Notes under the pieces: generated by a model | What the model was told of the DNA's origin: nothing | The model's database searches: none | What the model saw: only the letters and a program-made list of their open reading frames with translations | DNA from: Patescibacteria group bacterium | Lineage (GTDB): Bacteria; Patescibacteriota; Minisyncoccia; Moranbacterales; DUUL01 | Direction: 5' to 3' | NCBI GenBank assembly: GCA_015493225.1 | Contig: WGDO01000024.1 | Location: 1-59,857 of the forward strand | Length of the DNA: 59,857 nucleotides | Position numbers and translations under genes: made by a program | In this document: piece after piece, positions 1 through 59,857 of the stretch | Layout of the letters: every line of letters starts with the position of its first letter | How positions within the stretch are numbered: the stretch's first letter is position 1

Positions 1-2
1 GT

Positions 3-167
3 CCTAACTGTCGTCATCACCAAAGATTAAAACATAGAAATCCTCTGAAGCTTTACAAACGAACTTGCATGAAGGAGGGTTGTAATACTGAGTTTGAAAC
101 TACCTATGCTCCAGATAGACCAGAAATAGTTTATTGCGAAAAATGTTATCAGAATGAAGTGGCCTAG
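3..167 (+). CDS. 3' end of an ORF truncated by the window edge; Cys-rich zinc-ribbon-like C-terminus
   Basis: Frame 3 reads PNCRHHQRLKHRNPLKLYKRTCMKEGCNTEFETTYAPDRPEIVYCEKCYQNEVA* and is open to the window edge. Stop TAG at 165-167. CxxC-type Cys pairs present. Confidence 0.4.
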   Translation, partial: PNCRHHQRLKHRNPLKLYKRTCMKEGCNTEFETTYAPDRPEIVYCEKCYQNEVA

Positions 168-220
168 ACCTATTGCCTGTCTGCCGTTAGGCAGGCGAGG
201 AATATTATTAACAAGAAAGT

Positions 221-253
221 GTGTAATTTTGCAATTGGATTGCAAAATTACAC
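221..253. repeat. Perfect 14-bp inverted repeat (gtgtaattttgcaa / ttgcaaaattacac) with a 5-nt loop, upstream of the AAA ATPase gene
   Basis: Read directly. No flanking T-run, so it is not a canonical terminator; a possible operator or RNA hairpin. Confidence 0.8.
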
Positions 254-316
254 GGGGTATGTTATAGTTGATTTAAGGAGTAAGGGAATCTGAGGGTTTA
301 TTTTAGATAAAATACT

Positions 317-1495
317 ATGCAAAAATTTTATAAAAGAGATATTGATAAAAGAGTTAGTAAAGTCTTAAAAGGATTTCCGGTTATTTTTATTACTGGGCCT
401 AGACAGTCTGGAAAAACTACTTATATTAAACATCGTTTTAAAAACTATGAATATTTTAACTTAGAATCTTTTTCTGATTTTGAGTATATTTCTAGTGATC
501 CGGAACATTTTTTCAAAGAACATTCTGAAAATATTATTATTGACGAAGTGCAAAGAATGCCTGAGCTTTTGTCTTATATCCAAGTTCATGTCGATGAGCA
601 ACAAAAAATGGGTTCTATTATTTTATCTGGTTCGCAAAATTTATTAATATCAGAAAAAATTAGTCAATCCTTGGCTGGAAGGGTGGCACATTTGACTTTG
701 CTTCCTTTTAGTTTAAATGAACTTAAAAATGGAAAAATAATTGAGAAAAAATCTTGGAATCAGATTTTAAAAGGTTTTTATCCAGCTTTATATAGTCGTC
801 AAATTCCCATTGATGAATTTTATAATTCTTATCTGACGACTTTCGTTGAGAGAGACATACGATTAATTAAAAATATTGGTGACCTAACACAATTTAAAAA
901 GTTTATGATTTTATTAGCAGGAAGAGTGGGGCAGATTGTTAATATTTCTTCTCTAGCTGATGACACTGGTATTTCTCCCAACACGGCTGAATCGTGGCTT
1001 AGTGTTTTGGAAGCCAGTTATGTGATTTTTCGTTTAACACCGTATTTTAAGAATACTAATAAAAGATTAATTCGTTCTCCAAAAATATTTTTTTATGACA
1101 CTGGTTTACTTTGTTTTTTATTGGGGATTGACTCAGCTAAAGAGTTAGATGCTCATTTTGCTCGGGGAAATATTTTTGAAAATTTAATAATTGCGGATAC
1201 CAGAAAAGACAAAGAGATATTTAGTATTTCTTCCCAGTTATATTTTTATAGAGATTCTCGACACAAAGAAATTGATTTAGTAATTGATTTAGGCGGAGAA
1301 TTTTTATTAATAGAAATAAAATCAGCCAGTAAATTTAGTCAATCATTTTTGAAAAATATTGTTGAAATTCAAGAAAAAGAATTTAAAAATGCCAGTAGTA
1401 TAATTGTTTATAATGGAAGTAGAAAATTAAAATTACAAAAGGCGAATGTTGTGCCGTGGGATAAGCTGGGCGATTTTGCGTGGAATAATTCTTAA
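317..1495 (+). CDS. AAA-family ATPase with DUF4143-type C-terminal domain
   Basis: 392-aa ORF. Walker A GPRQSGKTT, then DEVQ (Walker B-like). The C-terminal half resembles the ATPase/DUF4143 architecture. Confidence 0.85.
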   Translation: MQKFYKRDIDKRVSKVLKGFPVIFITGPRQSGKTTYIKHRFKNYEYFNLESFSDFEYISSDPEHFFKEHSENIIIDEVQRMPELLSYIQVHVDEQQKMGSIILSGSQNLLISEKISQSLAGRVAHLTLLPFSLNELKNGKIIEKKSWNQILKGFYPALYSRQIPIDEFYNSYLTTFVERDIRLIKNIGDLTQFKKFMILLAGRVGQIVNISSLADDTGISPNTAESWLSVLEASYVIFRLTPYFKNTNKRLIRSPKIFFYDTGLLCFLLGIDSAKELDAHFARGNIFENLIIADTRKDKEIFSISSQLYFYRDSRHKEIDLVIDLGGEFLLIEIKSASKFSQSFLKNIVEIQEKEFKNASSIIVYNGSRKLKLQKANVVPWDKLGDFAWNNS

Positions 1496-1510
1496 TTTCT
1501 ATCTTTAAAT

Positions 1511-1536
1511 ATCTACCATCTACCATCTACGATCTA
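1511..1536. repeat. Heptad tandem repeat (ctaccat-type), reverse complement of the tagatgg repeats at 29074-29126
   Basis: atctaccatctaccatctacgatcta, shortly after the stop of the ATPase gene. Confidence 0.7.
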
Positions 1537-1563
1537 ATATACTAATAATCTAATTTCTAAAAA

Positions 1564-2799
1564 ATGAAAAAATTAAAACAACAAGACAAAGCTGTTTATC
1601 AAGCTATCCAAAATGAAAAGAAGAGACAGCAGGAGGGAATGGAATTGATTGCTTCGGAAAATTATGTTTCCGATGCTGTGTTGGAGGCGTTGGGTTCTGT
1701 CTTTACTAATAAATATTCAGAGGGTTATCCGGGAAAAAGATATTATGGAGGGCAGGACTTTACGGATGTGGTGGAGGATTTAGCGATTGAAAGAGCTAAA
1801 AAATTATTCAAAGCTCAGCATGTAAATGTTCAGCCTCATTCTGGGGCGCCGGCCAATATGATTGCTTATAGTGCCTTACTTAAGCCAGGAGATAAAGTAA
1901 TGGGAATGGACTTATCTCACGGAGGACATTTGACTCATGGGCATCCGGTAACTCTTTCGGCTCAAATTTATAATTTTGTTGGTTATAAAACAAATGACCA
2001 GGGAAAAATTGATTATGATGCTTTGGAAAAAATGGCTCGGAAAGAAAAACCAAAATTAATGTTGGCGGGATTTTCCGCCTATAGTCGGAGGATAAATTAT
2101 CGTCGTTTTACACAGATTGCTAAAAAAGTGGGAGCAATTTCTATGATTGACATTGCTCACATTGCTGGGTTGATTGCCGGAAAGGCTTTGGTTAATCCGG
2201 TACCATATTTTGATATTGTGACAACTACTACTCATAAAACTTTACGAGGGCCAAGAGGTGGAATGATAATGTGTAAGAAAAAATACGCTCGGGCGATTGA
2301 TAAGTCTGCTTTTCCTGGTTTTCAAGGTGGGCCTCATATGAATAATATTGCGGCGAAGGCAGTGGCTTTTGGCGAGGCTTTAGAACCTTCATTTAAAAAA
2401 TACGCTGAGCAGATTTTAAAGAATTCTAAGGTTTTGGAGATGGAGTTGAAAAAGTATAATTTTAAAATTGTTTTTGGTAAGACAGAAAATCATATGGTTT
2501 TGGTAGATGTTTTTGGTAGCAAGGGAGTTACTGGTAAGGAATTGGAAGTAGCCTTGGATAAAGTTGGCATCACCTTAAATAAAAATGTTATTCCCGATGA
2601 TCCTCGTTCACCATTTGATCCTAGTGGGGTGCGAATTGGAGTGCCGGCAGTAACAACTCGGGGAATGAAAGAGAAGGATATTGTAAAAATCGTTGGGTGG
2701 ATAAATGAGGTGACGGAAAATATTAATGATGATAAAGTGCTGAAAGGAATTAGGAAAGAGGTGATTGGGTTTTGTAAAGGATTTCCGTTGCATAAATAG
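1564..2799 (+). CDS. glyA: Serine hydroxymethyltransferase
   Basis: 411 aa. Motifs ELIASENY, YSEGYPGKRYYGG and TTTTHKTLRGPRGG (PLP-Lys region). Confidence 0.97.
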   Translation: MKKLKQQDKAVYQAIQNEKKRQQEGMELIASENYVSDAVLEALGSVFTNKYSEGYPGKRYYGGQDFTDVVEDLAIERAKKLFKAQHVNVQPHSGAPANMIAYSALLKPGDKVMGMDLSHGGHLTHGHPVTLSAQIYNFVGYKTNDQGKIDYDALEKMARKEKPKLMLAGFSAYSRRINYRRFTQIAKKVGAISMIDIAHIAGLIAGKALVNPVPYFDIVTTTTHKTLRGPRGGMIMCKKKYARAIDKSAFPGFQGGPHMNNIAAKAVAFGEALEPSFKKYAEQILKNSKVLEMELKKYNFKIVFGKTENHMVLVDVFGSKGVTGKELEVALDKVGITLNKNVIPDDPRSPFDPSGVRIGVPAVTTRGMKEKDIVKIVGWINEVTENINDDKVLKGIRKEVIGFCKGFPLHK

Positions 2800-2814
2800 A
2801 CCCTGTGAAAATTA

Positions 2815-2921
2815 TGGTCCCTACGAAAGTACAAATTAGTTACGAATTTACCGCCCCTACAAATCTACAAATCAACTACAAATTTACAAATGTATTTATC
2901 TCCCGTTTAGGGATGACAAAT
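2815..2921. repeat. Intergenic word repeat: tggtccctacgaaa, then tacaaat-type heptads, then a conserved 29-mer tatttatctcccgtttagggatgacaaat
   Basis: The 29-mer at 2893-2921 is identical to 46586-46614. The 14-mer at 2815-2828 is identical to 46571-46584. Confidence 0.75.
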
Positions 2922-3041
2922 TAAGCTTGAAGAGATTGAATCTCGGCGGAGTTGGAGGGAAGCGGAAATAAGGAGGAAATTAAATCTTGGCAAGCGGTGA
3001 ACCATAAATAGTGAGTAGTTAAATTATTACAATATAAAATT

Positions 3042-3641
3042 ATGAAAAAGATATTTGAGGAAATTTGGAAGTTGGCTTTGCCTTATCAGGACAAAAGAGA
3101 TGATAAGGGGCACGCAGAGATTACAACAAATTATGCAGTTCAATTATTGAAGTTGGAGAAAGCCAATGAAGACGTTGTCGTTCCGGCAATTATTTTACAT
3201 GATACTGGCTGGAGTCAATTGTCATCAAAAGACAGAATGCTCATATTTAATCATCAAGCGACCAAGAAGCAAAAGCTGACAGTGCGATATAAACATCAAG
3301 ATGCTGGTGTTAAAATAGGAAGAGAAATTTTAGAAAAGGTTAATTATCCATCAGAATTAATACCGGAAATTTTAGAAATAATTTCTCAGCATGATACTCG
3401 GAAGGATTTTATTTCTTCTGAGGATGGTTTAGTTAGAGACGCTGATAAATTGTGGCGATTTTCGAAAACAGGTTTTGATGCTGATATAATTCGTAATAGA
3501 TTTGATTTTTGGGGATTGTATGATAAATTGAAAGAGCATAGAATTGAAAAGGATGGATTTTTTTATTTTAAACAAGCAAAAAAACTTGCTTATAAAGAAC
3601 TAGAAAAACGAAAAAAGGAATATTTAAGAGAAACTAATTGA
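3042..3641 (+). CDS. HD-domain phosphohydrolase
   Basis: 199 aa. HD motif in AIILHDTGW, then a later QHD...RDADKL pattern typical of HD superfamily metal ligands. Confidence 0.8.
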   Translation: MKKIFEEIWKLALPYQDKRDDKGHAEITTNYAVQLLKLEKANEDVVVPAIILHDTGWSQLSSKDRMLIFNHQATKKQKLTVRYKHQDAGVKIGREILEKVNYPSELIPEILEIISQHDTRKDFISSEDGLVRDADKLWRFSKTGFDADIIRNRFDFWGLYDKLKEHRIEKDGFFYFKQAKKLAYKELEKRKKEYLRETN

Positions 3642-3968
3642 TTAATCAAAAAGAATTCCCCATTAGCTTGCTGCGGGGTAGTTCATTCTTGGCAAGCGTT
3701 AGTTGGTGGCGGGAGAGAAATATCAACATTTTAATTTCTAGATAAAATAATATGTTAATTAAAAAGCAAGAAGCAAAAAAGGTATCTAATTCTGACGATC
3801 CGGAGCAACATATTATTGTTGATTGATGAATTTGTGTAGCGGTCAATTTTAATTTACAAGCAATTTTCAATGTTCAAATTTTTGAAAAATTCAAAATTAA
3901 ATATTCAATCAAAATTCAAAATTCAAAATTTAAATTGAGAGATTAAATAGAAAAACTCTCAAAAAAAA

Positions 3969-4065
3969 TCTCATCACTTTTATTTACCAACTGCGTTGTT
4001 AAATAAAAGTGATGAGGAAATTTGACCCCCTTTACCCTGGATCCGCTGGGCCTAGCACAGGGGGG
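3969..4065. mobile_element. Orphan right end of the CCCCCTGTGTAAAGGGGG-TIR family, with a 20-nt insertion splitting the terminal repeat
   Basis: ctcatcacttttatttaccaactgcgttgttaaataaaagtgatgaggaaatttgaccccctttac parallels 31176-31245 of the DUF559 cassette. The end cacaggggg is displaced by the insertion cctggatccgctgggcctag. Confidence 0.6.
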
Positions 4066-4105
4066 TAGTAACGGTATTAAATCTAATAATATAATTAACA
4101 AACAT

Positions 4106-4954
4106 ATGCAAATAATTGATGGACAGCAGATTGCTTTGGAGATAACGCAAAAGATCGCGCGGGATATTTTTGATAATGCTTTGGATAATCGTCCCGGTTT
4201 GGCGATTATTTTGGCCGGGGAGCGGGATGATTCTGCTTTGTATGTGGACATCAAACAACAGCGAGCCAAAGAAGTGGGAATTGATACTCATCTTTATAAA
4301 ATGGAAGAAGGAGAGGGAACGGATGAAGTAGTAGAATTAATTAAACATTTAAACCAAGATTCGGAAATTGATGGAATTTTGGTGCAGTTACCTTTGCCGG
4401 AAAAATTTGATACGGATAAAATCATTGCCACCATTGATCCCAAGAAAGATGTGGATTGTTTTCATCCGGAAAATATTAAAAAAATAGCTGAATATAAAAA
4501 TAATCATTCTGTTTTATTGTCGCCTGTTTATGCAACAGTCTTATTGATGTTAGAAAAAGTTCATTTTGAGTTGATAGACAAAAAAGTAGTTTTGGTAGTA
4601 AATTCGGAAATTTTTGGTAATGGTCTAACAACACTTTTGACTAATGAGGGAGCTGATGTTAAAATAATATTTGGAGATGATGAAAATTTAGCGGAGAAAG
4701 TAAAACAAGCAGACTTATTAATCACAGCAGTAGGCAAAAGGAATTTGATTATGGCGGAAATGATTAAGCCTAATGCGGTGGTAATTGATATTGGTATTAC
4801 AAAAGAAGATGGACAAGTGTATGGAGATGTTGACTTTGAGGAAGTAAAAGAGATGACTCGAGCTATTACACCTGTTCCCGGAGGAGTTGGTCCAGTAACG
4901 GTGGCAAAAGTATTGGAAAATACCTGGCAATTAGCAAAAGAAAAGAATAATTAA
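4106..4954 (+). CDS. folD: Bifunctional methylenetetrahydrofolate dehydrogenase/cyclohydrolase
   Basis: MQIIDGQQIALEI start, LVQLPLP, and PVPGGVGPVTVA near the C-terminus. I trimmed the start from ORF-track 4022 to the ATG at 4106 because 4022-4105 translates the repeat element. Confidence 0.92.
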   Translation: MQIIDGQQIALEITQKIARDIFDNALDNRPGLAIILAGERDDSALYVDIKQQRAKEVGIDTHLYKMEEGEGTDEVVELIKHLNQDSEIDGILVQLPLPEKFDTDKIIATIDPKKDVDCFHPENIKKIAEYKNNHSVLLSPVYATVLLMLEKVHFELIDKKVVLVVNSEIFGNGLTTLLTNEGADVKIIFGDDENLAEKVKQADLLITAVGKRNLIMAEMIKPNAVVIDIGITKEDGQVYGDVDFEEVKEMTRAITPVPGGVGPVTVAKVLENTWQLAKEKNN

Positions 4955-4971
4955 AAATATAAATAGAAGTA

Positions 4972-5289
4972 ATGAATGGAGCTGGAAAAGATTATTTTAA
5001 AGTACACTATACCAAGCGACTTCCAGTCGAAGGTGATTTGGGTGGCGCTAAAGGTGGTAATAAAAAAGACAATAAAATATTAAATAATGAAAGGGATGAT
5101 AAAGTAAATAATAAAAAAGCTAAATTACCCCAGGATGATGATTTTAAATTTGATAAAAAAATAAATGAAGAGAAGTTTCCGAAATTTATTGAGGCAATGT
5201 CTCAAATTCGAGATGAAATAGTAGAAGCTTATCCTTTATTAGTTTTAGGTAATTTAGATGGAAAACAGCGTACACCGGCATTGTTTTAA
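4972..5289 (+). CDS. Hypothetical protein (Lys/Asp-rich)
   Basis: 105-aa ORF in an operon-like position between folD and the sigma factor. No recognisable motif. Confidence 0.4.
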   Translation: MNGAGKDYFKVHYTKRLPVEGDLGGAKGGNKKDNKILNNERDDKVNNKKAKLPQDDDFKFDKKINEEKFPKFIEAMSQIRDEIVEAYPLLVLGNLDGKQRTPALF

Positions 5290-5343
5290 TTATTAAATAA
5301 TTTATCAATAGTTGATAAGAATGGAAAAATAATAAAGGATAAA

Positions 5344-6309
5344 TTGCAGATGATTAAGGGTGACAATGTGGGTGTTGTAGTTGGGGAGTTAAAAAAGATG
5401 ATGTTAAGTGATTATAGGTATTTAGTAAAAATTTTAAAACAATGGGAAAAAGAATTGGATAGTGGTAGGGAAGATTGGTTTATTGAAAATAATATTGATA
5501 TTAATAAGGTCAGGAGCGATGTAAAAAGGTGGTTGGAAGAATTGCAAAAAGTTAATGTTATCAGAAAGGAGTTGATATTAAACAATATGTCGTTGGTAAC
5601 TAAAATTGCTCAATGGCCGAAATATGAGAAAGTTCATTCATTTAATGTTCAGGATATAGTAAATTTTGGTGTAATAGGATTAAATTATGCTGTTAATAAT
5701 TTTTCTCTAGGAAGAGGAATGGCTTTTTCTTCTTATGCTCAGCAATTAATAATAAGTACTATTGATGGGTATGTTTTCCCTGATATTTGGAGAACTGATG
5801 TTGGTAAATTGGCGAAAAGATATATTGAAAAACAAAAAGAATTTGAGTTAAAAAATGGCAGAATGGCTAATGAAATAGAAATGGCAAATATATTAGAGGT
5901 TGAAGTGGAAGAAATTGTAGAGGCGACGTATTTTTTGGAAAGAAATAAACAAGATTATTATTTAGATAATTCTATTGATGGTGAAAAAGATGGGATAACA
6001 TTTAAAGATTTTTTAACTATTGGAAATAACGATGTTCCAGAATATTTAGTTGATAAAAAATTATCAAAAGAATTATTTTGGAAATTGGCTGGAGAAATTT
6101 TAGGTGAAAATTCACGTGAGCTTAGATTGCTCAAGAGAAGAAACTTAAATGACAAGACGTTGGAAGAATTAAGAGAAGAAATGACGATTGATAAAAATAA
6201 AAAGCCCATTAGTAGAGAAAGGGTTCGTCAAATAGAAAAAAAGGCGAAAAATGAATTAAGGCAAGGATTAAAGAATCGAGGATATAAACTTAGTGATTTT
6301 CAGTTCTAA
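5344..6309 (+). CDS. RNA polymerase sigma factor, sigma-70 family
   Basis: Region 2-like FSSYAQQLIISTIDGYV and region 4.2 HTH ISRERVRQIEKKAKNELRQ. The start may be the ATG at 5350 rather than the TTG at 5344. Confidence 0.85.
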   Translation: MQMIKGDNVGVVVGELKKMMLSDYRYLVKILKQWEKELDSGREDWFIENNIDINKVRSDVKRWLEELQKVNVIRKELILNNMSLVTKIAQWPKYEKVHSFNVQDIVNFGVIGLNYAVNNFSLGRGMAFSSYAQQLIISTIDGYVFPDIWRTDVGKLAKRYIEKQKEFELKNGRMANEIEMANILEVEVEEIVEATYFLERNKQDYYLDNSIDGEKDGITFKDFLTIGNNDVPEYLVDKKLSKELFWKLAGEILGENSRELRLLKRRNLNDKTLEELREEMTIDKNKKPISRERVRQIEKKAKNELRQGLKNRGYKLSDFQF

Positions 6310-6353
6310 ATTTAGTAAAATTTTAAAATTAATTAATAAATAATAATAAAAAT

Positions 6354-6809
6354 ATGTTAGGATTTTTTAAGAAAAAAAAGAAGGAGGATGAGGTAGTAAA
6401 AGAGGAGGATAAAAATCAAGAAGAAAATGATGAAAAACAGGCTGTGGTAAATTCCCAGAGTGATAATCAGCAGTCTGATGACAGTCAGTCTGATGATGAC
6501 ACAAAGGCGAGTAAAAATGATATGATGTCGGCGGCGATGGCCGGAATGATGGGTGGCGGTGGAGATATTACCGAGATGTTGAAAAATATAGACACCAAGG
6601 GGATGTCTTTAAAAGAAAAAATGGGTTTAAAGATGCTACAAAAAATGCCAAAGAAAAAACAAGAAGAGGTTATGAGACAAGCTCTAAATCCTCAGGAGCT
6701 TTATAAACATAAAGATAAGGTTTTAAAACAGATTGAGGAGATGGTGGCTTCTGGGCAGATTGACAAGGGACAGGCGGAGGCGGTGAAGGCACAGATGGGA
6801 TTACGTTAG
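6354..6809 (+). CDS. Hypothetical protein (acidic, low-complexity N-terminus, Met/Gly-rich centre)
   Basis: 151-aa ORF followed by strong terminators. No recognisable domain. Confidence 0.5.
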   Translation: MLGFFKKKKKEDEVVKEEDKNQEENDEKQAVVNSQSDNQQSDDSQSDDDTKASKNDMMSAAMAGMMGGGGDITEMLKNIDTKGMSLKEKMGLKMLQKMPKKKQEEVMRQALNPQELYKHKDKVLKQIEEMVASGQIDKGQAEAVKAQMGLR

Positions 6810-6916
6810 TTGAAAGTCGTAAAGTCGAAAGTTATAGAGTCGAAAGCTAAAAAGTAAAAATGAAATTTAAATAGCTGAGAATTTATGAATTTGGAGCTTG
6901 GAATTTAGAACTGTTG

Positions 6917-6941
6917 AAGCGCGGCGAAGCCGCGCTTTTTT
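6917..6941 (+). terminator. Rho-independent terminator
   Basis: aagcgcggc-gaa-gccgcgctt followed by tttttt. Confidence 0.85.
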
Positions 6942-7020
6942 ACTTGTTGGGAATTGTTTTTAAAAATAATAGATTGTTTTTTGCCTGTGGATAACTTTTT
7001 GGTTAGTCTGGGATTGGTTT

Positions 7021-7049
7021 AAAAAACAGCTTAGTTGAGCTGTTTTTTG
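7021..7049 (+). terminator. Rho-independent terminator (second in tandem)
   Basis: aaaaaacagct-tagttg-agctgtttttt. Confidence 0.7.
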
Positions 7050-7073
7050 TTGTTTTAAAAGGATGGGGTAAAA

Positions 7074-7138
7074 GTGTTTTTAAGTGTTGACGGGTGTTGC
7101 GTGGTGGGGTATAATGTAAGGGAAGTGGTGAAATGTGG
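7074..7138 (+). promoter_or_regulatory. Helically phased GTG[T/G] box array; candidate MraZ operator
   Basis: GTGT or GTGG begins at 7074, 7084, 7094, 7104, 7125 and 7135, a 10-bp period. The 7114-7116 slot is degenerate. The array overlaps the promoter. Confidence 0.55.
7087..7115 (+). promoter_or_regulatory. Sigma-70-type promoter of the mraZ/dcw operon
   Basis: TTGACG (7087-7092), 17-bp spacer, TATAAT (7110-7115). Confidence 0.75.
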
Positions 7139-7252
7139 GGAACGTTTTAAATTTTAATTTGTCAGCCCAAGGCTGATCCGCCTAGGGCGGATAAATTTGA
7201 GTAGTCTGTGTGGTCAGCGTTAAGTCAGCGTTGGTCCGCGTCACAAAGTGAA

Positions 7253-7687
7253 ATGTTTATCGGAGAATATCAACATATTTTAGACCAGAAAAAGAGGGTG
7301 GCAGTGCCGGCTAAATTTAGAACTAAATTTAAAAAAGGAATTATTATTACTAGGGGACTGGATGGCTGTTTATTTATTTACACTTCGGAAGAATGGAGTA
7401 AAATTGCTGAGAAGTTAGGTTCGATGCCAGTAGGAGAAAAAGGAACGAGAAGTTTTATTAGGATGGTTTTGGCGGGAGCAACGGATGGCAAATTGGATTC
7501 TCAGGGAAGAGTATTGATCCCAGACTATTTAAAAGAATATGCTGGATTAAAAAAAGACGTGACAATTGCTGGATTGTTTAATAGATTGGAAGTTTGGAAT
7601 ACTAAGGTTTGGGAAAAATATAAGAAAGGAGCAGAAAAGAATCAGGATGAGGTGGCGGAGCAGTTGGGACGATTAGGGATGTATTAA
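7253..7687 (+). CDS. mraZ: Transcriptional regulator MraZ
   Basis: MFIGEYQHILDQKKRVAVPAKFR and a second SpoVT/AbrB-like half DSQGRVLIPDYL. The ATG at 7253 is preferred over the ORF-track GTG at 7208. Confidence 0.9.
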   Translation: MFIGEYQHILDQKKRVAVPAKFRTKFKKGIIITRGLDGCLFIYTSEEWSKIAEKLGSMPVGEKGTRSFIRMVLAGATDGKLDSQGRVLIPDYLKEYAGLKKDVTIAGLFNRLEVWNTKVWEKYKKGAEKNQDEVAEQLGRLGMY

Positions 7688-7688
7688 T

Positions 7689-7731
7689 TAATTTTAAGTT
7701 TTAAATTTTAAGTTTTAAATGAATTTTAAAT
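7689..7731. repeat. AT-rich word repeat, a near-identical copy of 58880-58922
   Basis: taattttaagttttaaattttaagttttaaatga is identical over 34 bp and continues with 1 mismatch. It starts 2 nt after the mraZ stop. The 7689-7842 spacer as a whole is an inverted pair of such arrays. Confidence 0.75.
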
Positions 7732-7842
7732 TTTGAATTTTAAAATTGTTAGTTGTTTGTTGTTTGTTTTAAAAATTTAGAATTTGAACAATTAAAATTG
7801 AATTAAAATTTAAAACTTAAAATTTAAAATTGGTTAGATAAT

Positions 7843-8814
7843 ATGAATCATATAACAGTATTATTAGACGAAGCGGTGGATGCGCTGAATATTAAAGAAG
7901 GGAATGTGGTGGTTGATGCGACACTGGGATCCGGAGGACATACATTGGAATTGCTTAAAAAGGTTGGTGAAAGTGGAAAAGTAGTAGCAATTGATTTGGA
8001 CCAAGAGGCCATTGAAGAATTTGAGAAAAAGATAAGAGAGATTGATTTGGGTAATGAAACAAATTTAGCAAGTAGATTGATTTTGATTAATGACAATTTT
8101 AAAAATATACAGGATATTATAAATAAACTTTATGCTAGGGATGGGATAAAGTTTAATAGCGTTGATGGTATTCTAGCTGATTTGGGTTGGCGAATTGAAC
8201 AGGTTCAGGATAAACGTTATGGAATGAGCTTTCAACAAGATGCTCCTTTAAATATGAGAATGGATGGTCAAATAAATGGTTTGACTGCTTGGCAAGTTGT
8301 TAATGAATGGAGTGAGGACGAGTTGGCGGAGATTTTTAAAGAGCTTGGAGAAGAAAGAATGGCTCGGCAAATTGCACAGGAGATTATCAGAAGACGACAG
8401 GAAAAAGAATTAAATACGACTAGTGAACTGGCAAATTTAATTGTAGATATAAAGGTGGTTAACCCAAAGAGCGGAATTCATCCAGCTACCAAAGTTTTTC
8501 AAGCTTTGCGAATAGTTGTAAATGAGGAGTTGGGTAATTTAAATATATTTTTAGAACAATCCATTAAACTTCTAAAGAGTAAAGGGCGATTAGCAGTAAT
8601 TTCCTTTCACTCTTTGGAGGACCGGTTAGTTAAAAATTTCTTGCGGACAAAGGCTAGGGGATGCGTTTGTCCGAAAGAAATCCCGGTTTGTGTTTGTGAC
8701 GAGAAGTCGGAAATTAAATTAATCAAACGAAAGGGTATTAAGCCTGGCAAGTTAGAATTAAATAATAATCGTCGGGCAAGGAGTGCGAGATTGAGAGTGG
8801 GAGAGAGGATTTAA
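7843..8814 (+). CDS. rsmH: 16S rRNA (cytosine1402-N4)-methyltransferase
   Basis: HITVLLDEAV, DATLGSGGHT, ADLGWR, ISFHSLEDRLVK. Confidence 0.95.
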   Translation: MNHITVLLDEAVDALNIKEGNVVVDATLGSGGHTLELLKKVGESGKVVAIDLDQEAIEEFEKKIREIDLGNETNLASRLILINDNFKNIQDIINKLYARDGIKFNSVDGILADLGWRIEQVQDKRYGMSFQQDAPLNMRMDGQINGLTAWQVVNEWSEDELAEIFKELGEERMARQIAQEIIRRRQEKELNTTSELANLIVDIKVVNPKSGIHPATKVFQALRIVVNEELGNLNIFLEQSIKLLKSKGRLAVISFHSLEDRLVKNFLRTKARGCVCPKEIPVCVCDEKSEIKLIKRKGIKPGKLELNNNRRARSARLRVGERI

Positions 8815-9007
8815 GCTTCTACGAATCTACAAATCTATTACAAATTTACAAATGTACGAATGCTGGTGATTGGTGAATAATAAATTGTTGACTAAAATAG
8901 CGAACGCAGTGAGTTATTCGTATATTCGTAATGGATTCGTAGTTTCGTAGGGATAAAAAAACAAAAATAAAAATTAAAAATGTCAGAGGGGGAGACTTTG
9001 ACAAAAA

Positions 9008-9382
9008 GTGACTGTTTATTTAGGTAGCACTGCTCAAAGAAGTTATTTTGGCAGAAAGACTAAAATAAAAAAGACTACTGTAAAATCGGCTCGAAAGCAG
9101 GTTTCTTTTGCTAATATTATTTTTTGGCTGGGATTGGTTTTAATAGGGTTGGTTTTGTGGTATGCTTTTAATATAAATAGGATTGCTACTCTTGGTTATG
9201 GTATAAGGGTTACAGAAAAAAACATTCAGGAATTAAAGGATAAAAATGATAATCTAAAAATTAAAAGTTCAGAATTAAAATCCATTGGAACTTTGGAGAC
9301 CAAGGCAGGTGATATTGGTATGGCTAATCCAGGAGAAGTAGATTATCTAAATGTTGTGGAAGGATTGGCATTAAAGGAATAG
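9008..9382 (+). CDS. ftsL: Cell division protein FtsL-like (single transmembrane helix plus coiled coil)
   Basis: Position between rsmH and ftsI. Basic N-terminus, one TM helix (IIFWLGLVLIGLVLWYAF), then a coiled-coil segment. The GTG start is uncertain. Confidence 0.55.
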   Translation: MTVYLGSTAQRSYFGRKTKIKKTTVKSARKQVSFANIIFWLGLVLIGLVLWYAFNINRIATLGYGIRVTEKNIQELKDKNDNLKIKSSELKSIGTLETKAGDIGMANPGEVDYLNVVEGLALKE

Positions 9383-9442
9383 TAAGTAGGCAGTACGCAA
9401 CAAGTAATAAATAATAAATTATAAGATGTAGAACGTAGGATA

Positions 9443-9700
9443 TATTAGACCTCTCCGGAAACTATCTTCTACTGCAATTTTCCACTTTTGGTAAAATTTA
9501 TTTCCAGCCAGAGGCTGACCAACTTTGGAGCAAAAGTTTTAAGTGATTAATAATATGACATTTATCACAAATTGCTGGTCAACCTTTGGTTGGCAAACTT
9601 TTTCAACTTAGCTAAGGCTAAATTTTCTAAAGTTGTTCAATAAACTTTACTCAAAACTAGCAAATTTCGTAACGAAGCTAGTTTCCGGAGAGGTCTAATA
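9443..9700. mobile_element. 258-bp MITE-like element with 22-bp terminal inverted repeats (tattagacctctccggaaacta)
   Basis: 9443-9464 is the exact reverse complement of 9679-9700. The interior holds several small hairpins (cagcc-aga-ggctg, caacc-ttt-ggttg). No ORF. Confidence 0.65.
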
Positions 9701-9787
9701 ATTAAGAAACAAGGTACAAGGTACAAGATACAAACAAAATCTTGAGATTTGTATCTTGGAAATTGTGACTATTATTTATTGTTTATT

Positions 9788-11608
9788 ATGAAATCTGCTA
9801 AGAAATATATATCTTTATCAAGATTTTATACCGTGTTGACGGTTTTTGTGTTATTAATGTCCGTAATTTTTTTACGGCTTTTTTGGCTTCAGGTTAAAAA
9901 TCATAATCATTATGTTGCTTTGGCTAATAAACAATACAAAAGCAAAAAGGATTTATTGCCTCAGCGGGGAACGATTATGCTAAGGGGTAGTGAGGGATAT
10001 TTTGCGGCGGCGGTTAATAAAGAAATGCCAACTGTTTTTGTAGTTCCAACGGAAGTGAAAAACGCAAATAATGTTATTCAAAAATTAAGTGAAATTCTTC
10101 AAATGGACAAGAATATTATCAGTAAAAGAGTTTTGAAAAAGAATGATCCCTATGAGGTAATTAAAAAGAAGGCTTCTTCAGAGGAGGTTGATAAAATCAA
10201 ACAGGCTCAATTGGAGGGAATTCATTTTGAAAATGAAAGATGGCGATATTATCCGGGAAATGAATTAGCTTCTCAGGCAATTGGTTTTTTGGGTTATAAT
10301 AATAAGGGTGAACCAGTTGGTCGTTATGGTGTTGAACAATATTTTAATGATGTTTTAAGTGGTCGGAGTGGGTCTTTGGAAGAGGATAGTGATGTGGCTG
10401 GGCGTTGGATTTCAGTTGGAAAAAGATTAGTACAGCAGGCTACCGATGGAAGTGATTTACTTTTATCTCTTGATCAGACTGTCCAATTTGAAACAGAGTT
10501 GGCGCTTAAAAATGCTATTAAAAAACATGGAGCTGATGGGGGAAAAATTGTTATTGAAGATATATCCACTGGAAAAATTTTGGCCATGGCTTCGACACCA
10601 ACTTTCAATCCAAATGAATATTCTAAATCTAACTCCAAAGCATTTCGCAATCCAATCGTTAGTGATAATTATGAGCCTGGTTCGGTTTTTAAGATTATTA
10701 CCATGTCAGCTGGCTTGGACAGTGGAAGGGTTTCGCCAAATACTACTTATAATGATACTGGGGCAGTAACTGCTAATGGGTTTACTATTAAAAATTCTAA
10801 TAAAAAGGCCAATGGTGAACAGACTATGATAGAAGTAATTGATAAGTCATTAAACACAGGTGTTATTTTTGTGGAGAAATTATTGGGACATAAACTTTTT
10901 CAAAAGTATGTTCGTAAATTTGGCTTTGGAGAAATAACAGGCATTACTCTTCCGGGAGAAGCAAAAGGTAATTTACTAAATTTAAAACATAATAGAGATG
11001 TAGCTTATTTTACCGCTTCTTTCGGTCAAGGTATTTCTGTTACGCCTTTACAATTGCTTATGGCTTATGGGGCAATCGCCAATAAAGGGCGCTTGCTAAA
11101 ACCAATAATTGTTGATACTATTATAAACTCTAATGGTAAAAAAATAACAACAAAGCCAAAGGTGGTTAGGCAAGTTATCTCGGAAAAAAGTGCTCAGCAA
11201 GCTTCCTTAATGTTGGAGAGCAATGTTTTACATGGTCATGGAAAATTGGCAGGAGTTCCTGGGTATAGAATTGCTGGTAAAACCGGTACGGCTCAAATTC
11301 CTGATAGAATACATGGTGGATATTTGGAAGGGGCAACCATTGGTACTTTTGCTGGATTTGCTCCGGTGGATAATCCTAAATTTGCTATGGTGGTAATAAT
11401 TGACCACCCTCGAGATACGGAATGGGCGGCAGGAACAGCTGCTCCGGTCTTTGGGGATTTAAGTAAATTTTTATTGGAATATTATTCCATTAAACCAACC
11501 AAAGAGTACACCCAGAAGGAATTGGAGGTTTTTAATAAAAAGCATCAGTATTTGAATTTGAGTTTGGAGAAAAAAGATGAAAAGAGGGAGGGCGATGAAA
11601 ATAAGTAA
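9788..11608 (+). CDS. ftsI: Penicillin-binding protein 2 / FtsI-type transpeptidase
   Basis: TM anchor, SVFK (SxxK), SLN (SxN) and KTGT motifs. The ATG at 9788 is preferred over the ORF-track start at 9749. Confidence 0.9.
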   Translation: MKSAKKYISLSRFYTVLTVFVLLMSVIFLRLFWLQVKNHNHYVALANKQYKSKKDLLPQRGTIMLRGSEGYFAAAVNKEMPTVFVVPTEVKNANNVIQKLSEILQMDKNIISKRVLKKNDPYEVIKKKASSEEVDKIKQAQLEGIHFENERWRYYPGNELASQAIGFLGYNNKGEPVGRYGVEQYFNDVLSGRSGSLEEDSDVAGRWISVGKRLVQQATDGSDLLLSLDQTVQFETELALKNAIKKHGADGGKIVIEDISTGKILAMASTPTFNPNEYSKSNSKAFRNPIVSDNYEPGSVFKIITMSAGLDSGRVSPNTTYNDTGAVTANGFTIKNSNKKANGEQTMIEVIDKSLNTGVIFVEKLLGHKLFQKYVRKFGFGEITGITLPGEAKGNLLNLKHNRDVAYFTASFGQGISVTPLQLLMAYGAIANKGRLLKPIIVDTIINSNGKKITTKPKVVRQVISEKSAQQASLMLESNVLHGHGKLAGVPGYRIAGKTGTAQIPDRIHGGYLEGATIGTFAGFAPVDNPKFAMVVIIDHPRDTEWAAGTAAPVFGDLSKFLLEYYSIKPTKEYTQKELEVFNKKHQYLNLSLEKKDEKREGDENK

Positions 11609-11650
11609 AAGGAGGTAAGTGGGTAAGGTTAGTCAATAATATAATAAATT

Positions 11651-12958
11651 ATGTTAAAAAAAAAGGTTTTAATTCAAAAAATTTTACGATGGTTTGCGGA
11701 AAAAATTTTGCAAAAATACAAACCAATGGTTATTGGCATTACGGGGAGTGTCGGGAAGAGTACAGCCAAGGAGATGATTTTTGCTGTTTTGGAAAATGAT
11801 TTTCAAATACGTAAAAGTGATAAGAATTATAATAATGAAATTGGTATACCATTGGCGATAATTGGGGTAAGTGGTGAAAAGAAAAATATTTGGCAGTGGT
11901 TAAAAGTTGTTATTAAGAGTATTTTCTTAATAATTTTACCAAATCAATATCCAGAAATTTTAGTTTTGGAATTGGCAGCAGATCAGATTGGGGACATTAA
12001 GTATTTTTGTGATTTTATTCCCATTGAAATTGGTATTTTGACAAATGTTGGCATTTCTCATTTAGAAAAATTTAAAACCAAAGAAAATATTTTTAGGGAA
12101 AAAACCTATTTGCTGAAACAGGCTAAGAAATTAGCTATCTATAATGGTGATAACATTAAGGCTGACAAAATCAAGAGGATTATTAAAAGCGGAGTTAGGT
12201 CTTATGGCTTTCAAGATGAAGCAGATTTACAAATCATAGATAATCAATATCGCTATACTTCCGAGGGATTGTTGCGAGGAGTGAAATTTAAATTAAACTA
12301 TAAAGATAAAATAATATCTGGTCAATTTAATAATATTATTGGACGGCCGTATCTTTATGGGTTGATGCCGGCTTTGGTGATTGCTGATTATTTTAAATTG
12401 AGCCTGGGAGAGGTTTTACAAAATTTAGAGAATTTTTTAGCCATACCAGGACATCTTTCCTTGATTGAGGGAATAAAGAATACAGTTGTTATAGATGATA
12501 CTTATAATAGTGCTCCGGTTAGTGTTAGGGAGGCGTTAAAAGTAATTGAAAATATTAGAGCTAAACGTAAAATTATTGTTTTGGGTGATATGTTGGAATT
12601 GGGAAAGGAAGAACAAAAAGCTCATCAAAAAATTGGTGAGCAGTTAGGGGAATTAGATGGCGTAGTTTTTGTGGCGGTGGGAGAACGAATGAAATTAGCT
12701 GTTGAAAGTTTTAACCTTAAATTGCAAGAGAAAGAAGTTGGAGAGGTGGAAATAAATAGTAGGGTGAAATGGTTTGCTGATTCTGGGCAGGCTGGTGATT
12801 TTTTAGAACAAAATATTACAGAAAAAGATGTTGTACTTGTTAAAGGTTCTCAGGGAATGAGGATGGAAAAAATTGTGGTGAAACTAATGAATGAGAAAGA
12901 TAGGAGAGAGGAGTTAGTTGTTAGGCAGGGGAAGGAGTGGATAAATCCTAAATTCTAG
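11651..12958 (+). CDS. murF: UDP-N-acetylmuramoyl-tripeptide--D-alanyl-D-alanine ligase
   Basis: GITGSVGKST P-loop, NYNNEIGIPLAI, DDTYNSAP. Lies in the dcw context. Confidence 0.85.
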   Translation: MLKKKVLIQKILRWFAEKILQKYKPMVIGITGSVGKSTAKEMIFAVLENDFQIRKSDKNYNNEIGIPLAIIGVSGEKKNIWQWLKVVIKSIFLIILPNQYPEILVLELAADQIGDIKYFCDFIPIEIGILTNVGISHLEKFKTKENIFREKTYLLKQAKKLAIYNGDNIKADKIKRIIKSGVRSYGFQDEADLQIIDNQYRYTSEGLLRGVKFKLNYKDKIISGQFNNIIGRPYLYGLMPALVIADYFKLSLGEVLQNLENFLAIPGHLSLIEGIKNTVVIDDTYNSAPVSVREALKVIENIRAKRKIIVLGDMLELGKEEQKAHQKIGEQLGELDGVVFVAVGERMKLAVESFNLKLQEKEVGEVEINSRVKWFADSGQAGDFLEQNITEKDVVLVKGSQGMRMEKIVVKLMNEKDRREELVVRQGKEWINPKF

Positions 12959-14094
12959 ATTTCCACTGGTAGTTTCCAAATAATTTTAGTTACTAGAACA
13001 AAGTTTAAGATAGTGGTGGCAATAATACTTAATAGACCAGATAATAAATAAGGAATTCCTAAGCTATTAATTAGTTCATGATAAATGGCTAAAGTTACAA
13101 ACATAGTTAGTCCAGCAAAAGCATAATAATAACTTAGTCTTTGTAAACTTTCTCGTTTTGATTTGGAACGATTATCACAATAGGTAAAACGAGAATTTAA
13201 AAAATAATTTACTAAAATAGAAATTAAAATAGAAATAGTAAAAGCAATAATTTCTTGGATTTTAAACCATTCTACAAAGATATAGAGTAAGCCTAGGTTG
13301 ACCATTACTCCGTTCAGACCAACGAGGCAAAATTTTAGAAAACGAGCGGCCTCGGGAAGTTCCCAAAAAAGGTGACCGAGATGTTTAAAATAATTAATGC
13401 CTTGAGTTACTTTTGCTTTGCTTTCTTCGTGTTCTCGGGGTTGAAACTTTAGAGGGACTTCGGTAACTTTATCGGGGTTGGTACGCATTAGAATCTCTAC
13501 TAAAATTTTAAATCCAGTTCCTTCTAATTTTGTATTTTTAATTAAATCTTTTTGAAAAGCAAAAAATCCGGTCATGGGGTCAGTGGTTTTGCGAATGGGA
13601 ATAAATAGAATTCTAGTGAGGTAAGTCATACTAAGAGATACCAGGCGACGATAAATGCCATAAAGGCTCCATAATTTTCCTAGTCCTTCATTGCTACCTC
13701 CTTTAACATAACGACTGGCTATGGACATTTTGGAGCCGTTTTTTAGTTGAGAAATTAGTTTAGGAATGAGAGCAGGAGGATGCTGTAGGTCAGCATCCAT
13801 ACAGACAATATAGTTTCCCTGAGCTTTGGGAAAGGCAGAAATAAAAGCAGCGGATAATCCTTTTCCTGGTCCACGAAAATATTTTACTTCTGGGTATAGT
13901 TTTTCTGCTTTTCTAATTTCTGCTTCAGTTTCATCGGTGCTGTCATCGGCGAAAATAATCTCATAGTCATAGTCGGCATTTTTGAGAGATTCTTGGATTC
14001 GTTTAATTAGAGAAATAATATTTTCTTTTTCGTTGAATGTTGCTGGAATAATGGAAACCAGAATATCTTTTTCTAATGTTGAATTGTTTTGCAT
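12955..14094 (-). CDS. Family-2 glycosyltransferase fused to a GtrA-like membrane domain (polyprenyl-phosphate sugar synthase-like)
   Basis: N-terminal FADDSTDET and DADLQHPP motifs. The C-terminal approx 120 aa has four hydrophobic helices, GtrA-like. Confidence 0.85.
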   Translation of the reverse strand: MQNNSTLEKDILVSIIPATFNEKENIISLIKRIQESLKNADYDYEIIFADDSTDETEAEIRKAEKLYPEVKYFRGPGKGLSAAFISAFPKAQGNYIVCMDADLQHPPALIPKLISQLKNGSKMSIASRYVKGGSNEGLGKLWSLYGIYRRLVSLSMTYLTRILFIPIRKTTDPMTGFFAFQKDLIKNTKLEGTGFKILVEILMRTNPDKVTEVPLKFQPREHEESKAKVTQGINYFKHLGHLFWELPEAARFLKFCLVGLNGVMVNLGLLYIFVEWFKIQEIIAFTISILISILVNYFLNSRFTYCDNRSKSKRESLQRLSYYYAFAGLTMFVTLAIYHELINSLGIPYLLSGLLSIIATTILNFVLVTKIIWKLPVEI

Positions 14095-14258
14095 ATAAAG
14101 ATGTATAAATTATAAGAATATATCTTAAGATAGTATAAAATATTATTTTTGTCAAGTATTTTTTGGTTAGATATATTTTCTTGACCATTATTTATTTGAG
14201 AGTTACAATTAAGAAGTTGCAAATGATAATTTGTTGTATAATAATAAATAATAAATAT

Positions 14259-15473
14259 ATGCCTGTTAAAAAACATCAAACAAAAACAAAAGATAAAAAT
14301 AATTTATCAGCTATGCAACCTCGGCGGAAGACGAGGGCAGTGATGGTTGGTAACATTGGTATTGGTGGTGATAATCCAGTGCGAGTACAAACTATGACTA
14401 ATACGAATACTTTAGATATTGAAGAAACCGTTGAGCAGATTATGAAATCTGTTAGAGTTGGAGCGGAGTTAATTCGATTGACTACTCAAACTGTTGAGCA
14501 TGCTCAAGCTTTAAAGGAAATAAAGAAAATTTTGAAGGATAAATATGATTGTGACATTCCTTTAATTGCGGATATTCATTTTGTGATTGACCCAGCTTAT
14601 GAAGCAATGAAATGGGCAGATAAAATCAGAATTAATCCTGGTTTGTTCAGTAATAAATTTGGTACTAAGAAAAATTTTACAGAGGAAGAGTATAACGAGT
14701 CCTTGTTGGACGTAGAAAAAACACTTATTCCTTTTATTGATAAATTAAAGAAATATAATATTCCAGTGCGCATAGGAACTAATCATGGTTCTTTGTCTCC
14801 ACGAATTTTGGAAAAATATGGCAATACGCCGGTTGGCTTAGTGGAAAGTGTAATGGAGTATTTGCGAATTTTTAAAAAACATGGGTATGAAAATTTGGTG
14901 GTAGCCATTAAATCTTCTGATCCTATTATTATGGTGGAAGTCAATCGTTTATTGGCTAAAACTTTAGATGAAAATAAGATGGATTATCCAATTCATTTGG
15001 GAGTAACCGAGGCGGGAATGGCAGAAGATGGACGAGCTAAGTCAACCATTGGAATTGGCGTTCCTTTAATGGAGGGAATTGGTGATACCACTAGAGTGTC
15101 ATTGACTGAGGCACCAGAAAAAGAAATTCCTGTTTGTTATTCTATTTTGCAGGCAGTACAAAGACGAATTACTAAGACAGAATTTATTTCTTGTCCATCC
15201 TGTGGGAGAACATTGTTCGATATCGAAGAGGTTACTAAAAAAGTGCAGGAAAAATTGGGGCATTTAAAGGGTTTAAAAATTGCGGTGATGGGTTGTATTG
15301 TTAATGGTCCGGGGGAAATGGCTGGAGCAGATTTTGGTTACGTTGGTGGTGCACTGGGAAAAATTACCCTATACAAAAAAGACAAGGTAGTTGAAAAAAA
15401 TATTCCTCAGGAAGAAGCTTTGGATAAATTGATTGACTTAATTAAAAAAGAGGGGAAGTGGAAGGAAAAATAG
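14259..15473 (+). CDS. ispG: 4-hydroxy-3-methylbut-2-en-1-yl diphosphate synthase
   Basis: RRKTRAVMVGNIGIGGDNPVRVQTMTNT, RINPGL, and the C-terminal Cys ligands ISCPSCGRT and MGCIVNGPGE. The ATG at 14259 is preferred. Confidence 0.93.
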   Translation: MPVKKHQTKTKDKNNLSAMQPRRKTRAVMVGNIGIGGDNPVRVQTMTNTNTLDIEETVEQIMKSVRVGAELIRLTTQTVEHAQALKEIKKILKDKYDCDIPLIADIHFVIDPAYEAMKWADKIRINPGLFSNKFGTKKNFTEEEYNESLLDVEKTLIPFIDKLKKYNIPVRIGTNHGSLSPRILEKYGNTPVGLVESVMEYLRIFKKHGYENLVVAIKSSDPIIMVEVNRLLAKTLDENKMDYPIHLGVTEAGMAEDGRAKSTIGIGVPLMEGIGDTTRVSLTEAPEKEIPVCYSILQAVQRRITKTEFISCPSCGRTLFDIEEVTKKVQEKLGHLKGLKIAVMGCIVNGPGEMAGADFGYVGGALGKITLYKKDKVVEKNIPQEEALDKLIDLIKKEGKWKEK

Positions 15474-15546
15474 ATTGTGGATAACTGTTTGCATATTTTT
15501 GTTGATTATGTTAGATTGTTATTATAAAAACTAAATAATATAAACT

Positions 15547-15786
15547 ATGCAAGAAGACCAACTTCAGGAGGGGAGGGGGAATAATTTGTTTACGCTAAAG
15601 AATTTTTTGATTTTAGCTATCGGTTTTGTTTTGGGTTACTTGATTAAAGTTCAGGTGGCGCCAAGAATTACCATGGGCTATGATGACTACAAATTATCTC
15701 AGTGGCAAAGTAATGTTGCTCAGAATAATGTGGATAGTGTTGACGTAGACAATGAGCAGGCAGTACAAAGTTCTGAAAAAAAATAA
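15547..15786 (+). CDS. Hypothetical small membrane protein
   Basis: 79 aa with one TM helix (FLILAIGFVLGYLI). Confidence 0.45.
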   Translation: MQEDQLQEGRGNNLFTLKNFLILAIGFVLGYLIKVQVAPRITMGYDDYKLSQWQSNVAQNNVDSVDVDNEQAVQSSEKK

Positions 15787-15844
15787 TCAATAGGAAAGTG
15801 ATTGAGATTTCAAAAAGAGGGAGCTAATATTTAAGATAAAAAAT

Positions 15845-17071
15845 ATGCAAGAAGACAATAATAAACAAAAAGAAGAAGAGGATAAGGAGGATAAAATTGT
15901 GGAAATTATAGAAGAAGAAAAAGTAGAGGAAATATTTGAGGAAGGAAAAAGTATTGATGATGTTATTCAAGAGGATATTCAAAAAAGTAAACAACAGAAT
16001 TATTTAGCGATTATTATTTTGTTGCTAGGAGCTTTATTGGGTAGTTTGTTTGTGGATGTGGCTCAATTTGTTTCGAAAAAAGGGTATTCTCCTAAGGCAT
16101 TAAAAGAAACTAATATATTTACCTTAGATGATAAAACTTGGGTAGCTTATAAAGAACCAATCGTCAAACTGGATGTTTTAACTGTTTCGGATGAAGATTT
16201 GAAAAATTGCCCAACTTGCAAACCGTCTAAGGAAGTTATGGATTTATTTAAAAAAGTTATGCCAACCTTAGTGGTGAATGAAATTGATAAAGATAGTGAA
16301 GCTGGTAAAAAAATGATTGCTGAATATAATATTAAATCAGTGCCCGCTTTGGTTTTTTCTAAAGATTTAGAGAAGACAGATTTCTATAATGGTGAGGCGA
16401 AAGCTCTTTTTGATAAGATTAATGACAAAGGTTATACCTTGAATTTATCAGCACTGGGACTACCTATCGGAGAATATATCGAAACTCCAACCATTGATGA
16501 TAATAATGCTACCATTGGAAATAAAGATGCTAAGGTAAAAATATTTTTATTCTCTGATCATCAGTGCCCATTTTGTGCTAAGTTTTTTGATGAAATTGTT
16601 ACTACCAGTAAAAGTTTTGGTGATAAGGTCGTGTTAGTTTATAAAGATTTACCTTTAGAATTTCACTCTCAATCTATGAATGCGGCCATTGCTGGAGAAT
16701 GTGCTAAGGATCAAGGTAAATTTTGGGAAATGTCTCAACGACTTTACAATACTCAAAAACAATGGGGTAATTTGAAGGATGATAAAGCTAAGGGATTTTT
16801 TAAGCAACAGGCTAAGCGACTTGGTTTGGATATGGAAAAATTTGATGGTTGTTTAGAAAATGGTGAGCATAAGGACTCTATTGAAAAAAGCAAGAAAGAA
16901 GCAGAGGCTTTTGGTATTACTGGCACACCAAGTGTATTTATTAATGACCAGTTTGTTCCAGGGGTTATTCCAGCTGATAAATTAAAGGAAATGATTCAGG
17001 CGGAAATTGATAAAGCAGAGGGTGTTGATAAAAATACCGAGGAGACAAAAAAGACAGAAGAAACTAAGTAG
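15845..17071 (+). CDS. Membrane-anchored thiol:disulfide oxidoreductase, DsbA family, with an extra N-terminal thioredoxin-fold module
   Basis: Acidic N-terminus, a TM helix, a CPTC module, then a DsbA-like CPFC module (SDHQCPFCAKF ... GTPSVFIN). Confidence 0.8.
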   Translation: MQEDNNKQKEEEDKEDKIVEIIEEEKVEEIFEEGKSIDDVIQEDIQKSKQQNYLAIIILLLGALLGSLFVDVAQFVSKKGYSPKALKETNIFTLDDKTWVAYKEPIVKLDVLTVSDEDLKNCPTCKPSKEVMDLFKKVMPTLVVNEIDKDSEAGKKMIAEYNIKSVPALVFSKDLEKTDFYNGEAKALFDKINDKGYTLNLSALGLPIGEYIETPTIDDNNATIGNKDAKVKIFLFSDHQCPFCAKFFDEIVTTSKSFGDKVVLVYKDLPLEFHSQSMNAAIAGECAKDQGKFWEMSQRLYNTQKQWGNLKDDKAKGFFKQQAKRLGLDMEKFDGCLENGEHKDSIEKSKKEAEAFGITGTPSVFINDQFVPGVIPADKLKEMIQAEIDKAEGVDKNTEETKKTEETK

Positions 17072-17088
17072 AAAAATATTCTTTTTTC

Positions 17089-17117
17089 AAAAAACAACTC
17101 AGGGGAGTTGTTTTTTG
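17089..17117 (+). terminator. Rho-independent terminator
   Basis: aaaaaacaactc-aggg-gagttgtttttt. Confidence 0.85.
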
Positions 17118-17163
17118 TTTAATAATAAGGTATAATAGTGGTGTAATATTTAAAAATAAAAAA

Positions 17164-17400
17164 ATGATAATTATAGCAATCATTAAAGGTTTATCATCAA
17201 TAGCTTTTGTTGTAGGTACTTTAGGGTTTTTGATAGTTGTTCCGGCCACTATTATTACTTTACTTATTGGAATAATCAGTAAAGAATATAAATATTTTAA
17301 AATTTCTCTAAAAGTATTTGGTTGGGTGGGAGTTACTTTGTTAGGTGGGGTATTATTATATGCGATAATGATGTTTTTGCAAAATGTGCTTGTTGGGTAA
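17164..17400 (+). CDS. Hypothetical small membrane protein
   Basis: 78 aa with two hydrophobic helices. Preceded by ggtataat. Confidence 0.45.
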   Translation: MIIIAIIKGLSSIAFVVGTLGFLIVVPATIITLLIGIISKEYKYFKISLKVFGWVGVTLLGGVLLYAIMMFLQNVLVG

Positions 17401-17561
17401 TAAATTTTTTCTAATAAATACTTACCAGTTTACTTATCAGATTGATGATTGTTGGTTTTGAGTTGCAAGTATTGGTGATTTTGTTTTGTTTAGGATTTAG
17501 AAATTAGAATTTAAAGATTTTTAATGAGTTTTTTAGTGTTAAGTCTTTTATATCAAAAGTT

Positions 17562-18143
17562 ATGTTAAAAGAAAAATATGAAATTATAGTTCACGGTCGA
17601 GGGGGACAGGGGGCAAAGACGACAGCGGAATTGCTGGCTCAGGCCGGTTTGAAAGCAGGGAAGTTTGTACAGGCCTTTCCGGAATTTGGTCCGGAGCGTA
17701 GTGGGGCGCCCCTGAGAACTTTTGTGAGACTGGCTGATAAGTTTATCCGTTCCCATGAGCCGATTGTTTCTCCAGATGCAGTCTTAATTCTAGATGAAAG
17801 CCTATTGAATACAGACAAAGTAAATATAAATATTGATCAGGCTAAACTTCTTATTGTTAATACTACAAAGTCAGCGGAGAAAATAAAAGAAGTTTTAGAT
17901 AAAAATGATAAGTTTAAGAACAATTTTAAGGGTGAAATTATACTGGTTGATGCTAGTGGAATAGCCAAAAAAATCATTGGGCAAAATAGACCAAATACGG
18001 TTATTCTGGGAAAATTTGCTGCTATAAATCCAGTTATTACAGTGGAAAATGTAGTTAGTGTTTTTGAAGATAAATATATTAAAAAAATTGGTGAAGAAAT
18101 GACGGAGAAGAATGTGGAAGCAATTAAAAGCGCTGGCGCTTAA
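17562..18143 (+). CDS. porG: Pyruvate/2-oxoacid:ferredoxin oxidoreductase, gamma subunit
   Basis: HGRGGQGAKTTAELLAQA...FPEFGPERSGAP. Confidence 0.9.
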   Translation: MLKEKYEIIVHGRGGQGAKTTAELLAQAGLKAGKFVQAFPEFGPERSGAPLRTFVRLADKFIRSHEPIVSPDAVLILDESLLNTDKVNINIDQAKLLIVNTTKSAEKIKEVLDKNDKFKNNFKGEIILVDASGIAKKIIGQNRPNTVILGKFAAINPVITVENVVSVFEDKYIKKIGEEMTEKNVEAIKSAGA

Positions 18144-18183
18144 TTTTAAATTTTAAATTTTAAATTTTAATTCAATTTTAAAT
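18142..18183. repeat. 42-bp AT-rich word repeat identical to 33892-33933
   Basis: aattttaaattttaaattttaaattttaattcaattttaaat. Overlaps the porG stop codon. Confidence 0.85.
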
Positions 18184-18243
18184 GTTTTAATTTTAAATGA
18201 TTTATTTAAAATTTTATTGTTGAGTTAAAATTAGAGTGAAACG

Positions 18244-18495
18244 ATGAAACAAATAATTCAAAATAAAAAAGAGAGTTATCCTAAGACTGGGGACTGGAAA
18301 ACAAAAATTCCGGTGGTTTCTGATAAATGTGTTGGTTGCGAGACTTGTGTAAAACATTGTCCAGAAGCGACGATGTTTATGGGAGAAATAAATGGTAAAA
18401 AACGAGCAGGAGTAAAATATGATTTTTGCAAGGGGTGTGGTGTTTGCGCGGAAGTTTGTCCTTATGGAGCTATTGAGATGAAAGATATTAAATAA
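18244..18495 (+). CDS. porD: 2-oxoacid:ferredoxin oxidoreductase, delta subunit (2x[4Fe-4S] ferredoxin)
   Basis: CVGCETCVKHCP and CKGCGVCAEVCP cluster motifs. Confidence 0.88.
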   Translation: MKQIIQNKKESYPKTGDWKTKIPVVSDKCVGCETCVKHCPEATMFMGEINGKKRAGVKYDFCKGCGVCAEVCPYGAIEMKDIK

Positions 18496-18725
18496 ATAAC
18501 AAGAAATAAGTTACAAGATACAAGAAATAAACAAATTACAAGATACAAATTACAAGAAACAAACAATAGGTAAGTGTTGGGTTGAAATAGTTAAATATTG
18601 GAACAGTAAATTATGTTTGAAAATTTTGTTATTGATCATTGGGATTTATTTGTTTCTTAGTGTTTGTTTCTTGGAAATTGAAGCGGTAAAAGTAAATAGA
18701 ATTAAATTTAAAATATAAAACTACA

Positions 18726-19847
18726 ATGAATCAACTAAATAAAACAAAAAAACAAGATTTAGCGCTTACCGGTGGTTATGCGATTGGTGAAGCGTTGCGA
18801 CAAATAAATCCGGATGTGATGGCGGTTTATCCCATCACTCCTCAGACACCAATTATTGCCTCTTTCAGTAAGCACGTGGCCGATGGAGAAGCTGATACGA
18901 AAATGATTGAGGTAGAATCAGAGCATAGTGCCATGAGTGCTTGCATTGGTGCTTCGGCTTCCGGAGCACGGGTGATGACCGCTTCCAGTTCCCAAGGAAT
19001 TATGTATATGATGGAGGTTATTCCGGTGGCAGCAGCGATGCGTTTGCCGATTGTGATGACAGTGGCTAATCGGGCAATTTCCGGAACGATAAATATTCAC
19101 AATGACCATTCCGACGCTATGGCGATGAGAGATTTTGGTTGGGTGCAAATTTTTTCAGAAACTGTCCAGGAGGCTTATGATGATACTTTTATTGCTTTAA
19201 GAGTCGCCGAAAAAGCTAAGCTACCAGTAGCACCGAATTTAGATGGATTCTTTATCACCCATAGTGTAGAGAATGTGAAATTACTGGATGATGAAGTTGT
19301 GAAAAAATTTGTGGGAGAATATATTCCGGAGAAATATTTATTTGATTTTGAAAATCCGGTGACCTATGGAGCATTGACTTTACAAAATAGTTATATGGAA
19401 ATTAGAGAGGAGCTTGGAAATGCTATGGGATTAGTGCCGAATATTTTTAGAGAAGTGACAAAGGAGTTTGCGGAAATTTCTGGGCGACAGTATGATTTTG
19501 TGGAGGAATATAAAATTGAAGATGCAGAAAGAGTAATAGTAGCAATGGGTTCAACGGCTGGAACAATTAAGGAAGCGGTGGATAATTTAAGGGAGCAGGG
19601 TGAAAAGGTGGGCTTACTCAAGATAAAATTATTTAGACCATTTCCCTATGAACAAGTTAAAAAATCTTTGCAAAATGCTCAGGAAATTATTGTGATGGAT
19701 AAAAATTTATCTATTGGTGCCAAACAAGTTTTGGAAAATGATGTGGTGGAATCTATTGGTTCCAGTGAAAAAGTGAGAAGCATGGTTTATGGGTTGGGTG
19801 GGAAGGAGGTTTTTGTAAAAGAAATTGAGGAATTAATTGGAAGTTAA
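18726..19847 (+). CDS. porA: 2-oxoacid:ferredoxin oxidoreductase, alpha subunit
   Basis: YPITPQT, ESEHSAMSACIGASASGAR, TASSSQG. Confidence 0.92.
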   Translation: MNQLNKTKKQDLALTGGYAIGEALRQINPDVMAVYPITPQTPIIASFSKHVADGEADTKMIEVESEHSAMSACIGASASGARVMTASSSQGIMYMMEVIPVAAAMRLPIVMTVANRAISGTINIHNDHSDAMAMRDFGWVQIFSETVQEAYDDTFIALRVAEKAKLPVAPNLDGFFITHSVENVKLLDDEVVKKFVGEYIPEKYLFDFENPVTYGALTLQNSYMEIREELGNAMGLVPNIFREVTKEFAEISGRQYDFVEEYKIEDAERVIVAMGSTAGTIKEAVDNLREQGEKVGLLKIKLFRPFPYEQVKKSLQNAQEIIVMDKNLSIGAKQVLENDVVESIGSSEKVRSMVYGLGGKEVFVKEIEELIGS

Positions 19848-19965
19848 GAGGTTAGGAATTTGGGAGGTTAGGAACTTAGGAATTTTGATTGAAAAATTTA
19901 AGATTTTGAAGGCATGTTTAATAATCGGGTTTTTAAAAATAAAGTTATTTATATAAATTAATACT

Positions 19966-21147
19966 ATGTCAGAGCGTTTTCAAGAAGGTGACATGCATAG
20001 AGGGAAAGAAATGGTTAATATCCATTCAAGGTCTGAAAATCCAGATGCTAGGATACTTAGTAATTTAACTAGAACGCCATTTAATTACGGAGGATATAAT
20101 TTTCAATGTGTTGAAGCGGCATTGCAGGGAATTAAATTTGAAGATAAAGAGCGGAGAGAAAGAGTGTTCAAAATGTCTGGTAGAGAAGCCTTGGCGGCAG
20201 GTCGTGAGATTACAAACAGTATTAAGGCTGGAGAAAAAAGATTTGTTTATTGGAATGATAGAGAGATTGTGTATAATAGTGATGAGCATAGGGATTTACT
20301 AAAAGAATTTATTAAAGCAAAGATTAGACAAAATCCCGATGTTCAAACCGCTTTGCTTAATTTGAGTGATAATTTTATCTATTATTATGTCGGAGAAGAA
20401 TCAGAACATACTTTATTACCAGAAAGAATATACATGCAGACATTAATTTCAGAGAGAGAAAGATTGGAATATTTAAAAGGGTTGAAAGAAACTTTTCAAG
20501 AGGCATACGATGAAAATAAAGAACCAACTTATGCCATTACGCGTAAGAGTATAGTGAATAAATTGACAGAAGAGTTACGTGATCGAACGCAAGCTAAACA
20601 GGTAATAGTTTTGGATATTGGCGCAAATGATCAAAGATTGGAACAAGAGTTATTTGTAGAATTAGAAAAAAATGCGATATCAAGGCCGCATGTAATTGCT
20701 TCGGATATAATTGAAATGTCCGCAGATAATTCATTAAAAGAAGTTAGTACAATACAGACAAATGCATTAGATCTTGCTGTTCTTTCAGAAAAAGTTGATA
20801 TAATTATTTCTAATTTTACTCTTAACTATTTACCAAAGAAGGCTTTAGAAGAAAGTTATCGAGTGTTAAAAAATGATGGAACAATTATATGTACTTTTCA
20901 TGACTTGAAAGCTCTTAAAGAAATAGAGAGGGAAGAGTTAATGGAAGAAGCTCTTAATGAGGAGGAAAAAGAAGATAGAGAAAAATTTGAATTTGGGTAT
21001 GATAGGTATTCTATAAATGATAATGATATTGATAAAATAAAGAAATATTTTGAAGATGTTGGGTTTCAAGATATTGTAGTAGAGAAGAAAAAAGGCGAGG
21101 AGGAAGGGGAAATAATATCTTGGTTTGAAATTCAAGCAATTAAGTAG
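19966..21147 (+). CDS. Fusion protein: NADAR(YbiA)-like N-terminal domain plus class I SAM-dependent methyltransferase-like C-terminal domain
   Basis: The N-terminus LSNLTRTPFNYGGYNFQCVEAALQGIKF...AKIRQNPDVQTALL resembles the NADAR pattern FSNF..F.S.EH.FQA.KF...KF.QN..L...LL. The C-terminus has VIVLDIGAND (motif I-like), DIIISNFTLNYL and LKNDGTIICTF. Confidence 0.55.
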   Translation: MSERFQEGDMHRGKEMVNIHSRSENPDARILSNLTRTPFNYGGYNFQCVEAALQGIKFEDKERRERVFKMSGREALAAGREITNSIKAGEKRFVYWNDREIVYNSDEHRDLLKEFIKAKIRQNPDVQTALLNLSDNFIYYYVGEESEHTLLPERIYMQTLISERERLEYLKGLKETFQEAYDENKEPTYAITRKSIVNKLTEELRDRTQAKQVIVLDIGANDQRLEQELFVELEKNAISRPHVIASDIIEMSADNSLKEVSTIQTNALDLAVLSEKVDIIISNFTLNYLPKKALEESYRVLKNDGTIICTFHDLKALKEIEREELMEEALNEEEKEDREKFEFGYDRYSINDNDIDKIKKYFEDVGFQDIVVEKKKGEEEGEIISWFEIQAIK

Positions 21148-21164
21148 TTAATTATAAGTGAATT

Positions 21165-21581
21165 ATGAATTTAAAACAAAGTACAATTAAGGCGGGGGGA
21201 AATTTGCGGAAGATGATACCAATATTGGTTGGGGTATTGTTGCTGGCGACATTGTTAAATAATTTAGCCCAGCGATACTATGATAAATTATTTACTGGGA
21301 ATTATTTAAAGGATACTTTTATCGGAGCTATTGCTGGAAGTTTATCGTTTGGTATGGCCTTAACAAGCTATGTGGTTGGAGGAGAATTTTTACACAACGG
21401 AGTAAGTCTATTAGCGGTAACTGCTTTTGTTATGACTTGGACAACCGTTGGTATTATGATGTTGCCATTGGAGGCGAAAATGCTAGGTACAAAATTTGCT
21501 GTTTGGCGGAATATTTTTAATTTTATATTTGCAATTGTTATTTCCATTTTAACAGTTTTAATTCTTAATATGATCCAATAA
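21165..21581 (+). CDS. Integral membrane protein (possible half of a two-component permease)
   Basis: 138 aa with about 4 TM helices. Its stop lies 1 nt before the start of the next membrane ORF. Confidence 0.6.
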   Translation: MNLKQSTIKAGGNLRKMIPILVGVLLLATLLNNLAQRYYDKLFTGNYLKDTFIGAIAGSLSFGMALTSYVVGGEFLHNGVSLLAVTAFVMTWTTVGIMMLPLEAKMLGTKFAVWRNIFNFIFAIVISILTVLILNMIQ

Positions 21582-21582
21582 T

Positions 21583-22107
21583 ATGACTGAAAATAAAAAT
21601 GCTAAAACTATTGCGAAGAAGGGGAGGGGAATTTATATTTTTTGGAGTGTTGTGCTTATTATTTATATTGTTGTTTTTCTGGTTGATGGTTCTTTGGCGA
21701 TGAAAAGTTTACAAGAAACAGGGATAACTTTATTGAAGATTTTGCCAATTTTTGTTTTAATTTTTGTAATAATGGTGTTGAGTAATTTATTTTTAACGCC
21801 AGAATTGGTGAAAAAACATTTTGGTAAGGAGGCGGGTTTAAGAGGATGGATTTATGCTTTGCTTTTTGGAGTTTTGGTAGCCGGGCCTCCTTATGCTTTG
21901 TATCCAATGTTAAAAAATATGAGAGAGCATGGTTTAGAGATAAAATATATGGCCACTTTTTTATATAATCGTAATGTGAAATTAGCACTTATTCCAGCAA
22001 TGATTTATTATTTTGGTTGGCAATACACAATGGTGATAACTGTTTTGGTGATAATTTTTTCTGTTTTCAATGGGTTGATTTTGAATGTGTTGGTAAAGGA
22101 TAATTAG
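21583..22107 (+). CDS. Integral membrane protein (possible second half of a two-component permease)
   Basis: 174 aa with about 5 TM helices. Tightly coupled to 21165-21581. Confidence 0.6.
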   Translation: MTENKNAKTIAKKGRGIYIFWSVVLIIYIVVFLVDGSLAMKSLQETGITLLKILPIFVLIFVIMVLSNLFLTPELVKKHFGKEAGLRGWIYALLFGVLVAGPPYALYPMLKNMREHGLEIKYMATFLYNRNVKLALIPAMIYYFGWQYTMVITVLVIIFSVFNGLILNVLVKDN

Positions 22108-22157
22108 TAGGTAAAGAAAAATTTTATTAGTCGTTTATAATTTATAATTTAAAATTT

Positions 22158-23072
22158 ATGTCAATACAAAATACACAAGAAAAAGTTTCGGCGATGACGA
22201 CCTGCGCTGGGTGTCCTATTGGTTTGGTGGCTCGTACTGTTTTGGGATTGGTGGATGGCCCGGCGGTGGTTACCGGTGCTACTGGTTGTATGGAGGTTAC
22301 TTCAACAATTTATCCTAACACTTCCTGGAAAGTGCCATACATTCATAGTGTCTTTGGAAATGCCGGAGCGACTATTTCCGGGGTTGAAACGGCCTGGAGA
22401 GCATTGGAGGAACGAGGTAAAGTTAAGGACCAAAAGAAACCTAAATTCATTGCTTTTGCTGGAGATGGAGGAAGCTATGATATTGGTTTGCAGGCCTTAT
22501 CTGGAGCGTTGGAAAGAGGGCATGATTTTTTGTTTGTGACTTATGATAATGAAGGCTATATGAATACGGGACATCAACGGAGTGGAGCAACACCAATTGG
22601 ATCTAGCACTGAAACTACTCCAGCCGGAAAAGAATCAATTGGAAAATCAATTCGGCGTAAAGATTTGATGCAAATTGTTACTGCTCATCGTCCGGCTTAT
22701 GCGGCTACGGCCAATGTTGGGTTCTTGGCCGACTTTGAAAGAAAGGTTAAAAAGGCTTTGGAAGCAAAAGGCCCATCTTTTATTTTGGTTTTTTCCCCAT
22801 GTGTTCCTTTGTGGAAATATCCAGAATCACAAACTATCAATATTGCTAAATTGGGGACAGAAACAAATTTTTGGCCGTTGTATGAGTATGAAAATGGAGA
22901 ATATAAATTAAGTTATGAGCCGAAGGAAAAAATTTCAGTGGAAGAATTTTATAAAACTCAGGGACGATTTAAGCATCTTTTTAAGCGAAAAGACAAAGAA
23001 AAAATCTTTGCGGATATTCAAGATATAACCGACAAAGAATGGAAAAAGGTGAAAAAGTTGTGTAATAATTAA
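22158..23072 (+). CDS. porB: 2-oxoacid:ferredoxin oxidoreductase, beta subunit (TPP-binding)
   Basis: CAGCP, GATGCMEV, FAGDGGSYDIGLQALSGA, YDNEGYMNTGHQRS. Confidence 0.92.
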   Translation: MSIQNTQEKVSAMTTCAGCPIGLVARTVLGLVDGPAVVTGATGCMEVTSTIYPNTSWKVPYIHSVFGNAGATISGVETAWRALEERGKVKDQKKPKFIAFAGDGGSYDIGLQALSGALERGHDFLFVTYDNEGYMNTGHQRSGATPIGSSTETTPAGKESIGKSIRRKDLMQIVTAHRPAYAATANVGFLADFERKVKKALEAKGPSFILVFSPCVPLWKYPESQTINIAKLGTETNFWPLYEYENGEYKLSYEPKEKISVEEFYKTQGRFKHLFKRKDKEKIFADIQDITDKEWKKVKKLCNN

Positions 23073-23084
23073 TAATTTAAAAAT

Positions 23085-24209
23085 ATGTTAAAAATAATTC
23101 AAAACAATTTAATGCTTTTTATTGTTTTGGCGATGGTAGCGGGATTGGCTAATGTGCAAATTTTTGGTGGATTTGGGTTTACGTCTTTAATTTGTTTGTT
23201 GGCGGCTTTGGTGATGATTTATCCTTCTTTGGTACCGTTGGATTTTGGTAAAATCGGAGAAGTTAAAAAGCACTGGAAAATAATGTTAATTTCTGTGGTG
23301 CTTAATTTTATTTTAGCACCTTTGGTGGCCTATTGGATTAGTGGAATATTTTTAATTGATAATCCGGCAATGCGACTTGGTTTTATAATTTTGGCTTTGT
23401 TGCCGGGAGGAGGAATGGTTACCACCTGGGCTTTAAAATCTAAGGCAGATATGATGACTACGGTGGGAATTGTTCTGTTAAATTTATTATTGGCGGTTGT
23501 TTTAGTGCCTTTTGGCATTTCTTTGGCGACAAAGAAGTTAGACTTGGGTCAGGCTAAACAAACTGTTTCTATAAAAAATGCTGCTCAGATAAATCAATTG
23601 TCTAAAAATAAACAATTGAATAATAAAATTGGGTATTTGTCGGAAAAAAATAGTCAAGAAGAATGTGTAGTGGAAAAGATTACCAAAGGAAAAGCTTCCT
23701 GTGCCTTGGGTGGAGAAGGTATTACACCGATGAAGATTGCTATTCCTATCATTTTTATTATTTTCTTTCCATTAACTTTGGCTTTTGTTACGCAGAAGAT
23801 ATTGATTAAATATAAGGGACAAAAATTTTTTGATAAGAAAAAGAAGGTTTTTGGAGCTTTTAGTAATTTTGGGTTATTAGTGGTTTTGTTTGTTTTAATG
23901 AGTTTGAAGAATAACGCTACTATTTTTGAGCAGGCAGATTTACTTTTGAAAATATTTATCGCTCTATTGTTATTTTATGGAATTACTTTTACGGTTGCTT
24001 ATTTCTTGTATAAGAAATTTTATAATAATTCTCAGGGTAAAGCTCTGTTGTGGGGAAGTTATCTTCGTTATATCACCTTAGCTCTAGGCTTGGCGATTTC
24101 GTTGGTGTTTCAAGATGAGTCATTATCGCCGATTATTTTAGTTATTGTTTTGTCATATTTTATTCAAATACCATCTTCTTTTCTAATTGTGAAATTATTG
24201 CAAAAATAA
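23085..24209 (+). CDS. ACR3/BASS-superfamily transporter (ACR3-like)
   Basis: MIYPSLVPLDFGKIGEV..., and LLPGGGMVTTWALKSKAD aligning with the ACR3 AAPCTAMVFVW region. About 10 TM helices with a hydrophilic insert of about 60 aa mid-protein. Confidence 0.65.
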   Translation: MLKIIQNNLMLFIVLAMVAGLANVQIFGGFGFTSLICLLAALVMIYPSLVPLDFGKIGEVKKHWKIMLISVVLNFILAPLVAYWISGIFLIDNPAMRLGFIILALLPGGGMVTTWALKSKADMMTTVGIVLLNLLLAVVLVPFGISLATKKLDLGQAKQTVSIKNAAQINQLSKNKQLNNKIGYLSEKNSQEECVVEKITKGKASCALGGEGITPMKIAIPIIFIIFFPLTLAFVTQKILIKYKGQKFFDKKKKVFGAFSNFGLLVVLFVLMSLKNNATIFEQADLLLKIFIALLLFYGITFTVAYFLYKKFYNNSQGKALLWGSYLRYITLALGLAISLVFQDESLSPIILVIVLSYFIQIPSSFLIVKLLQK

Positions 24210-24254
24210 ATTATTCGTGATATATTATAAGTGTAACGGGATTATTTCAAAAAA

Positions 24255-24647
24255 ATGACAAAAGTTAATAAAGATAAGGAAGAGAGTGTTTTTAGGGGGA
24301 ATGAGGTAATGATGATGCTGGAGCAAATGAGCGACGGTATTGCTGTGATTGCGGAAGAACAAAAGGGATTAAGGGAGGGGCAAGATAAATTACGCACAGA
24401 GCTTAAAGAAGAAATCCAAGGCGTCCGCACAGAACTTAAAGAAGAAATCCAAGAGTTTCGTGATGAAGTTAATGAAAAATTTGATTCCGTATTTGAATTT
24501 TTATCAAGCATAGAGGATGAATTAGTAGACCTTAGAAAAGAAATAAATATTTTAAAGGAAGCTAAGGCTGATGATGAAAAAGTGATTGATTTAGACAAAA
24601 GGGTTAGTATTCTAGAGGAACAATTTGAAATGGTGAAGGCAAATTAA
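24255..24647 (+). CDS. Hypothetical coiled-coil protein
   Basis: 130 aa, heptad-rich and E/K-rich. Contains an in-frame 11-aa tandem duplication. Confidence 0.55.
   Translation: MTKVNKDKEESVFRGNEVMMMLEQMSDGIAVIAEEQKGLREGQDKLRTELKEEIQGVRTELKEEIQEFRDEVNEKFDSVFEFLSSIEDELVDLRKEINILKEAKADDEKVIDLDKRVSILEEQFEMVKAN
24393..24458 (+). repeat. 33-bp in-frame tandem duplication (RTELKEEIQGV / RTELKEEIQEF)
   Basis: cgcacagagcttaaagaagaaatccaaggcgtc followed by cgcacagaacttaaagaagaaatccaagagttt. Confidence 0.9.
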
Positions 24648-24772
24648 GTAGGTTTAATAAAAAAATTGAAACAAATACATTTTTATGGTAAACTGCCTAA
24701 GTAGGGTGGTTTATTTTTTATATTTTCAAATTGGAGTTTAAAAATTTTCAAATTTCTAAATTTTTAAATTCC

Positions 24773-24945
24773 TATATTAGATCTCTTGCAAAACCCTTCA
24801 CTATAAAAAACCAATTTTTTCTGCTAATTTTCCTTTAAAATTTTTGTCCTATGCTGAGGCATAAGAAAAAAATTTATGCAGAAAAATTAACAGAAAATCT
24901 AAGCTTTTTTATTAAGCGAATGGTTTTGTAAGAGGTCTATTCATA
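24773..24945. repeat. About 170-bp imperfect palindromic element related to the TAGACCTCT-end family
   Basis: The left end tatattagatctcttgcaaaacc matches the reverse complement of the right end ggttttgtaagaggtctattc at about 17 of 21 positions. Nested internal inverted repeats include tttttctgc/gcagaaaaa and tatgc-tgag-gcata. Confidence 0.5.
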
Positions 24946-24981
24946 ACTTCCTAAATTCTTAATTTTCTAACTTCTTAAAAT

Positions 24982-26160
24982 ATGGATTTCAGTATAATAA
25001 TTTTTATAGTTTTATTAATTTTAGTAGCCGTAGCCATTGTGTTTTTTATCAGTAAAAAAATAGGTGACTTAAAACAGGAGCTAAATAAGCCGAAGGATGA
25101 ACAGTCAATAATGATGCTTCAACAACAATTAGGGCAACTTTCAGCCACTTTGGATAGTAAATTATCTCAGGCAAATAAACTAACTCAGGAGCAGGCCCAG
25201 GAAAGTACAAAATTTATGACCAACGCGTCCAAGGAAAGTCGGCAAACTTTGGAAAATGTTACCAGAGAAAGTCGAGAAATTTTAGCTAAGGTTACTGATC
25301 AGTTTAATGAAATGAATAAGTATTCCCAGGAATCAACTAAACAGGTTGTGCATAAACTTACTCAACTAGACGAAACTAACAAACAAGTAGTTGGTTTTTC
25401 AGAACAGTTGAAAAATTTGCAGGATATTTTGAAAAATCCAAAGCAAAGAGGTGTTTTGGGAGAATATTATTTAGAGGAAACATTGAAAAATGTTTTACCG
25501 CCAAATTCCTATGAGATGCAGTATGGTTTTAAGAATGGTGAGATAGTTGATGCAGTTGTCTTTGTGGATAAAAAAATTATTCCCATTGACTCAAAATTTA
25601 GTTTGGAAAATTACGAAAGACTTTTAAATTGTAATGACCCGGAAGAGCGAGAAAAAATTGCTAAAAGTTTTAAAGAGGATCTAAAGAGGCGAATTGACGA
25701 AACGGCAAAGTATGTTCGGCCTGGTGAAAATACAGTTGATTTTGCTTTTATGTTTATTCCTTCGGAATCAATTTATTATGATTTATTAGTGAATAAAGTC
25801 GGGGCAACTTCGGTGTCTTCACGGGACTTGATCGAGTATGCTTTTAAAGATAAGCATGTGGTTATTGTTTCACCTACATCATTTTTAGCTTATTTGCAAA
25901 CGGTGCTTCAGGGTTTAAGGGCTTTAGAAATCAATGGGAAGGCAAAATTAATTCAAAAGAATGTGGAAAAATTGAGTAAACACTTGCAGGTTTATGAGGA
26001 TTTTCATAGTAAGTTGGGAAATCAATTAAATACTGTTGTTAACCATTATAAGAGAAGCACTCAGGAATTTAAAAAAATTAATAAAGATGTTACTAAAATT
26101 ACTGAGGGCAAAGAGGAGTTTCAAATAGAAGAGGTGGAAGTGAAAAAAATAAGTGAATAA
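24982..26160 (+). CDS. rmuC: DNA recombination protein RmuC
   Basis: N-terminal TM helix, a long coiled coil, and a C-terminal nuclease-like region (DFAFMFIPSESIYYDLL, VVIVSPTSFLAYL). Confidence 0.88.
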   Translation: MDFSIIIFIVLLILVAVAIVFFISKKIGDLKQELNKPKDEQSIMMLQQQLGQLSATLDSKLSQANKLTQEQAQESTKFMTNASKESRQTLENVTRESREILAKVTDQFNEMNKYSQESTKQVVHKLTQLDETNKQVVGFSEQLKNLQDILKNPKQRGVLGEYYLEETLKNVLPPNSYEMQYGFKNGEIVDAVVFVDKKIIPIDSKFSLENYERLLNCNDPEEREKIAKSFKEDLKRRIDETAKYVRPGENTVDFAFMFIPSESIYYDLLVNKVGATSVSSRDLIEYAFKDKHVVIVSPTSFLAYLQTVLQGLRALEINGKAKLIQKNVEKLSKHLQVYEDFHSKLGNQLNTVVNHYKRSTQEFKKINKDVTKITEGKEEFQIEEVEVKKISE

Positions 26161-26169
26161 TTGTTTGTA

Positions 26170-26221
26170 CCTCCTGTGTAAAGGGAGTCAAAATCTGAGG
26201 GATGAAGATTTTGGGGGTTTT
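26170..26221. mobile_element. Orphan left end of the CCCCCTGTGTAAAGGGGG-TIR family (degenerate)
   Basis: cctcctgtgtaaagggagtcaaaatctgagggatgaagattttgggggtttt. It is followed by aaaatttgac, which resembles the family's right-end aaatttgac. Confidence 0.6.
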
Positions 26222-26226
26222 AAAAT

Positions 26227-26254
26227 TTGACAATCTTAAAATTCGCGGTATAAT
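26227..26254 (+). promoter_or_regulatory. Sigma-70-type promoter of the atp operon
   Basis: TTGACA (26227-26232), 16-bp spacer, TATAAT (26249-26254). Confidence 0.7.
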
Positions 26255-26288
26255 AATAGAGTTATTTTAAAAATAACATCTTTTGGAT

Positions 26289-26597
26289 ATGAATAAATTG
26301 ACAGTGAAAAAAAAGAAAAAGATTATTCAGTCAACCGGTGGGGCGGGAGATATATCTGTTATTTCTTTGGCCTGGGATTTGGGTTGGATGATTGCCTTGC
26401 CGATAGTTTTGTTGGCCATTGGTGGTGCAATATTGGATAAAAAGTTTCAATCTTCGCCTTGGTTTTTGTTGGGAGGTATTGGATTGGCTTTTGTAATAAG
26501 TTCGGTGATGGTTTATGGGAAAGTGCTGAGAGCGATGGCGGATTTATCGGTGAGTGAAGACTTGTTAAAAGATAGTAAGAGGCGTAGTAATAAGTAA
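26289..26597 (+). CDS. atpI: AtpZ/AtpI-family small membrane protein
   Basis: Lies upstream of atpB. Two hydrophobic helices (WDLGWMIALPIVLLAIGGAILD; WFLLGGIGLAFVISSVMVY). Confidence 0.6.
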   Translation: MNKLTVKKKKKIIQSTGGAGDISVISLAWDLGWMIALPIVLLAIGGAILDKKFQSSPWFLLGGIGLAFVISSVMVYGKVLRAMADLSVSEDLLKDSKRRSNK

Positions 26598-26610
26598 CAG
26601 GTGTATCAGT

Positions 26611-26645
26611 AATTTGAAATTTGAAATTTGAAATGAATTTGAAAT
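26611..26645. repeat. 35-bp word repeat identical to 49750-49784
   Basis: aatttgaaatttgaaatttgaaatgaatttgaaat. Confidence 0.85.
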
Positions 26646-26820
26646 GATTAATTTTTTAAAACTAAGACGTGATTTGGGTGTGTAACACGGAGAGGTCTAT
26701 TAAATAATTTAATCATTCATTTTAAATTTAAAATTTTAAATTTAAAATTGCAGGGCGTTGAAATAGGTTCTGCAGTTGATGTTAATTTATAAAGTTATAG
26801 CAAAAACTTAATCTATCACC

Positions 26821-27585
26821 ATGGAACAAGCCCTGATAAAGCCCTCATTTACTCCAGAAGTAGTTGCGCAGATTGGTAATTTTCCCATTACTAATTCCTT
26901 TTTGGTGACCTTGGTAATTAGTGCGGTAATTATCATTGGTGCTTTGTTATTAAAGCGTGGAATAAAAAATGGTAAACCAAGTGGATTTCAAAATATAATA
27001 GAAATGGTATTTGAGGGATTATTGGATTTAGTTGATGGGGTTACCGGAAATCGTGAGCAAACTAGGAGATTTTTTCCTTTAGTAGCCACGATTTTTATTT
27101 TTGTTATTTTAATTAATTGGGTAGAGGTGGTACCAGGATTGGGTACGGTTGGTGTTGAAGAAATACATCATGGAGAAAAAGTATTATTGCCCTTTATTAG
27201 GAGTGCGGCCGCTGATTTAAATGTGACTTTGGTGATTGCTTTGGTTGCGGTGGTGGCTTCTCAATTCATGGGAATTACTGCTTTAGGATTTAAAAAATAT
27301 GCTGGAAAATTTTTAGTTAGTCCTTTTAAAAAACCATATTTCGTAGGAACGTTTGTAGGGATACTTGAAATTATCTCAGAATTTGCTAAAATAATATCAT
27401 TCTCCTTTCGTTTGTTTGGGAATATATTTGCTGGAGAAGTTTTGCTGACAGTGATGTTGATGTTGGTACCCTTGTTTATTCCTTTGCCATTTTTATTTTT
27501 GGAAATTTTTGTTGGTTTTATTCAGGCTTTGGTGTTTGCAATGTTAACATTGGTTTTTATGAAGATGGCGACGGAAGCACACTAG
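26821..27585 (+). CDS. atpB: F0F1 ATP synthase subunit a
   Basis: FSFRLFGNIFAGEVLL (conserved Arg helix) and a multi-TM profile. Confidence 0.93.
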   Translation: MEQALIKPSFTPEVVAQIGNFPITNSFLVTLVISAVIIIGALLLKRGIKNGKPSGFQNIIEMVFEGLLDLVDGVTGNREQTRRFFPLVATIFIFVILINWVEVVPGLGTVGVEEIHHGEKVLLPFIRSAAADLNVTLVIALVAVVASQFMGITALGFKKYAGKFLVSPFKKPYFVGTFVGILEIISEFAKIISFSFRLFGNIFAGEVLLTVMLMLVPLFIPLPFLFLEIFVGFIQALVFAMLTLVFMKMATEAH

Positions 27586-27593
27586 AATGTCTA

Positions 27594-27723
27594 CCCCCTG
27601 TGTAAAGGGGGTCAAAATCTGAGGGACGAAGATTTTGGGGGGTTTTTAAGAAACTGTTAAAAACTGGAAAACCCCCCAAAGTTTCTCACAAGTTCGAAAC
27701 TCTGACCCCCTTTACACAGGGGG
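27594..27723. mobile_element. 130-bp MITE-like copy (no ORF) of the CCCCCTGTGTAAAGGGGG-TIR family
   Basis: The ends ccccctgtgtaaagggggtca and tgaccccctttacacaggggg are exact reverse complements. An internal pair ggggggtttt / aaaacccccc is present. Near-identical to 32262-32391. Confidence 0.8.
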
Positions 27724-27749
27724 TGAATAACTAAAAATTAATTAATTAA

Positions 27750-28034
<285 letters not shown>

Positions 28035-28139
28035 CCCTACGAAACTACAAATCAAATACAAATCTACAAATTTACAAATGTAGGTTTGTATAAATATTTG
28101 CGGTTTCAATCATGATTTTAATTGATAATTTTTAAAAAT

Positions 28140-28631
28140 ATGGAATTATTAGGAAATTTAGGTATTAATACAAAATTATTTATAGCTCAGTTAATAAATT
28201 TTGCCATTTTGTTTTTTGTGTTGAAAAAGTTTGCTTATCAACCAATTCTAAAAGTATTGGATGAACGAAAAAATAAAATTGACAAAGGGTTAAAAGATGC
28301 GGAAAAGGCTGGAAAGAAGTTGGAGAAAATTACTGAAAAAGAGGAGAAAGTTTTAGATAAGGCTAATAAGAAAGCTACGGAAATTTTATTGGAGGCAGAA
28401 AATAAAATTGAAGAAAATAGGGCTAAGGCGGTGACTGAGACGGAAGAAGAAATCTCTGAATTGATGAAAAAAGCAGAGCAAAAAATTGCTGAGAAGAAAG
28501 AACAAATGTTGGCTGAGTTGAAAAAAGATGTGGCTGGGTTGGTTGTGATGGCAACGGAGAAGGTATTGGACGAGAAGGTTGATGGGGAGAAGGATAGGGA
28601 GTTGATTCAGAAAGTAACTAGCAAATTATAA
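28140..28631 (+). CDS. atpF: F0F1 ATP synthase subunit b
   Basis: N-terminal TM helix (LIAQLINFAILFFVLKKF), then a long charged helix. The ATG at 28140 is preferred over the TTG at 28122. Confidence 0.85.
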   Translation: MELLGNLGINTKLFIAQLINFAILFFVLKKFAYQPILKVLDERKNKIDKGLKDAEKAGKKLEKITEKEEKVLDKANKKATEILLEAENKIEENRAKAVTETEEEISELMKKAEQKIAEKKEQMLAELKKDVAGLVVMATEKVLDEKVDGEKDRELIQKVTSKL

Positions 28632-28641
28632 TATATTGGAT

Positions 28642-29040
28642 ATGAAGGTAGACAGTAAACAATACGCTCAGGCGTTATATGAGTTGACTAAGAATAAACC
28701 TGAAAATGAGGTGTTTGTTGTGATTAAAAAATATGTAACAAACCTTAGACAGCAAGGTTTATTAAATAAGAGAGAAGATATTATTGAGAAGTTTAAAGAA
28801 ATTTATAATAAGGAGAATAGTATTATTGAGGCTAAGATTTTTACAGGGAGAGAATTAAGTAAAGAGATTGTGGATAATATAAAAAATGTTTTGATGAAAA
28901 AATATAATGCCAAAAAAATTGAAACGAAAGTGAATGTTGATAAAAGTCTTAGAGGGGGAATAAAAATAATAGTTGGAGAAGATATTATAGATAACAGTGT
29001 TTTGGGACGATTGCAGAAATTGAAGCAGGCGATTAGGTAG
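28642..29040 (+). CDS. atpH: F0F1 ATP synthase subunit delta (short form)
   Basis: YAQALYEL N-terminus and LRGGIKIIVGEDIIDNSVLGRL C-terminus. Only about 132 aa. Confidence 0.8.
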   Translation: MKVDSKQYAQALYELTKNKPENEVFVVIKKYVTNLRQQGLLNKREDIIEKFKEIYNKENSIIEAKIFTGRELSKEIVDNIKNVLMKKYNAKKIETKVNVDKSLRGGIKIIVGEDIIDNSVLGRLQKLKQAIR

Positions 29041-29073
29041 GATTTAAGATTTATGATTTATGATGTATAAAAC

Positions 29074-29126
29074 TAGATTGTAGATTGTAGATGGTAGATG
29101 GTAGATGGTAGATGGGTAGATTGTGG
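29074..29126. repeat. Heptad tandem repeat (tagattg/tagatgg, about 7 units)
   Basis: tagattgtagattgtagatggtagatggtagatggtagatgggtagattgtgga. Confidence 0.85.
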
Positions 29127-29209
29127 ATTTTAAAGTTTAATCCAATTAAGTATTAGATATTAAACATTGAATTAAAATTTAAAATTTAAAATTTAAAATT
29201 TTCATAATT

Positions 29210-30700
29210 ATGAATAAAGATTACATTATTGAAGAACTAAAAAAACAAATCAAGGGTATTTCTGAGGAAGCCGAAGTACAAAAAGTTGGAGAAGTTCTTG
29301 AGGTAGGAGACGGAGTTGTTAAATTAACAGGACTGCCCGACTTAATGGCATCAGAAATGGTAACATTTCCAGATGGAACGGTAGGAGTAGCTTTAAACTT
29401 GGAAGAAGACCAGGTCGGTGTTATGATTCTGGGAGATTATAAGGGGATTAAGGAAGGTGATCAAGTAACAGCTACTGGAAAAATTTTATCAATTCCAGTT
29501 GGAGAGAAGATGATTGGAAGGGTGTTGAATCCATTGGGGCAGGCTATTGATGGTAAAGGTGAAGTGGAAACTAAAACAAATTATCCGATTGAAAGAGAAG
29601 CGGCTGGTGTAATTGACCGAAAGTCAGTTGACCAACCATTACAAACTGGTATTAAAGCCATTGACGCTTTAATTCCTGTGGGACGAGGGCAGAGAGAACT
29701 TATCATTGGTGATCGACAAACTGGTAAAACGGCTATTGCTATTGATACAATTATTAATCAGGCTGACCAGGATATGATTTGTGTTTATGTAGCCATTGGA
29801 CAAAAGGAATCAAAAATTGCTAGAATTGTAGCGGAGTTAGAAAAAAGAGGAGCAATGGAACATACTATTATTGTTACTGCTGGGGCTTCGGAGTCAGCTG
29901 CTTTTTCTTTTATTGCTCCTTATGCTGGAACTGCTATTGCGGAGTATTTTATGGATCAAGGAAAGGATGTTTTAATTGTGCATGATGATTTAAGTAAGCA
30001 TGCTTGGGCCTATAGACAAATCTCTTTGATTCTGCGTCGTCCACCAGGTCGAGAAGCTTACCCTGGAGATATTTTTTATTTACATTCTAGACTTTTGGAG
30101 AGAAGTTGTCGTAGAAATAAAGAGGCCGGAGGAGGTTCCATAACTGCATTGCCAATTATTGAAACTCAGGCCAGTGATGTATCTGCTTATATTCCAACTA
30201 ATGTTATTTCTATTACTGATGGGCAAATTTATTTGGAAACAGATTTGTTCTATAAAGGTATTCGTCCAGCGTTAAATGTTGGTTTGTCAGTTTCTCGAGT
30301 GGGTTCGGCGGCCCAAATTAAGGCCATGAAAAAAGTGGCTGGAACTCTAAGATTAGATTTGGCACAGTTTAGGGAGTTGGAGGCTTTTGCTCAATTTGGT
30401 TCTGATCTTGATGATGCTACTAAACAAAAAATTGAAAGAGGAAAAAGAACGGTAGAAATTTTAAAGCAAGGACAGTATGAACCAATTAGTGTTGAAAATC
30501 AGGTGGCTATTCTCTATGCTTTGACCAGGGGTTTTGTTGATGAGGTTTCCGTGGATGAAATTACTAAGTGGGAAGAAGAGTTCAGTAAATTTATGAATGT
30601 TTCCCATCGGGAAATTTTGGATGAAATCAAAGAAAAGGGAGAGATTAGCGAGAAATTAGAAGGGGAGTTGAAGAAGGCAATTTCAGAGTTTAAACTGTAG
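29210..30700 (+). CDS. atpA: F0F1 ATP synthase subunit alpha
   Basis: [16 protein letters not shown]-loop, and the region [25 protein letters not shown]. Confidence 0.98.
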
Positions 30701-30724
30701 GAGGCATAAATTTTAATTTGTCCA

Positions 30725-31252
30725 CCCCCTGTGTAAAGGGGATCAAAATCTGAGGGACGAAGATTTTGGGGGGTTTTTAAGAAAAAATCAATGTTAAAAT
30801 ATAACCCTGCCAATAAACAATTCTCCCAAAAATTACGAGCTAATCAAACAGATGCTGAAAAGATACTTTGGAATAAGATAAGGAAAAGACAAATTAAAGG
30901 ATATCTATTTACTAGGCAAAAACCGATTGGAAAGTATCTTGTAGATTTCTATTGTCATAAGTTAAAATTAGTAATTGAGGTAGATGGAGATTTACATTAT
31001 TTAACAGAAGATGACCTAGTTAAAGATATGCAAAGAGATCAATATTTGGAAAATTTAGGAATAATAGTTTACAGAGTCAATAATATAGACGTTTATAAAA
31101 ATTTAGAAGAAGTAATTCAGGGGATTTGGGATTCAGTAGTGAAATTAAAATCCTAAACTTAAAAACCCCCCAAATTTTCTCATTATTTTTATTTATCAAC
31201 TATGTTGACAAATAAAAATAATGAGAAAATTTGACCCCCTTTACACAGGGGG
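30725..31252 (+). mobile_element. 528-bp TIR-bounded cassette carrying a DUF559 endonuclease gene (putative autonomous member of the repeat family)
   Basis: The left end ccccctgtgtaaaggggatcaaaatctgagggacgaagattttggggggttttt and right end aaaaaccccccaaa...tttgaccccctttacacaggggg share termini and G6T5/A5C6 blocks with the 130-bp copies. Confidence 0.7.
30791..31156 (+). CDS. DUF559 (Vsr/restriction-endonuclease-like) domain protein
   Basis: LRANQTDAEKILWNKIRKRQIKGYLFTRQKPIGKYLVDFYCHKLKLVIEVDGDLH...RDQYLENLGIIVYRV matches the DUF559 pattern (E..LW..LR...FRRQ.PIG.YIVDF.C...KL.IE.DG..H...D..RD..L...G..V.R). Confidence 0.85.
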   Translation: MLKYNPANKQFSQKLRANQTDAEKILWNKIRKRQIKGYLFTRQKPIGKYLVDFYCHKLKLVIEVDGDLHYLTEDDLVKDMQRDQYLENLGIIVYRVNNIDVYKNLEEVIQGIWDSVVKLKS

Positions 31253-31277
31253 TGGCTAAACGGAATAAATTCAAATT

Positions 31278-32234
31278 ATGGCAAATCTAAAGGATATTCG
31301 GCGACGAATAAAATCAATAAATAATACGGCAAAAATAACTCGAGCGATGGAGATGGTTTCGGCTGCAAAAATGAAAAAGGCCATTGATAGTGTTTTGGCT
31401 ATTAGAGAATATGCGCATAGTGCTTGGAGTATTTTAGGAAATTTATCTCGAGCATTTGAGCGATATGACTATGGTTTATTGGAAATACGACCAGTGAAAA
31501 AAGTTTTAATGGTGGTGATAACTTCTAATCGTGGTTTATGTGGATCTTTTAATTCTCAGACAATTAAAAAAATTATGGCACAGGTTAATAATCCTGGTAG
31601 TTTAATTGTTAATAGAGTTGGCAAGAAAAAAATAAATCCAAAAATTGATTTGGAAAAAGTTGAGATTGATTTTATTACTATTGGTCGTAAAGGAGAAAAA
31701 TTGGTTCAACGGTTGGGTAAAAAAATTATAGCTACCTTTCCAGAATTAACTTATTTACCTGGTATTGAAAGTGTGCGTCCTGTTTCTAAAATTATTATAG
31801 ATGAATATTTAGAAAAGAAATATGATAAGGTTGTAATAGTATACACAGATTTTATTTCAGCAATGTCCCAGGAATCAAAAATTAGGCAATTATTACCGGT
31901 TTCTAAAATTGACTTGGAAAAACAGATTGCAGATATTGATAATTTAGCTGAAGAGTATGATTTAGAAAAACCAATTAAGGAATATAAAATTGAACCAAGT
32001 CCTAGAAAAGTATTAAAACATATTTTTCCGCGATTAATAGAAATGCAAATTTACCATGCTATCTTGGAATCAAATGCTTCCAAAGAATCGTCTCGAATGA
32101 TGGCCATGAGGAATGCCACGGATTCAGCTAAAGAAATTGCCGATGATTTAACATTGATGCATAATCAAATTAGACAGATGAAAATTACTCAGGAGATTTC
32201 AGAAATTTCAGCTGGACGAGCAGCATTAGAGTGA
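31278..32234 (+). CDS. atpG: F0F1 ATP synthase subunit gamma
   Basis: MANLKDIRRRIKSINNTAKITRAMEMVSAAKM N-terminus and ITQEISEISAG C-terminus. Ends with TGA. Confidence 0.95.
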   Translation: MANLKDIRRRIKSINNTAKITRAMEMVSAAKMKKAIDSVLAIREYAHSAWSILGNLSRAFERYDYGLLEIRPVKKVLMVVITSNRGLCGSFNSQTIKKIMAQVNNPGSLIVNRVGKKKINPKIDLEKVEIDFITIGRKGEKLVQRLGKKIIATFPELTYLPGIESVRPVSKIIIDEYLEKKYDKVVIVYTDFISAMSQESKIRQLLPVSKIDLEKQIADIDNLAEEYDLEKPIKEYKIEPSPRKVLKHIFPRLIEMQIYHAILESNASKESSRMMAMRNATDSAKEIADDLTLMHNQIRQMKITQEISEISAGRAALE

Positions 32235-32261
32235 TTAAGAATTTAGGAATTTGGAATTTAA

Positions 32262-32391
32262 CCCCCTGCGTAAAGGGGGTCAAAATCTGAGGGATGAAGA
32301 TTTTGGGGGGTTTTTAAGAAACTGTTAAAAACTGGAAAACCCCCCAAAGTTTCTTACAAGTTCGAAACTTTGACCCCCTTTACACAGGGGG
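32262..32391. mobile_element. 130-bp MITE-like copy (no ORF) of the CCCCCTGTGTAAAGGGGG-TIR family
   Basis: ccccctgcgtaaagggggtcaaaatctgagggatgaag...tttgaccccctttacacaggggg. Differs from 27594-27723 at only a few positions. Confidence 0.8.
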
Positions 32392-32394
32392 TGA

Positions 32395-33837
<1,443 letters not shown>

Positions 33838-33891
33838 AGTTTTTGGTTTTGTGTTAAGTGTTTTTAATCTTAAGAATAGCACTTCAGCTCA

Positions 33892-33933
33892 AATTTTAAA
33901 TTTTAAATTTTAAATTTTAATTCAATTTTAAAT
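33892..33933. repeat. 42-bp AT-rich word repeat identical to 18142-18183
   Basis: aattttaaattttaaattttaaattttaattcaattttaaat. Confidence 0.85.
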
Positions 33934-33957
33934 TTGTAATTTTAAATTTTGATTATT

Positions 33958-33993
33958 TTCTGTGTAAAGGGTGTTAAAATCTGAGGAACGAAT
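33958..33993. mobile_element. Degenerate orphan left end of the TIR family
   Basis: ttctgtgtaaagggtgttaaaatctgaggaacgaatt compared with ccctgtgtaaagggggtcaaaatctgagggacgaagatt. Confidence 0.45.
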
Positions 33994-34024
33994 TAAATAA
34001 AATAATCAATAAATAATTAAGATA

Positions 34025-34264
34025 ATGACAAAAAAAGTAACTTGTCGGACGGGGTTAAAAAAGAAACTGATTAATAAAGAAGTTTTTGAGAGGGAAATTG
34101 CTCTCTGTCAGGAAATGTCTGTAAAAGATGGTGGTTGTTGCTGGGGGAAGTGTGAGCAGTGCGGAGTGGTGCCGTTGTTGGTGAAGTTGTATGAAGGGAA
34201 ATTGGTTGATGATGAGAAAGGTCTTAAGAAGTTAAAAAAGAAGTTAGTTAGTTTTAATTTGTAA
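34025..34264 (+). CDS. Hypothetical small Cys-rich protein inserted between atpD and atpC
   Basis: 79 aa with the cluster GGCCWGKCEQCG plus two upstream Cys. No recognisable family. Confidence 0.45.
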   Translation: MTKKVTCRTGLKKKLINKEVFEREIALCQEMSVKDGGCCWGKCEQCGVVPLLVKLYEGKLVDDEKGLKKLKKKLVSFNL

Positions 34265-34305
34265 TTTGTAAATTTTAATTCTCATCCCTAGACAGGAGAT
34301 AAAAA
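34261..34305. repeat. 45-bp repeat with 3 mismatches to 59584-59628; contains the reverse complement of the tctcccgtttagggatga hairpin word
   Basis: gtaatttgtaaattttaattctcatccctagacaggagataaaaa. Confidence 0.7.
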
Positions 34306-34433
34306 TTTTCAATAACAAATGTTTAAATGTTTTAAGTAGGATGTTTGAACATAAGTGGTTATTTAAAATTGATGCATTTAAAATTTATTTATTAAATTAA
34401 AATTTATAAATTACAATTTAAAATTAAAAAGCT

Positions 34434-34856
34434 ATGTCTACAATAAAATTTAAAATAGTTACACCAGAAAAAGTAGTGATGGAGAAAAAAATTACTCAGG
34501 CAACGATACCAACGGTTGAGGGAGAAATTACTATCTTACCTAATCATCGGTCTTACATTGCTGGCTTAAAGGCTGGCGAAATTTTAGCTAAATGTAAAGA
34601 TTCCAAAAAACAGGACTGTGCAATGGCTGTTTCAGGAGGCTTTATTGAATTTGCTGATAATAAGCTGGTTGTTTTGGCTGATACAGCTGAACGAGCAGAG
34701 GATTTAGATTTGGCTCGAGCAGAGGAGGCTAGAAAAAAAGCTGAAGAATTGAAGAATCAAAAGATTACAGATGAAAATCAATATGCAATGGTCGTTGCAC
34801 AACTGGAAAAAGAAATGGCTCGAATTAAGGTGGCTAAAAAATGGCGTAAGTTATAA
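34434..34856 (+). CDS. atpC: F0F1 ATP synthase subunit epsilon
   Basis: IVTPEKVV...EGEITILPNH...GGFIEF, then a C-terminal helical hairpin. Confidence 0.9.
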   Translation: MSTIKFKIVTPEKVVMEKKITQATIPTVEGEITILPNHRSYIAGLKAGEILAKCKDSKKQDCAMAVSGGFIEFADNKLVVLADTAERAEDLDLARAEEARKKAEELKNQKITDENQYAMVVAQLEKEMARIKVAKKWRKL

Positions 34857-34872
34857 ATAGAGTTTTATTACT

Positions 34873-34909
34873 GAAAATCTTAACAGAATGTTTTTGTTAA
34901 GATTTTTTT
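34873..34909 (+). terminator. Rho-independent terminator of the atp operon
   Basis: aaaatcttaac-(11 nt)-gttaagatttt followed by tttt. Confidence 0.75.
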
Positions 34910-34936
34910 GTTAATTTAATAAAATTATAGTATAAT
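34907..34936 (+). promoter_or_regulatory. Candidate promoter upstream of murG
   Basis: TTGTTA (34907-34912), 18-bp spacer, TATAAT (34931-34936). Confidence 0.45.
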
Positions 34937-34985
34937 AGGTATATAAAGAACTCATTTAAAGTAAACTCGTATATTAAGCATCTTG

Positions 34986-35083
34986 TCGAGCTTTTCGGGC
35001 ATTATTTTTTACCTGATGTTCGGACTTCTCCTTATTCTTAAGGCGTCGAACATGCGTCCGAAAATAACGCCCGAAAAGCTCGA
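34986..35083 (+). repeat. 98-bp long hairpin element, family H copy 1 (candidate structured RNA or MITE)
   Basis: Outer stem tcgagcttttcgggcattatttt / aaaataacgcccgaaaagctcga. Conserved internal loop ttacctg versus gcgtccg. Inner stem atgttcg/cgaacat. Confidence 0.6.
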
Positions 35084-35149
35084 TGAATAAAGGCGTTTAG
35101 CGATTTATTTTAGATGATTTAAAAGAGTTAATCTATTAAAGATAAAATA

Positions 35150-36262
35150 ATGAAAATTGTTTTAACTGGTGGTGGTAGTGGCGGTCATCTTTTTCCTTTG
35201 GTGGCGGTGTCTAATTTTTTACGAGAAAAATATTCTGATGATAAAATAGACTTTGTATTTTATGGTCCCAGGGGAAAGATGGAGGAAAGTATAATGCAAA
35301 AAAATAATATTAAACAAAGGCATATTGCTAGTGGTAAGCTAAGACGTTATTTTTCTTGGCAGTATTTAATTGATGCAATTAAATTTCCATTTGGTCTTTT
35401 GCAGACAATGTTTTGGCTGTTAATTGATATGCCCGATGTTGTTTTTGCCAAGGGTGGTTATGCGTCGGTACCAGTAGTTTTGGTTGCCTGGGCTTATCGT
35501 GTTCCTGTTTTAATTCATGAATCAGATGCACAACCAGGTATGGCTAATCAATTTATAGCTAACTTTGCTAAAAAGGTGGCCATTTCTTTTGAAAGGGCTA
35601 AAATTCATTTGCCGGCTAGTAAAATTATTGTAACGGGAAACCCAGTGTCTGAACGAGTTTTAAATGGTGATGCAGAGGAGGCTCGGCGAATTTTGGGAAT
35701 GAAAAAGGATGTCAAGCCGGTTGTTTTGATACTAGGAGGATCTCAAGGAGCAAGATTTATTAACCGTCAGATTTTAAAAATGTTAAAACCATTGTTGTCT
35801 GAGTTTCAGGTTATACATCAAACTGGTCAGAATAATTACAAGGAAGTAGTTGCTGAGGCACAACGAAAAGGATTTAAAATTGGAGCCAGTGATTATTACC
35901 CAGTTGCTTTTATGGATGAAGAAATAAAACATTTTTTCGCTTTGGCGGATGTGATAATTTCTCGAGCTGGGTCTACTTTCATTTCAGAGATTGCTGCCAA
36001 TGCTAAGCCTGCTATTTTAGTGCCCATAACTCATAGCGCAAACAATCACCAACGTTTAAATGCTTTCGAAGTAGCTCGTTTGGGCGGGGCAATAGTTTTG
36101 GAGGAAAATAATTTTAAAACTAGTTTAATTATGCTTCGGTTGCGACAATTAACTCAAGACGGAGAAATTCGTGATCGCATTATTCAAGGTGTTAAACAAT
36201 TTTATAACCCTCAGGCTACCGAACTTATTGCTAATGAATTAATTAAACTAGTGGAAAACTAA
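35150..36262 (+). CDS. murG: UDP-N-acetylglucosamine--N-acetylmuramyl-(pentapeptide) pyrophosphoryl-undecaprenol GlcNAc transferase
   Basis: TGGGSGGHLFP N-terminus, GGSQGA, and a HQ..NA-type C-terminal motif (NNHQRLNAF). Confidence 0.92.
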   Translation: MKIVLTGGGSGGHLFPLVAVSNFLREKYSDDKIDFVFYGPRGKMEESIMQKNNIKQRHIASGKLRRYFSWQYLIDAIKFPFGLLQTMFWLLIDMPDVVFAKGGYASVPVVLVAWAYRVPVLIHESDAQPGMANQFIANFAKKVAISFERAKIHLPASKIIVTGNPVSERVLNGDAEEARRILGMKKDVKPVVLILGGSQGARFINRQILKMLKPLLSEFQVIHQTGQNNYKEVVAEAQRKGFKIGASDYYPVAFMDEEIKHFFALADVIISRAGSTFISEIAANAKPAILVPITHSANNHQRLNAFEVARLGGAIVLEENNFKTSLIMLRLRQLTQDGEIRDRIIQGVKQFYNPQATELIANELIKLVEN

Positions 36263-36278
36263 GTCGTTTGTTTTTAAA

Positions 36279-36322
36279 TAAAAATGTGCGTGTTTTTTAA
36301 TTAAAGTAACGCACATTTTTTT
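36279..36322. terminator. Bidirectional terminator between convergent murG and the 888-aa ORF
   Basis: aaaaatgtgcgt-(17 nt)-acgcacattttt, with A-run and T-run flanks. Confidence 0.8.
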
Positions 36323-36391
36323 TAAAAACGTTGGATAAATAATATTTATATAGAAAGAGACATAATGAGAAGCTTTTAATTATTTAATTCT

Positions 36392-39058
36392 TTAAAGATT
36401 AATACTAACTATATTTTTACCATCAAAGAGATATATTTTTTTGGCTGTTTCGTTAACAAAAATATTATTTGTTTTAGTGAATTTTTTGTTTTGATATTCT
36501 TTTGTTATTTGATCAGTTTCTTTATTTATTTGCAGTATTTTTCCTGATTTTTTATCTAGAATATAGTAATTGGACAAGACTGTATTGGTATAGATATTAT
36601 CTAGTTGTTTAACAGATAAATTAGTGCTTTTGGCTAATTTATTTTTAAAATAAGTTTCTATTTTTCCATTTTTATAGGCCAAGCGAATTGTGTCATCAAC
36701 GGCCATATTAATTAAAGAGTTGGTGTTTGGTAGTGGTGTTTTAAGCCAAGTTTTTGATTTTCCAAAGCCGCCGGTATCACGAGGGTAACGGTATATTTGT
36801 TTAGATCTTTTGTCTAATAAATATAGATAATCTAGATAAGTACCTTGGGCTATTAAATCAAATTGATTTGGTAGGGTTATTTTATTTTTATAAAATTTAT
36901 GAGTAATTGGACTGTAGGATAATACTTGAGAATTGGATGTAAAGAAAAATAAATTTAAATTAGACATGTAGGTTATTGATTTGGTTTCGTTGAGTTTGAT
37001 GTTTTTGGGAATATTAATGTTAGCAATCTTATTATCCTTGGAAATTTCATAAATATGTCCTGATTGGTCATAGGCCATAACTAAATCATCATTGCCAGAA
37101 ATAAATTTAATATTATCTGGTAGGGTGGCTATGGTTTTGGTTGGAGTTAAATCTTTAATAACTGGCTTAGGTGGTGTTTGGTTAACCATGGTTACTGGTT
37201 TTGGATTTGTATCTTCTTTTGTATTTTTATGTTTATTTATTTGAAGGGCAATTATTGGAACTAAAATTAAAAAAATGATTATTCCAATAATTAGGTGATT
37301 AGTTTTTGCAAAATTAATAAACTCTTTAAAGGTAAAATTTTTAAAATTAATAGTTATTATTTTCTTCTTGATTTTTTCTGCAGTGGTTTTGACGGAGGAG
37401 GTGTCTTTGAAAAAAGTGCTGATTTTTTTTATGAATGATTGAGTGATATTTTTTAATTTTATTAGCAGAGCTTGACTAATTGGTTTTAATTGTTTTGTAA
37501 CAGACAGTATTTTATTTTGCGTTGACAGCCAAATATTATTTATTTGTAGTTGGCTGTTTAGTGTTTTGTTTTTTAAAGAATTTTTTTTTGAAGACAGTAT
37601 GTCCCCTTTTTTGTCTATGGTAATTTCATTATTCTCTATTTCTTCTTTAATTGGTTTTGGGGCAGGGCTATTATTCTTTTTTGATGTATTAAAAAATTGT
37701 TTTAATTTTTTCTTAGATATTTTTTTCTTTGCTTTCTCTACATTTTCATCTTCATCGCTAATATATATTTCAGGTATTTGTTCAAAAGGAGATAAGTCTT
37801 TTTTTATTGAATCTTGTTTTTTTAGTTTAACCCCATCTATCTTTTTGGCTTTAGTTTTATTTACTGGAATTGATTTATCTAATAAGGCATTTTTAATGTT
37901 GGATGCTTTTTTCTTTGGAAAAGAGGGTGTTTTTGAAGTAGCAGTAATTTTATCGTTATATATTTTTTGGGATGTATCTTTTTTCTCAATTGAAAATGAT
38001 GAATGATCATTGCTATCTATTGACTGAGTAGATTTCTTTTTTGGAAATTTGGCGCTGGCTGGTGCTTCTAAGGGCACGTTGGTTACTCGTGGCTTATTAT
38101 TTTGATTAAGATTAGAACTATTTTTCTCAGTATTTTTTTGTGATTTATCGTTAGCTTTATTAACTGTCTTTTTTATTTTTTTATTCGTTGCTTTTTTATT
38201 TGGTGTTTTCTTTCTGTGTGTTTTTTTAATATCTTTTCCAAGAAAATTTTTATTTTTAGTTAATTTATCTATACTTAATTCCTCAGAATCAATATCATCT
38301 TTTTGAATTGTTTGTATTGCTGGATCAATTACTTTCTCTTTTATATTTGCGATTAAAACTGTTGCATTATCTGCTTCTTTTTCTATGGTTTTTATTATAA
38401 GATTATCAAATTCTTTAGCATTGAAAGTACCAAATAGTCTAGTTAAATCAGTAAATTTAAATATATTATAAATTGTTGGACCTGTAATTATTATTTTATC
38501 TTGAGGTTTTATTTCACCAACTACTACATCTTGAAATGTTTTTATTGGATGAGATGAAGTGGCGTTGTTGTTTTCTGATAAATTTAATAATTTCTTGTCT
38601 CTGCCCAGGAAGATGGAAGCATTGCCTACTTGAGTAAAGTATAGGGTATTTTTTTTAAAAACTCCAATGAGGGCATGTAATTTACCATTCCAATTAACAA
38701 TATCATGCTCAGCTAAATCTGCTAAAGCTAAATTTGCTTTTTTGAGAGCCACTTCAAAACTTTCTTCAGTTGATCTTGTTGATTGAGAATAAAATTCTTT
38801 TTTAATAATGCTAGCCAATAGATTGGGGATGTATTCAGATTCTTCTGAATGATCTAAAACTTGAATTATTCCAAAAAAACTCCCCATGCTTTTGTGGAAG
38901 TAAGTGTCATTGTGATAGCTGAATGCATTACTAAAAGCTTCTAGTTCTGGATTGGCTAGGGCTATAATTTGAGAAAAATTAAATTGTATTCTTTTTTTGC
39001 TTTTGGGGGGCATAAATTTGAAAGAATATAAATAAAACTTATTATCTTTATTATACAA
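36392..39058 (-). CDS. Large membrane protein: degenerate PP2C/SpoIIE-like N-domain, Lys-rich linker, TM helix, repeat-rich C-terminal domain
   Basis: 888 aa. GKLHALIGVFKKNTLYFTQVGNASIFLGRDKKL resembles the PPM motif (..VGDSR.YL.R) but has N in place of D. TM helix IIGIIIFLILVPIIAL. The C-terminal approx 280 aa is beta-rich. Confidence 0.65.
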   Translation of the reverse strand: MYNKDNKFYLYSFKFMPPKSKKRIQFNFSQIIALANPELEAFSNAFSYHNDTYFHKSMGSFFGIIQVLDHSEESEYIPNLLASIIKKEFYSQSTRSTEESFEVALKKANLALADLAEHDIVNWNGKLHALIGVFKKNTLYFTQVGNASIFLGRDKKLLNLSENNNATSSHPIKTFQDVVVGEIKPQDKIIITGPTIYNIFKFTDLTRLFGTFNAKEFDNLIIKTIEKEADNATVLIANIKEKVIDPAIQTIQKDDIDSEELSIDKLTKNKNFLGKDIKKTHRKKTPNKKATNKKIKKTVNKANDKSQKNTEKNSSNLNQNNKPRVTNVPLEAPASAKFPKKKSTQSIDSNDHSSFSIEKKDTSQKIYNDKITATSKTPSFPKKKASNIKNALLDKSIPVNKTKAKKIDGVKLKKQDSIKKDLSPFEQIPEIYISDEDENVEKAKKKISKKKLKQFFNTSKKNNSPAPKPIKEEIENNEITIDKKGDILSSKKNSLKNKTLNSQLQINNIWLSTQNKILSVTKQLKPISQALLIKLKNITQSFIKKISTFFKDTSSVKTTAEKIKKKIITINFKNFTFKEFINFAKTNHLIIGIIIFLILVPIIALQINKHKNTKEDTNPKPVTMVNQTPPKPVIKDLTPTKTIATLPDNIKFISGNDDLVMAYDQSGHIYEISKDNKIANINIPKNIKLNETKSITYMSNLNLFFFTSNSQVLSYSPITHKFYKNKITLPNQFDLIAQGTYLDYLYLLDKRSKQIYRYPRDTGGFGKSKTWLKTPLPNTNSLINMAVDDTIRLAYKNGKIETYFKNKLAKSTNLSVKQLDNIYTNTVLSNYYILDKKSGKILQINKETDQITKEYQNKKFTKTNNIFVNETAKKIYLFDGKNIVSINL

Positions 39059-39086
39059 TATTTTTAACTATTTTTGAAGACTAAAA

Positions 39087-40130
39087 CTAAACTGATAATT
39101 TATCTAAAAGTTTATCTAATAGTTTGTATAATTGATAATTATTTGATCGATTATATTTTTTTAGGTTTTGATTATAAAGAGGGATATTAGTAATAAAGTT
39201 ATTTAAATCTTGTAATGTTAATTTTTCTGAATAGTCACCATAACCTAGGTTTTTTAAATAGTAAGCATTGATTAATTGTTCCACTCGTTTTTTGACTGGA
39301 AGAGCAAGATAAGGTTTATTTAGATGGAGAGCTTCGGTTATTAAGGTAAAACCAGCAGTGGCAATAATTGCTTTGGCTGACACCAAGTCTTTCAAAAAGC
39401 CACCTTTGCTTTGTTTTTTGAAAACACAATTTTTAGTGGTTTTATTTTTGTTGGAACCGTAGATAATAAATTTTTCTTGACTTTGTTTGAATATGGATAA
39501 TAAATTTTTAGTATTGGTTGTTGTATCGTATACTAAGATATGTTTCCCTTTTTTTGTTTTTGCTTTTAAAATTTTGTTTTGTAAGATGGGAGGTATAATG
39601 TAACTGTTGGGGTGAGTTATTTTAAAATTAAAAAAACTAGTGATAACATAAGCGTTGGCTCCAAAAGCAACTGTACCTACGCCTGTTTTATTTATTAAAT
39701 AATCGATAATCCATTTTTTGTCATATTTTACTTTCCCTTGGGTAATACGATGTTGATTGTCGATGGATATTAAAGGGATGTGATAAAGATGAGCCATTAA
39801 TGATGAAAATGGTTCTAGGTCGGTAAAGATAATATCAGGCTGAAAAGTTTTTATTAATTGTTTAATTTCCTGAAAGCTTTTAGTGGCTTCTGGTGTTTTT
39901 TTGATATTTTCTAAAATGGTACCAGGATAAGTAGTATCGCCATTTTTATGGGCGAAGCGTAAACCAAATATTTTTTGAACATCAAAATTATCTTTTAGGC
40001 CCCAAAAACCTTGATGATAGGTAATCACTTTTACAATATGACCTTGTTTTTCTAAATATTTAATTGTAATAGATGCTCTGGCGGCATGTCCTAATCCTTC
40101 GCCAGCCACCCCAAATAATATTTTTGACAT
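39087..40130 (-). CDS. Glycosyltransferase, GT-B fold (MurG/UDP-glycosyltransferase-like)
   Basis: FGVAGEGLGHAARA N-terminal glycine-rich loop. C-terminal AGFTLITEALHLNKPYLALP. Confidence 0.8.
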   Translation of the reverse strand: MSKILFGVAGEGLGHAARASITIKYLEKQGHIVKVITYHQGFWGLKDNFDVQKIFGLRFAHKNGDTTYPGTILENIKKTPEATKSFQEIKQLIKTFQPDIIFTDLEPFSSLMAHLYHIPLISIDNQHRITQGKVKYDKKWIIDYLINKTGVGTVAFGANAYVITSFFNFKITHPNSYIIPPILQNKILKAKTKKGKHILVYDTTTNTKNLLSIFKQSQEKFIIYGSNKNKTTKNCVFKKQSKGGFLKDLVSAKAIIATAGFTLITEALHLNKPYLALPVKKRVEQLINAYYLKNLGYGDYSEKLTLQDLNNFITNIPLYNQNLKKYNRSNNYQLYKLLDKLLDKLSV

Positions 40131-40133
40131 ATT

Positions 40134-40715
40134 TTATGAAAAGACTTTTTTTATTTCCCATTTTTTTACCAAATTAATAAATAATAATGTTCCAAGGGTA
40201 ATCCCAACAACTATCAAACTAGCCCATTCAATATGTTGGCCAATGGTTCTATAGAGGTTCCCATAAAAATATCCAATGGTGATTAGAATACTACTCCAGA
40301 TTATTCCACCTAGTATAGAAAAAAATAGAAATTTTTTTAAAGGCATTCTTATCATTCCAGCGGTGATAAAAGTGATGTAGCTTAAACCAACTGTAATCTT
40401 AACTAAAAAAATTACTTTTCCGCCATGTTTTTCAAAAAAGGTTTGTAATTTTTTGCGACGAGTTTCTATCTTGGGGTGTCGTCCGATGAAATTACGTAAA
40501 CGTTGATTGCCAAAATAGCCAATGGCATATAAAATTAAATCCATAGTTAAATCACCAAATATGGAAATAAGAAATACTAGTTCAATTTTGAGTAGCCCTA
40601 GGGCAGCTAATCCACCACCGGCTAAGGTCGCCAAAGGCCCTTCAATAATTGTTAGGGGATATAAGATCCAATAACCATATTCTTGAATGAATTGTGTAAT
40701 TTGTTGACTGTCCAT
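40134..40715 (-). CDS. DedA-family membrane protein
   Basis: YGYWILYPLTIIEGP.... N-terminus typical of DedA/SNARE-associated proteins. Multi-TM. Confidence 0.85.
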   Translation of the reverse strand: MDSQQITQFIQEYGYWILYPLTIIEGPLATLAGGGLAALGLLKIELVFLISIFGDLTMDLILYAIGYFGNQRLRNFIGRHPKIETRRKKLQTFFEKHGGKVIFLVKITVGLSYITFITAGMIRMPLKKFLFFSILGGIIWSSILITIGYFYGNLYRTIGQHIEWASLIVVGITLGTLLFINLVKKWEIKKVFS

Positions 40716-40759
40716 TATGTTTTTTTAATTTTGATTTTTTTATATCATTGAGGGATAGT

Positions 40760-41815
40760 CTATTTAGAAAGGGTATTAGTAACTTCTTGTTGTAATGCTT
40801 TAATAATTTTATCAATATCACCATTAAGAATTCCATCTAAATTACTCCAGGACTGTTTAATGCGGTGATCGGTTACACGGTCTTGGGGGAAATTGTATGT
40901 TCTAATTTTTTCACTACGATCGCCGGTACCAATTTGTCCCTTTCGTTGTTCACTGGATTCTTTTTGTTTTTTTTCTTCTTCGGCTTGGATAATTCTAGAA
41001 CGAAGAACTTTCATCGCTTGTTCTTTATTTTGAATTTGACTTTTTTGATCTTGACAGGAAGATACGACGCCTGTGGGTAGGTGGGTAATTCTAACGGCAC
41101 TCATGGTTGTATTCACGCTTTGTCCTCCTGGTCCTGAGGCAGCAAAAGTATCAATTCGTAAATCCTCCTTTTTAATTTCCAGGTCTATTTCTTCGGCCTG
41201 GGGAAGAATGGCTACGGTGGCAGTGGAAGTGTGGATACGACCTTGTTTTTCTGTTTCGGGAATTCGTTGAACTCGATGTACTCCTGATTCGTATTTCATT
41301 TTTTCATAAACATGATTGCCAACTATTTCAAAAATAATTTCTTTGTAACCATTTAAAGCGTTGGGATGGGAATCAAGAATTTTAATTACCCAATTTTGTG
41401 TTTCGGCATAGCGAGAATACATTCTAAATAAATCTCCCGCAAATAATCCAGATTCATCCCCACCAGCGCCCGCTCTTATTTCTACAATTACATCTTTTTC
41501 ATCATTGGGGTCTTTTGGCTTTAAAAGAATATCTAATTCTTCTTCCAGTTGAGCAATCTTTTCTTTGATGATAGCGTTTTCTTCTCTGGCCATTTCGGCT
41601 AATTCTGAATCTTCGCTACTGCTGGCTAGAGCTTCATTTTCAATAAATTGATTTTGTTGATTTTGTAATTCTTCTTGAACAGAAATTAATTTGTCTAATT
41701 CTGTTTTTTTGCCAGCTAATTTTTTTAGCTTAGCTCCATTGGAAAAATTATCCGGATTAGCAATCTCGGTTTCTATTTCTTGTAGTTCTTGTTTTAGTGA
41801 ATCTAGATTTGGCAT
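40760..41815 (-). CDS. prfA: Peptide chain release factor 1
   Basis: GGQ motif ([11 protein letters not shown]). PxT-type tripeptide [14 protein letters not shown]. Confidence 0.95.
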
Positions 41816-41851
41816 TGTGGCAGTAGAGTGATACTTAATTTTGTTTACAAT

Positions 41852-41889
41852 AAATCCCGTCTAGTTATAGTATAACACAAACGGGATTT
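41852..41889 (-). terminator. Hairpin downstream of rpmE (weak terminator candidate)
   Basis: aaatcccgt-(20 nt)-acgggattt. The U-tract is poor. Confidence 0.4.
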
Positions 41890-41897
41890 AAGGGTAG

Positions 41898-42242
41898 CTA
41901 TTTTTTAGTTTGTTTCTTTGTTTCTTTGGAAGGTGTAGCTGTTTTCGAAGATGTTGTTTTTTTTGTACTTTTTTTACTAGATTTTTTTGCTTTGCTTTTT
42001 TTTGCTTTTTCTTTTGCTTCTTTTTCTGCTTGCATTTTTTTAGCCATCTCCATTTTTTTCTGAAATCTGTCTACTTGACCAGCACTATCTACTAATTTCT
42101 TCTTTCCAGTATAGAAGGGGTGACAGGCACTACAAATTTCAATTTCAATTTTTTCTACAGTTGAGCCAACTTTAAAAACATTACCGCAGGCACAGGTGAT
42201 AGTAGCATTGTCATAATACTTAGGGTGAATTTTTGGTTTCAT
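41898..42242 (-). CDS. rpmE: 50S ribosomal protein L31 with a Lys-rich C-terminal extension
   Basis: [10 protein letters not shown]...CACG...[11 protein letters not shown], followed by a K/S/T-rich tail of about 45 aa. Confidence 0.93.
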
Positions 42243-42331
42243 AAAATTAAATTAAATCTTTAATCAATTAAATACTGAGTAATGGTAGCATACTAATCGG
42301 AAAAAATCAAGTATTTACTCTTTTAATTTTG

Positions 42332-42512
42332 TGGGCGATCCAGGACTTTTACCCCGTCGAATGACTGGGGCACCCTAATCGGGCCGGTCTTTTGTGGGCT
42401 ATGCCAGCACAAAAGTCTTCTCGTCCTAGTCCGAAAGTGAAGCAGTTCACTTTCTCTCTCATCTATTAAAAATTATTTTAATTGTGAGAGTTGCTTGTAA
42501 AAACAAGCTTTG
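42332..42512 (-). repeat. tRNA-Ile-linked structured element ending in an exact copy of tRNA-Ile positions 58-73
   Basis: 42328-47 (tttgtgggcgatccaggact) repeats 42508-27. The interior shares modules with the tRNA-Ala-linked units: gaaagNNaagcagttNNctttc, gtcctagtccg, gccc-loop-gggc, ccccgtcgaatgactgggg. Confidence 0.7.
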
Positions 42513-42586
42513 TGGGCGATCCAGGACTCGAACCTGGGACCTCGTCGTTATCAGCGACGCGCTCTAACCACCTGAGCTAATCGCCC
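42513..42586 (-). tRNA. tRNA-Ile (anticodon GAT)
   Basis: GGGCGAT TA GCTC AGGTGGTTA GAGC G CGTCG CTGATAA CGACG AGGTC CCAGG TTCGAGT CCTGG ATCGCCC A. 74 nt, clean cloverleaf, CCA not encoded. Confidence 0.93.
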
Positions 42587-42639
42587 GTTGTTTTACTAAA
42601 TCTAAAATTATATAGAGAACTTATTTATTAATTGTTGGC

Positions 42640-42704
42640 GCGACGCGCTCCCCGCCCGAATGTACCGTTCGGTACGGGCGGGTAACCACCTGAGCTAATC
42701 GCCC
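42640..42704 (-). pseudogene. tRNA-Ile 5' fragment (positions 1 to about 33) interrupted in the D-loop by a 32-nt GC-rich hairpin
   Basis: 42683-42704 plus 6 nt of leader repeat 42565-42586 and flank. 42640-42650 repeats the D-stem and anticodon-stem 5' strand. The insert cccgcccgaatgtaccgttcggtacgggcggg spans 42651-42682. Confidence 0.7.
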
Positions 42705-42841
42705 GTTGTTAATTAGTAATTAAAAATTAGTAATTAAAAATGGGAAACTTAAAATTTTAAATTATAATTTTATTGAACTTATAATATTTTATTATTAATT
42801 CTTAATTATTAATTCTTAATTAACTCAAATAAAGATGTATG

Positions 42842-43047
42842 TGGACCAGACAGGACTTTTATCCCGTCGAATGACTGGGGCGCCTTAGTCGGGCCTGTCC
42901 ATCCCTTAGCAAAGGGCTGGACTTCGAGTCCTAGTCCGAAAGCCAAGCTATTTATCCCTCGTAGCTTTAGCGAAGTGGGAGTTGGCTTTCTCTCTCCGTT
43001 TGAAGAGTGCTATTCTATTTTAACACATCTTGAGATAAAGATGTATG
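42842..43047 (-). repeat. tRNA-Ala-linked element, unit A (206 bp), ending in a copy of tRNA-Ala positions 58-73
   Basis: Tandem with unit B. Relative to B it has a 23-nt module (tttatcccgtcgaatgactgggg) and a 31-nt insertion in the gaaagccaagc/ttggctttc hairpin loop. Confidence 0.7.
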
Positions 43048-43199
43048 TGGACCAGACAGGACTCGCCCTAGTCGGGCCTGTCTATCCCTTAGCAAAGGGC
43101 TGGACTTCGAGTCCTAGTCCGAAAGCCAAGCAGTTGGCTTTCTCTCTCCGTTTGAAGAGTACTATTCTATTTTAACACATCTTGAGATAAAGATGTATG
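43048..43199 (-). repeat. tRNA-Ala-linked element, unit B (152 bp), ending in a copy of tRNA-Ala positions 58-73
   Basis: ataaagatgtatgtggaccagacaggact recurs near 42831, 43037 and 43189. Unit B lies directly downstream of the intact tRNA-Ala. Confidence 0.7.
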
Positions 43200-43272
43200 T
43201 GGACCAGACAGGACTCGAACCCGCCACCTCCTCAGTGCAAATGAGGTGCTCTACCAGATGAGCTACTGGCCC
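43200..43272 (-). tRNA. tRNA-Ala (anticodon TGC)
   Basis: GGGCCAG TA GCTC ATCTGGTA GAGC A CCTCA TTTGCAC TGAGG AGGTG GCGGG TTCGAGT CCTGT CTGGTCC A. G3:U70 identity pair present. 73 nt. Confidence 0.93.
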
Positions 43273-43320
43273 TTTGGAATAATTAAAAATTAAAAATTAA
43301 AAATTAAATTTTTATACCAG

Positions 43321-43372
43321 GCCAAGCTATTTATCCCTCGTAGCTTTAGCGAAGTGGGAGTTGGCTTTCTCT
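43321..43372 (-). repeat. 52-bp fragment identical to part of unit A (hairpin module with the 31-nt insert), downstream of tRNA-Asp
   Basis: gccaagctatttatccctcgtagctttagcgaagtgggagttggctttctct equals 42942-42993. Confidence 0.8.
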
Positions 43373-43426
43373 ATCGGCTAATTAATTTAAAGCTATCCAT
43401 AGTATGTTTTCTTCGAATATGCTTTG

Positions 43427-43500
43427 CGGGGACGAAGGGACTCGAACCCTCGACCTTCTGCGTGACAGGCAGACGCTCTAACCAGCTGAGCTACGCCCCC
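43427..43500 (-). tRNA. tRNA-Asp (anticodon GTC)
   Basis: GGGGGCG TA GCTC AGCTGGTTA GAGC G TCTGC CTGTCAC GCAGA AGGTC GAGGG TTCGAGT CCCTT CGTCCCC G. 74 nt. Confidence 0.93.
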
Positions 43501-43849
43501 ATAGATTAATTTTCAATTTTCAATTTAAAATTTTCAATGAATGTTTTAATTAATAATTTATGAATTTTGAAATAAGTGTCAACTCTTAAATCTTAAATTC
43601 CCAAATTCCTAAATTTTTGATTAACAAGCGTACTTATATAATAATAGACTATTTTAGAGTTTAGTCAAGGGGTTAAATATCTCGAGTAATAGTCTTTTGT
43701 AATTAGTGAAGAGTAAAGCATTTTGAGCAACTAAATCAATGGCAAAAGTAAAATTAAAAGTTTACAGGACTGTGTATATTTAATTGTAAATTTAGTTAGT
43801 ATGTTAGCATGAAATTGAAACTGGAAAGTAGCTATTGAAAATAATTTTA

Positions 43850-43893
43850 TAAAAAAATAGGACGGATATACTGTATAAACAGTGGATCCGTCC
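43850..43893 (-). terminator. Rho-independent terminator of the 109-aa ORF
   Basis: ggacggat..actgt-ataa-acagt..atccgtcc, with an A-run on the plus strand (T-run on the minus strand) at 43851-43857. Confidence 0.7.
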
Positions 43894-43903
43894 GAGATAA
43901 CCA

Positions 43904-44233
43904 TTAGGAGGCATCGTCATCAATCATTGATTGATAGTCAAGCATTGCTTGACGTTTGTATGCCTCTTGCTCTTTGACAGCTTTAGTCTCAAGCCTTTTC
44001 CACTTGGCTTTTAAAGCTCTCTCTTCAGCTTCATCGTAGAGTGGCTCTTCTAGCCATATTTTATCTTTTTCTGCGATGATTTCAAGACATGAAATTCTTG
44101 CTTTGAAAATAAAATTATTAGCCCACAAGATTTCTTCTGCAAGACTGATAAGCGATGAGCACCAACTGAATTTATCTAACCAGTTGATAAGCGATGAGAC
44201 TAGGCTGTCTAATTTTTCCTTAATTTTTTTCAT
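43904..44233 (-). CDS. Hypothetical protein
   Basis: 109-aa ORF with its own terminator. Helical and charged C-terminal half. No recognisable motif. Confidence 0.5.
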   Translation of the reverse strand: MKKIKEKLDSLVSSLINWLDKFSWCSSLISLAEEILWANNFIFKARISCLEIIAEKDKIWLEEPLYDEAEERALKAKWKRLETKAVKEQEAYKRQAMLDYQSMIDDDAS

Positions 44234-44465
44234 ACTACATCTCCAATTGAATTAATAACAATTTCTAAATGAAACTGTTTTCAAAAGAAGATTTTCTCCG
44301 TTCTTGACCATTTTCCAGGCGGGGTAGGAGAAAATACTAGTTTATTTCTGTACCCCATAAAAAATAAACTCAGTTATATTATAACATATTTAAATAAATT
44401 TGTCAAGTCTTGATATTTTTAAGGTTATTCATTGCTAATTATTCAGAATATGGTAAAATTATAGT

Positions 44466-45959
44466 ATGGAATTAAGATATAAATATCAAAATAAAAAGAT
44501 GTTATTTCAAGGAGAAAAAAATAATACATTAATAATAGGTTTAACTTTACTTGGTATTTTTTTAGGAGGTGTTTTTTTGACAGCAATTGTTCAAGCAGAG
44601 GAGAATAATGGTGATAAAATTTTACATGATAAATATGAAAAGTATCAAAAACATAGTAAACGAGAAAAATATTTAAAATATAAAAAATACAAGAAAAAGT
44701 ATGGTTTTAGTTCTTCTGGTGAAAGAGCAGTTTATAGACAGTCCTATAAAAAATATAAGAAGTACAAGAAAAATCATCGTAAATATCGACAGTATTCTAG
44801 GCTGAAAAAGAAATATAAAAGATATAAAAAATATCGAAAGTATGTGCGTCCTTATCGGAAATACAAGAAATATAAAAAATATAATAAGGAGAAGTATGGT
44901 AAAAGTGAATATAAAGATTATGGTGGTGAAGAATATAAGGCGGGATGGTTGAGATTTAAATATGCTCCTGTTGTGGCTGTTTCTAATCCTGCTGAGAAAG
45001 CAGTTGTAAAAGCCGTAAAAACAGAAGCTGATTTAGGAGGTGGCAATCTTGGTCCGGAAATAACAGTGGGATTGTTTAGATTTAGTAAAGATGATTTAAA
45101 GGGTAGTGCTGTAAGGATTAAATCTAATAAGGATTATCTTATTAAGGACATGGAGGGCAAAATTTTAGGAACAATAAAAGCAGATACGGAAACTAGAATA
45201 AAATATGAAAAAAATGGAGAATTGGCGGTGAATGGATCTATTGATAAAGTTGTGATTGATAGAGAGGTGCGATTTGAAGCTGTTAATACAGATGAAAAAG
45301 AGCAAGTTTTTGAAGTAGTTAGTCCAGGAATAATTTGTTATTCAGATAATTGTAATACTTATCGAGGTAAGTTGAAATTACGTTACAGCCCGGAAAGTAA
45401 AAAGATTTGGTTAATAAATGTCTTGCCTTTGGAACAATATGTCTGGGGGATGGGAGAAATAACTGGAACAGGGGATGGTGAATATAATAAAGTGATGACT
45501 AGTTCCTATCGTACCTATGGATATTGGAAGATAAAATACAGCACTAAATATGCTGCAGAGGGATTTAAGGTGAATGCTACTCCTGGTAATCAGTTATATT
45601 TTGGTTATCATTGGGAAGATAAACATCCCGATATTAAGAAGGCAGCTTCTGCAACTCAAGGTAAAATTGTGATGTATGGAAAAGACATTGCAATTGTTCC
45701 CTATAGTTCCTGGACCGATGGTCATACTAGAAGTTGGGAGGAGCGTTGGGGGTCTAAAAATTATCCTTGGTGTCAATCGGTTAAAGATGATTATGGCAAA
45801 CATCCTTCTAAAAAAACAAAACAATTAGAGGCAGAGGGGAATCATATGGTAGGATTGTCTGCTCACGGAGCTTTGTATTTAGCTGATAAAGAAGATTGGG
45901 ATTATGAGAAAATTTTGAAATATTATTTGAAGGATATTAGATTATATCAGGCGTACTAA
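44466..45959 (+). CDS. SpoIID/LytB-domain protein with a Lys/Tyr/Arg-rich N-terminal region
   Basis: Signal anchor, about 110 aa of KYKKYKK-type low complexity, then a SpoIID-like core (LPLEQYVWGMGEI...SYRTYGYW...GNHMVGLSAHGA). Confidence 0.75.
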   Translation: MELRYKYQNKKMLFQGEKNNTLIIGLTLLGIFLGGVFLTAIVQAEENNGDKILHDKYEKYQKHSKREKYLKYKKYKKKYGFSSSGERAVYRQSYKKYKKYKKNHRKYRQYSRLKKKYKRYKKYRKYVRPYRKYKKYKKYNKEKYGKSEYKDYGGEEYKAGWLRFKYAPVVAVSNPAEKAVVKAVKTEADLGGGNLGPEITVGLFRFSKDDLKGSAVRIKSNKDYLIKDMEGKILGTIKADTETRIKYEKNGELAVNGSIDKVVIDREVRFEAVNTDEKEQVFEVVSPGIICYSDNCNTYRGKLKLRYSPESKKIWLINVLPLEQYVWGMGEITGTGDGEYNKVMTSSYRTYGYWKIKYSTKYAAEGFKVNATPGNQLYFGYHWEDKHPDIKKAASATQGKIVMYGKDIAIVPYSSWTDGHTRSWEERWGSKNYPWCQSVKDDYGKHPSKKTKQLEAEGNHMVGLSAHGALYLADKEDWDYEKILKYYLKDIRLYQAY

Positions 45960-45993
45960 ATTAATTAAGAATTAATAATTAATAATTTAAAAA

Positions 45994-46533
45994 ATGCGGA
46001 GTGTTATTGTAAAATTAATTTTGTTTTTAATTGTGTTGGCCGGGTTGGCCTATGGTGGTTATTATTTATGGCAAAACAGAGATACTTATTTTTTTAAGGG
46101 AGGAGAAATAGAAACAAGTAAGCAGGAGTTACAAGATAAACAAAAGGTGCTTGATAATGATGTTGTAGATGATGAGGGTGATGACGGTGATGATGAGGAG
46201 GATAAAGATAAAATAAATGATAATGGGGAATATTTTGTTCCCGTAATTCATAAGTCAGATTGTGAAGATGAATGTGCCAGTCGAAAGTCGGTGGATATTG
46301 AATATAAGTATTGTCGAGAAATATGTGGTTTTAATGAAATTAAGGATAAGGAAGACCCAGAAATAAATAATAGTGAAGAAGACTGTGATGATATCGACGA
46401 TTCTTTTGAAGAGGATGTTTGCTGGAAGGAAAAAGCTATCAAAGAAAAGAATGATAAGTATTGCGATGAAATTTATAGTGAAGCATTAAGCAAGGTTTGT
46501 CATAATCGGGTTTTGGAGGAAATTATGAATTAG
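45994..46533 (+). CDS. Hypothetical membrane-anchored acidic, Cys-rich protein
   Basis: N-terminal TM helix, a D/E-rich linker, and 10 Cys in the C-terminal 100 aa. Confidence 0.55.
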   Translation: MRSVIVKLILFLIVLAGLAYGGYYLWQNRDTYFFKGGEIETSKQELQDKQKVLDNDVVDDEGDDGDDEEDKDKINDNGEYFVPVIHKSDCEDECASRKSVDIEYKYCREICGFNEIKDKEDPEINNSEEDCDDIDDSFEEDVCWKEKAIKEKNDKYCDEIYSEALSKVCHNRVLEEIMN

Positions 46534-46570
46534 TTTTTAGTAGCTTTTGTTGTGTGCAATGCACAGTTTG

Positions 46571-46614
46571 TGGTCCCTACGAAAATATTTATCTCCCGTT
46601 TAGGGATGACAAAT
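46571..46614. repeat. Copy of the tggtccctacgaaa and tatttatctcccgtttagggatgacaaat words, followed by tacaaat-type heptads
   Basis: Identical blocks to 2815-2828 and 2893-2921. Confidence 0.75.
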
Positions 46615-46766
46615 CGGCTACAAATATTACAAATCCTGCAAATCAAATGTTACGATAATTTGTGTTCCCCATAAACGAGAAATAACAAGTAGTCACCAAC
46701 TATTTTATTGCTTTTTGTTTGTATAAATGTTATCTTGTTAATATGTTAACGTGTTAGTATATTTAT

Positions 46767-47744
46767 ATGACAATAGCTTTAGTGGTTTTTTCTGGAGGGT
46801 TGGATTCTATTTTATCGGTAAAAGTTTTACAAGAACAAGGAATTCAAGTGACTGGGCTATCCTTTGATAGTTATTTTTTTGATACTGCAGAAGCTAAAAA
46901 AACTGCTAAGCAGTTAGGAGTAGAATTAATAACTAAAGATATCTCTGAACAACAGCTAAGGACAGTTGAAAATCCACAATATGGGCATGGCAGTGCTTTG
47001 AATCCTTGTATTGATTGCCATGGGTTGATGTTTAGGGTGGCGGGGGAGTTGGCTGAGTTTAAAGACAAGGATGGAAAGAAATTTGATATAATTGCCACAG
47101 GGGAAGTTTTGGGGCAAAGACCGTTTTCTCAAAATAGTGAAGCCTTGAAAAAAGTAGAAAAGTTAGCGGGAATAGATATTTTAAGACCGTTGAGTGCTAA
47201 ATTATTGCCGATGACAACTTATGAGGAGCAAGGATTAGTGGATAGGGGAAAATTGTTGGATATTTCTGGGAAGAGTAGAAAGGGACAATTGGAATTGGTG
47301 AAAAAATATGGGGTGGAATATTTTCCGTCGCCGGCTGGTGGTTGTCGTTTAACGGAAAATGAATTTGGAGTAAAGGTGAAAAAGCTTTTGGGCAACGATG
47401 GGCAAAATAGAAAGTTAGAAAAAGTTGATTTTGAGTTATTGAGAATTGGTCGGCATTCTTGGATTAGTGGTGAACAACAAATGACAAATAAGGCGCATAT
47501 TATTTTGGGTAAAAATTATGAGGAGAATGAACAGTTGAAAAAATCAGTTCAGAGGGGCGATGTTTTAATGGAGTTAGATAATTTAATGGGACCAACAGCT
47601 TTAATTGTTAGGGGAACTGAATTAACCGATGATGAAATTGAGAAGATTAAATCAGAAACCAAAAAACTAATTCTCAATCGAGTTAAAAATCCGGAGGGAT
47701 TGAGTGTTGATGAGGTGGAGTGGGTGGTTAATTTTAAACAATAA
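46767..47744 (+). CDS. PP-loop ATP pyrophosphatase family protein (tRNA thiolation enzyme-like, MnmA/ThiI-related)
   Basis: SGGLDS PP-loop at the N-terminus. NPCIDCHGLMF and ATGEVLGQRPFSQ motifs. Confidence 0.7.
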   Translation: MTIALVVFSGGLDSILSVKVLQEQGIQVTGLSFDSYFFDTAEAKKTAKQLGVELITKDISEQQLRTVENPQYGHGSALNPCIDCHGLMFRVAGELAEFKDKDGKKFDIIATGEVLGQRPFSQNSEALKKVEKLAGIDILRPLSAKLLPMTTYEEQGLVDRGKLLDISGKSRKGQLELVKKYGVEYFPSPAGGCRLTENEFGVKVKKLLGNDGQNRKLEKVDFELLRIGRHSWISGEQQMTNKAHIILGKNYEENEQLKKSVQRGDVLMELDNLMGPTALIVRGTELTDDEIEKIKSETKKLILNRVKNPEGLSVDEVEWVVNFKQ

Positions 47745-47785
47745 ATTGTTATTGCGAAGGTTGGACCTTTGCAGGGCTTACAAGT

Positions 47786-48091
47786 ATGAGAAAATTTCAA
47801 CGAACAATAGAAGATTTTGTCTGTGAAAATTGTGGGGAAGAGGTTAAGGGAAGTGGTTACACTAATCATTGCCCAAATTGTTTGTGGTCCAAGCATGTGG
47901 ATATTAACCCTGGAGACCGAGCCAATCCTTGTGGTGGTTTGATGAAGCCTGTTGATGCCTATTTTCAATCCCAGCAGTGGTATTTAATTCATCAATGTCA
48001 AAAGTGTGGAAAAAGATTTAAAATAAAGATTTCTGAAAATGACAACCTTGAGGTAATTAAGGGGATTATTAACGATAAAAGTAAAAAATAA
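47786..48091 (+). CDS. RNHCP-domain zinc-ribbon protein
   Basis: FVCENCGEEV...YTNHCPNCLWSKHVD...CGG...CQKCG. Confidence 0.8.
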   Translation: MRKFQRTIEDFVCENCGEEVKGSGYTNHCPNCLWSKHVDINPGDRANPCGGLMKPVDAYFQSQQWYLIHQCQKCGKRFKIKISENDNLEVIKGIINDKSKK

Positions 48092-48198
48092 TAAAATTTT
48101 GGCGAGTACTATTTTTCATAAGTAACATTTATAGAGGATGCTTGGTGTGTAAGATCAATTAAGAAGGATGTTTTAATATCCGGAGTGAAATTGGATAA

Positions 48199-48233
48199 AC
48201 AAAAAACAAAACCTCATTGGTTTTGTTTTTTTA
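48199..48233. terminator. Bidirectional terminator between the convergent RNHCP gene and rplT
   Basis: aaaaaacaaaacc-tcatt-ggttttgtttttt. Confidence 0.85.
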
Positions 48234-48258
48234 TTTAAAAATCCTCCGTTATTTAATA

Positions 48259-48606
48259 TTACTTTTTTATCTCTTCTACAAGCTTTTTAAAAATCCCTGG
48301 ATTTTCTACGGCCATTTGGGATAAAACTTTTCGGTCTAGGTCAATCTTTTGGTCTTTTAAGGTTTTGATGAAAGTGGAATATTTTAAACCATATTCTCGC
48401 ACAGCATTATTTAATCGCAAAATCCAAAGACGACGCATAACTCGTTTTTTGTTTCGCCGATCTCGGTAGGCATATTTTCCGGCCTTAATTAAAGCTTCTT
48501 TAGCAGCTCGATAATTACTCTTTCTTCGCCATTTAAATCCTTTGGCGGCTTTAATAACTTTTTTTCTTCTTTTGGAAGCAGTTGTTCCTCGTTTGATTCT
48601 TGACAT
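48259..48606 (-). CDS. rplT: 50S ribosomal protein L20
   Basis: MSRIKRGTTASKRRKKV...YRDRRNKKR. Confidence 0.96.
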   Translation of the reverse strand: MSRIKRGTTASKRRKKVIKAAKGFKWRRKSNYRAAKEALIKAGKYAYRDRRNKKRVMRRLWILRLNNAVREYGLKYSTFIKTLKDQKIDLDRKVLSQMAVENPGIFKKLVEEIKK

Positions 48607-48740
48607 AGCAATAATTCTAAAGTCAAAAGTCTATAAAGTCAAAAGTTTACCCTGTTAAGACCTCAATAAGGTCAAAAGTTTGAAAATAATTATACTATAT
48701 TATAGACTGTTGAATTTTTAATTCTTAATTTTTAATTATA
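48607..48740 (-). repeat. rpmI-rplT spacer, paralogous to the infC-rpmI spacer
   Basis: Shares tctaaagtcaaaagtctataaagt, ggtcaaaagttt and attatagact.ttgaatttttaattcttaatt with 48942-49080. On the coding strand it reads TTAAGA-N18-TATAAT. Confidence 0.6.
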
Positions 48741-48941
48741 CTACAGGCTTGCTTTAATATCAGCAATGATATTTTTAGCGACTTTTCCTTTTACAATTTG
48801 GTCGGTTCGTTTAGCTCTTTTGTGATCTCCATCTTGTCGGGAATTGAAATGGTTTTGTCGAGATTTACGACGGGACACTTTTCCAGTTCCGGTTATTTTT
48901 ACTCTTTTGGAAATACATTTTCTGGTTTTTAACTTTGGCAT
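48741..48941 (-). CDS. rpmI: 50S ribosomal protein L35
   Basis: MPKLKTRKCISKRVKITGTGKV. Confidence 0.93.
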   Translation of the reverse strand: MPKLKTRKCISKRVKITGTGKVSRRKSRQNHFNSRQDGDHKRAKRTDQIVKGKVAKNIIADIKASL

Positions 48942-49080
48942 ATAATAAGTCTAAAGTCAAAAGTCTATAAAGTTTACCCCGTCGGATGACTTGGGGTCAA
49001 AAGTTTTAATATGATGTATTACAAAACATTATAGACTATTGAATTTTTAATTCTTAATTCTTAATTCTTAATTAATGAAA
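48942..49080 (-). repeat. infC-rpmI spacer, paralogous to 48607-48740; carries the ccccgtcggatgacttgggg hairpin module
   Basis: See 48607-48740. The module at 48977-48996 also occurs in the tRNA-linked elements. Confidence 0.6.
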
Positions 49081-49563
49081 TTATTTTTTAGGGACTACTA
49101 AAACATTCCAGCCATTAAATTGTTTTTGGATGGACTGTTCTATTTTAACAGGTGTTTCGATTTTGTCAATGAATTCTTGTAATTTTTTCTTGCTAGCGTC
49201 TCGAAAAGCCTTTTCTCTTCCTCTTAAAATAATCTCTACTTTTACTCGATAATCTTTTTTTAGAAATTTTTCTACTTGTTTAAGTTTGAAATTTAAATCA
49301 TTTTCTCCGGTGGCTGGTCTCAGACGAACACCTTTTACTATCACTTTACTCTTCTTTTTCCCGCTGTCTTGTTTTTTCTTTGATTGTTGATATTGATATT
49401 TACCCCAATCAATTATTTTACAAACGGGAGGTTTTGCACTTGGCACAATTTCTACTAAATCTAAACCGGCATCTTCGGCCATTCTTAAGGCTTCGTTGGT
49501 TGGTGTATTACCAATTTTTTTACCTTGGTCATCTATTAAAAAAACAGATGGTACTCTGATCAT
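49081..49563 (-). CDS. infC: Translation initiation factor IF-3 (minimal ATG-start model; the true start is probably upstream and non-ATG)
   Basis: VPSVFLIDDQGKKIG...EALRMAEDAGLDLVEI...KPPVCKIIDWGKY. The in-frame upstream sequence KRTRINE matches the conserved IF-3 N-terminus, with ATA at 49621-49623 and ATT at 49636-49638 as candidate starts. Confidence 0.88.
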   Translation of the reverse strand: MIRVPSVFLIDDQGKKIGNTPTNEALRMAEDAGLDLVEIVPSAKPPVCKIIDWGKYQYQQSKKKQDSGKKKSKVIVKGVRLRPATGENDLNFKLKQVEKFLKKDYRVKVEIILRGREKAFRDASKKKLQEFIDKIETPVKIEQSIQKQFNGWNVLVVPKK

Positions 49564-49749
49564 CTCATTTATTCTTGTCCGCTTTATTTGCGGTTTTTTA
49601 TTTGGAGTGTATCTTCTTCTTATGGCTTTGTTATTAATTGTTATACTTGTATTATAGCTTATTTATTTAAAAAGTCAATTGGAGATAGTCTCTAAAGTCT
49701 GTAAAGTCCAAAGTTTATAAAGTTTATAAAGTCTGCAAAGTTGAAAATA

Positions 49750-49784
49750 AATTTGAAATTTGAAATTTGAAATGAATTTGAAAT
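49750..49784. repeat. 35-bp word repeat identical to 26611-26645
   Basis: aatttgaaatttgaaatttgaaatgaatttgaaat. Confidence 0.85.
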
Positions 49785-49979
49785 TTTTTAATTTGAAAAT
49801 TATTGATTGTTTACTATTCATAGTTTATGATAGATTATTTAAAAATTGAAAATTTAAACATTGAAAATTGATTGAAAATTGAAAATTGAAAATTTTAAAT
49901 TAGGGGACTAAAATAATTCCTTAAATTTTCGTTTTTAAAATTTTAGCAACTTTTATTTAAGGAGCCTAAAATATCTTAG

Positions 49980-50399
49980 TGGAGGTGGTGAGAATCGAAC
50001 TCACGTCCAGAGTTGATTATTAAAAACCGTCTACAAGCTTAGTTTGTTTTATTTGAAATTGTAAACAATTTCATAATGAATACGAAAACTCTAAATAAAC
50101 AAAATATTTTCAATTCATTTCTTTGGTGCGCTTGGGATATTTCGCCAAAGAAAAACAAAATATCTGCGTCCTAATGTTGACGTCGGGTCTAGCCTATTAG
50201 GCATCGGCTAGGCGACGGGCTGTTGCTCAATTAGGCTACAGCGGCAGTAAAACTTGGCATTGCAAACAAGTTTGCGAATGCTGTTTTTACTCGTGTTTTT
50301 AGATTTGCACTTAAATCTTTTGTAGGCAGTTTTATGAGTTACCTACCAGCTCAACTTGCAAATTTTCAATGAAACAACCTGTCGAGGCCTGACACCCCC
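49980..50399 (-). ncRNA. ssrA: tmRNA
   Basis: The 5' end GGGGGUGUCAGGCCUCGACAGG pairs with the 3' end GGACGUGAGUUCGAUUCUCACCACCUCCA (T-arm GUGAG/CUCAC, G3:U70 present). Candidate tag frame GCA UUC GCA AAC UUG UUU GCA AUG CCA AGU UUU ACU GCC GCU GUA GCC UAA at 50281 down to 50231. Adjacent to smpB. Confidence 0.85.
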
Positions 50400-50635
50400 A
50401 GGGCGCGCTTCGCTTTGCTCAGCGCTTAAATTTTAAATTTTAAATTTTAAATTTTAAATTTTAAATAAATGACCGAATTACTAAATGTTTCAATTTAAAA
50501 TTTAAAAGTAAAAATTTAAATAGTTTGGGGTTATTAGTTGCTTATGATCTTTGTGTAAATACGAGCGAAGCGATGGAATGACTAGAACGAGTGAAGCGGT
50601 CCAACAAGATGAAATCGATAGAACAGAATGAAAAA

Positions 50636-51085
50636 TCAATAATTTTTCATTCTACGATCCATTTCTCTCTGTGCAGTTTGTTTTTTAAGTGTTTCACGCT
50701 TATCAAACTTCTTTTTTCCCTTGGCTAGAGCAAATTCTAACTTTATTCTATTCCTAGTAGTATACAACGAAAGTGGTACCATTGTCAAGCCCTCGGTTTT
50801 TGATTTTCCTAGTAGGTATTTTATCTCTTTTTTGTGTAAAAGTAGCTTGCGGGAGGCAGTTGGTTCGTAATCCTTGGGGTTTCCGGCAAATTTATAAGGT
50901 GGAATGTTAGCATTGGTCAAAAACAATTCATTGTTGTGAATGGTGACGAAAGATCCTTTGAGGGAGGCGTGGCCACTTTTTATGGATTTTACCTCAATTC
51001 CTTTCAATACTAAACCAGCCTCATATTTTTTAATTAGGTCGTAGTCAAAAGTTGCTCGGCGATTTTTTGCTAAAATTTTCGGCAT
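50636..51085 (-). CDS. smpB: SsrA-binding protein
   Basis: NRRATFDY...EAGLVLKGIEVKSI...LLLHKKEI. Confidence 0.95.
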   Translation of the reverse strand: MPKILAKNRRATFDYDLIKKYEAGLVLKGIEVKSIKSGHASLKGSFVTIHNNELFLTNANIPPYKFAGNPKDYEPTASRKLLLHKKEIKYLLGKSKTEGLTMVPLSLYTTRNRIKLEFALAKGKKKFDKRETLKKQTAQREMDRRMKNY

Positions 51086-51131
51086 GGTTTATTGAGTCAA
51101 TTCTTAGTTAATTTGCTTAATTTTTTGCTTA

Positions 51132-51230
51132 TCAAACTTTCCAGGTGTTATTTTTTACCTGATGTTTGACTCTTTTTTTAAATAACAAAACGTCAAACAT
51201 GCGTCCAAAAATAACACCTGGAAAGTTTGA
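51132..51230 (+). repeat. 99-bp long hairpin element, family H copy 2
   Basis: Outer stem tcaaactttccaggtgttattttt / aaaaataacacctggaaagtttga, 24 bp and perfect. It has the same internal loop tacctg versus gcgtcc as copy 1. Inner stem atgtttgac/gtcaaacat. Confidence 0.6.
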
Positions 51231-51394
51231 TGAAGTGTTTAATAAAAAAAATCTAAATAATCTTAATAATCTTAATTAATATAATCCTACCATTGAAATT
51301 AATAATTGACAAATATTTTAAAATGATTCACACTGATAGTGCAGAAAATTTTGGGGGAGTTCTTTATTAATAATTACAAAAAGGGGAATAAATT

Positions 51395-51682
51395 ATGTCT
51401 CAAGATATTTTGTTGCCCCAAACTGATTTTACGGGGGAAAAGACTCTTTGTTTAGTTGGTGAATTAACTAAAGAAGAGATTTTCTTTTTTGGAGAGGATA
51501 GAGAAATATCAGAAAAAAGAGAATATTTCTCTGTTCTTAGTCGAATCATTTCCGAAGAAAAACAATTAGTTGGCATTTATGCCGACGAGTTTTGCTGGGA
51601 ATGCGTTTTTGATGAATTTGAAGAAGGGGTTATGGCAAATTATTGGAAAGATAAATTTCAAAGAGTTTGCCAGTTGAAATGA
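51395..51682 (+). CDS. Hypothetical protein
   Basis: 95-aa ORF preceded by aaaaagggg. No recognisable motif. Confidence 0.45.
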   Translation: MSQDILLPQTDFTGEKTLCLVGELTKEEIFFFGEDREISEKREYFSVLSRIISEEKQLVGIYADEFCWECVFDEFEEGVMANYWKDKFQRVCQLK

Positions 51683-51701
51683 TAGTAAACAAAGGGGGTA
51701 T

Positions 51702-51890
51702 ATGATGTTGCATATTAAATGGGCGATTCGAAATCTTCCGAAAGATAAGACTCAAGCAATTCAACCTTCAAAGGAGTTCGTTGCTAACCTTTGTAATGAC
51801 TCAGAAGAAGCAATGAAAAAATTTCTCAAGGATTCTTTTTGGGCCAAAACGATTGCTTGGGAGAAGAGCAAAAGCATCGTTCTGGATTAA
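51702..51890 (+). CDS. Hypothetical protein
   Basis: 62-aa ORF preceded by aaaggggg and followed by a terminator. Confidence 0.4.
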   Translation: MMLHIKWAIRNLPKDKTQAIQPSKEFVANLCNDSEEAMKKFLKDSFWAKTIAWEKSKSIVLD

Positions 51891-51892
51891 TA

Positions 51893-51937
51893 GCCGGTGA
51901 GAAAACAAATCTGTTTTCCGCCGGCGCTTTTTATTTT
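51893..51937 (+). terminator. Rho-independent terminator
   Basis: gccggtg(a)gaaaaca-aatc-tgttttccgccggc, then gctttttattttt. Confidence 0.75.
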
Positions 51938-52055
51938 TAAGAGGTTTTATTTTTTTTGTTTCTCATTACAATACTCTTGATGTTTGGGTTTGGCTGTGTT
52001 ATGATGAATGGAGTTGAAGCGGTGATAGTTGGTTGAAAATAGTAAGTTTAAAAGT

Positions 52056-52907
52056 ATGTTTTCATTTTTGCGGAAAATTTTTATCAGGGTTCTTTTTCTA
52101 GGTGGGTTGATTGTAGCTCTAGGAATGTTTTTTAAAATTGATAATTCTAAGTTGCAAAGTGGGTGGAGTAAAATTGATTTTTTAAAGGAGAAGATTGCTC
52201 ATTATACAAGTCGTTCAGTAGATAATGAGAAGAGCAAACAGTTAGAGCAAGGCGTCCAAAGTAAAATTGTTAAAAATGAGGTTGGGGACGATGAAGGGCA
52301 AAAAGAATTTAGTGGGACGGAAGATGATTTGATTGTTTTAATAAACAAGGAAAGGTTTGATAAAAACTTGAAGCCCTTTAAGAAAAATAATTTGCTAATG
52401 CTTTCTGCTAAAGATAAGGCATTGGATATGGTGGCTAAAAAATATTTTGAACATATTTCTGATAAGCGAATTCAACCTTGGTTGTTTGCGGAAAAGAATG
52501 GTTATCGTTATAAGTCTTTTGCGGAAAATATTGCCACTGATTATCTTTCTGCCAAGAGTGTTCACCAGGCTTTTATGGATAGTGATGGTCATCGAGCTAA
52601 TATTTTAAATGATGATTTTCGAGACATAGGAATTGCCATTGTGCCAATGAAAATTGATGGTAAAATTAATTATGTGGTTGTGGAACATTTTGGAACTTAT
52701 TTAAAAGATCTGGATTCAACAACTGGTTATGGGCAGAAAAATAAATTGAGATGCAAGGTTCAAAAAAGAAAGAAGAAGGAATTGTCGAAGATGGTTCACT
52801 GGCAAAAAGAACATAATCCCAAGAGTAAATTTTTACCTGATTTAGAAAAAATTAACAAGGAGATTGATTTATATTTGGAAGGATGTTATAAGTTGAAAAA
52901 TTCATAA
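52056..52907 (+). CDS. CAP/SCP (YkwD-like) domain protein with an N-terminal membrane anchor
   Basis: TM helix, then AENIA...AKSVHQAFMDSDGHRANILNDDFRDIGIAIV. The ATG at 52056 is preferred over the TTG at 52029. Confidence 0.8.
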   Translation: MFSFLRKIFIRVLFLGGLIVALGMFFKIDNSKLQSGWSKIDFLKEKIAHYTSRSVDNEKSKQLEQGVQSKIVKNEVGDDEGQKEFSGTEDDLIVLINKERFDKNLKPFKKNNLLMLSAKDKALDMVAKKYFEHISDKRIQPWLFAEKNGYRYKSFAENIATDYLSAKSVHQAFMDSDGHRANILNDDFRDIGIAIVPMKIDGKINYVVVEHFGTYLKDLDSTTGYGQKNKLRCKVQKRKKKELSKMVHWQKEHNPKSKFLPDLEKINKEIDLYLEGCYKLKNS

Positions 52908-52924
52908 TTTGTAATTAATTAAAT

Positions 52925-54721
52925 ATGTATCGTACTAATACTTGCGGAGAATTAAAAAAAGAAAACATTGGAGAAGATGTAACTTTATCTGGCTGGGTTC
53001 ATCGTCGGAGGGATCACGGAGGAATTATTTTTGTTGATCTAAGGGATGAAAATGGTTTGACTCAGGTAAAATTTGATCCAGCTATTAATAAAGAAGCGCA
53101 TCATTTAGCAGAAGAATTGCGGAGTGAATGGGTATTGAAAGTTAGCGGAAAAGTTTTGGCTCGTCCGGATGAAATGATTAATTCAAAAATAAAGACAGGG
53201 GAAATTGAAGTGGCGGTTAATGAATTGGAAATTTTAAATAAGTCCAAGACTCCTCCTTTTGAAATTGATGACGAAAGTGGTGAGGAGGCCAATGAAACTA
53301 TTCGTTTAAAATATCGTTATATTGATTTGCGACGAAAAAAAATTAGAAGCCTTTTGACGAAAAAAGATAAAATGATACAAGAAATCAGAGCTTATTTTCA
53401 GGAGAAAGGTTTCCAGGAAATTCAAACTCCAATTTTAGCTAATTCTTCTCCAGAGGGAGCTCGAGATTGGTTAATTCCCTCACGAATTTATCGAGGGCAA
53501 TTCTATGCTTTACCTCAGGCTCCGCAACAATTTAAGCAATTATTGATGGTTGGAGGGGTGGATAAATATTTTCAAATTGCTCCTTGTTTTCGGGATGAAG
53601 ACCCACGACGGGATCGACATTTTGGTGAATTTTATCAATTGGATATGGAGATGGCTTTTGTGGAACAGGAAGATATTTTTAAGGTGATGGAGCCAATAAT
53701 GATTCAATTGACAGAAAGTTTAAGCGACAAGAAAATTATAAATTTAAATGAGGATAATAGTTTTGTTAAAATTCCCTGGAAAGAGGCGATGAATAGTTAT
53801 GGAATTGATAAACCAGATTTGCGTTTTGATTTAAAAATTAAACCAGTAACTGATATGGTTAAAGATTCTGGTTTTGGTGTTTTTAGTGGAGCGGTGAAAA
53901 ATGGCGGAGTGGTGCATGCTTTGAAAGTTGACGGTGGGGCTAAATTTTCTCGAAAAGAAATTGATGAGTTAACTGAAATTGCTATTGCTAAGGGGGCAAA
54001 GGGACTTGCTTACATTATTGTGAAAGAGAATGATGAACTACAATCCCCAATTGTAAAATTTCTCGGAGAAGAGATTGCAAACCAACTTATGAAAGATGTT
54101 GACGCTAAAGCCGGAGATATTGTTTTCTTCGGTGCTGATCAATGGCGGACGGTTTGTGATGCTTTGGGAGCAGTGCGAAATGAGTGTGGTGAGAAGCTTG
54201 GATTAAAAGATAAAAAGAAAGCAGTCTGGGCTTGGGTGGTTGATTTTCCAATGTATGATTATTCGGAAATTGAGGAAGGAAAAATTGATTTTAGTCATAA
54301 TCCTTTTTCTATGCCTCAGGGCGGAATGAAAGATTTGGAGGAAAAAGACCCGTTGGATATTTTAGCCTACCAGTATGATTTAATTTTGAATGGCTTGGAA
54401 ATTTCTAGTGGAGCCATTAGAAATCACCAACCGGAAATTATGTATAAGGCTTTTGAGATTGCCGGTTACACTAAAGAAGAAGTTGATGAAAAATTTGGGC
54501 ATATGATTGAGGCTTTTAAATTTGGTGCTCCTCCCCATGGAGGAAACGCTCCGGGAATTGACCGTTTATTTATGGAATTGACTGATTCTCCGTCTATTCG
54601 GGATATTTATGCTTTTCCAAAAGATGGACAAGGCAGAGATTTAATGCTAAATTCTCCCGCTGAAGTTTCCCAGGAGCAACTTGATGAATTGGGAATTAAG
54701 ATTATGAAGAAGAAAAAATAG
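52925..54721 (+). CDS. aspS: Aspartate--tRNA ligase
   Basis: GWVHRRRDHGGIIFVDLRD, FYALPQAPQQFKQLLM, FRDEDPRRDR, GGNAPGIDRL. Confidence 0.97.
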   Translation: MYRTNTCGELKKENIGEDVTLSGWVHRRRDHGGIIFVDLRDENGLTQVKFDPAINKEAHHLAEELRSEWVLKVSGKVLARPDEMINSKIKTGEIEVAVNELEILNKSKTPPFEIDDESGEEANETIRLKYRYIDLRRKKIRSLLTKKDKMIQEIRAYFQEKGFQEIQTPILANSSPEGARDWLIPSRIYRGQFYALPQAPQQFKQLLMVGGVDKYFQIAPCFRDEDPRRDRHFGEFYQLDMEMAFVEQEDIFKVMEPIMIQLTESLSDKKIINLNEDNSFVKIPWKEAMNSYGIDKPDLRFDLKIKPVTDMVKDSGFGVFSGAVKNGGVVHALKVDGGAKFSRKEIDELTEIAIAKGAKGLAYIIVKENDELQSPIVKFLGEEIANQLMKDVDAKAGDIVFFGADQWRTVCDALGAVRNECGEKLGLKDKKKAVWAWVVDFPMYDYSEIEEGKIDFSHNPFSMPQGGMKDLEEKDPLDILAYQYDLILNGLEISSGAIRNHQPEIMYKAFEIAGYTKEEVDEKFGHMIEAFKFGAPPHGGNAPGIDRLFMELTDSPSIRDIYAFPKDGQGRDLMLNSPAEVSQEQLDELGIKIMKKKK

Positions 54722-54760
54722 CTTGATTTTTATCAATAAGTATGGTAACTTTATTTCAGG

Positions 54761-54795
54761 AGGGTAGTCTAAGAAATAGGCTACCTTTTTGTTTC
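54761..54795 (+). terminator. Terminator candidate after aspS
   Basis: agggtagtc-(9 nt)-ggctacct, then ttttgttt. Confidence 0.6.
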
Positions 54796-54936
54796 TTTGA
54801 CAAATTTTTTAACAGCTGATCTTTTAATATTAGTTTGTTGAAAATAAAATTAGATGTTGAAAACAAGGTATAGATAGTAATAATGCTATTTATATCTAAA
54901 TTATTATTCCCAAAAAACCTAAAGGAGGTAATTTGT

Positions 54937-56262
54937 ATGGGACAGACAATAGCAGAAAAAATATTTGCAGCACATCTGCGTGACACACCAACCCCGGACA
55001 ACATGGTGATCGACATTGACGTCATCATGTGTCACGAAATCACCACGCCCATTGCTATTATGGATCTTGTGGATAAAGAGATGGACAGGGTGATTGATCC
55101 TGACAGGATTAAAGCGGTCATTGATCATGTGACCCCGTCCAAGGATTCCAAAACAGCCATGCAGGCTAAGATAATGCGTGACTGGGCCAGACGGCAGAAC
55201 ATCAAAGACTTTTTTGACATTGGCCAGAATGGTGTCTGTCACGCCCTATTTCCTGAAAAAGGATTCATTCGTCCAGGTAACACGGTCATCATGGGTGACT
55301 CACATACCTGTACCCACGGTGCCTTTGGGGCCTTTGCCGCCGGTGTCGGTACCACGGATCTTGAGGTGGGCATCCTCAAAGGAGTATGTGCCTTCCGCAA
55401 GCCTGAATCCATGAAAATCGAGGTCACGGGCGAGCTGCCGGTTGGCGTGTATGCCAAGGATATTATTCTCCATATCATCAAAACCCTCACTGTCAACGGC
55501 GCAACAGACATGGTCATGGAATTTTGCGGCCCGGTTGTCGAGGCAATGAACATGTCATCCCGGATGACGCTTTGCAATATGTCCGTTGAAGCAGGCGCGA
55601 CCTCAGGTCTCTGCCTGCCAGATAAGGTGACAGCAAAATATCTCTGGCAATTTATCCAGGACGATTACGCCTCAATGGAAGAAGCTGTCGAGGACTATAA
55701 AAAATGGCATTCTGATACTGATGCTCAATATGCCCAGACGTTGACCATTGATGTGACAGAACTTGTCCCCCAGGTTACCCATGGTTTTAAGCCGGATCAG
55801 GTGAAAGACATTACCGAGCTTGCCGGTAAGAGAATCGATCAAGTGTACATAGGTTCCTGCACGAATGGACGCATTGAGGATATCCGGGAAGCCGCCTCTG
55901 TCCTTAAGGGACGCAAGGTTGCAGACACGGTCCGGGGCATTTTAACTCCGGCAACACCAGGAATTTATTCCCAGGCACTTGACGAAGGCTTTATTAAAAT
56001 TTTTATGGATGCCGGGTTCTGCGTGCTTAATCCTACCTGCGGCGCATGTCTTGGTATGAGCAGTGGCGTACTGGCCGAAGGCGAGTCCTGTGCTTCCACG
56101 ACCAATAGAAATTTTAACGGACGAATGGGTAAAGGCGGCATGGTCCATCTTATGAGTCCGTTGTCTGCCGCGGCAGCTGCTGTAACCGGCGAGATTACCG
56201 ATCCACGTATGTTTCAAAGAATGAACAAAGGAATCTCATTCACAGAAGGAGGAGAATTATGA
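54937..56262 (+). CDS. leuC: 3-isopropylmalate dehydratase (or homoaconitase-type) large subunit
   Basis: MGQTIAEKIFAAH, CHEITTP, MGDSHTCTHGAFGAFA, GSCTNGR, NRNFNGRMG. Strong RBS aaaggaggt at 54921-54929. GC is markedly higher than the flanks. Confidence 0.92.
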   Translation: MGQTIAEKIFAAHLRDTPTPDNMVIDIDVIMCHEITTPIAIMDLVDKEMDRVIDPDRIKAVIDHVTPSKDSKTAMQAKIMRDWARRQNIKDFFDIGQNGVCHALFPEKGFIRPGNTVIMGDSHTCTHGAFGAFAAGVGTTDLEVGILKGVCAFRKPESMKIEVTGELPVGVYAKDIILHIIKTLTVNGATDMVMEFCGPVVEAMNMSSRMTLCNMSVEAGATSGLCLPDKVTAKYLWQFIQDDYASMEEAVEDYKKWHSDTDAQYAQTLTIDVTELVPQVTHGFKPDQVKDITELAGKRIDQVYIGSCTNGRIEDIREAASVLKGRKVADTVRGILTPATPGIYSQALDEGFIKIFMDAGFCVLNPTCGACLGMSSGVLAEGESCASTTNRNFNGRMGKGGMVHLMSPLSAAAAAVTGEITDPRMFQRMNKGISFTEGGEL

Positions 56263-56798
56263 AGAAATTTGGCGGACCGGCAATATTGCTGAACAGGAAT
56301 GATATAAATACTGACGAGATAATTCCTGCGAAATATCTCACAGAGATCACAAAAACGGCATTAAAACCCCACCTTCTTGAGGATCTGCTCGTTGACGGCA
56401 AAGCGTTTGACTCTCAAAGTGAAACCATGCAAAAGGCAAAGGTTGTAATAACCAGGGCTAATTTCGGATGCGGATCTTCACGGGAGCATGCCGTGTGGGC
56501 CTTTGAGGTTAATGATATTAACGTGGTCATTGCTGAGAGTTTTGCCCGAATCTTCCGACAAAACATGTTTAACTGCGGAATTCTTGCAATCGAGTTACCA
56601 AAGGAGCAGATTCAAGAAATCTTTGAGTTTGTTAAAAAAGCAAAGACTACTTGCGGGGTTATAGTGTATGACAGCCTAAAAGCTATTCGCATTACTGCCC
56701 CTAAAGACGGAATAACTTTTAAGTTTAATCTTAATGAGTATGACAGGAATCTGGTGAGTACTGGTGGCTGGCTTGCCTTTGCTGAAGTCAATTACTAG
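56259..56798 (+). CDS. leuD: 3-isopropylmalate dehydratase small subunit (short type)
   Basis: NTDEIIPAKYL, NFGCGSSREHAVWA. 4-nt overlap with leuC. Confidence 0.9.
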   Translation: MKKFGGPAILLNRNDINTDEIIPAKYLTEITKTALKPHLLEDLLVDGKAFDSQSETMQKAKVVITRANFGCGSSREHAVWAFEVNDINVVIAESFARIFRQNMFNCGILAIELPKEQIQEIFEFVKKAKTTCGVIVYDSLKAIRITAPKDGITFKFNLNEYDRNLVSTGGWLAFAEVNY

Positions 56799-56856
56799 AT
56801 GGAATAAAAACAGAGGCGCTTGGTAATTTCACTAGGCGCCTCAAGACTAATATTAA

Positions 56857-57969
<1,113 letters not shown>

Positions 57970-58035
57970 TATGGCCGTCGTAAATAGAATATTGATTATA
58001 GTTTAACGTCGATCAAATCGACACAACTAGTATAG

Positions 58036-58075
58036 TCGTTCATGGAGAGAGTCTCTCCATGAACGATTTTTTATT
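58036..58075 (+). terminator. Rho-independent terminator after leuB
   Basis: tcgttcatggagaga-g-tctctccatgaacga (15-bp arms), then ttttttatttttt. Confidence 0.85.
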
Positions 58076-58173
58076 TTTTAAAGATGTGGTATACTTAATT
58101 AAGTTGATAGAGATGGTGCTGTCTATGATTACAAACAATAGATTGAGTGATTTAAGATTAATTTATAAAATCA

Positions 58174-58875
58174 ATGACTTACCAAGTAAAACTTCAACAA
58201 TTTGAGGGGCCGTTGCCTTTGTTGTTGGAATTAATTGAAAAAGAAAAACTGGATATTACGACAGTTTCGTTGGCACAGGTGGCTGATGATTTTTTGGCTT
58301 ACATCGAACAAGGAGAAAATATTAATTTAGCTAATCTAAGTGAGTTTTTATTAATTGCTTCTCATTTAATTTTGATAAAGTCAAAGGCGTTATTGCCATT
58401 TTTTGAATTTACCAAGGAGGAAGAAGAAGATATCGAAGATTTAGAGGCACGATTAAAGGAATATCGACGTTTTAAAAAAGCCTCTAAACAACTGGGGGAG
58501 GATTGGATGAAACAAAATATTTCCTTTGCCAAAGTAGAGTCTAAAATTCAGCCAATTAAAACAACAATGCCTGATATTTTGGCGGATGATTTATGGGCAA
58601 TGGCCCTGGGGATAGCAGAAGAGAATGAAGAGGACAAGGAAGAATTAGTCGAAGAGACCTGGGAAAATGTTATTAGTTTGGAAGAGCGAATCACTGAATT
58701 GCGAAACACTATTATCAAAAGAGCAAAGGTTAGTTTTAGCGAGACGGTGCAAGGCGCTCAATCAAAGGTGGAAGTGGTGGTTTCTTTTTTGGCTATTTTG
58801 GAAATGTTAAAGCAGAAATTTGTGACGGTTAAACAGGATGAGTCGTTTGGGGAGATTTTTATTGAAAAAAACTGA
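58174..58875 (+). CDS. scpA: Segregation and condensation protein A
   Basis: FEGPLPLLLELIEKEKLDITTVSLAQVADDFL. Confidence 0.9.
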   Translation: MTYQVKLQQFEGPLPLLLELIEKEKLDITTVSLAQVADDFLAYIEQGENINLANLSEFLLIASHLILIKSKALLPFFEFTKEEEEDIEDLEARLKEYRRFKKASKQLGEDWMKQNISFAKVESKIQPIKTTMPDILADDLWAMALGIAEENEEDKEELVEETWENVISLEERITELRNTIIKRAKVSFSETVQGAQSKVEVVVSFLAILEMLKQKFVTVKQDESFGEIFIEKN

Positions 58876-58879
58876 AAAC

Positions 58880-58922
58880 TAATTTTAAGTTTTAAATTTT
58901 AAGTTTTAAATGAGTTTTAAAT
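58880..58922. repeat. AT-rich word repeat, a near-identical copy of 7689-7731
   Basis: taattttaagttttaaattttaagttttaaatgagttttaaat. Starts 5 nt after the scpA stop. Confidence 0.75.
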
Positions 58923-58979
58923 AATTAATTTTAAATGGCCAGAAAACAATGTTAAGATACTGGTTAAGATCAAAAGTCT

Positions 58980-59546
58980 ATGAATAAAAAAAAGAAGTCA
59001 AAAGAAAAGAAAAAAGAAAAAAACTTGCCAGCTATAGTTGAGGCATTTTTGTTTACGGCTGGTGATCCAGTGGATGAGAAAAAAATTCAAACTTTTTTAC
59101 GGTTGACAAAAAAGCAATGGAGTGGTATTATGGGTAGTCTAACTGAAAAATATGGACAGGAAAACAGTGGTTTGCAAATTATTCATAAAGGTAGTAAAAT
59201 ACAACTGGTGACTAAGCCTAGCTTGGCGGAGTTGGTTGCTAAATTTTTGGGAAAAACGTTGGGTAATGAAGAATTATCCCGAGCTACCTTGGAAACTTTG
59301 GCAGTGGTGGCTTATCGTGGTCCGGTTACTCGAGCTCAAGTAGAATATGTGCGGGGAGTAAATTGTAGTTTTGCTTTGAGAACTTTGTCTTTGCGAGGAA
59401 TTATTGATCGAAAGGATAATCCATTGGATAGTCGTTCTTACTTGTATGAAATAAGTTTTGATTTTTTGAAAAATTTGGGACTAAAAAGTGTGGAGGAATT
59501 GAAAGATTACGATAAGTTGAAAGAGATATTGGAAGTGGGAGAGTAG
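58980..59546 (+). CDS. scpB: Segregation and condensation protein B
   Basis: AIVEAFLFTAGDPV..., LSRATLETLAVVAYRGPVTRAQVEYVRGV. Confidence 0.9.
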   Translation: MNKKKKSKEKKKEKNLPAIVEAFLFTAGDPVDEKKIQTFLRLTKKQWSGIMGSLTEKYGQENSGLQIIHKGSKIQLVTKPSLAELVAKFLGKTLGNEELSRATLETLAVVAYRGPVTRAQVEYVRGVNCSFALRTLSLRGIIDRKDNPLDSRSYLYEISFDFLKNLGLKSVEELKDYDKLKEILEVGE

Positions 59547-59583
59547 GATTGGTTGGTAGGCGATAGCTTTTTAATTTTAATTT

Positions 59584-59628
59584 GTAATTTGTAAATTTTA
59601 ATTCTCGTCCCTAAACGGGAGATAAAAA
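59584..59628. repeat. 45-bp repeat with 3 mismatches to 34261-34305
   Basis: gtaatttgtaaattttaattctcgtccctaaacgggagataaaaa. Confidence 0.7.
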
Positions 59629-59723
59629 ATCTAATTGATTGAATTTTAATTTTTTAAAGTAAATTTTAATTATTGTAAGTTTATCATGGCTTTAATCATT
59701 TAAAATTAGGCACTGGTAACCGA

Positions 59724-59855
59724 TTAGTAGTTTTTCCCAGAATAATTTTCCCGAATATAGCTCATCCAATTATGTATTTTAGGTAGTTTACAACCAGCTA
59801 ATTCTAAAGGAGATTTATTCCTTCGACTAGGAAACTCTGATTCCTTTAAGGAATG
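59724..59855 (-). CDS. 3' end of an ORF truncated by the window edge (hypothetical)
   Basis: The reverse strand reads HSLKESEFPSRRNKSPLELAGCKLPKIHNWMSYIRENYSGKNY* and is open to the window edge. Too short to classify. Confidence 0.3.
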   Translation of the reverse strand, partial: HSLKESEFPSRRNKSPLELAGCKLPKIHNWMSYIRENYSGKNY

Positions 59856-59857
59856 AA

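Follow-up and report, generated by a model that had tools for sequence, protein, structure and literature searches.

The stretch of DNA analysed here (the window) covers 59,857 nt of contig WGDO01000024.1 in assembly GCA_015493225.1, which belongs to a Patescibacteria group bacterium (Moranbacterales; DUUL01). The genome of this organism, hereafter G000, comprises 1.3 Mb in 87 contigs (labelled C5, C9, C31, etc.) and has a GC content of 33%. In the window, the gene murG, whose product contains Glyco_transf_28 and Glyco_tran_28_C domains, occupies positions 35150–36262 of the plus strand. A TATAAT −10 box is present upstream on the same strand (34931–34936) and, 17 nt upstream of this box, a −35-like hexamer, TTGTTA (34908–34913), is probably part of the resident murG promoter. 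The initial annotation had placed a hairpin of roughly 100 bp between this promoter and murG (34986–35083, copy 1) and had recognized a second one elsewhere in the window (51132–51230, copy 2). Both are present at these coordinates on the plus strand and have a common architecture, with an outer stem, a 6 × 6 internal loop, an inner stem and an apex.

In copy 1, which scores 102 bits with covariance model R1 (see below), the outer stem (34981–35009/35060–35084) contains a single A·C mismatch (35001/35068), the internal loop is formed by TACCTG (35010–35015) facing GCGTCC (35054–35059), and the inner stem (35016–35023/35045–35053) carries a variable apex. Copy 2, delimited by sequence and fold, has the same internal loop (51156–51161/51201–51206) between an outer stem at 51127–51155/51207–51236 and an inner stem at 51162–51170/51192–51200. 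Folded as RNA, the two regions reach −49.9 kcal/mol for copy 1 (34976–35093, z = −8.2) and −48.4 kcal/mol for copy 2 (51122–51240, z = −10.3), none of 200 shuffles being as good in either case; the minus strands of both hairpins fold equally well. The two copies have in common the core TTATTTTTTACCTGATGTT ... AACATGCGTCCRAAAATAA, and the corresponding two-part pattern occurs twice in the window for 0.00 occurrences expected. Their distal outer stems, previously described as completely different in sequence yet paired, are indeed paired, but they differ at 5–6 of about 16 positions, always by transitions that are each compensated on the opposite arm. A search of the whole window with Rfam at gathering threshold yielded only the tmRNA and three tRNAs, with no family for the hairpins. 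At an E-value threshold, nothing credible was obtained for region 34880–35180, where the top sub-threshold match was Phe_leader (26.7 bits for a threshold of 55).

The extent initially given to the hairpins turned out to be too short. Alignment of the G000 copies with 200-nt flanks revealed that conservation reaches about 35 nt past the hairpin on either side, so that the conserved unit corresponds to positions 34948–35121 for copy 1 and to about 51094–51265 for copy 2. The ends were defined by a single rule, the first base being the one that precedes AAC... and the last one the A that follows ...GTT. The rod-shaped element delimited in this way is 160–174 nt long and is bounded by imperfect terminal inverted repeats, 5′-(G/A/T)AACTYATYTA...TRAATGAGTT(A/G)-3′. 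Since its two ends, GAACTYATYTAGGG... and ...CCCTRAATGAGTTA, pair with each other, the entire 170–174 nt can fold into a single rod; the terminal helix (helix 1) is paired in 85% of cells across 34 copies, with double changes at six pairs. No ORF of at least 40 aa was detected inside the element in the listed copies.

Copy 1 is a complete element of 174 nt (positions 1–171 of the profile HMM) predicted to fold as one rod of −68.7 kcal/mol. Its 5′ terminal inverted repeat, which forms the outermost helix arm according to alignment and pairing, is GAACTCATTTAAAGTAAA (34948–34965), and its 3′ terminal inverted repeat, as aligned, is TTTATTTTAGATGATTTA (35104–35121). Comparison of the flanks identified an AAA triplet on each side (34945–34947 and 35122–35124). 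The element starts 11 nt after the TATAAT box and ends 28 nt ahead of the murG ATG (35150), in agreement with the location between promoter and gene proposed initially; the putative 5′ leader of murG contains the whole copy, and the putative promoter lies outside of it. Copy 2, also on the plus strand, is about 172 nt long and has decayed terminal arms (115 bits with the covariance model, only positions 22–167 of the HMM), and its flanking triplets, ATT and ATA, have two of their three positions in common. A distance of 8 nt separates its start from the initiation codon of smpB, a divergent gene (50636–51085, minus strand).

The two hairpins of the window are members of a larger family. A fuzzy search recovered about 16 copies in G000, from which covariance model R1 was built, and this model detected 17 copies, with deleted copies besides. 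The search for additional copies suggested by the initial annotation was thus positive, in G000 as well as in relatives and metagenomes. We compared 27 species-level genomes of the same family, among which G001 and G002 are from the same genus as the window genome and G003 from another genus. Only G003 (10 copies), G002 (5–6 copies) and G000 carry many copies, the other 24 family genomes having none or one to two weak matches (one to two in five genomes, none in G001). When a strict core pattern was searched in one genome per GTDB species, only G003 (‘Candidatus Moraniibacteriota’) and G002, both already known as carriers, were returned. A metagenome scan retrieved 32 stretches, mostly from one sample series, with about 20–29 further copies; these contigs are 85–93% identical to G000, which makes orthologous sites comparable. 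No match was obtained by blastn against phage and plasmid collections. The record of G002 (CAZRER01) is titled ‘uncultured Bdellovibrionales’, yet its GTDB genus is that of the window genome and it shares the element family, suggesting that the title is probably a mislabel.

The flanks of the element provide direct indications of mobility. A 3-bp target duplication (TSD) without fixed sequence directly abuts the ends: of 21 copies, 14, 17 and 17 have the same base on both sides at flank positions 2, 3 and 4, compared with background matching at the neighbouring positions (6 and 7 of 21). Combining 5′ flanks with 3′ flanks taken from different copies (20,000 permutations) yielded a mean of 29.4 ± 4.2 matches for 61 observed (P < 5e-5). 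The duplication was also found in 14 new full-length copies with nhmmer-set ends (a profile HMM of the full element placed the ends automatically on metagenome copies): seven exhibit perfect triplets (AGA, AAA, AAT, ATA, TAT, TAA and ATT) and seven match at two of three positions. Moreover, at least three clean filled/empty pairs exist between G000 and sister strains, the empty allele retaining one triplet. The AGA site is empty in G000 (...tagtAGAgttaaat... at C82:5231) and filled in L088 (...tagtAGA[172 nt]AGAgttaaat...), the ATT site is empty in G000 (...gaaATTatg... at C71:17668) and filled in L092 (...gaaATT[element]ATTatg...), and the ATA site is empty in G000 (...aagATAattaac... at C37:45104) and filled in L099 (...aagATA[element]ATAattaac...). 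More filled/empty sites relative to G000 correspond to C43, C53 and C82:32970. These sites indicate that the element is mobile and, with the TSDs, that the third option mentioned in the initial annotation, the hairpin of a mobile element, was the right one. Deletion derivatives are present in G000 (C35:39491 and C81:6870) and, as 74–103-nt minis, in G003, whereas elements with the same termini and other interiors are found in G042 (142–161 nt) and G001 (219 nt), with TSDs ATG, AAA, GAT and AGT.

The identification of the two hairpins as the cores of a MITE is, taken alone, highly probable. The explanation taken as a whole, in which both form the middle of a MITE, a non-autonomous DNA transposon of about 172 bp, is very likely correct. 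For its mobility, such an element would depend on a DDE-type transposase supplied in trans and acting by cut-and-paste with 3-bp staggered cuts. We searched for an autonomous partner by its ends in G000 and the 27 family genomes, and none of the elements detected encloses a gene; only MITEs, deleted copies and the relatives with other interiors were obtained. The profiles PF01609 (DDE_Tnp_1) and PF13359 (DDE_Tnp_4) have no match in the carrier genomes G000, G002 and G003, and the genes matching the rve-type profile PF00665 in these genomes include no convincing partner. Because the completeness of these MAGs is 86–96% and assembly often loses IS copies, this failure is weak negative evidence. 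Contig C9 of G000 (3.4 kb) carries an IS3-family element (L123:747–2199) whose inverted ends, TGAAATA(A/G)GTTGAC, are separated by about 1.45 kb and which has a 126-aa orfA and a 257-aa orfB containing a rve domain. We rejected this element as the partner, its ends (TGAAATAAGTTGAC) being unrelated to those of the MITE.

Other repeats are dispersed in the same genome. A second, unrelated MITE family of G000 has 18-bp terminal inverted repeats (AGACCTCTCCGGAAACTA), a length of about 160 or 250 nt, AAT/ATT triplets and at least 15 paired copies. It is present in the window (9447–9696) and at C5:5949, C7:38142, C10:10086, C29:14565, C33:12384, C42:2603, C72:1325, C76:1672 and 5769, among other sites. 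A further repeat exists in three copies (C33:9533, C78:10416 and C87:12426) that contain GGACAAGTTC...GAACTTGTCCAGGCTTCGGGGGTTTTT... and form long GC-rich hairpins.

The position of the copies relative to promoters follows a simple rule. The 5′ end could be defined for 39 distinct copies. In 27 of them, a TATAAT-like hexamer (at least 5/6 matches to TATAAT, with A2 and T6 required) ends 7–14 nt upstream, most often 10–11 nt, the element being always in sense, and in 23 of these 27 the distance from the −10 box to the element start is 10–12 nt. Such a hexamer is found at 9.6% of random intergenic positions of G000 (binomial P = 4e-19). In every copy, the arm ‘GAAC...ATCTAGGG’ is located on the promoter side. 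The duplicated triplet does not include the −10 box, and the spacer sequences that follow this box are unrelated from one copy to another, indicating that the promoter is resident and not carried by the element. Judging from its position, the triplet would correspond to roughly +2 to +5 of the transcript. Copy 2 is an exception, without a canonical plus-strand −10 box; the nearest candidate, TAAAAT (51071–51076), is 17 nt away. The initial annotation had associated a plain MITE with TSD-like flanks and randomly oriented copies; the flanks are as expected for such an element, but the copies are consistently in sense behind −10 boxes.

Several controls bear on the origin of this rule. In the second MITE family of G000, a −10 box is present at that distance in about 2 of 30 flank orientations. 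The elements with the same ends and other interiors (G042 and G001) and the core-less minis of G003 obey the rule and have 3-bp duplications, so that the placement rule is independent of the core. Finally, the recent insertions, for which an empty site exists in a sister genome, are all at the canonical position. Taken together, and as far as genome comparison can tell, the controls and the recent insertions favour a property of the integration machinery over selection for a 5′-terminal hairpin. We tentatively propose, as a plausible reading, that the family is defined by its ends rather than its core and could be moved by a transposase that integrates at promoters, 8–11 bp past the −10 hexamer (roughly +2 to +5), in one fixed orientation, where the open-complex bubble ends on its downstream side. 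The putative enzyme could read the −10 sequence itself, or the RNA polymerase/sigma bound there. With integration just past the −10 box and in this orientation, each copy would become the first ~170 nt of the mRNA, folded as a 5′-terminal rod. At two empty sites of G000 (C71:17634–17703 and C37:45071–45137), the native leaders have 22–31 nt from the −10 box to the ATG and no clear Shine-Dalgarno sequence, and an insertion at these sites makes the leader about eight times as long.

The start codon of a same-strand gene is typically found 22–30 nt downstream of the copies. The downstream genes in G000 include infA-rpsM, murG, xth, clpP, groES, map and genes encoding an ADP-forming acetyl-CoA synthetase, a response regulator, a thioredoxin-like protein, membrane proteins and glycosyltransferases, and those in relatives include gpmI, htrA, ruvA, groEL and clpB. 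These genes are functionally unrelated and have no common theme. In the groES leader of G000 (C72:~1100–1150; L013/L038), a −35 box (TTGACA) located immediately ahead of the MITE copy overlaps with a CIRCE-like inverted repeat (TTAGCACCC-N-...GATTGCTAA), so that a classical HrcA operator and the MITE share one leader. In G003, a 74-nt core-less mini (L109, C5:77107–77180) follows a TAGAAT −10 box and precedes a tRNA gene, indicating that the family lands ahead of RNA genes too.

At murG, the element has a patchy distribution. An ortholog of copy 1 is present in L120, from a strain with a 95%-identical MurG, and a degenerate relative in L121 (89% strain), whereas no counterpart was found in a 86% strain nor in relatives at 73%, 67% and 57%. 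The element is absent upstream of murG in eight relatives, in which synteny and sequence are too diverged there to define empty sites. The murG leaders of G001, G002, G003 and L122 are without the element.

The pairing of the stems is strongly supported by covariation. In the alignment of 34 distinct copies, 92.2% of the pair cells are standard and 22 of the 45 pairs have double-sided changes. The covariation score was reached by none of 500 shuffles, and pairing drops to 31–50% when the partners are slid. The stem differences are therefore compensatory, as the initial annotation had assumed. These compensated differences probably arise because the element is a quasi-palindrome, in which template switching or hairpin repair would transfer mutations from one arm to the other, and/or because only paired variants would remain mobile. 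Arm-to-arm events at the DNA level can be seen in some copies. In C31:65231–65335 (G000, L016), the 3′ strand of the loop carries CAGGTAG, complementary to the 5′ strand, instead of GCGTCC, which produces a perfect duplex; this looks like a template-switch ‘palindrome perfection’ event. In two metagenome copies (L095:1444–1550 and L096:276–382), the core is flipped relative to the terminal arms and the promoter, which would be the product expected from recombination between the two arms. The initial annotation had interpreted the covariation and the conserved loop as the signature of a functional structured RNA. The pairing is real; an RNA function is not established by it, given these arm-to-arm events at the DNA level and an excess of G·U pairs (see below) that has a mutational alternative. 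Identification as a MITE thus explains away the apparent ‘covarying RNA motif’ and calls for caution, since quasi-palindromic DNA repeats can mimic RNA covariation.

The strong covariation, the conserved unpaired core and the fixed place between promoter and start codon were the basis of the main reading of the initial annotation, a dedicated and non-mobile cis-regulatory RNA (riboswitch-like or protein-binding leader), which would have been spread by duplicated promoter-leader modules. We consider this reading extremely unlikely. It is contradicted by the 3-bp direct repeats at the ends and by the clean empty sites in sister strains, where the single retained triplet argues against precise deletion of a non-mobile sequence. 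Spreading with the promoter is difficult to reconcile with −10 boxes that lie outside the triplets behind unrelated spacers. In addition, the distribution is patchy even within the genus, presence at orthologous positions varies between sister strains, the downstream genes are unrelated, deleted and core-flipped copies persist and Rfam gives no match. The idea of a 5′ leader thus stands as regards position, the copies being in sense behind −10 boxes (27 of 39), and is not supported as stated as regards a regulatory-RNA function.

The most conserved part of the element is its centre. In copy 1, the invariant columns and those conserved at ≥90% cluster in two segments, TTATTTTT-TACCTG-ATGTTCGG (35002–35023; helix, loop strand, helix) and GTCGAACAT-GCGTCC-GAAAATAA (35045–35067). 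Across the family, this core, TTATTTTC-TACCTG-ATGTTTGAC/GTCAAACAT-GCGTCC-GAAAATAA (as RNA, TTATTTTC-UACCUG-AUGUUUGAC/GUCAAACAU-GCGUCC-GAAAAUAA), is near-invariant, whereas the surrounding stems vary. The natural reading of the near-invariant asymmetric 6 × 6 loop and its flanking helices is a candidate site for sequence-specific recognition by a protein, on DNA or RNA. Conservation is lower at the termini than at the centre, whereas a simple model of transposase binding would predict the opposite; this counts against the explanation that we prefer.

We compared the core with known elements. In integron attC sites, the hairpin has R″/R′ boxes (RYYYAAC...GTTRRRY) at its base, and cassette arrays are found next to intI. 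We rejected this identity, as the basal helix is variable here, the conserved boxes are internal (TTATTTTC/GAAAATAA and ATGTTTGAC/GTCAAACAT) and the copies are dispersed singly behind promoters. The hammerhead core (CUGAUG...GAAA), the kink-turn or C/D box, the XerCD/CTX-type forked hairpin and the IHF site, compared by eye, were rejected because of a misfit in helix topology or consensus.

A broader possibility is that the element is a recombination site acting as single-stranded DNA, of the attC, CTX-attP or REP-REPIN kind, read by a tyrosine recombinase or a HUH (RAYT/IS200-like) enzyme. The core does resemble two 8–9-bp boxes around a 6-nt unpaired spacer in a long hairpin, pairing is conserved while sequence varies, and the bias towards G·T-type mismatches on one strand would fit a strand-specific DNA fold. 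Against this, the constant 3-bp TSDs and the terminal inverted repeats are indicative of a DDE enzyme that makes staggered cuts in both strands, core-less relatives still carry TSDs, and there are no cassette arrays. The mobility of attC, REPIN and IS200/IS605 elements is not known to leave a duplication of this kind. We therefore view a single-strand site as very improbable.

More weight can be given to a reading in which the family spread as a MITE and the persisting copies were kept because the transcribed rod serves the host, although we consider it rather unlikely. In one conceivable variant, the 5′-terminal hairpin would protect the mRNA from 5′-end-dependent decay; in another, the internal loop would be a binding or cleavage site for an RNA-binding protein or a double-strand-specific RNase, which could confer a shared post-transcriptional control on ~15–30 unrelated genes. 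The copies are always in sense and start at about +3 to +5, so that the helix would lie within a few nucleotides of the RNA 5′ end, and a nearly invariant core amid variable stems is also what such a role might produce. The downstream genes include groES, groEL, clpP, clpB, htrA, infA, map, xth and ruvA; on the other hand, they have no common theme. Selection for a useful 5′ hairpin could yield the same placement pattern as targeting, which is deduced from positions, but same-end elements with different or deleted interiors obey the position rule as well. Furthermore, the element comes and goes between strains that are 85–93% identical and, upstream of murG, is absent in both closer and more distant relatives.

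Two lines of evidence on selection are ambiguous. On the sense strand, G·U cells outnumber A·C cells (134 vs 75, the cells not being independent); the ratio is 81:41 for the terminal helix, 46:30 for the outer stem and 7:4 for the inner stem. This excess, which would be expected if the rod serves the host as a transcript, can fit either selection on the transcript or a transcription-linked C-to-T bias on the non-template strand, and may thus be mutational. The comparison of orthologous copies is also mixed. In three orthologous pairs, the central 107 nt have 0, 2 and 7 changes for flank divergences of ~6%, 8–15% and ~5–7%, respectively. The first two pairs, with 0 and 2 changes per 107 nt against 6–15% in the flanks, hint at constraint in place and a host-level function. 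The third, copy 1 and its ortholog in L120, has evolved at about the flank rate, with one of its seven changes in the loop, which speaks against retention for the host.

If the placement rule reflects the integration mechanism, this family would represent a start-site-directed bacterial transposon and a possible promoter-tagging tool. It would also provide a route by which ultra-small CPR genomes rewire their 5′ leaders, converting short leaders into structured ones of 170 nt. If the core reflects selection, it would be a protein-recognition site that dozens of housekeeping genes (murG, groES, clpP, infA, map and others) have in common in their leaders. Further work should concentrate on the oriented placement close to promoters and on the invariant core.

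We found nothing relevant in the literature on MITEs in Patescibacteria, and the closest points of comparison come from other organisms. Like the family described here, the Correia elements of Neisseria (CREE/NEMIS) are non-coding MITEs of 100–160 bp with terminal inverted repeats and a short TSD, present in many copies in small genomes, often located 5′ of genes and whose mobility is seen by strain comparison (PMC3184786). They are co-transcribed with neighbouring genes as long hairpins, and, as here, they have a conserved central motif of a protein-binding type, which in their case is an IHF site (PMC3184786). However, Correia elements contain promoters of their own and generate a TA duplication, whereas in the present family the promoter lies outside the element, the 3-bp TSD has no fixed sequence and the ends are unrelated. 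The fixed distance of 10–12 nt past the −10 box and the single orientation are not described for Correia elements. The ERIC (IRU) sequences, of about 127 bp, are likewise imperfect palindromes located in transcribed intergenic DNA, MITEs with terminal inverted repeats and target duplications, with a well-conserved centre and a patchy distribution among relatives (PMC3184786). Unlike our element, they are flanked by TA, lie mostly between operon genes or at 3′ ends and have no reported tie to transcription start sites; the two share no sequence similarity.

The REP/REPIN sequences resemble this family as hairpin repeats with compensated stem changes, REPINs being hairpins of about 100 nt in which two units face each other in inverted orientation. 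They are associated with a single-copy HUH (RAYT) gene and are not known to have terminal inverted repeats with a TSD of fixed length; the family described here differs from them by its 3-bp TSD. A functional parallel for the placement itself is offered by the yeast LTR retrotransposon Ty3, which uses its own integrase and inserts within a few bases of Pol III transcription starts, directed by the transcription machinery. The likeness is functional only, since the present element is a bacterial DNA MITE for which targeting is deduced from positions. Compared with these systems, the element itself is an ordinary selfish repeat of a familiar kind, and it is its near-universal oriented placement after a −10 box that is unusual.

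Follow-up and report, generated by a model that had tools for sequence, protein, structure and literature searches.

Why should tRNA genes be followed by short non-coding segments that each close with a second copy of the tRNA's own 3′ end? The question is raised by a contig of a Patescibacteria group bacterium (GCA_015493225.1, contig WGDO01000024.1, positions 1–59,857, forward strand), and we refer to this whole stretch of 59,857 nt as the window. The locus layout was read directly and with ARAGORN, Rfam, and a repeat finder (Table 1). As the first-pass annotation had it, on the minus strand an intact tRNA-Ala is followed by tandem units of 152 and 206 nt and an intact tRNA-Ile by a single unit, although the latter is 181 nt rather than 180 bp. 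Every unit closes with the exact last 16 nt (A58–A73) of its own tRNA, and the repeat finder locates these ends as AGTCCTGTCTGGTCCA (three times in the window) and AGTCCTGGATCGCCCA (twice). Identity with the tRNA often extends further, to G57 or C56, and the trailer said to be the same behind each copy is shared over 13 nt at Ala and over no more than 4 nt (CAAA) at Ile. A covariance model (CM) made from relatives gives exactly three matches in the 59.8-kb window, corresponding to A1, A2, and unit I.

Table 1. Features of the tRNA cluster and its associated units, in order along the minus strand.
Feature	Coordinates	Strand	Length	Remarks
Promoter-like sites upstream of tRNA-Asp	43668-43641; 43582-43555			
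tRNA-Asp(GUC)	43426-43500	-		Opens the tRNA cluster; ARAGORN, Rfam
3′-truncated unit remnant behind tRNA-Asp	43321-43425	-		Direct reading, repeat finder
tRNA-Ala(UGC)	43200-43272	-		Host of A1 and A2; ARAGORN, Rfam
Unit A1	43048-43199	-	152 nt	CM score 77.7 bits; fold z -3.8
A1 spacer	43150-43199			
A1 P1	43121-43142			
A1 antisense strand	~43108-43120			GGACTAGGACTCG
A1 P3 and P4				
A1 copy of tRNA-Ala end	43048-43063			A58–A73
Unit A2	42842-43047	-	206 nt	CM score 43.8 bits
A2 extra hairpin	42862-42880			CCCCAGTCATTCGACGGGA; at junction of core and tRNA copy
A2 copy of tRNA-Ala end	42842-42857			
Third copy of 13-nt tRNA-Ala trailer	42829-42841	-		CATACATCTTTAT; end of direct repeat
tRNA-Ile 5′ pseudo-fragment	42638-42710	-		Direct reading, repeat finder
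tRNA-Ile(GAU)	42513-42586	-		Host of unit I; ARAGORN, Rfam
Unit I	42332-42512	-	181 nt	CM score 86.4 bits; fold z -3.6
Unit I spacer				Starts with hairpin GCTTGTTTTTACAAGC; promoter-like site 42501-42472
Unit I core				P1 with TG/CA swap; internal strand GGACTAGGAC; P3; P4; extra hairpin 42352-42370
Unit I copy of tRNA-Ile end	42332-42347			A58–A73, then CAAA

Units A1 and A2 are alike, except that A2 has a 32-nt insert within the P1 loop and an extra hairpin. Behind tRNA-Asp is a 3′-truncated remnant, with a spacer that begins CAAAGC, a P1 hairpin that has a 32-nt loop insert, and a break directly past the P1 3′ strand; a 55-nt stretch (not 52) matches the P1 region of A2 at 98% identity, and orthologues of the remnant are present at L001 and L002. 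The differing T-stem of tRNA-Asp, which the first-pass annotation had set beside this partial element, is no barrier, as full units lie behind tRNA-Asp at L004, L045, and L048. The locus also contains a tRNA-Ile 5′ pseudo-fragment (positions 1–21 and 23–32, with AACAAC in front), whose D-loop is interrupted by a 33-nt GC hairpin and which ends at the anticodon loop.

All units are ordered alike: a spacer begins directly behind the host gene, the conserved core comes next, and the unit closes with the copied host 3′ end, which spans T-loop positions C56–A58 to N73 plus C74; C74 lies directly behind N73 in ten of the ten copies whose repeat stops there. Within the core are three hairpins, namely P1, whose loop AACUGCUU is invariant, and the variable P3 (with apical loops of the GC-GNA-GC type) and P4, together with a conserved GAAG and an internal strand that runs antisense to the T-loop, the T-stem, and the 3′ strand of the acceptor of the host. 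The closing helix, P2, pairs the internal GGGAC(UCG) with (CGA)GUCCC of the copied tRNA end, and the predicted fold, a three-way junction that an acceptor-like and a T-like helix close, resembles the top half of a tRNA. The previously noted modules GAAAG-NN-AACTGCTT-NN-CTTTC (with its CC/GG versus TG/CA swap), CTTTCGGACTAGGAC (present three times, with a chance expectation of 0.6), and the optional hairpin CCCCAGTCATTCGACGGGG of units I and A2 were confirmed, but they are not independent hairpins, as GGACTAGGAC is the 5′ strand of the long-range helix with the tRNA-end copy.

Longer variants of the unit form both an acceptor-like and a T-like helix from the tRNA-end copy and the antisense segment. 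In this long type, a stretch of 7–8 nt that abuts P1 on its 5′ side is complementary to the 3′ strand of the acceptor (e.g. GGGCATAA at L042 and TGCGCGAT at L031), such that an acceptor-like helix of ~7 bp is continuous with the T-like helix and a single-stranded discriminator follows on the 3′ side. The window units are of a short type, and the acceptor-like part is only 4 bp at Ala (GGAC with GUCC) and is mismatched at Ile. The distance of the P1 loop from the tRNA end is constant at 64–67 nt in one clade, and in several long-type spacers (L025, L016, L031, and L037) a hairpin resembling an intrinsic terminator separates the tRNA from the core.

The window units fold far better than shuffled sequence (z = -3.8, -3.6, and -2.9), and the predicted fold is supported by covariation across the copies. 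In an alignment that had been fitted to the model's own structure, 88.5% of cells at paired positions are paired (73.8% in shuffles), both-sided changes are seen in 21 of the 38 pairs of the model, and the covariation score is 0.373 versus 0.125 in shuffles, a value reached by none of 500 shuffles and compared with at most 0.11 in slid controls. The first-pass annotation had offered as one reading a structured RNA with a tRNA-like 3′ half, and this is favored by the covariation and by the pairing of the tRNA-end copy with the internal antisense strand, but the test of strand and molecule is neutral, with 19 G.U and 20 A.C among the predicted pairs. Because G.U is not in excess over A.C and P1 and P4 are almost purely Watson-Crick, palindromes at the DNA level fit at least as well as RNA. 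The sense strand has the lower folding energy in 19 of 24 units (p = 7e-4), and loop bonuses may be the source of this advantage. An analogy with the hairpin ribozyme (A|GUC in the T-loop, and a GAGAAG strand) was rejected, as in the model the GUC forms Watson-Crick pairs, and the Rfam model gives no match.

Exact-pattern scans identified ~40 further copies, distributed among several Patescibacteria classes, Elusimicrobia, and Acidimicrobiales. The hosts are at least 15 kinds of tRNA and one tmRNA gene, the copies are always on the host's strand, and nearly all of them lie 12–70 nt 3′ of a tRNA. Judged by these matches, the family is not restricted to relatives of this genome and crosses phyla, and the window elements belong to a widespread, uncatalogued family. 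Rfam 15 has no match to the units (E ≤ 10 for the window units, E ≤ 1 for nine long-type loci, and the gathering threshold for the whole window), and the only Rfam matches in the searched sequences are to tRNA, tmRNA, and RNase P. Likewise, blastn of a long-type unit found nothing in phage and plasmid collections, viral contigs have no match to the exact element pattern, and the literature searched has no description of the arrangement, in keeping with the earlier view that it is undescribed. A looser scan of viral contigs with P1 alone gave three chance matches inside genes, as well as a GC-rich phage-region element of no known family (L054, L057/59/60) that has an identical 22-nt hairpin with no tRNA nearby; this match, too, may be due to chance.

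The internal strand follows the host. At the pair that switches between GGGAC with GUCCC and AGGAC with GUCCU, there are 12 G-C and 7 A-U combinations; at L019 the internal strand is GGGAUUCG and the host T-loop TTCGAATCC, and with the tmRNA host, whose loop is TTCAATT, the internal strand is GGCGGAATTGAA. Internal strands match their own acceptor strand better than those of other units (p = 0.025), and in the long type the own-acceptor match has rank 0–3 of 23. However, the Ala unit of L005 has an identical Asp-type core and the Ile unit of the window still has the Ala-type GGAC, and by these two examples tuning of the internal strand apparently trails transfer to a new host.

Several comparisons point to turnover. 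L004 and L005 are from the same species (they encode an identical RF1 protein), and L005 has an Ala unit whereas L004 lacks it but keeps 12 nt of its 5′ edge, so that it may have been lost by deletion between repeats. L017 has two units and L035 one at the counterpart, and the window has three and L001 none, with a different gene order in L001. Tandem units are also present in the independent assemblies L014, L017, and L021, 3′-truncated copies are frequent, and within a single genome one core is found at two tRNAs (Asp and Ala, L005). Direct repeats of 17–98 nt are present in ~30 loci; their near-perfect identity stops sharply, and no residual homology is left past the break. At least ten units have a repeat of exactly C56/A58 to C74 and a spacer unrelated to the native trailer; some other repeats, of 74–98 nt, take in a locus-specific trailer of 60–80 nt. 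We considered whether the short repeats are decayed long target duplications, but the spacer and the downstream flank have no residual similarity. Break or insertion points fall in or at the P1 loop in three independent cases (L004; L016; A2 with the Asp remnant in the window), and L043 is a 1.3-kb version with a methyltransferase cargo gene.

The layout was originally read as the footprint of site-specific integration, and in part this stands: an intact tRNA with a direct repeat at the far end recurs at ~40 tRNA genes and one tmRNA gene, and its presence varies by strain. However, the inserts are non-coding, none of the 39 ORFs of the window encodes an integrase, transposase, or reverse transcriptase, and no mobility gene is among the 25 most frequently matched Pfam families listed, out of 131 in 123 flanking ORFs from 34 loci; IntI, TnpB, IscB, and Cas12k are similarly absent from those listed. 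A gene for the CCA-adding enzyme lies no more than ~2 kb away in four independent loci, and LAGLIDADG ORFs are recurrent neighbors in three.

As a whole, the data are best explained by a non-coding, non-autonomous, duplicative family that is anchored at the T-loop and resides at the 3′ ends of tRNA and tmRNA genes, a proposal we make tentatively and to which we give a little less than an even chance. Transcription of the units would start at a weak promoter in the spacer or reach them by read-through from that of the tRNA. With a tRNA-like closing helix their 3′ ends could be matured as those of tRNAs are, with RNase Z acting first and the CCA-adding enzyme second, a route to which the C74 kept behind the copies and the nearby cca genes of four loci point only indirectly. 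Recombination or template switching anchored at CGAGTCC, a motif common to the T-loop of the host and the core's 3′ edge, may give rise to new copies, and an event at this anchor would automatically leave the new host's own 3′ end behind the core. The internal strand would later be tuned to the new host through compensatory change, and unequal exchange between the direct repeats could cause arrays to grow or shrink, keep the copy identical to the gene, and leave truncated distal copies; a dedicated cis-encoded enzyme would presumably be unnecessary. Against this, the terminator-like hairpins in several long-type spacers argue against simple read-through, the P1-loop break points suggest a specific cleavage or recombination site that the proposal does not explain, and the constant spacing in one clade hints at a measuring protein. 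At 7 nt, the anchor is also short for enzyme-free recombination, which weighs against the proposal.

Alternatively, the units could be miniature integrative elements that depend on a site-specific recombinase, of the tyrosine or HUH type, encoded elsewhere and acting in trans; this is unlikely overall although with an appreciable chance of being correct. Crossover would be in the T-loop, with a small circle consisting of the tRNA-end copy, spacer, and core; the sense and antisense target copies would fold in single-stranded DNA into a hairpin and rebuild the target duplex, as happens with integron attC or CTX phage attP(+), and the tRNA-proximal 3′ end would be brought by the element and restore the gene. 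Classical integrase targets reportedly include tRNA and tmRNA genes, especially their T-loop (Reiter 1989; Williams 2002), and trans-mobilization would account for repeats of exactly C56/A58 to C74 beside foreign spacers, the growth of tandem arrays next to the gene, the clustering of break points at the P1 loop, the constant spacing from gene end to P1, and the cargo of L043. It would, however, require a trans factor as conserved as the core, which is kept across three phyla, and no recombinase is found in the window ORFs or among the listed families of the flanking ORFs, nor any full copy of the element in the phage, plasmid, and viral collections. The near-purely Watson-Crick stems of P1, P4, and P2, with G.U not above A.C, and the P3 apical loops, which are very stable in DNA, suit a single-stranded DNA substrate, and tRNA gene fragments are known to act as attR (PMC9897764). 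But a 3′ end borne by the element cannot give one core at two tRNAs each with its own end, as seen for Asp and Ala at L005 and for Ala and Ile in the window, and the repeats that include a locus-specific trailer are left unexplained.

A second alternative, RNA-mediated copying, is improbable. A read-through transcript would be copied by a resident reverse transcriptase (e.g. of a diversity-generating retroelement or group II intron), and priming or template switching at T-loop microhomology would install the cDNA and generate the duplication. This is consistent with one junction being fixed at the T-loop and the other variable, with movement of the core without its old tRNA end (L005), and with elements being oriented as their host genes are. 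tRNA-like 3′ ends serve as templates for retroplasmid reverse transcriptases, and those of the units resemble them. However, truncated copies miss the 3′ part whereas target-primed reverse transcription would lose the 5′ part, neither a CCA between the tRNA end and the following sequence nor an A-rich tail is present in the units, and the Pfam families listed for the flanking loci include no reverse transcriptase.

Very improbable, and disfavored already, is that the units are inert scars without activity or function of their own, left by larger islands or prophages deleted from tRNA genes. tRNA 3′ fragments are well-known integration leftovers (PMC9897764), and the 5′ pseudo-fragments and reordered tRNAs of the locus reflect a history of recombination, but the same core, with compensatory changes, persists in different phyla and at ~15 kinds of tRNA, unit sizes are tightly clustered, recent intragenomic copies exist (L005), and no related larger element was found except that of L043. 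That the tandem A1 and A2 are a mis-assembled repeat is scarcely credible: the contigs of close relatives break here (L001, L002, L003, and L007), so the region is hard to assemble, but two insertions and several substitutions distinguish A1 from A2, and there are tandem units in three independent assemblies and single units in more than 30. Split or intron-containing tRNAs, T-boxes, MITEs, and CRISPR-like arrays were ruled out on anatomy.

If the preferred, T-loop-anchored family is real and active, then self-propagating elements of only 100–200 bp can live at the ends of tRNA and tmRNA genes, even in tiny genomes nearly devoid of other mobile DNA. The targeting information appears to be held in paired complementary copies of the target rather than in a linked enzyme, and if so, a structured nucleic acid that directs its own duplication at a conserved gene becomes testable. 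The strongest form of the claim, which we regard as doubtful and rather unlikely, is that these are protein-less mobile elements of a previously undescribed class, homing to the tRNA or tmRNA T-loop via sense and antisense target copies in a self-contained, re-tunable hairpin. This hairpin would be read either as single-stranded DNA in its folded state or as an RNA that resembles the top half of a tRNA and is handled by universal tRNA enzymes, and the elements would regenerate the host gene on insertion and be spread across bacterial phyla. If they are instead processed tRNA-like RNAs, they would make up a new class of RNA, widespread among the Candidate Phyla Radiation, Elusimicrobia, and Actinobacteria, with possible links to tRNA 3′ end processing or CCA addition. 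In practical terms, contig breaks at such loci, and spurious calls of partial tRNAs, are accounted for by the units, and the covariance model can be used to annotate them.

Among known systems, islands and prophages integrated at tRNA and tmRNA genes (the T-loop class of tyrosine-integrase att duplication) share with the units the intact gene, the insert, and a displaced 3′ fragment from the T-loop to the gene's 3′ end or just past it, as well as tandem accretion beside the gene and both types of host. In contrast, the units are 100–250 bp rather than kilobases, have no integrase, use one core at ~15 tRNAs in three phyla, and include an internal antisense copy of the target end and, in some repeats, a 60–80 nt locus-specific trailer. 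Cis-mobilizable elements (CIMEs) and MITEs are likewise short, non-coding, multi-copy, strain-variable, and presumably dependent on trans functions. However, the units are conserved across phyla; unlike MITEs they lack terminal inverted repeats (comparing spacer start with core end) and a fixed-length target duplication (17–98 nt), and unlike CIMEs no related autonomous parent was found.

RNAs provide two further comparisons. Guide RNAs from transposon ends (the omega RNA of IS200/IS605 TnpB and the delocalized crRNA of type V-K CRISPR transposons, which target tRNA genes) similarly have a scaffold followed by ~16 nt identical to the end of the adjacent tRNA gene, but the 16 nt of the units are paired inside the element rather than free as a guide, and TnpB, Cas12k, and transposases are absent from the listed families. 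The top half of tRNA is mimicked by the tRNA-like domain of tmRNA, the bacterial Y RNA YrlA (PMC4201824), viral 3′ tRNA-like structures, and mascRNA, in all of which, as predicted for the units, an acceptor-like helix stacks on a T-like one, the 3′ end is free and of discriminator type, and other structure replaces the rest of the tRNA. The T-loop of the units is instead zipped up and expanded by P3 and P4, their helices copy the neighboring tRNA rather than a fixed sequence, and they match no Rfam model.

Finally, integron attC and the CTX phage attP(+), sites for IntI and XerCD, differ in that the units target the tRNA T-loop and not attI or dif, have no R″/R′ core (RYYYAAC / GTTRRRY) conserved in their alignments and no dif-like arms, and are without IntI among the listed families. 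What they have in common is an imperfect hairpin of 60–150 nt formed by inverted site copies with a variable apex, orientation specificity, and occurrence in tandem arrays, and in the units this hairpin is formed by the antisense strand pairing with the tRNA-end copy around P3 and P4.

Three units are present in the tRNA cluster of the window, two in tandem behind tRNA-Ala and one behind tRNA-Ile, as seen on direct reading of the minus strand from 41800 to 43800 with tRNA gene calls and a repeat finder (see the table). Each comprises a spacer, a core (hairpin P1, an internal antisense strand, and hairpins P3 and P4), and a copy of the 3′ end of its host, the tRNA or tmRNA gene directly upstream. 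The repeat finder located three exact copies of AGTCCTGTCTGGTCCA (tRNA-Ala A58–A73) and two of AGTCCTGGATCGCCCA (tRNA-Ile A58–A73), such that every unit ends in the exact last 16 nt of its own tRNA, as the first-pass annotation had claimed. These copies bound units of 152, 206, and 181 nt, the first two sizes being those given previously and the third replacing an earlier value of 180. All of the modules named at that time were found in the units, and the claim that the same trailer follows each copy holds at Ala (13 nt in common) but not at Ile, where just CAAA is shared. Neighbouring genes are unremarkable (rpmE, prfA, the dcw cluster, ATP synthase), and RF1 relatives point to Patescibacteria, near Moranbacteria.

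Features of the tRNA cluster in the window
Feature	Coordinates	Strand	Basis or remarks
tRNA-Asp	43426-43500	-	gene call
Unit remnant behind tRNA-Asp		-	spacer and P1 with the 32-nt loop insert of unit A2; ends directly after P1
tRNA-Ala(UGC)	43200-43272	-	gene call
Unit A1	43048-43199	-	exact tRNA-end copies
Unit A2	42842-43047	-	exact tRNA-end copies
5′ pseudo-copy of tRNA-Ile	42638-42710	-	33-nt GC hairpin in D-loop; broken at anticodon loop; upstream of tRNA-Ile
tRNA-Ile(GAU)	42513-42586	-	gene call
Unit I	42332-42512	-	exact tRNA-end copies

Similar 5′ pseudo-copies of a neighbouring tRNA occur at the related loci L001 (616–690, Ala) and L005 (~3380–3470, minus strand, Asp). All three have a GC-rich hairpin in place of part of the D or anticodon arm and stop at the anticodon loop or the T-stem/T-loop boundary, mirroring the 3′ duplications; in L005 the pseudo-copy is preceded by 83 nt duplicated from the upstream flank. 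Elsewhere on the minus strand of the window, the infC–rpmI interval contains a hairpin CCCCAAGTCATCCGACGGGG with TAAA after it (48977–48995), which closely resembles the optional module at the exact core/tRNA-copy junction of units I and A2, and a similar hairpin with TAAA lies ahead of rplT (~48650–48690); these may be mobile hairpins of small size or leaders of ribosomal-protein genes. The same strand encodes ribosomal protein L31 with a lysine-rich C-terminal extension of ~50 residues (41898–42242), and a tmRNA (49977–50399) with an unusually long predicted tag, ANLKTRVKTAFANLFAMPSFTAAVA, and no unit behind it.

A search of other genomes for the modules, proposed in the first-pass annotation, yielded about 40 further real copies behind many tRNAs. 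One scan per large collection with the exact pattern AACTGCTTNNNTTTN{5,12}GGACKMGAAG matched 22 genome and 24 metagenome loci, of which six lie within coding sequence of unrelated organisms and were discarded as chance matches. The pattern demanded AACTGCTT and GGAC and thereby in part dictates the loop conservation and the type of host T-loop; the family is probably wider than sampled. Real copies derive from Saccharibacteria, Parcubacteria, Kaiserbacteria, Campbellbacteria, other Patescibacteria, Elusimicrobia, and one Acidimicrobiales genome, and the units are strictly linked to the 3′ ends of tRNA-like genes, lying on the tRNA strand 12–70 nt behind genes for Ala(UGC, GGC), Ile, Asp, Val, Leu (several anticodons), Gln, Arg, Met, and Lys. 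A tmRNA gene hosts one unit (L009 1079–1190, minus strand; tmRNA 1188–1582), the 3′ copy of which retains just the ~14 last nt of the tmRNA.

Two loci differ in layout. L043 (532–1900) is the sole copy with a cargo gene, a 313-aa methyltransferase-like ORF, between host gene (tRNA-Gln) and core, and its acceptor strand matches tRNA-Gln. At L030 (2693–3100, plus strand) a partial second copy of the tRNA-Arg 3′ half stands between the gene and a unit, whose internal strand fits the second copy, with its compensatory T-stem change, and not the gene.

The units have no match in Rfam 15 or in phage and plasmid collections, and viral contigs have none to the full pattern. An identical 22-nt P1 hairpin, GAAAGCCAACTGCTTGGCTTTC, is present in viral contigs (L054 5523–5544, minus strand; L057 6356–6377, plus strand, equivalent to L059 and L060) within a different GC-rich structured region beside tail or nozzle-like genes, with no tRNA nearby and no Rfam family match to these regions; it may be a chance occurrence, since three other matches are non-complementary.

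Single-sequence folds of 24 units share one architecture. P1 is a 7–9-bp hairpin with the loop AACUGCUU, followed by a short joiner, and P2 is a long-range helix pairing an internal GGGAC(UCG) with (CGA)GUCCC of the tRNA-end copy; the P2 5′ strand is followed by a conserved GAAG and then by P3 and P4, variable-length hairpins within the junction. In this architecture GGACTAGGAC, listed earlier among the hairpin modules, is the 5′ strand of P2, the tRNA copy being its 3′ strand. A covariance model built from seven relatives matches the three units in the window and no further copy there. Covariation analysis, also proposed earlier, used 23 distinct sequences aligned to this model, a fit that biases the result in favour of structure: paired cells are 88.5% versus 73.8% in shuffles, both sides have changed in 21 of 38 pairs, and the covariation score is 0.373 versus 0.125, with none of 500 shuffles attaining 0.373 and slid partners giving at most 0.11. 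These slid controls and unaided RNAalifold (P1, P2) agree with the model structure. Compensatory swaps are seen in P1, P3, and P4, the last changing from GCCC/GGGC to GCCU/AGGC, UCC/GGA, or CUC/GAG.

This conserved, covarying fold is also matched to the host. At P2 position 69/223, 12 units have G-C and seven have A-U, fitting a host T-stem CCC or CCU, and where the host T-loop is TTCGAATCC the internal strand is GGGAUUCGAAG. The internal strand of the tmRNA-linked unit, GGCGGAATTGAA, is the exact complement of TTCAATTCCGCC in the tmRNA T-loop and stem. In longer variants the 7–8 nt directly 5′ of P1 are complementary to the acceptor 3′ strand (e.g. GGGCATAA with TTATGCCC), more so to their own acceptor than to those of other units (p = 0.025; own-acceptor match rank 0–3 of 23 in ten long-type units). 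With both pairings, the predicted long-type fold has an acceptor-like helix, P1, and a T-like helix with P3 and P4 in its loop, and as modelled amounts to the top half of a tRNA bearing a single arm. In the short type of the window, acceptor pairing is restricted to GGAC with GUCC at Ala and is mismatched at Ile; the recent Ala copy of L005 is likewise untuned to its host, indicating that tuning comes after transfer.

Syntenic loci were fetched by way of RF1 relatives. The two closest, L001 and L002, have the order Asp, the same remnant, Ile, pseudo-Ala, Ala, and rpmE, with no unit behind Ile or Ala; this gene order differs from that of the window. The core has moved between tRNAs inside one genome. 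L004 and L005 have identical RF1 proteins and a unit behind tRNA-Asp ending in the Asp 3′ end, and L005 only has an extra unit behind tRNA-Ala that ends in the Ala 3′ end and whose 85-nt core is identical to the Asp-unit core. Contigs of several close relatives (L001, L002, L003, L007) stop at this tRNA locus, and among close relatives, including L004–L006, the tRNA order and orientation vary (Asp-Ala-Ile, Asp-Ile-Ala, or inverted relative to rpmE).

The units undergo rapid gain, loss, tandem growth, and truncation. The tRNA end and what follows it form a direct repeat of 17–98 nt, consisting of the end only, to C74 or a few bases further (at least 10 units), the end and part of the spacer, or the end, the whole spacer, and the 5′ part of a second core. 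The repeats remain almost identical as far as a sharp break, and the absence of recognisable similarity past it rules out short repeats being decayed long ones. Distal copies are missing their 3′ portion, independent breaks or inserts map in or at the P1 loop in three cases (L004, L016, and unit A2 with the Asp remnant), and L045 and the Asp remnant break directly after P1. Copy number varies between assemblies of the same organism (two in L017, one in L035). At an orthologous Ala(GGC)-unit-Arg(CCU) locus in four genomes the copy usually fits the adjacent tRNA, including cases in which both T-stem strands have changed (L027 versus L014/L046), though not in L051; this agreement indicates repeated homogenisation of copy and gene. 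Many spacers begin with CAAAGC and a hairpin with covarying arms, and in one clade the tRNA end lies 64–67 nt from the P1 loop with spacers that cannot be aligned.

Whether the fold acts as RNA or DNA was approached by strand comparison. Of 24 units, 19 have a more stable fold on the tRNA-sense strand than on the antisense (mean −3.6 kcal/mol, p = 7e-4). With 19 G·U against 20 A·C predicted pairs, and P1 and P4 almost purely Watson-Crick, the outcome of the classical strand test is neutral. The apical loops of P3 are mini-hairpins of the GC-GNA-GC type, a form that is also stable in DNA. Sites resembling promoters occur ahead of tRNA-Asp and within the unit I spacer, and no terminator-like site is seen in the tRNA region of the window; several long-type loci have a terminator-like hairpin between tRNA and core.

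Locus ORFs were compared all-against-all, and a Pfam scan covered 123 ORFs lying up to 3 kb from a unit. No cis-encoded enzyme is apparent, in keeping with the earlier claim that no integrase accompanies the units: no integrase, transposase, HUH, or reverse transcriptase is among the 25 most frequent of 131 families matched, and the 39 ORFs scanned in the window are housekeeping genes. A CCA-adding enzyme gene lies within ~2 kb of a unit at four independent loci (L015, L021, L025, L027) and a LAGLIDADG-type ORF just upstream of the host tRNA at three (L026, L037, L048), associations based on these few loci each.

We favour the interpretation that the units are a non-autonomous duplicative element. 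Spread would be anchored on CGAGTCC, a motif common to the T-loop and the 3′ edge of the core, such that the new host's own end comes to stand behind the core. Such anchoring would explain L005 and the Ile unit of the window, neither of which can be explained by a model in which the element brings the tRNA end along. Arrays, truncation, and homogenisation would then result from unequal exchange among repeats, and the top-half-like helix suggests that a transcript may undergo trimming and CCA addition as a tRNA does. The chief alternative is mobilisation in trans by a site-specific recombinase acting on the folded hairpin, as in attC or CTX phage; it accounts better for exact C56/A58–C74 repeats accompanied by foreign spacers, for the near-pure Watson-Crick stems, for the breaks at P1, and for the constant distance between gene end and P1, but any version with an element-borne tRNA end encounters the same difficulty. 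Reverse-transcriptase copying, inert scars, and an assembly artefact are less likely.

Genes for tRNA and tmRNA serve as integration sites (reportedly described by Reiter in 1989 and Williams in 2002), and the units show the same footprint but lack the defining integrase and are about a hundred-fold smaller. tRNA fragments of integration origin have been reviewed (PMC9897764). The unit fold also resembles the tRNA top-half mimics YrlA (PMC4201824) and the tRNA-like domain of tmRNA, although no model matches the units, whose helices reproduce sequence of the adjacent gene. That the units constitute a new class of self-targeting element is a real possibility.
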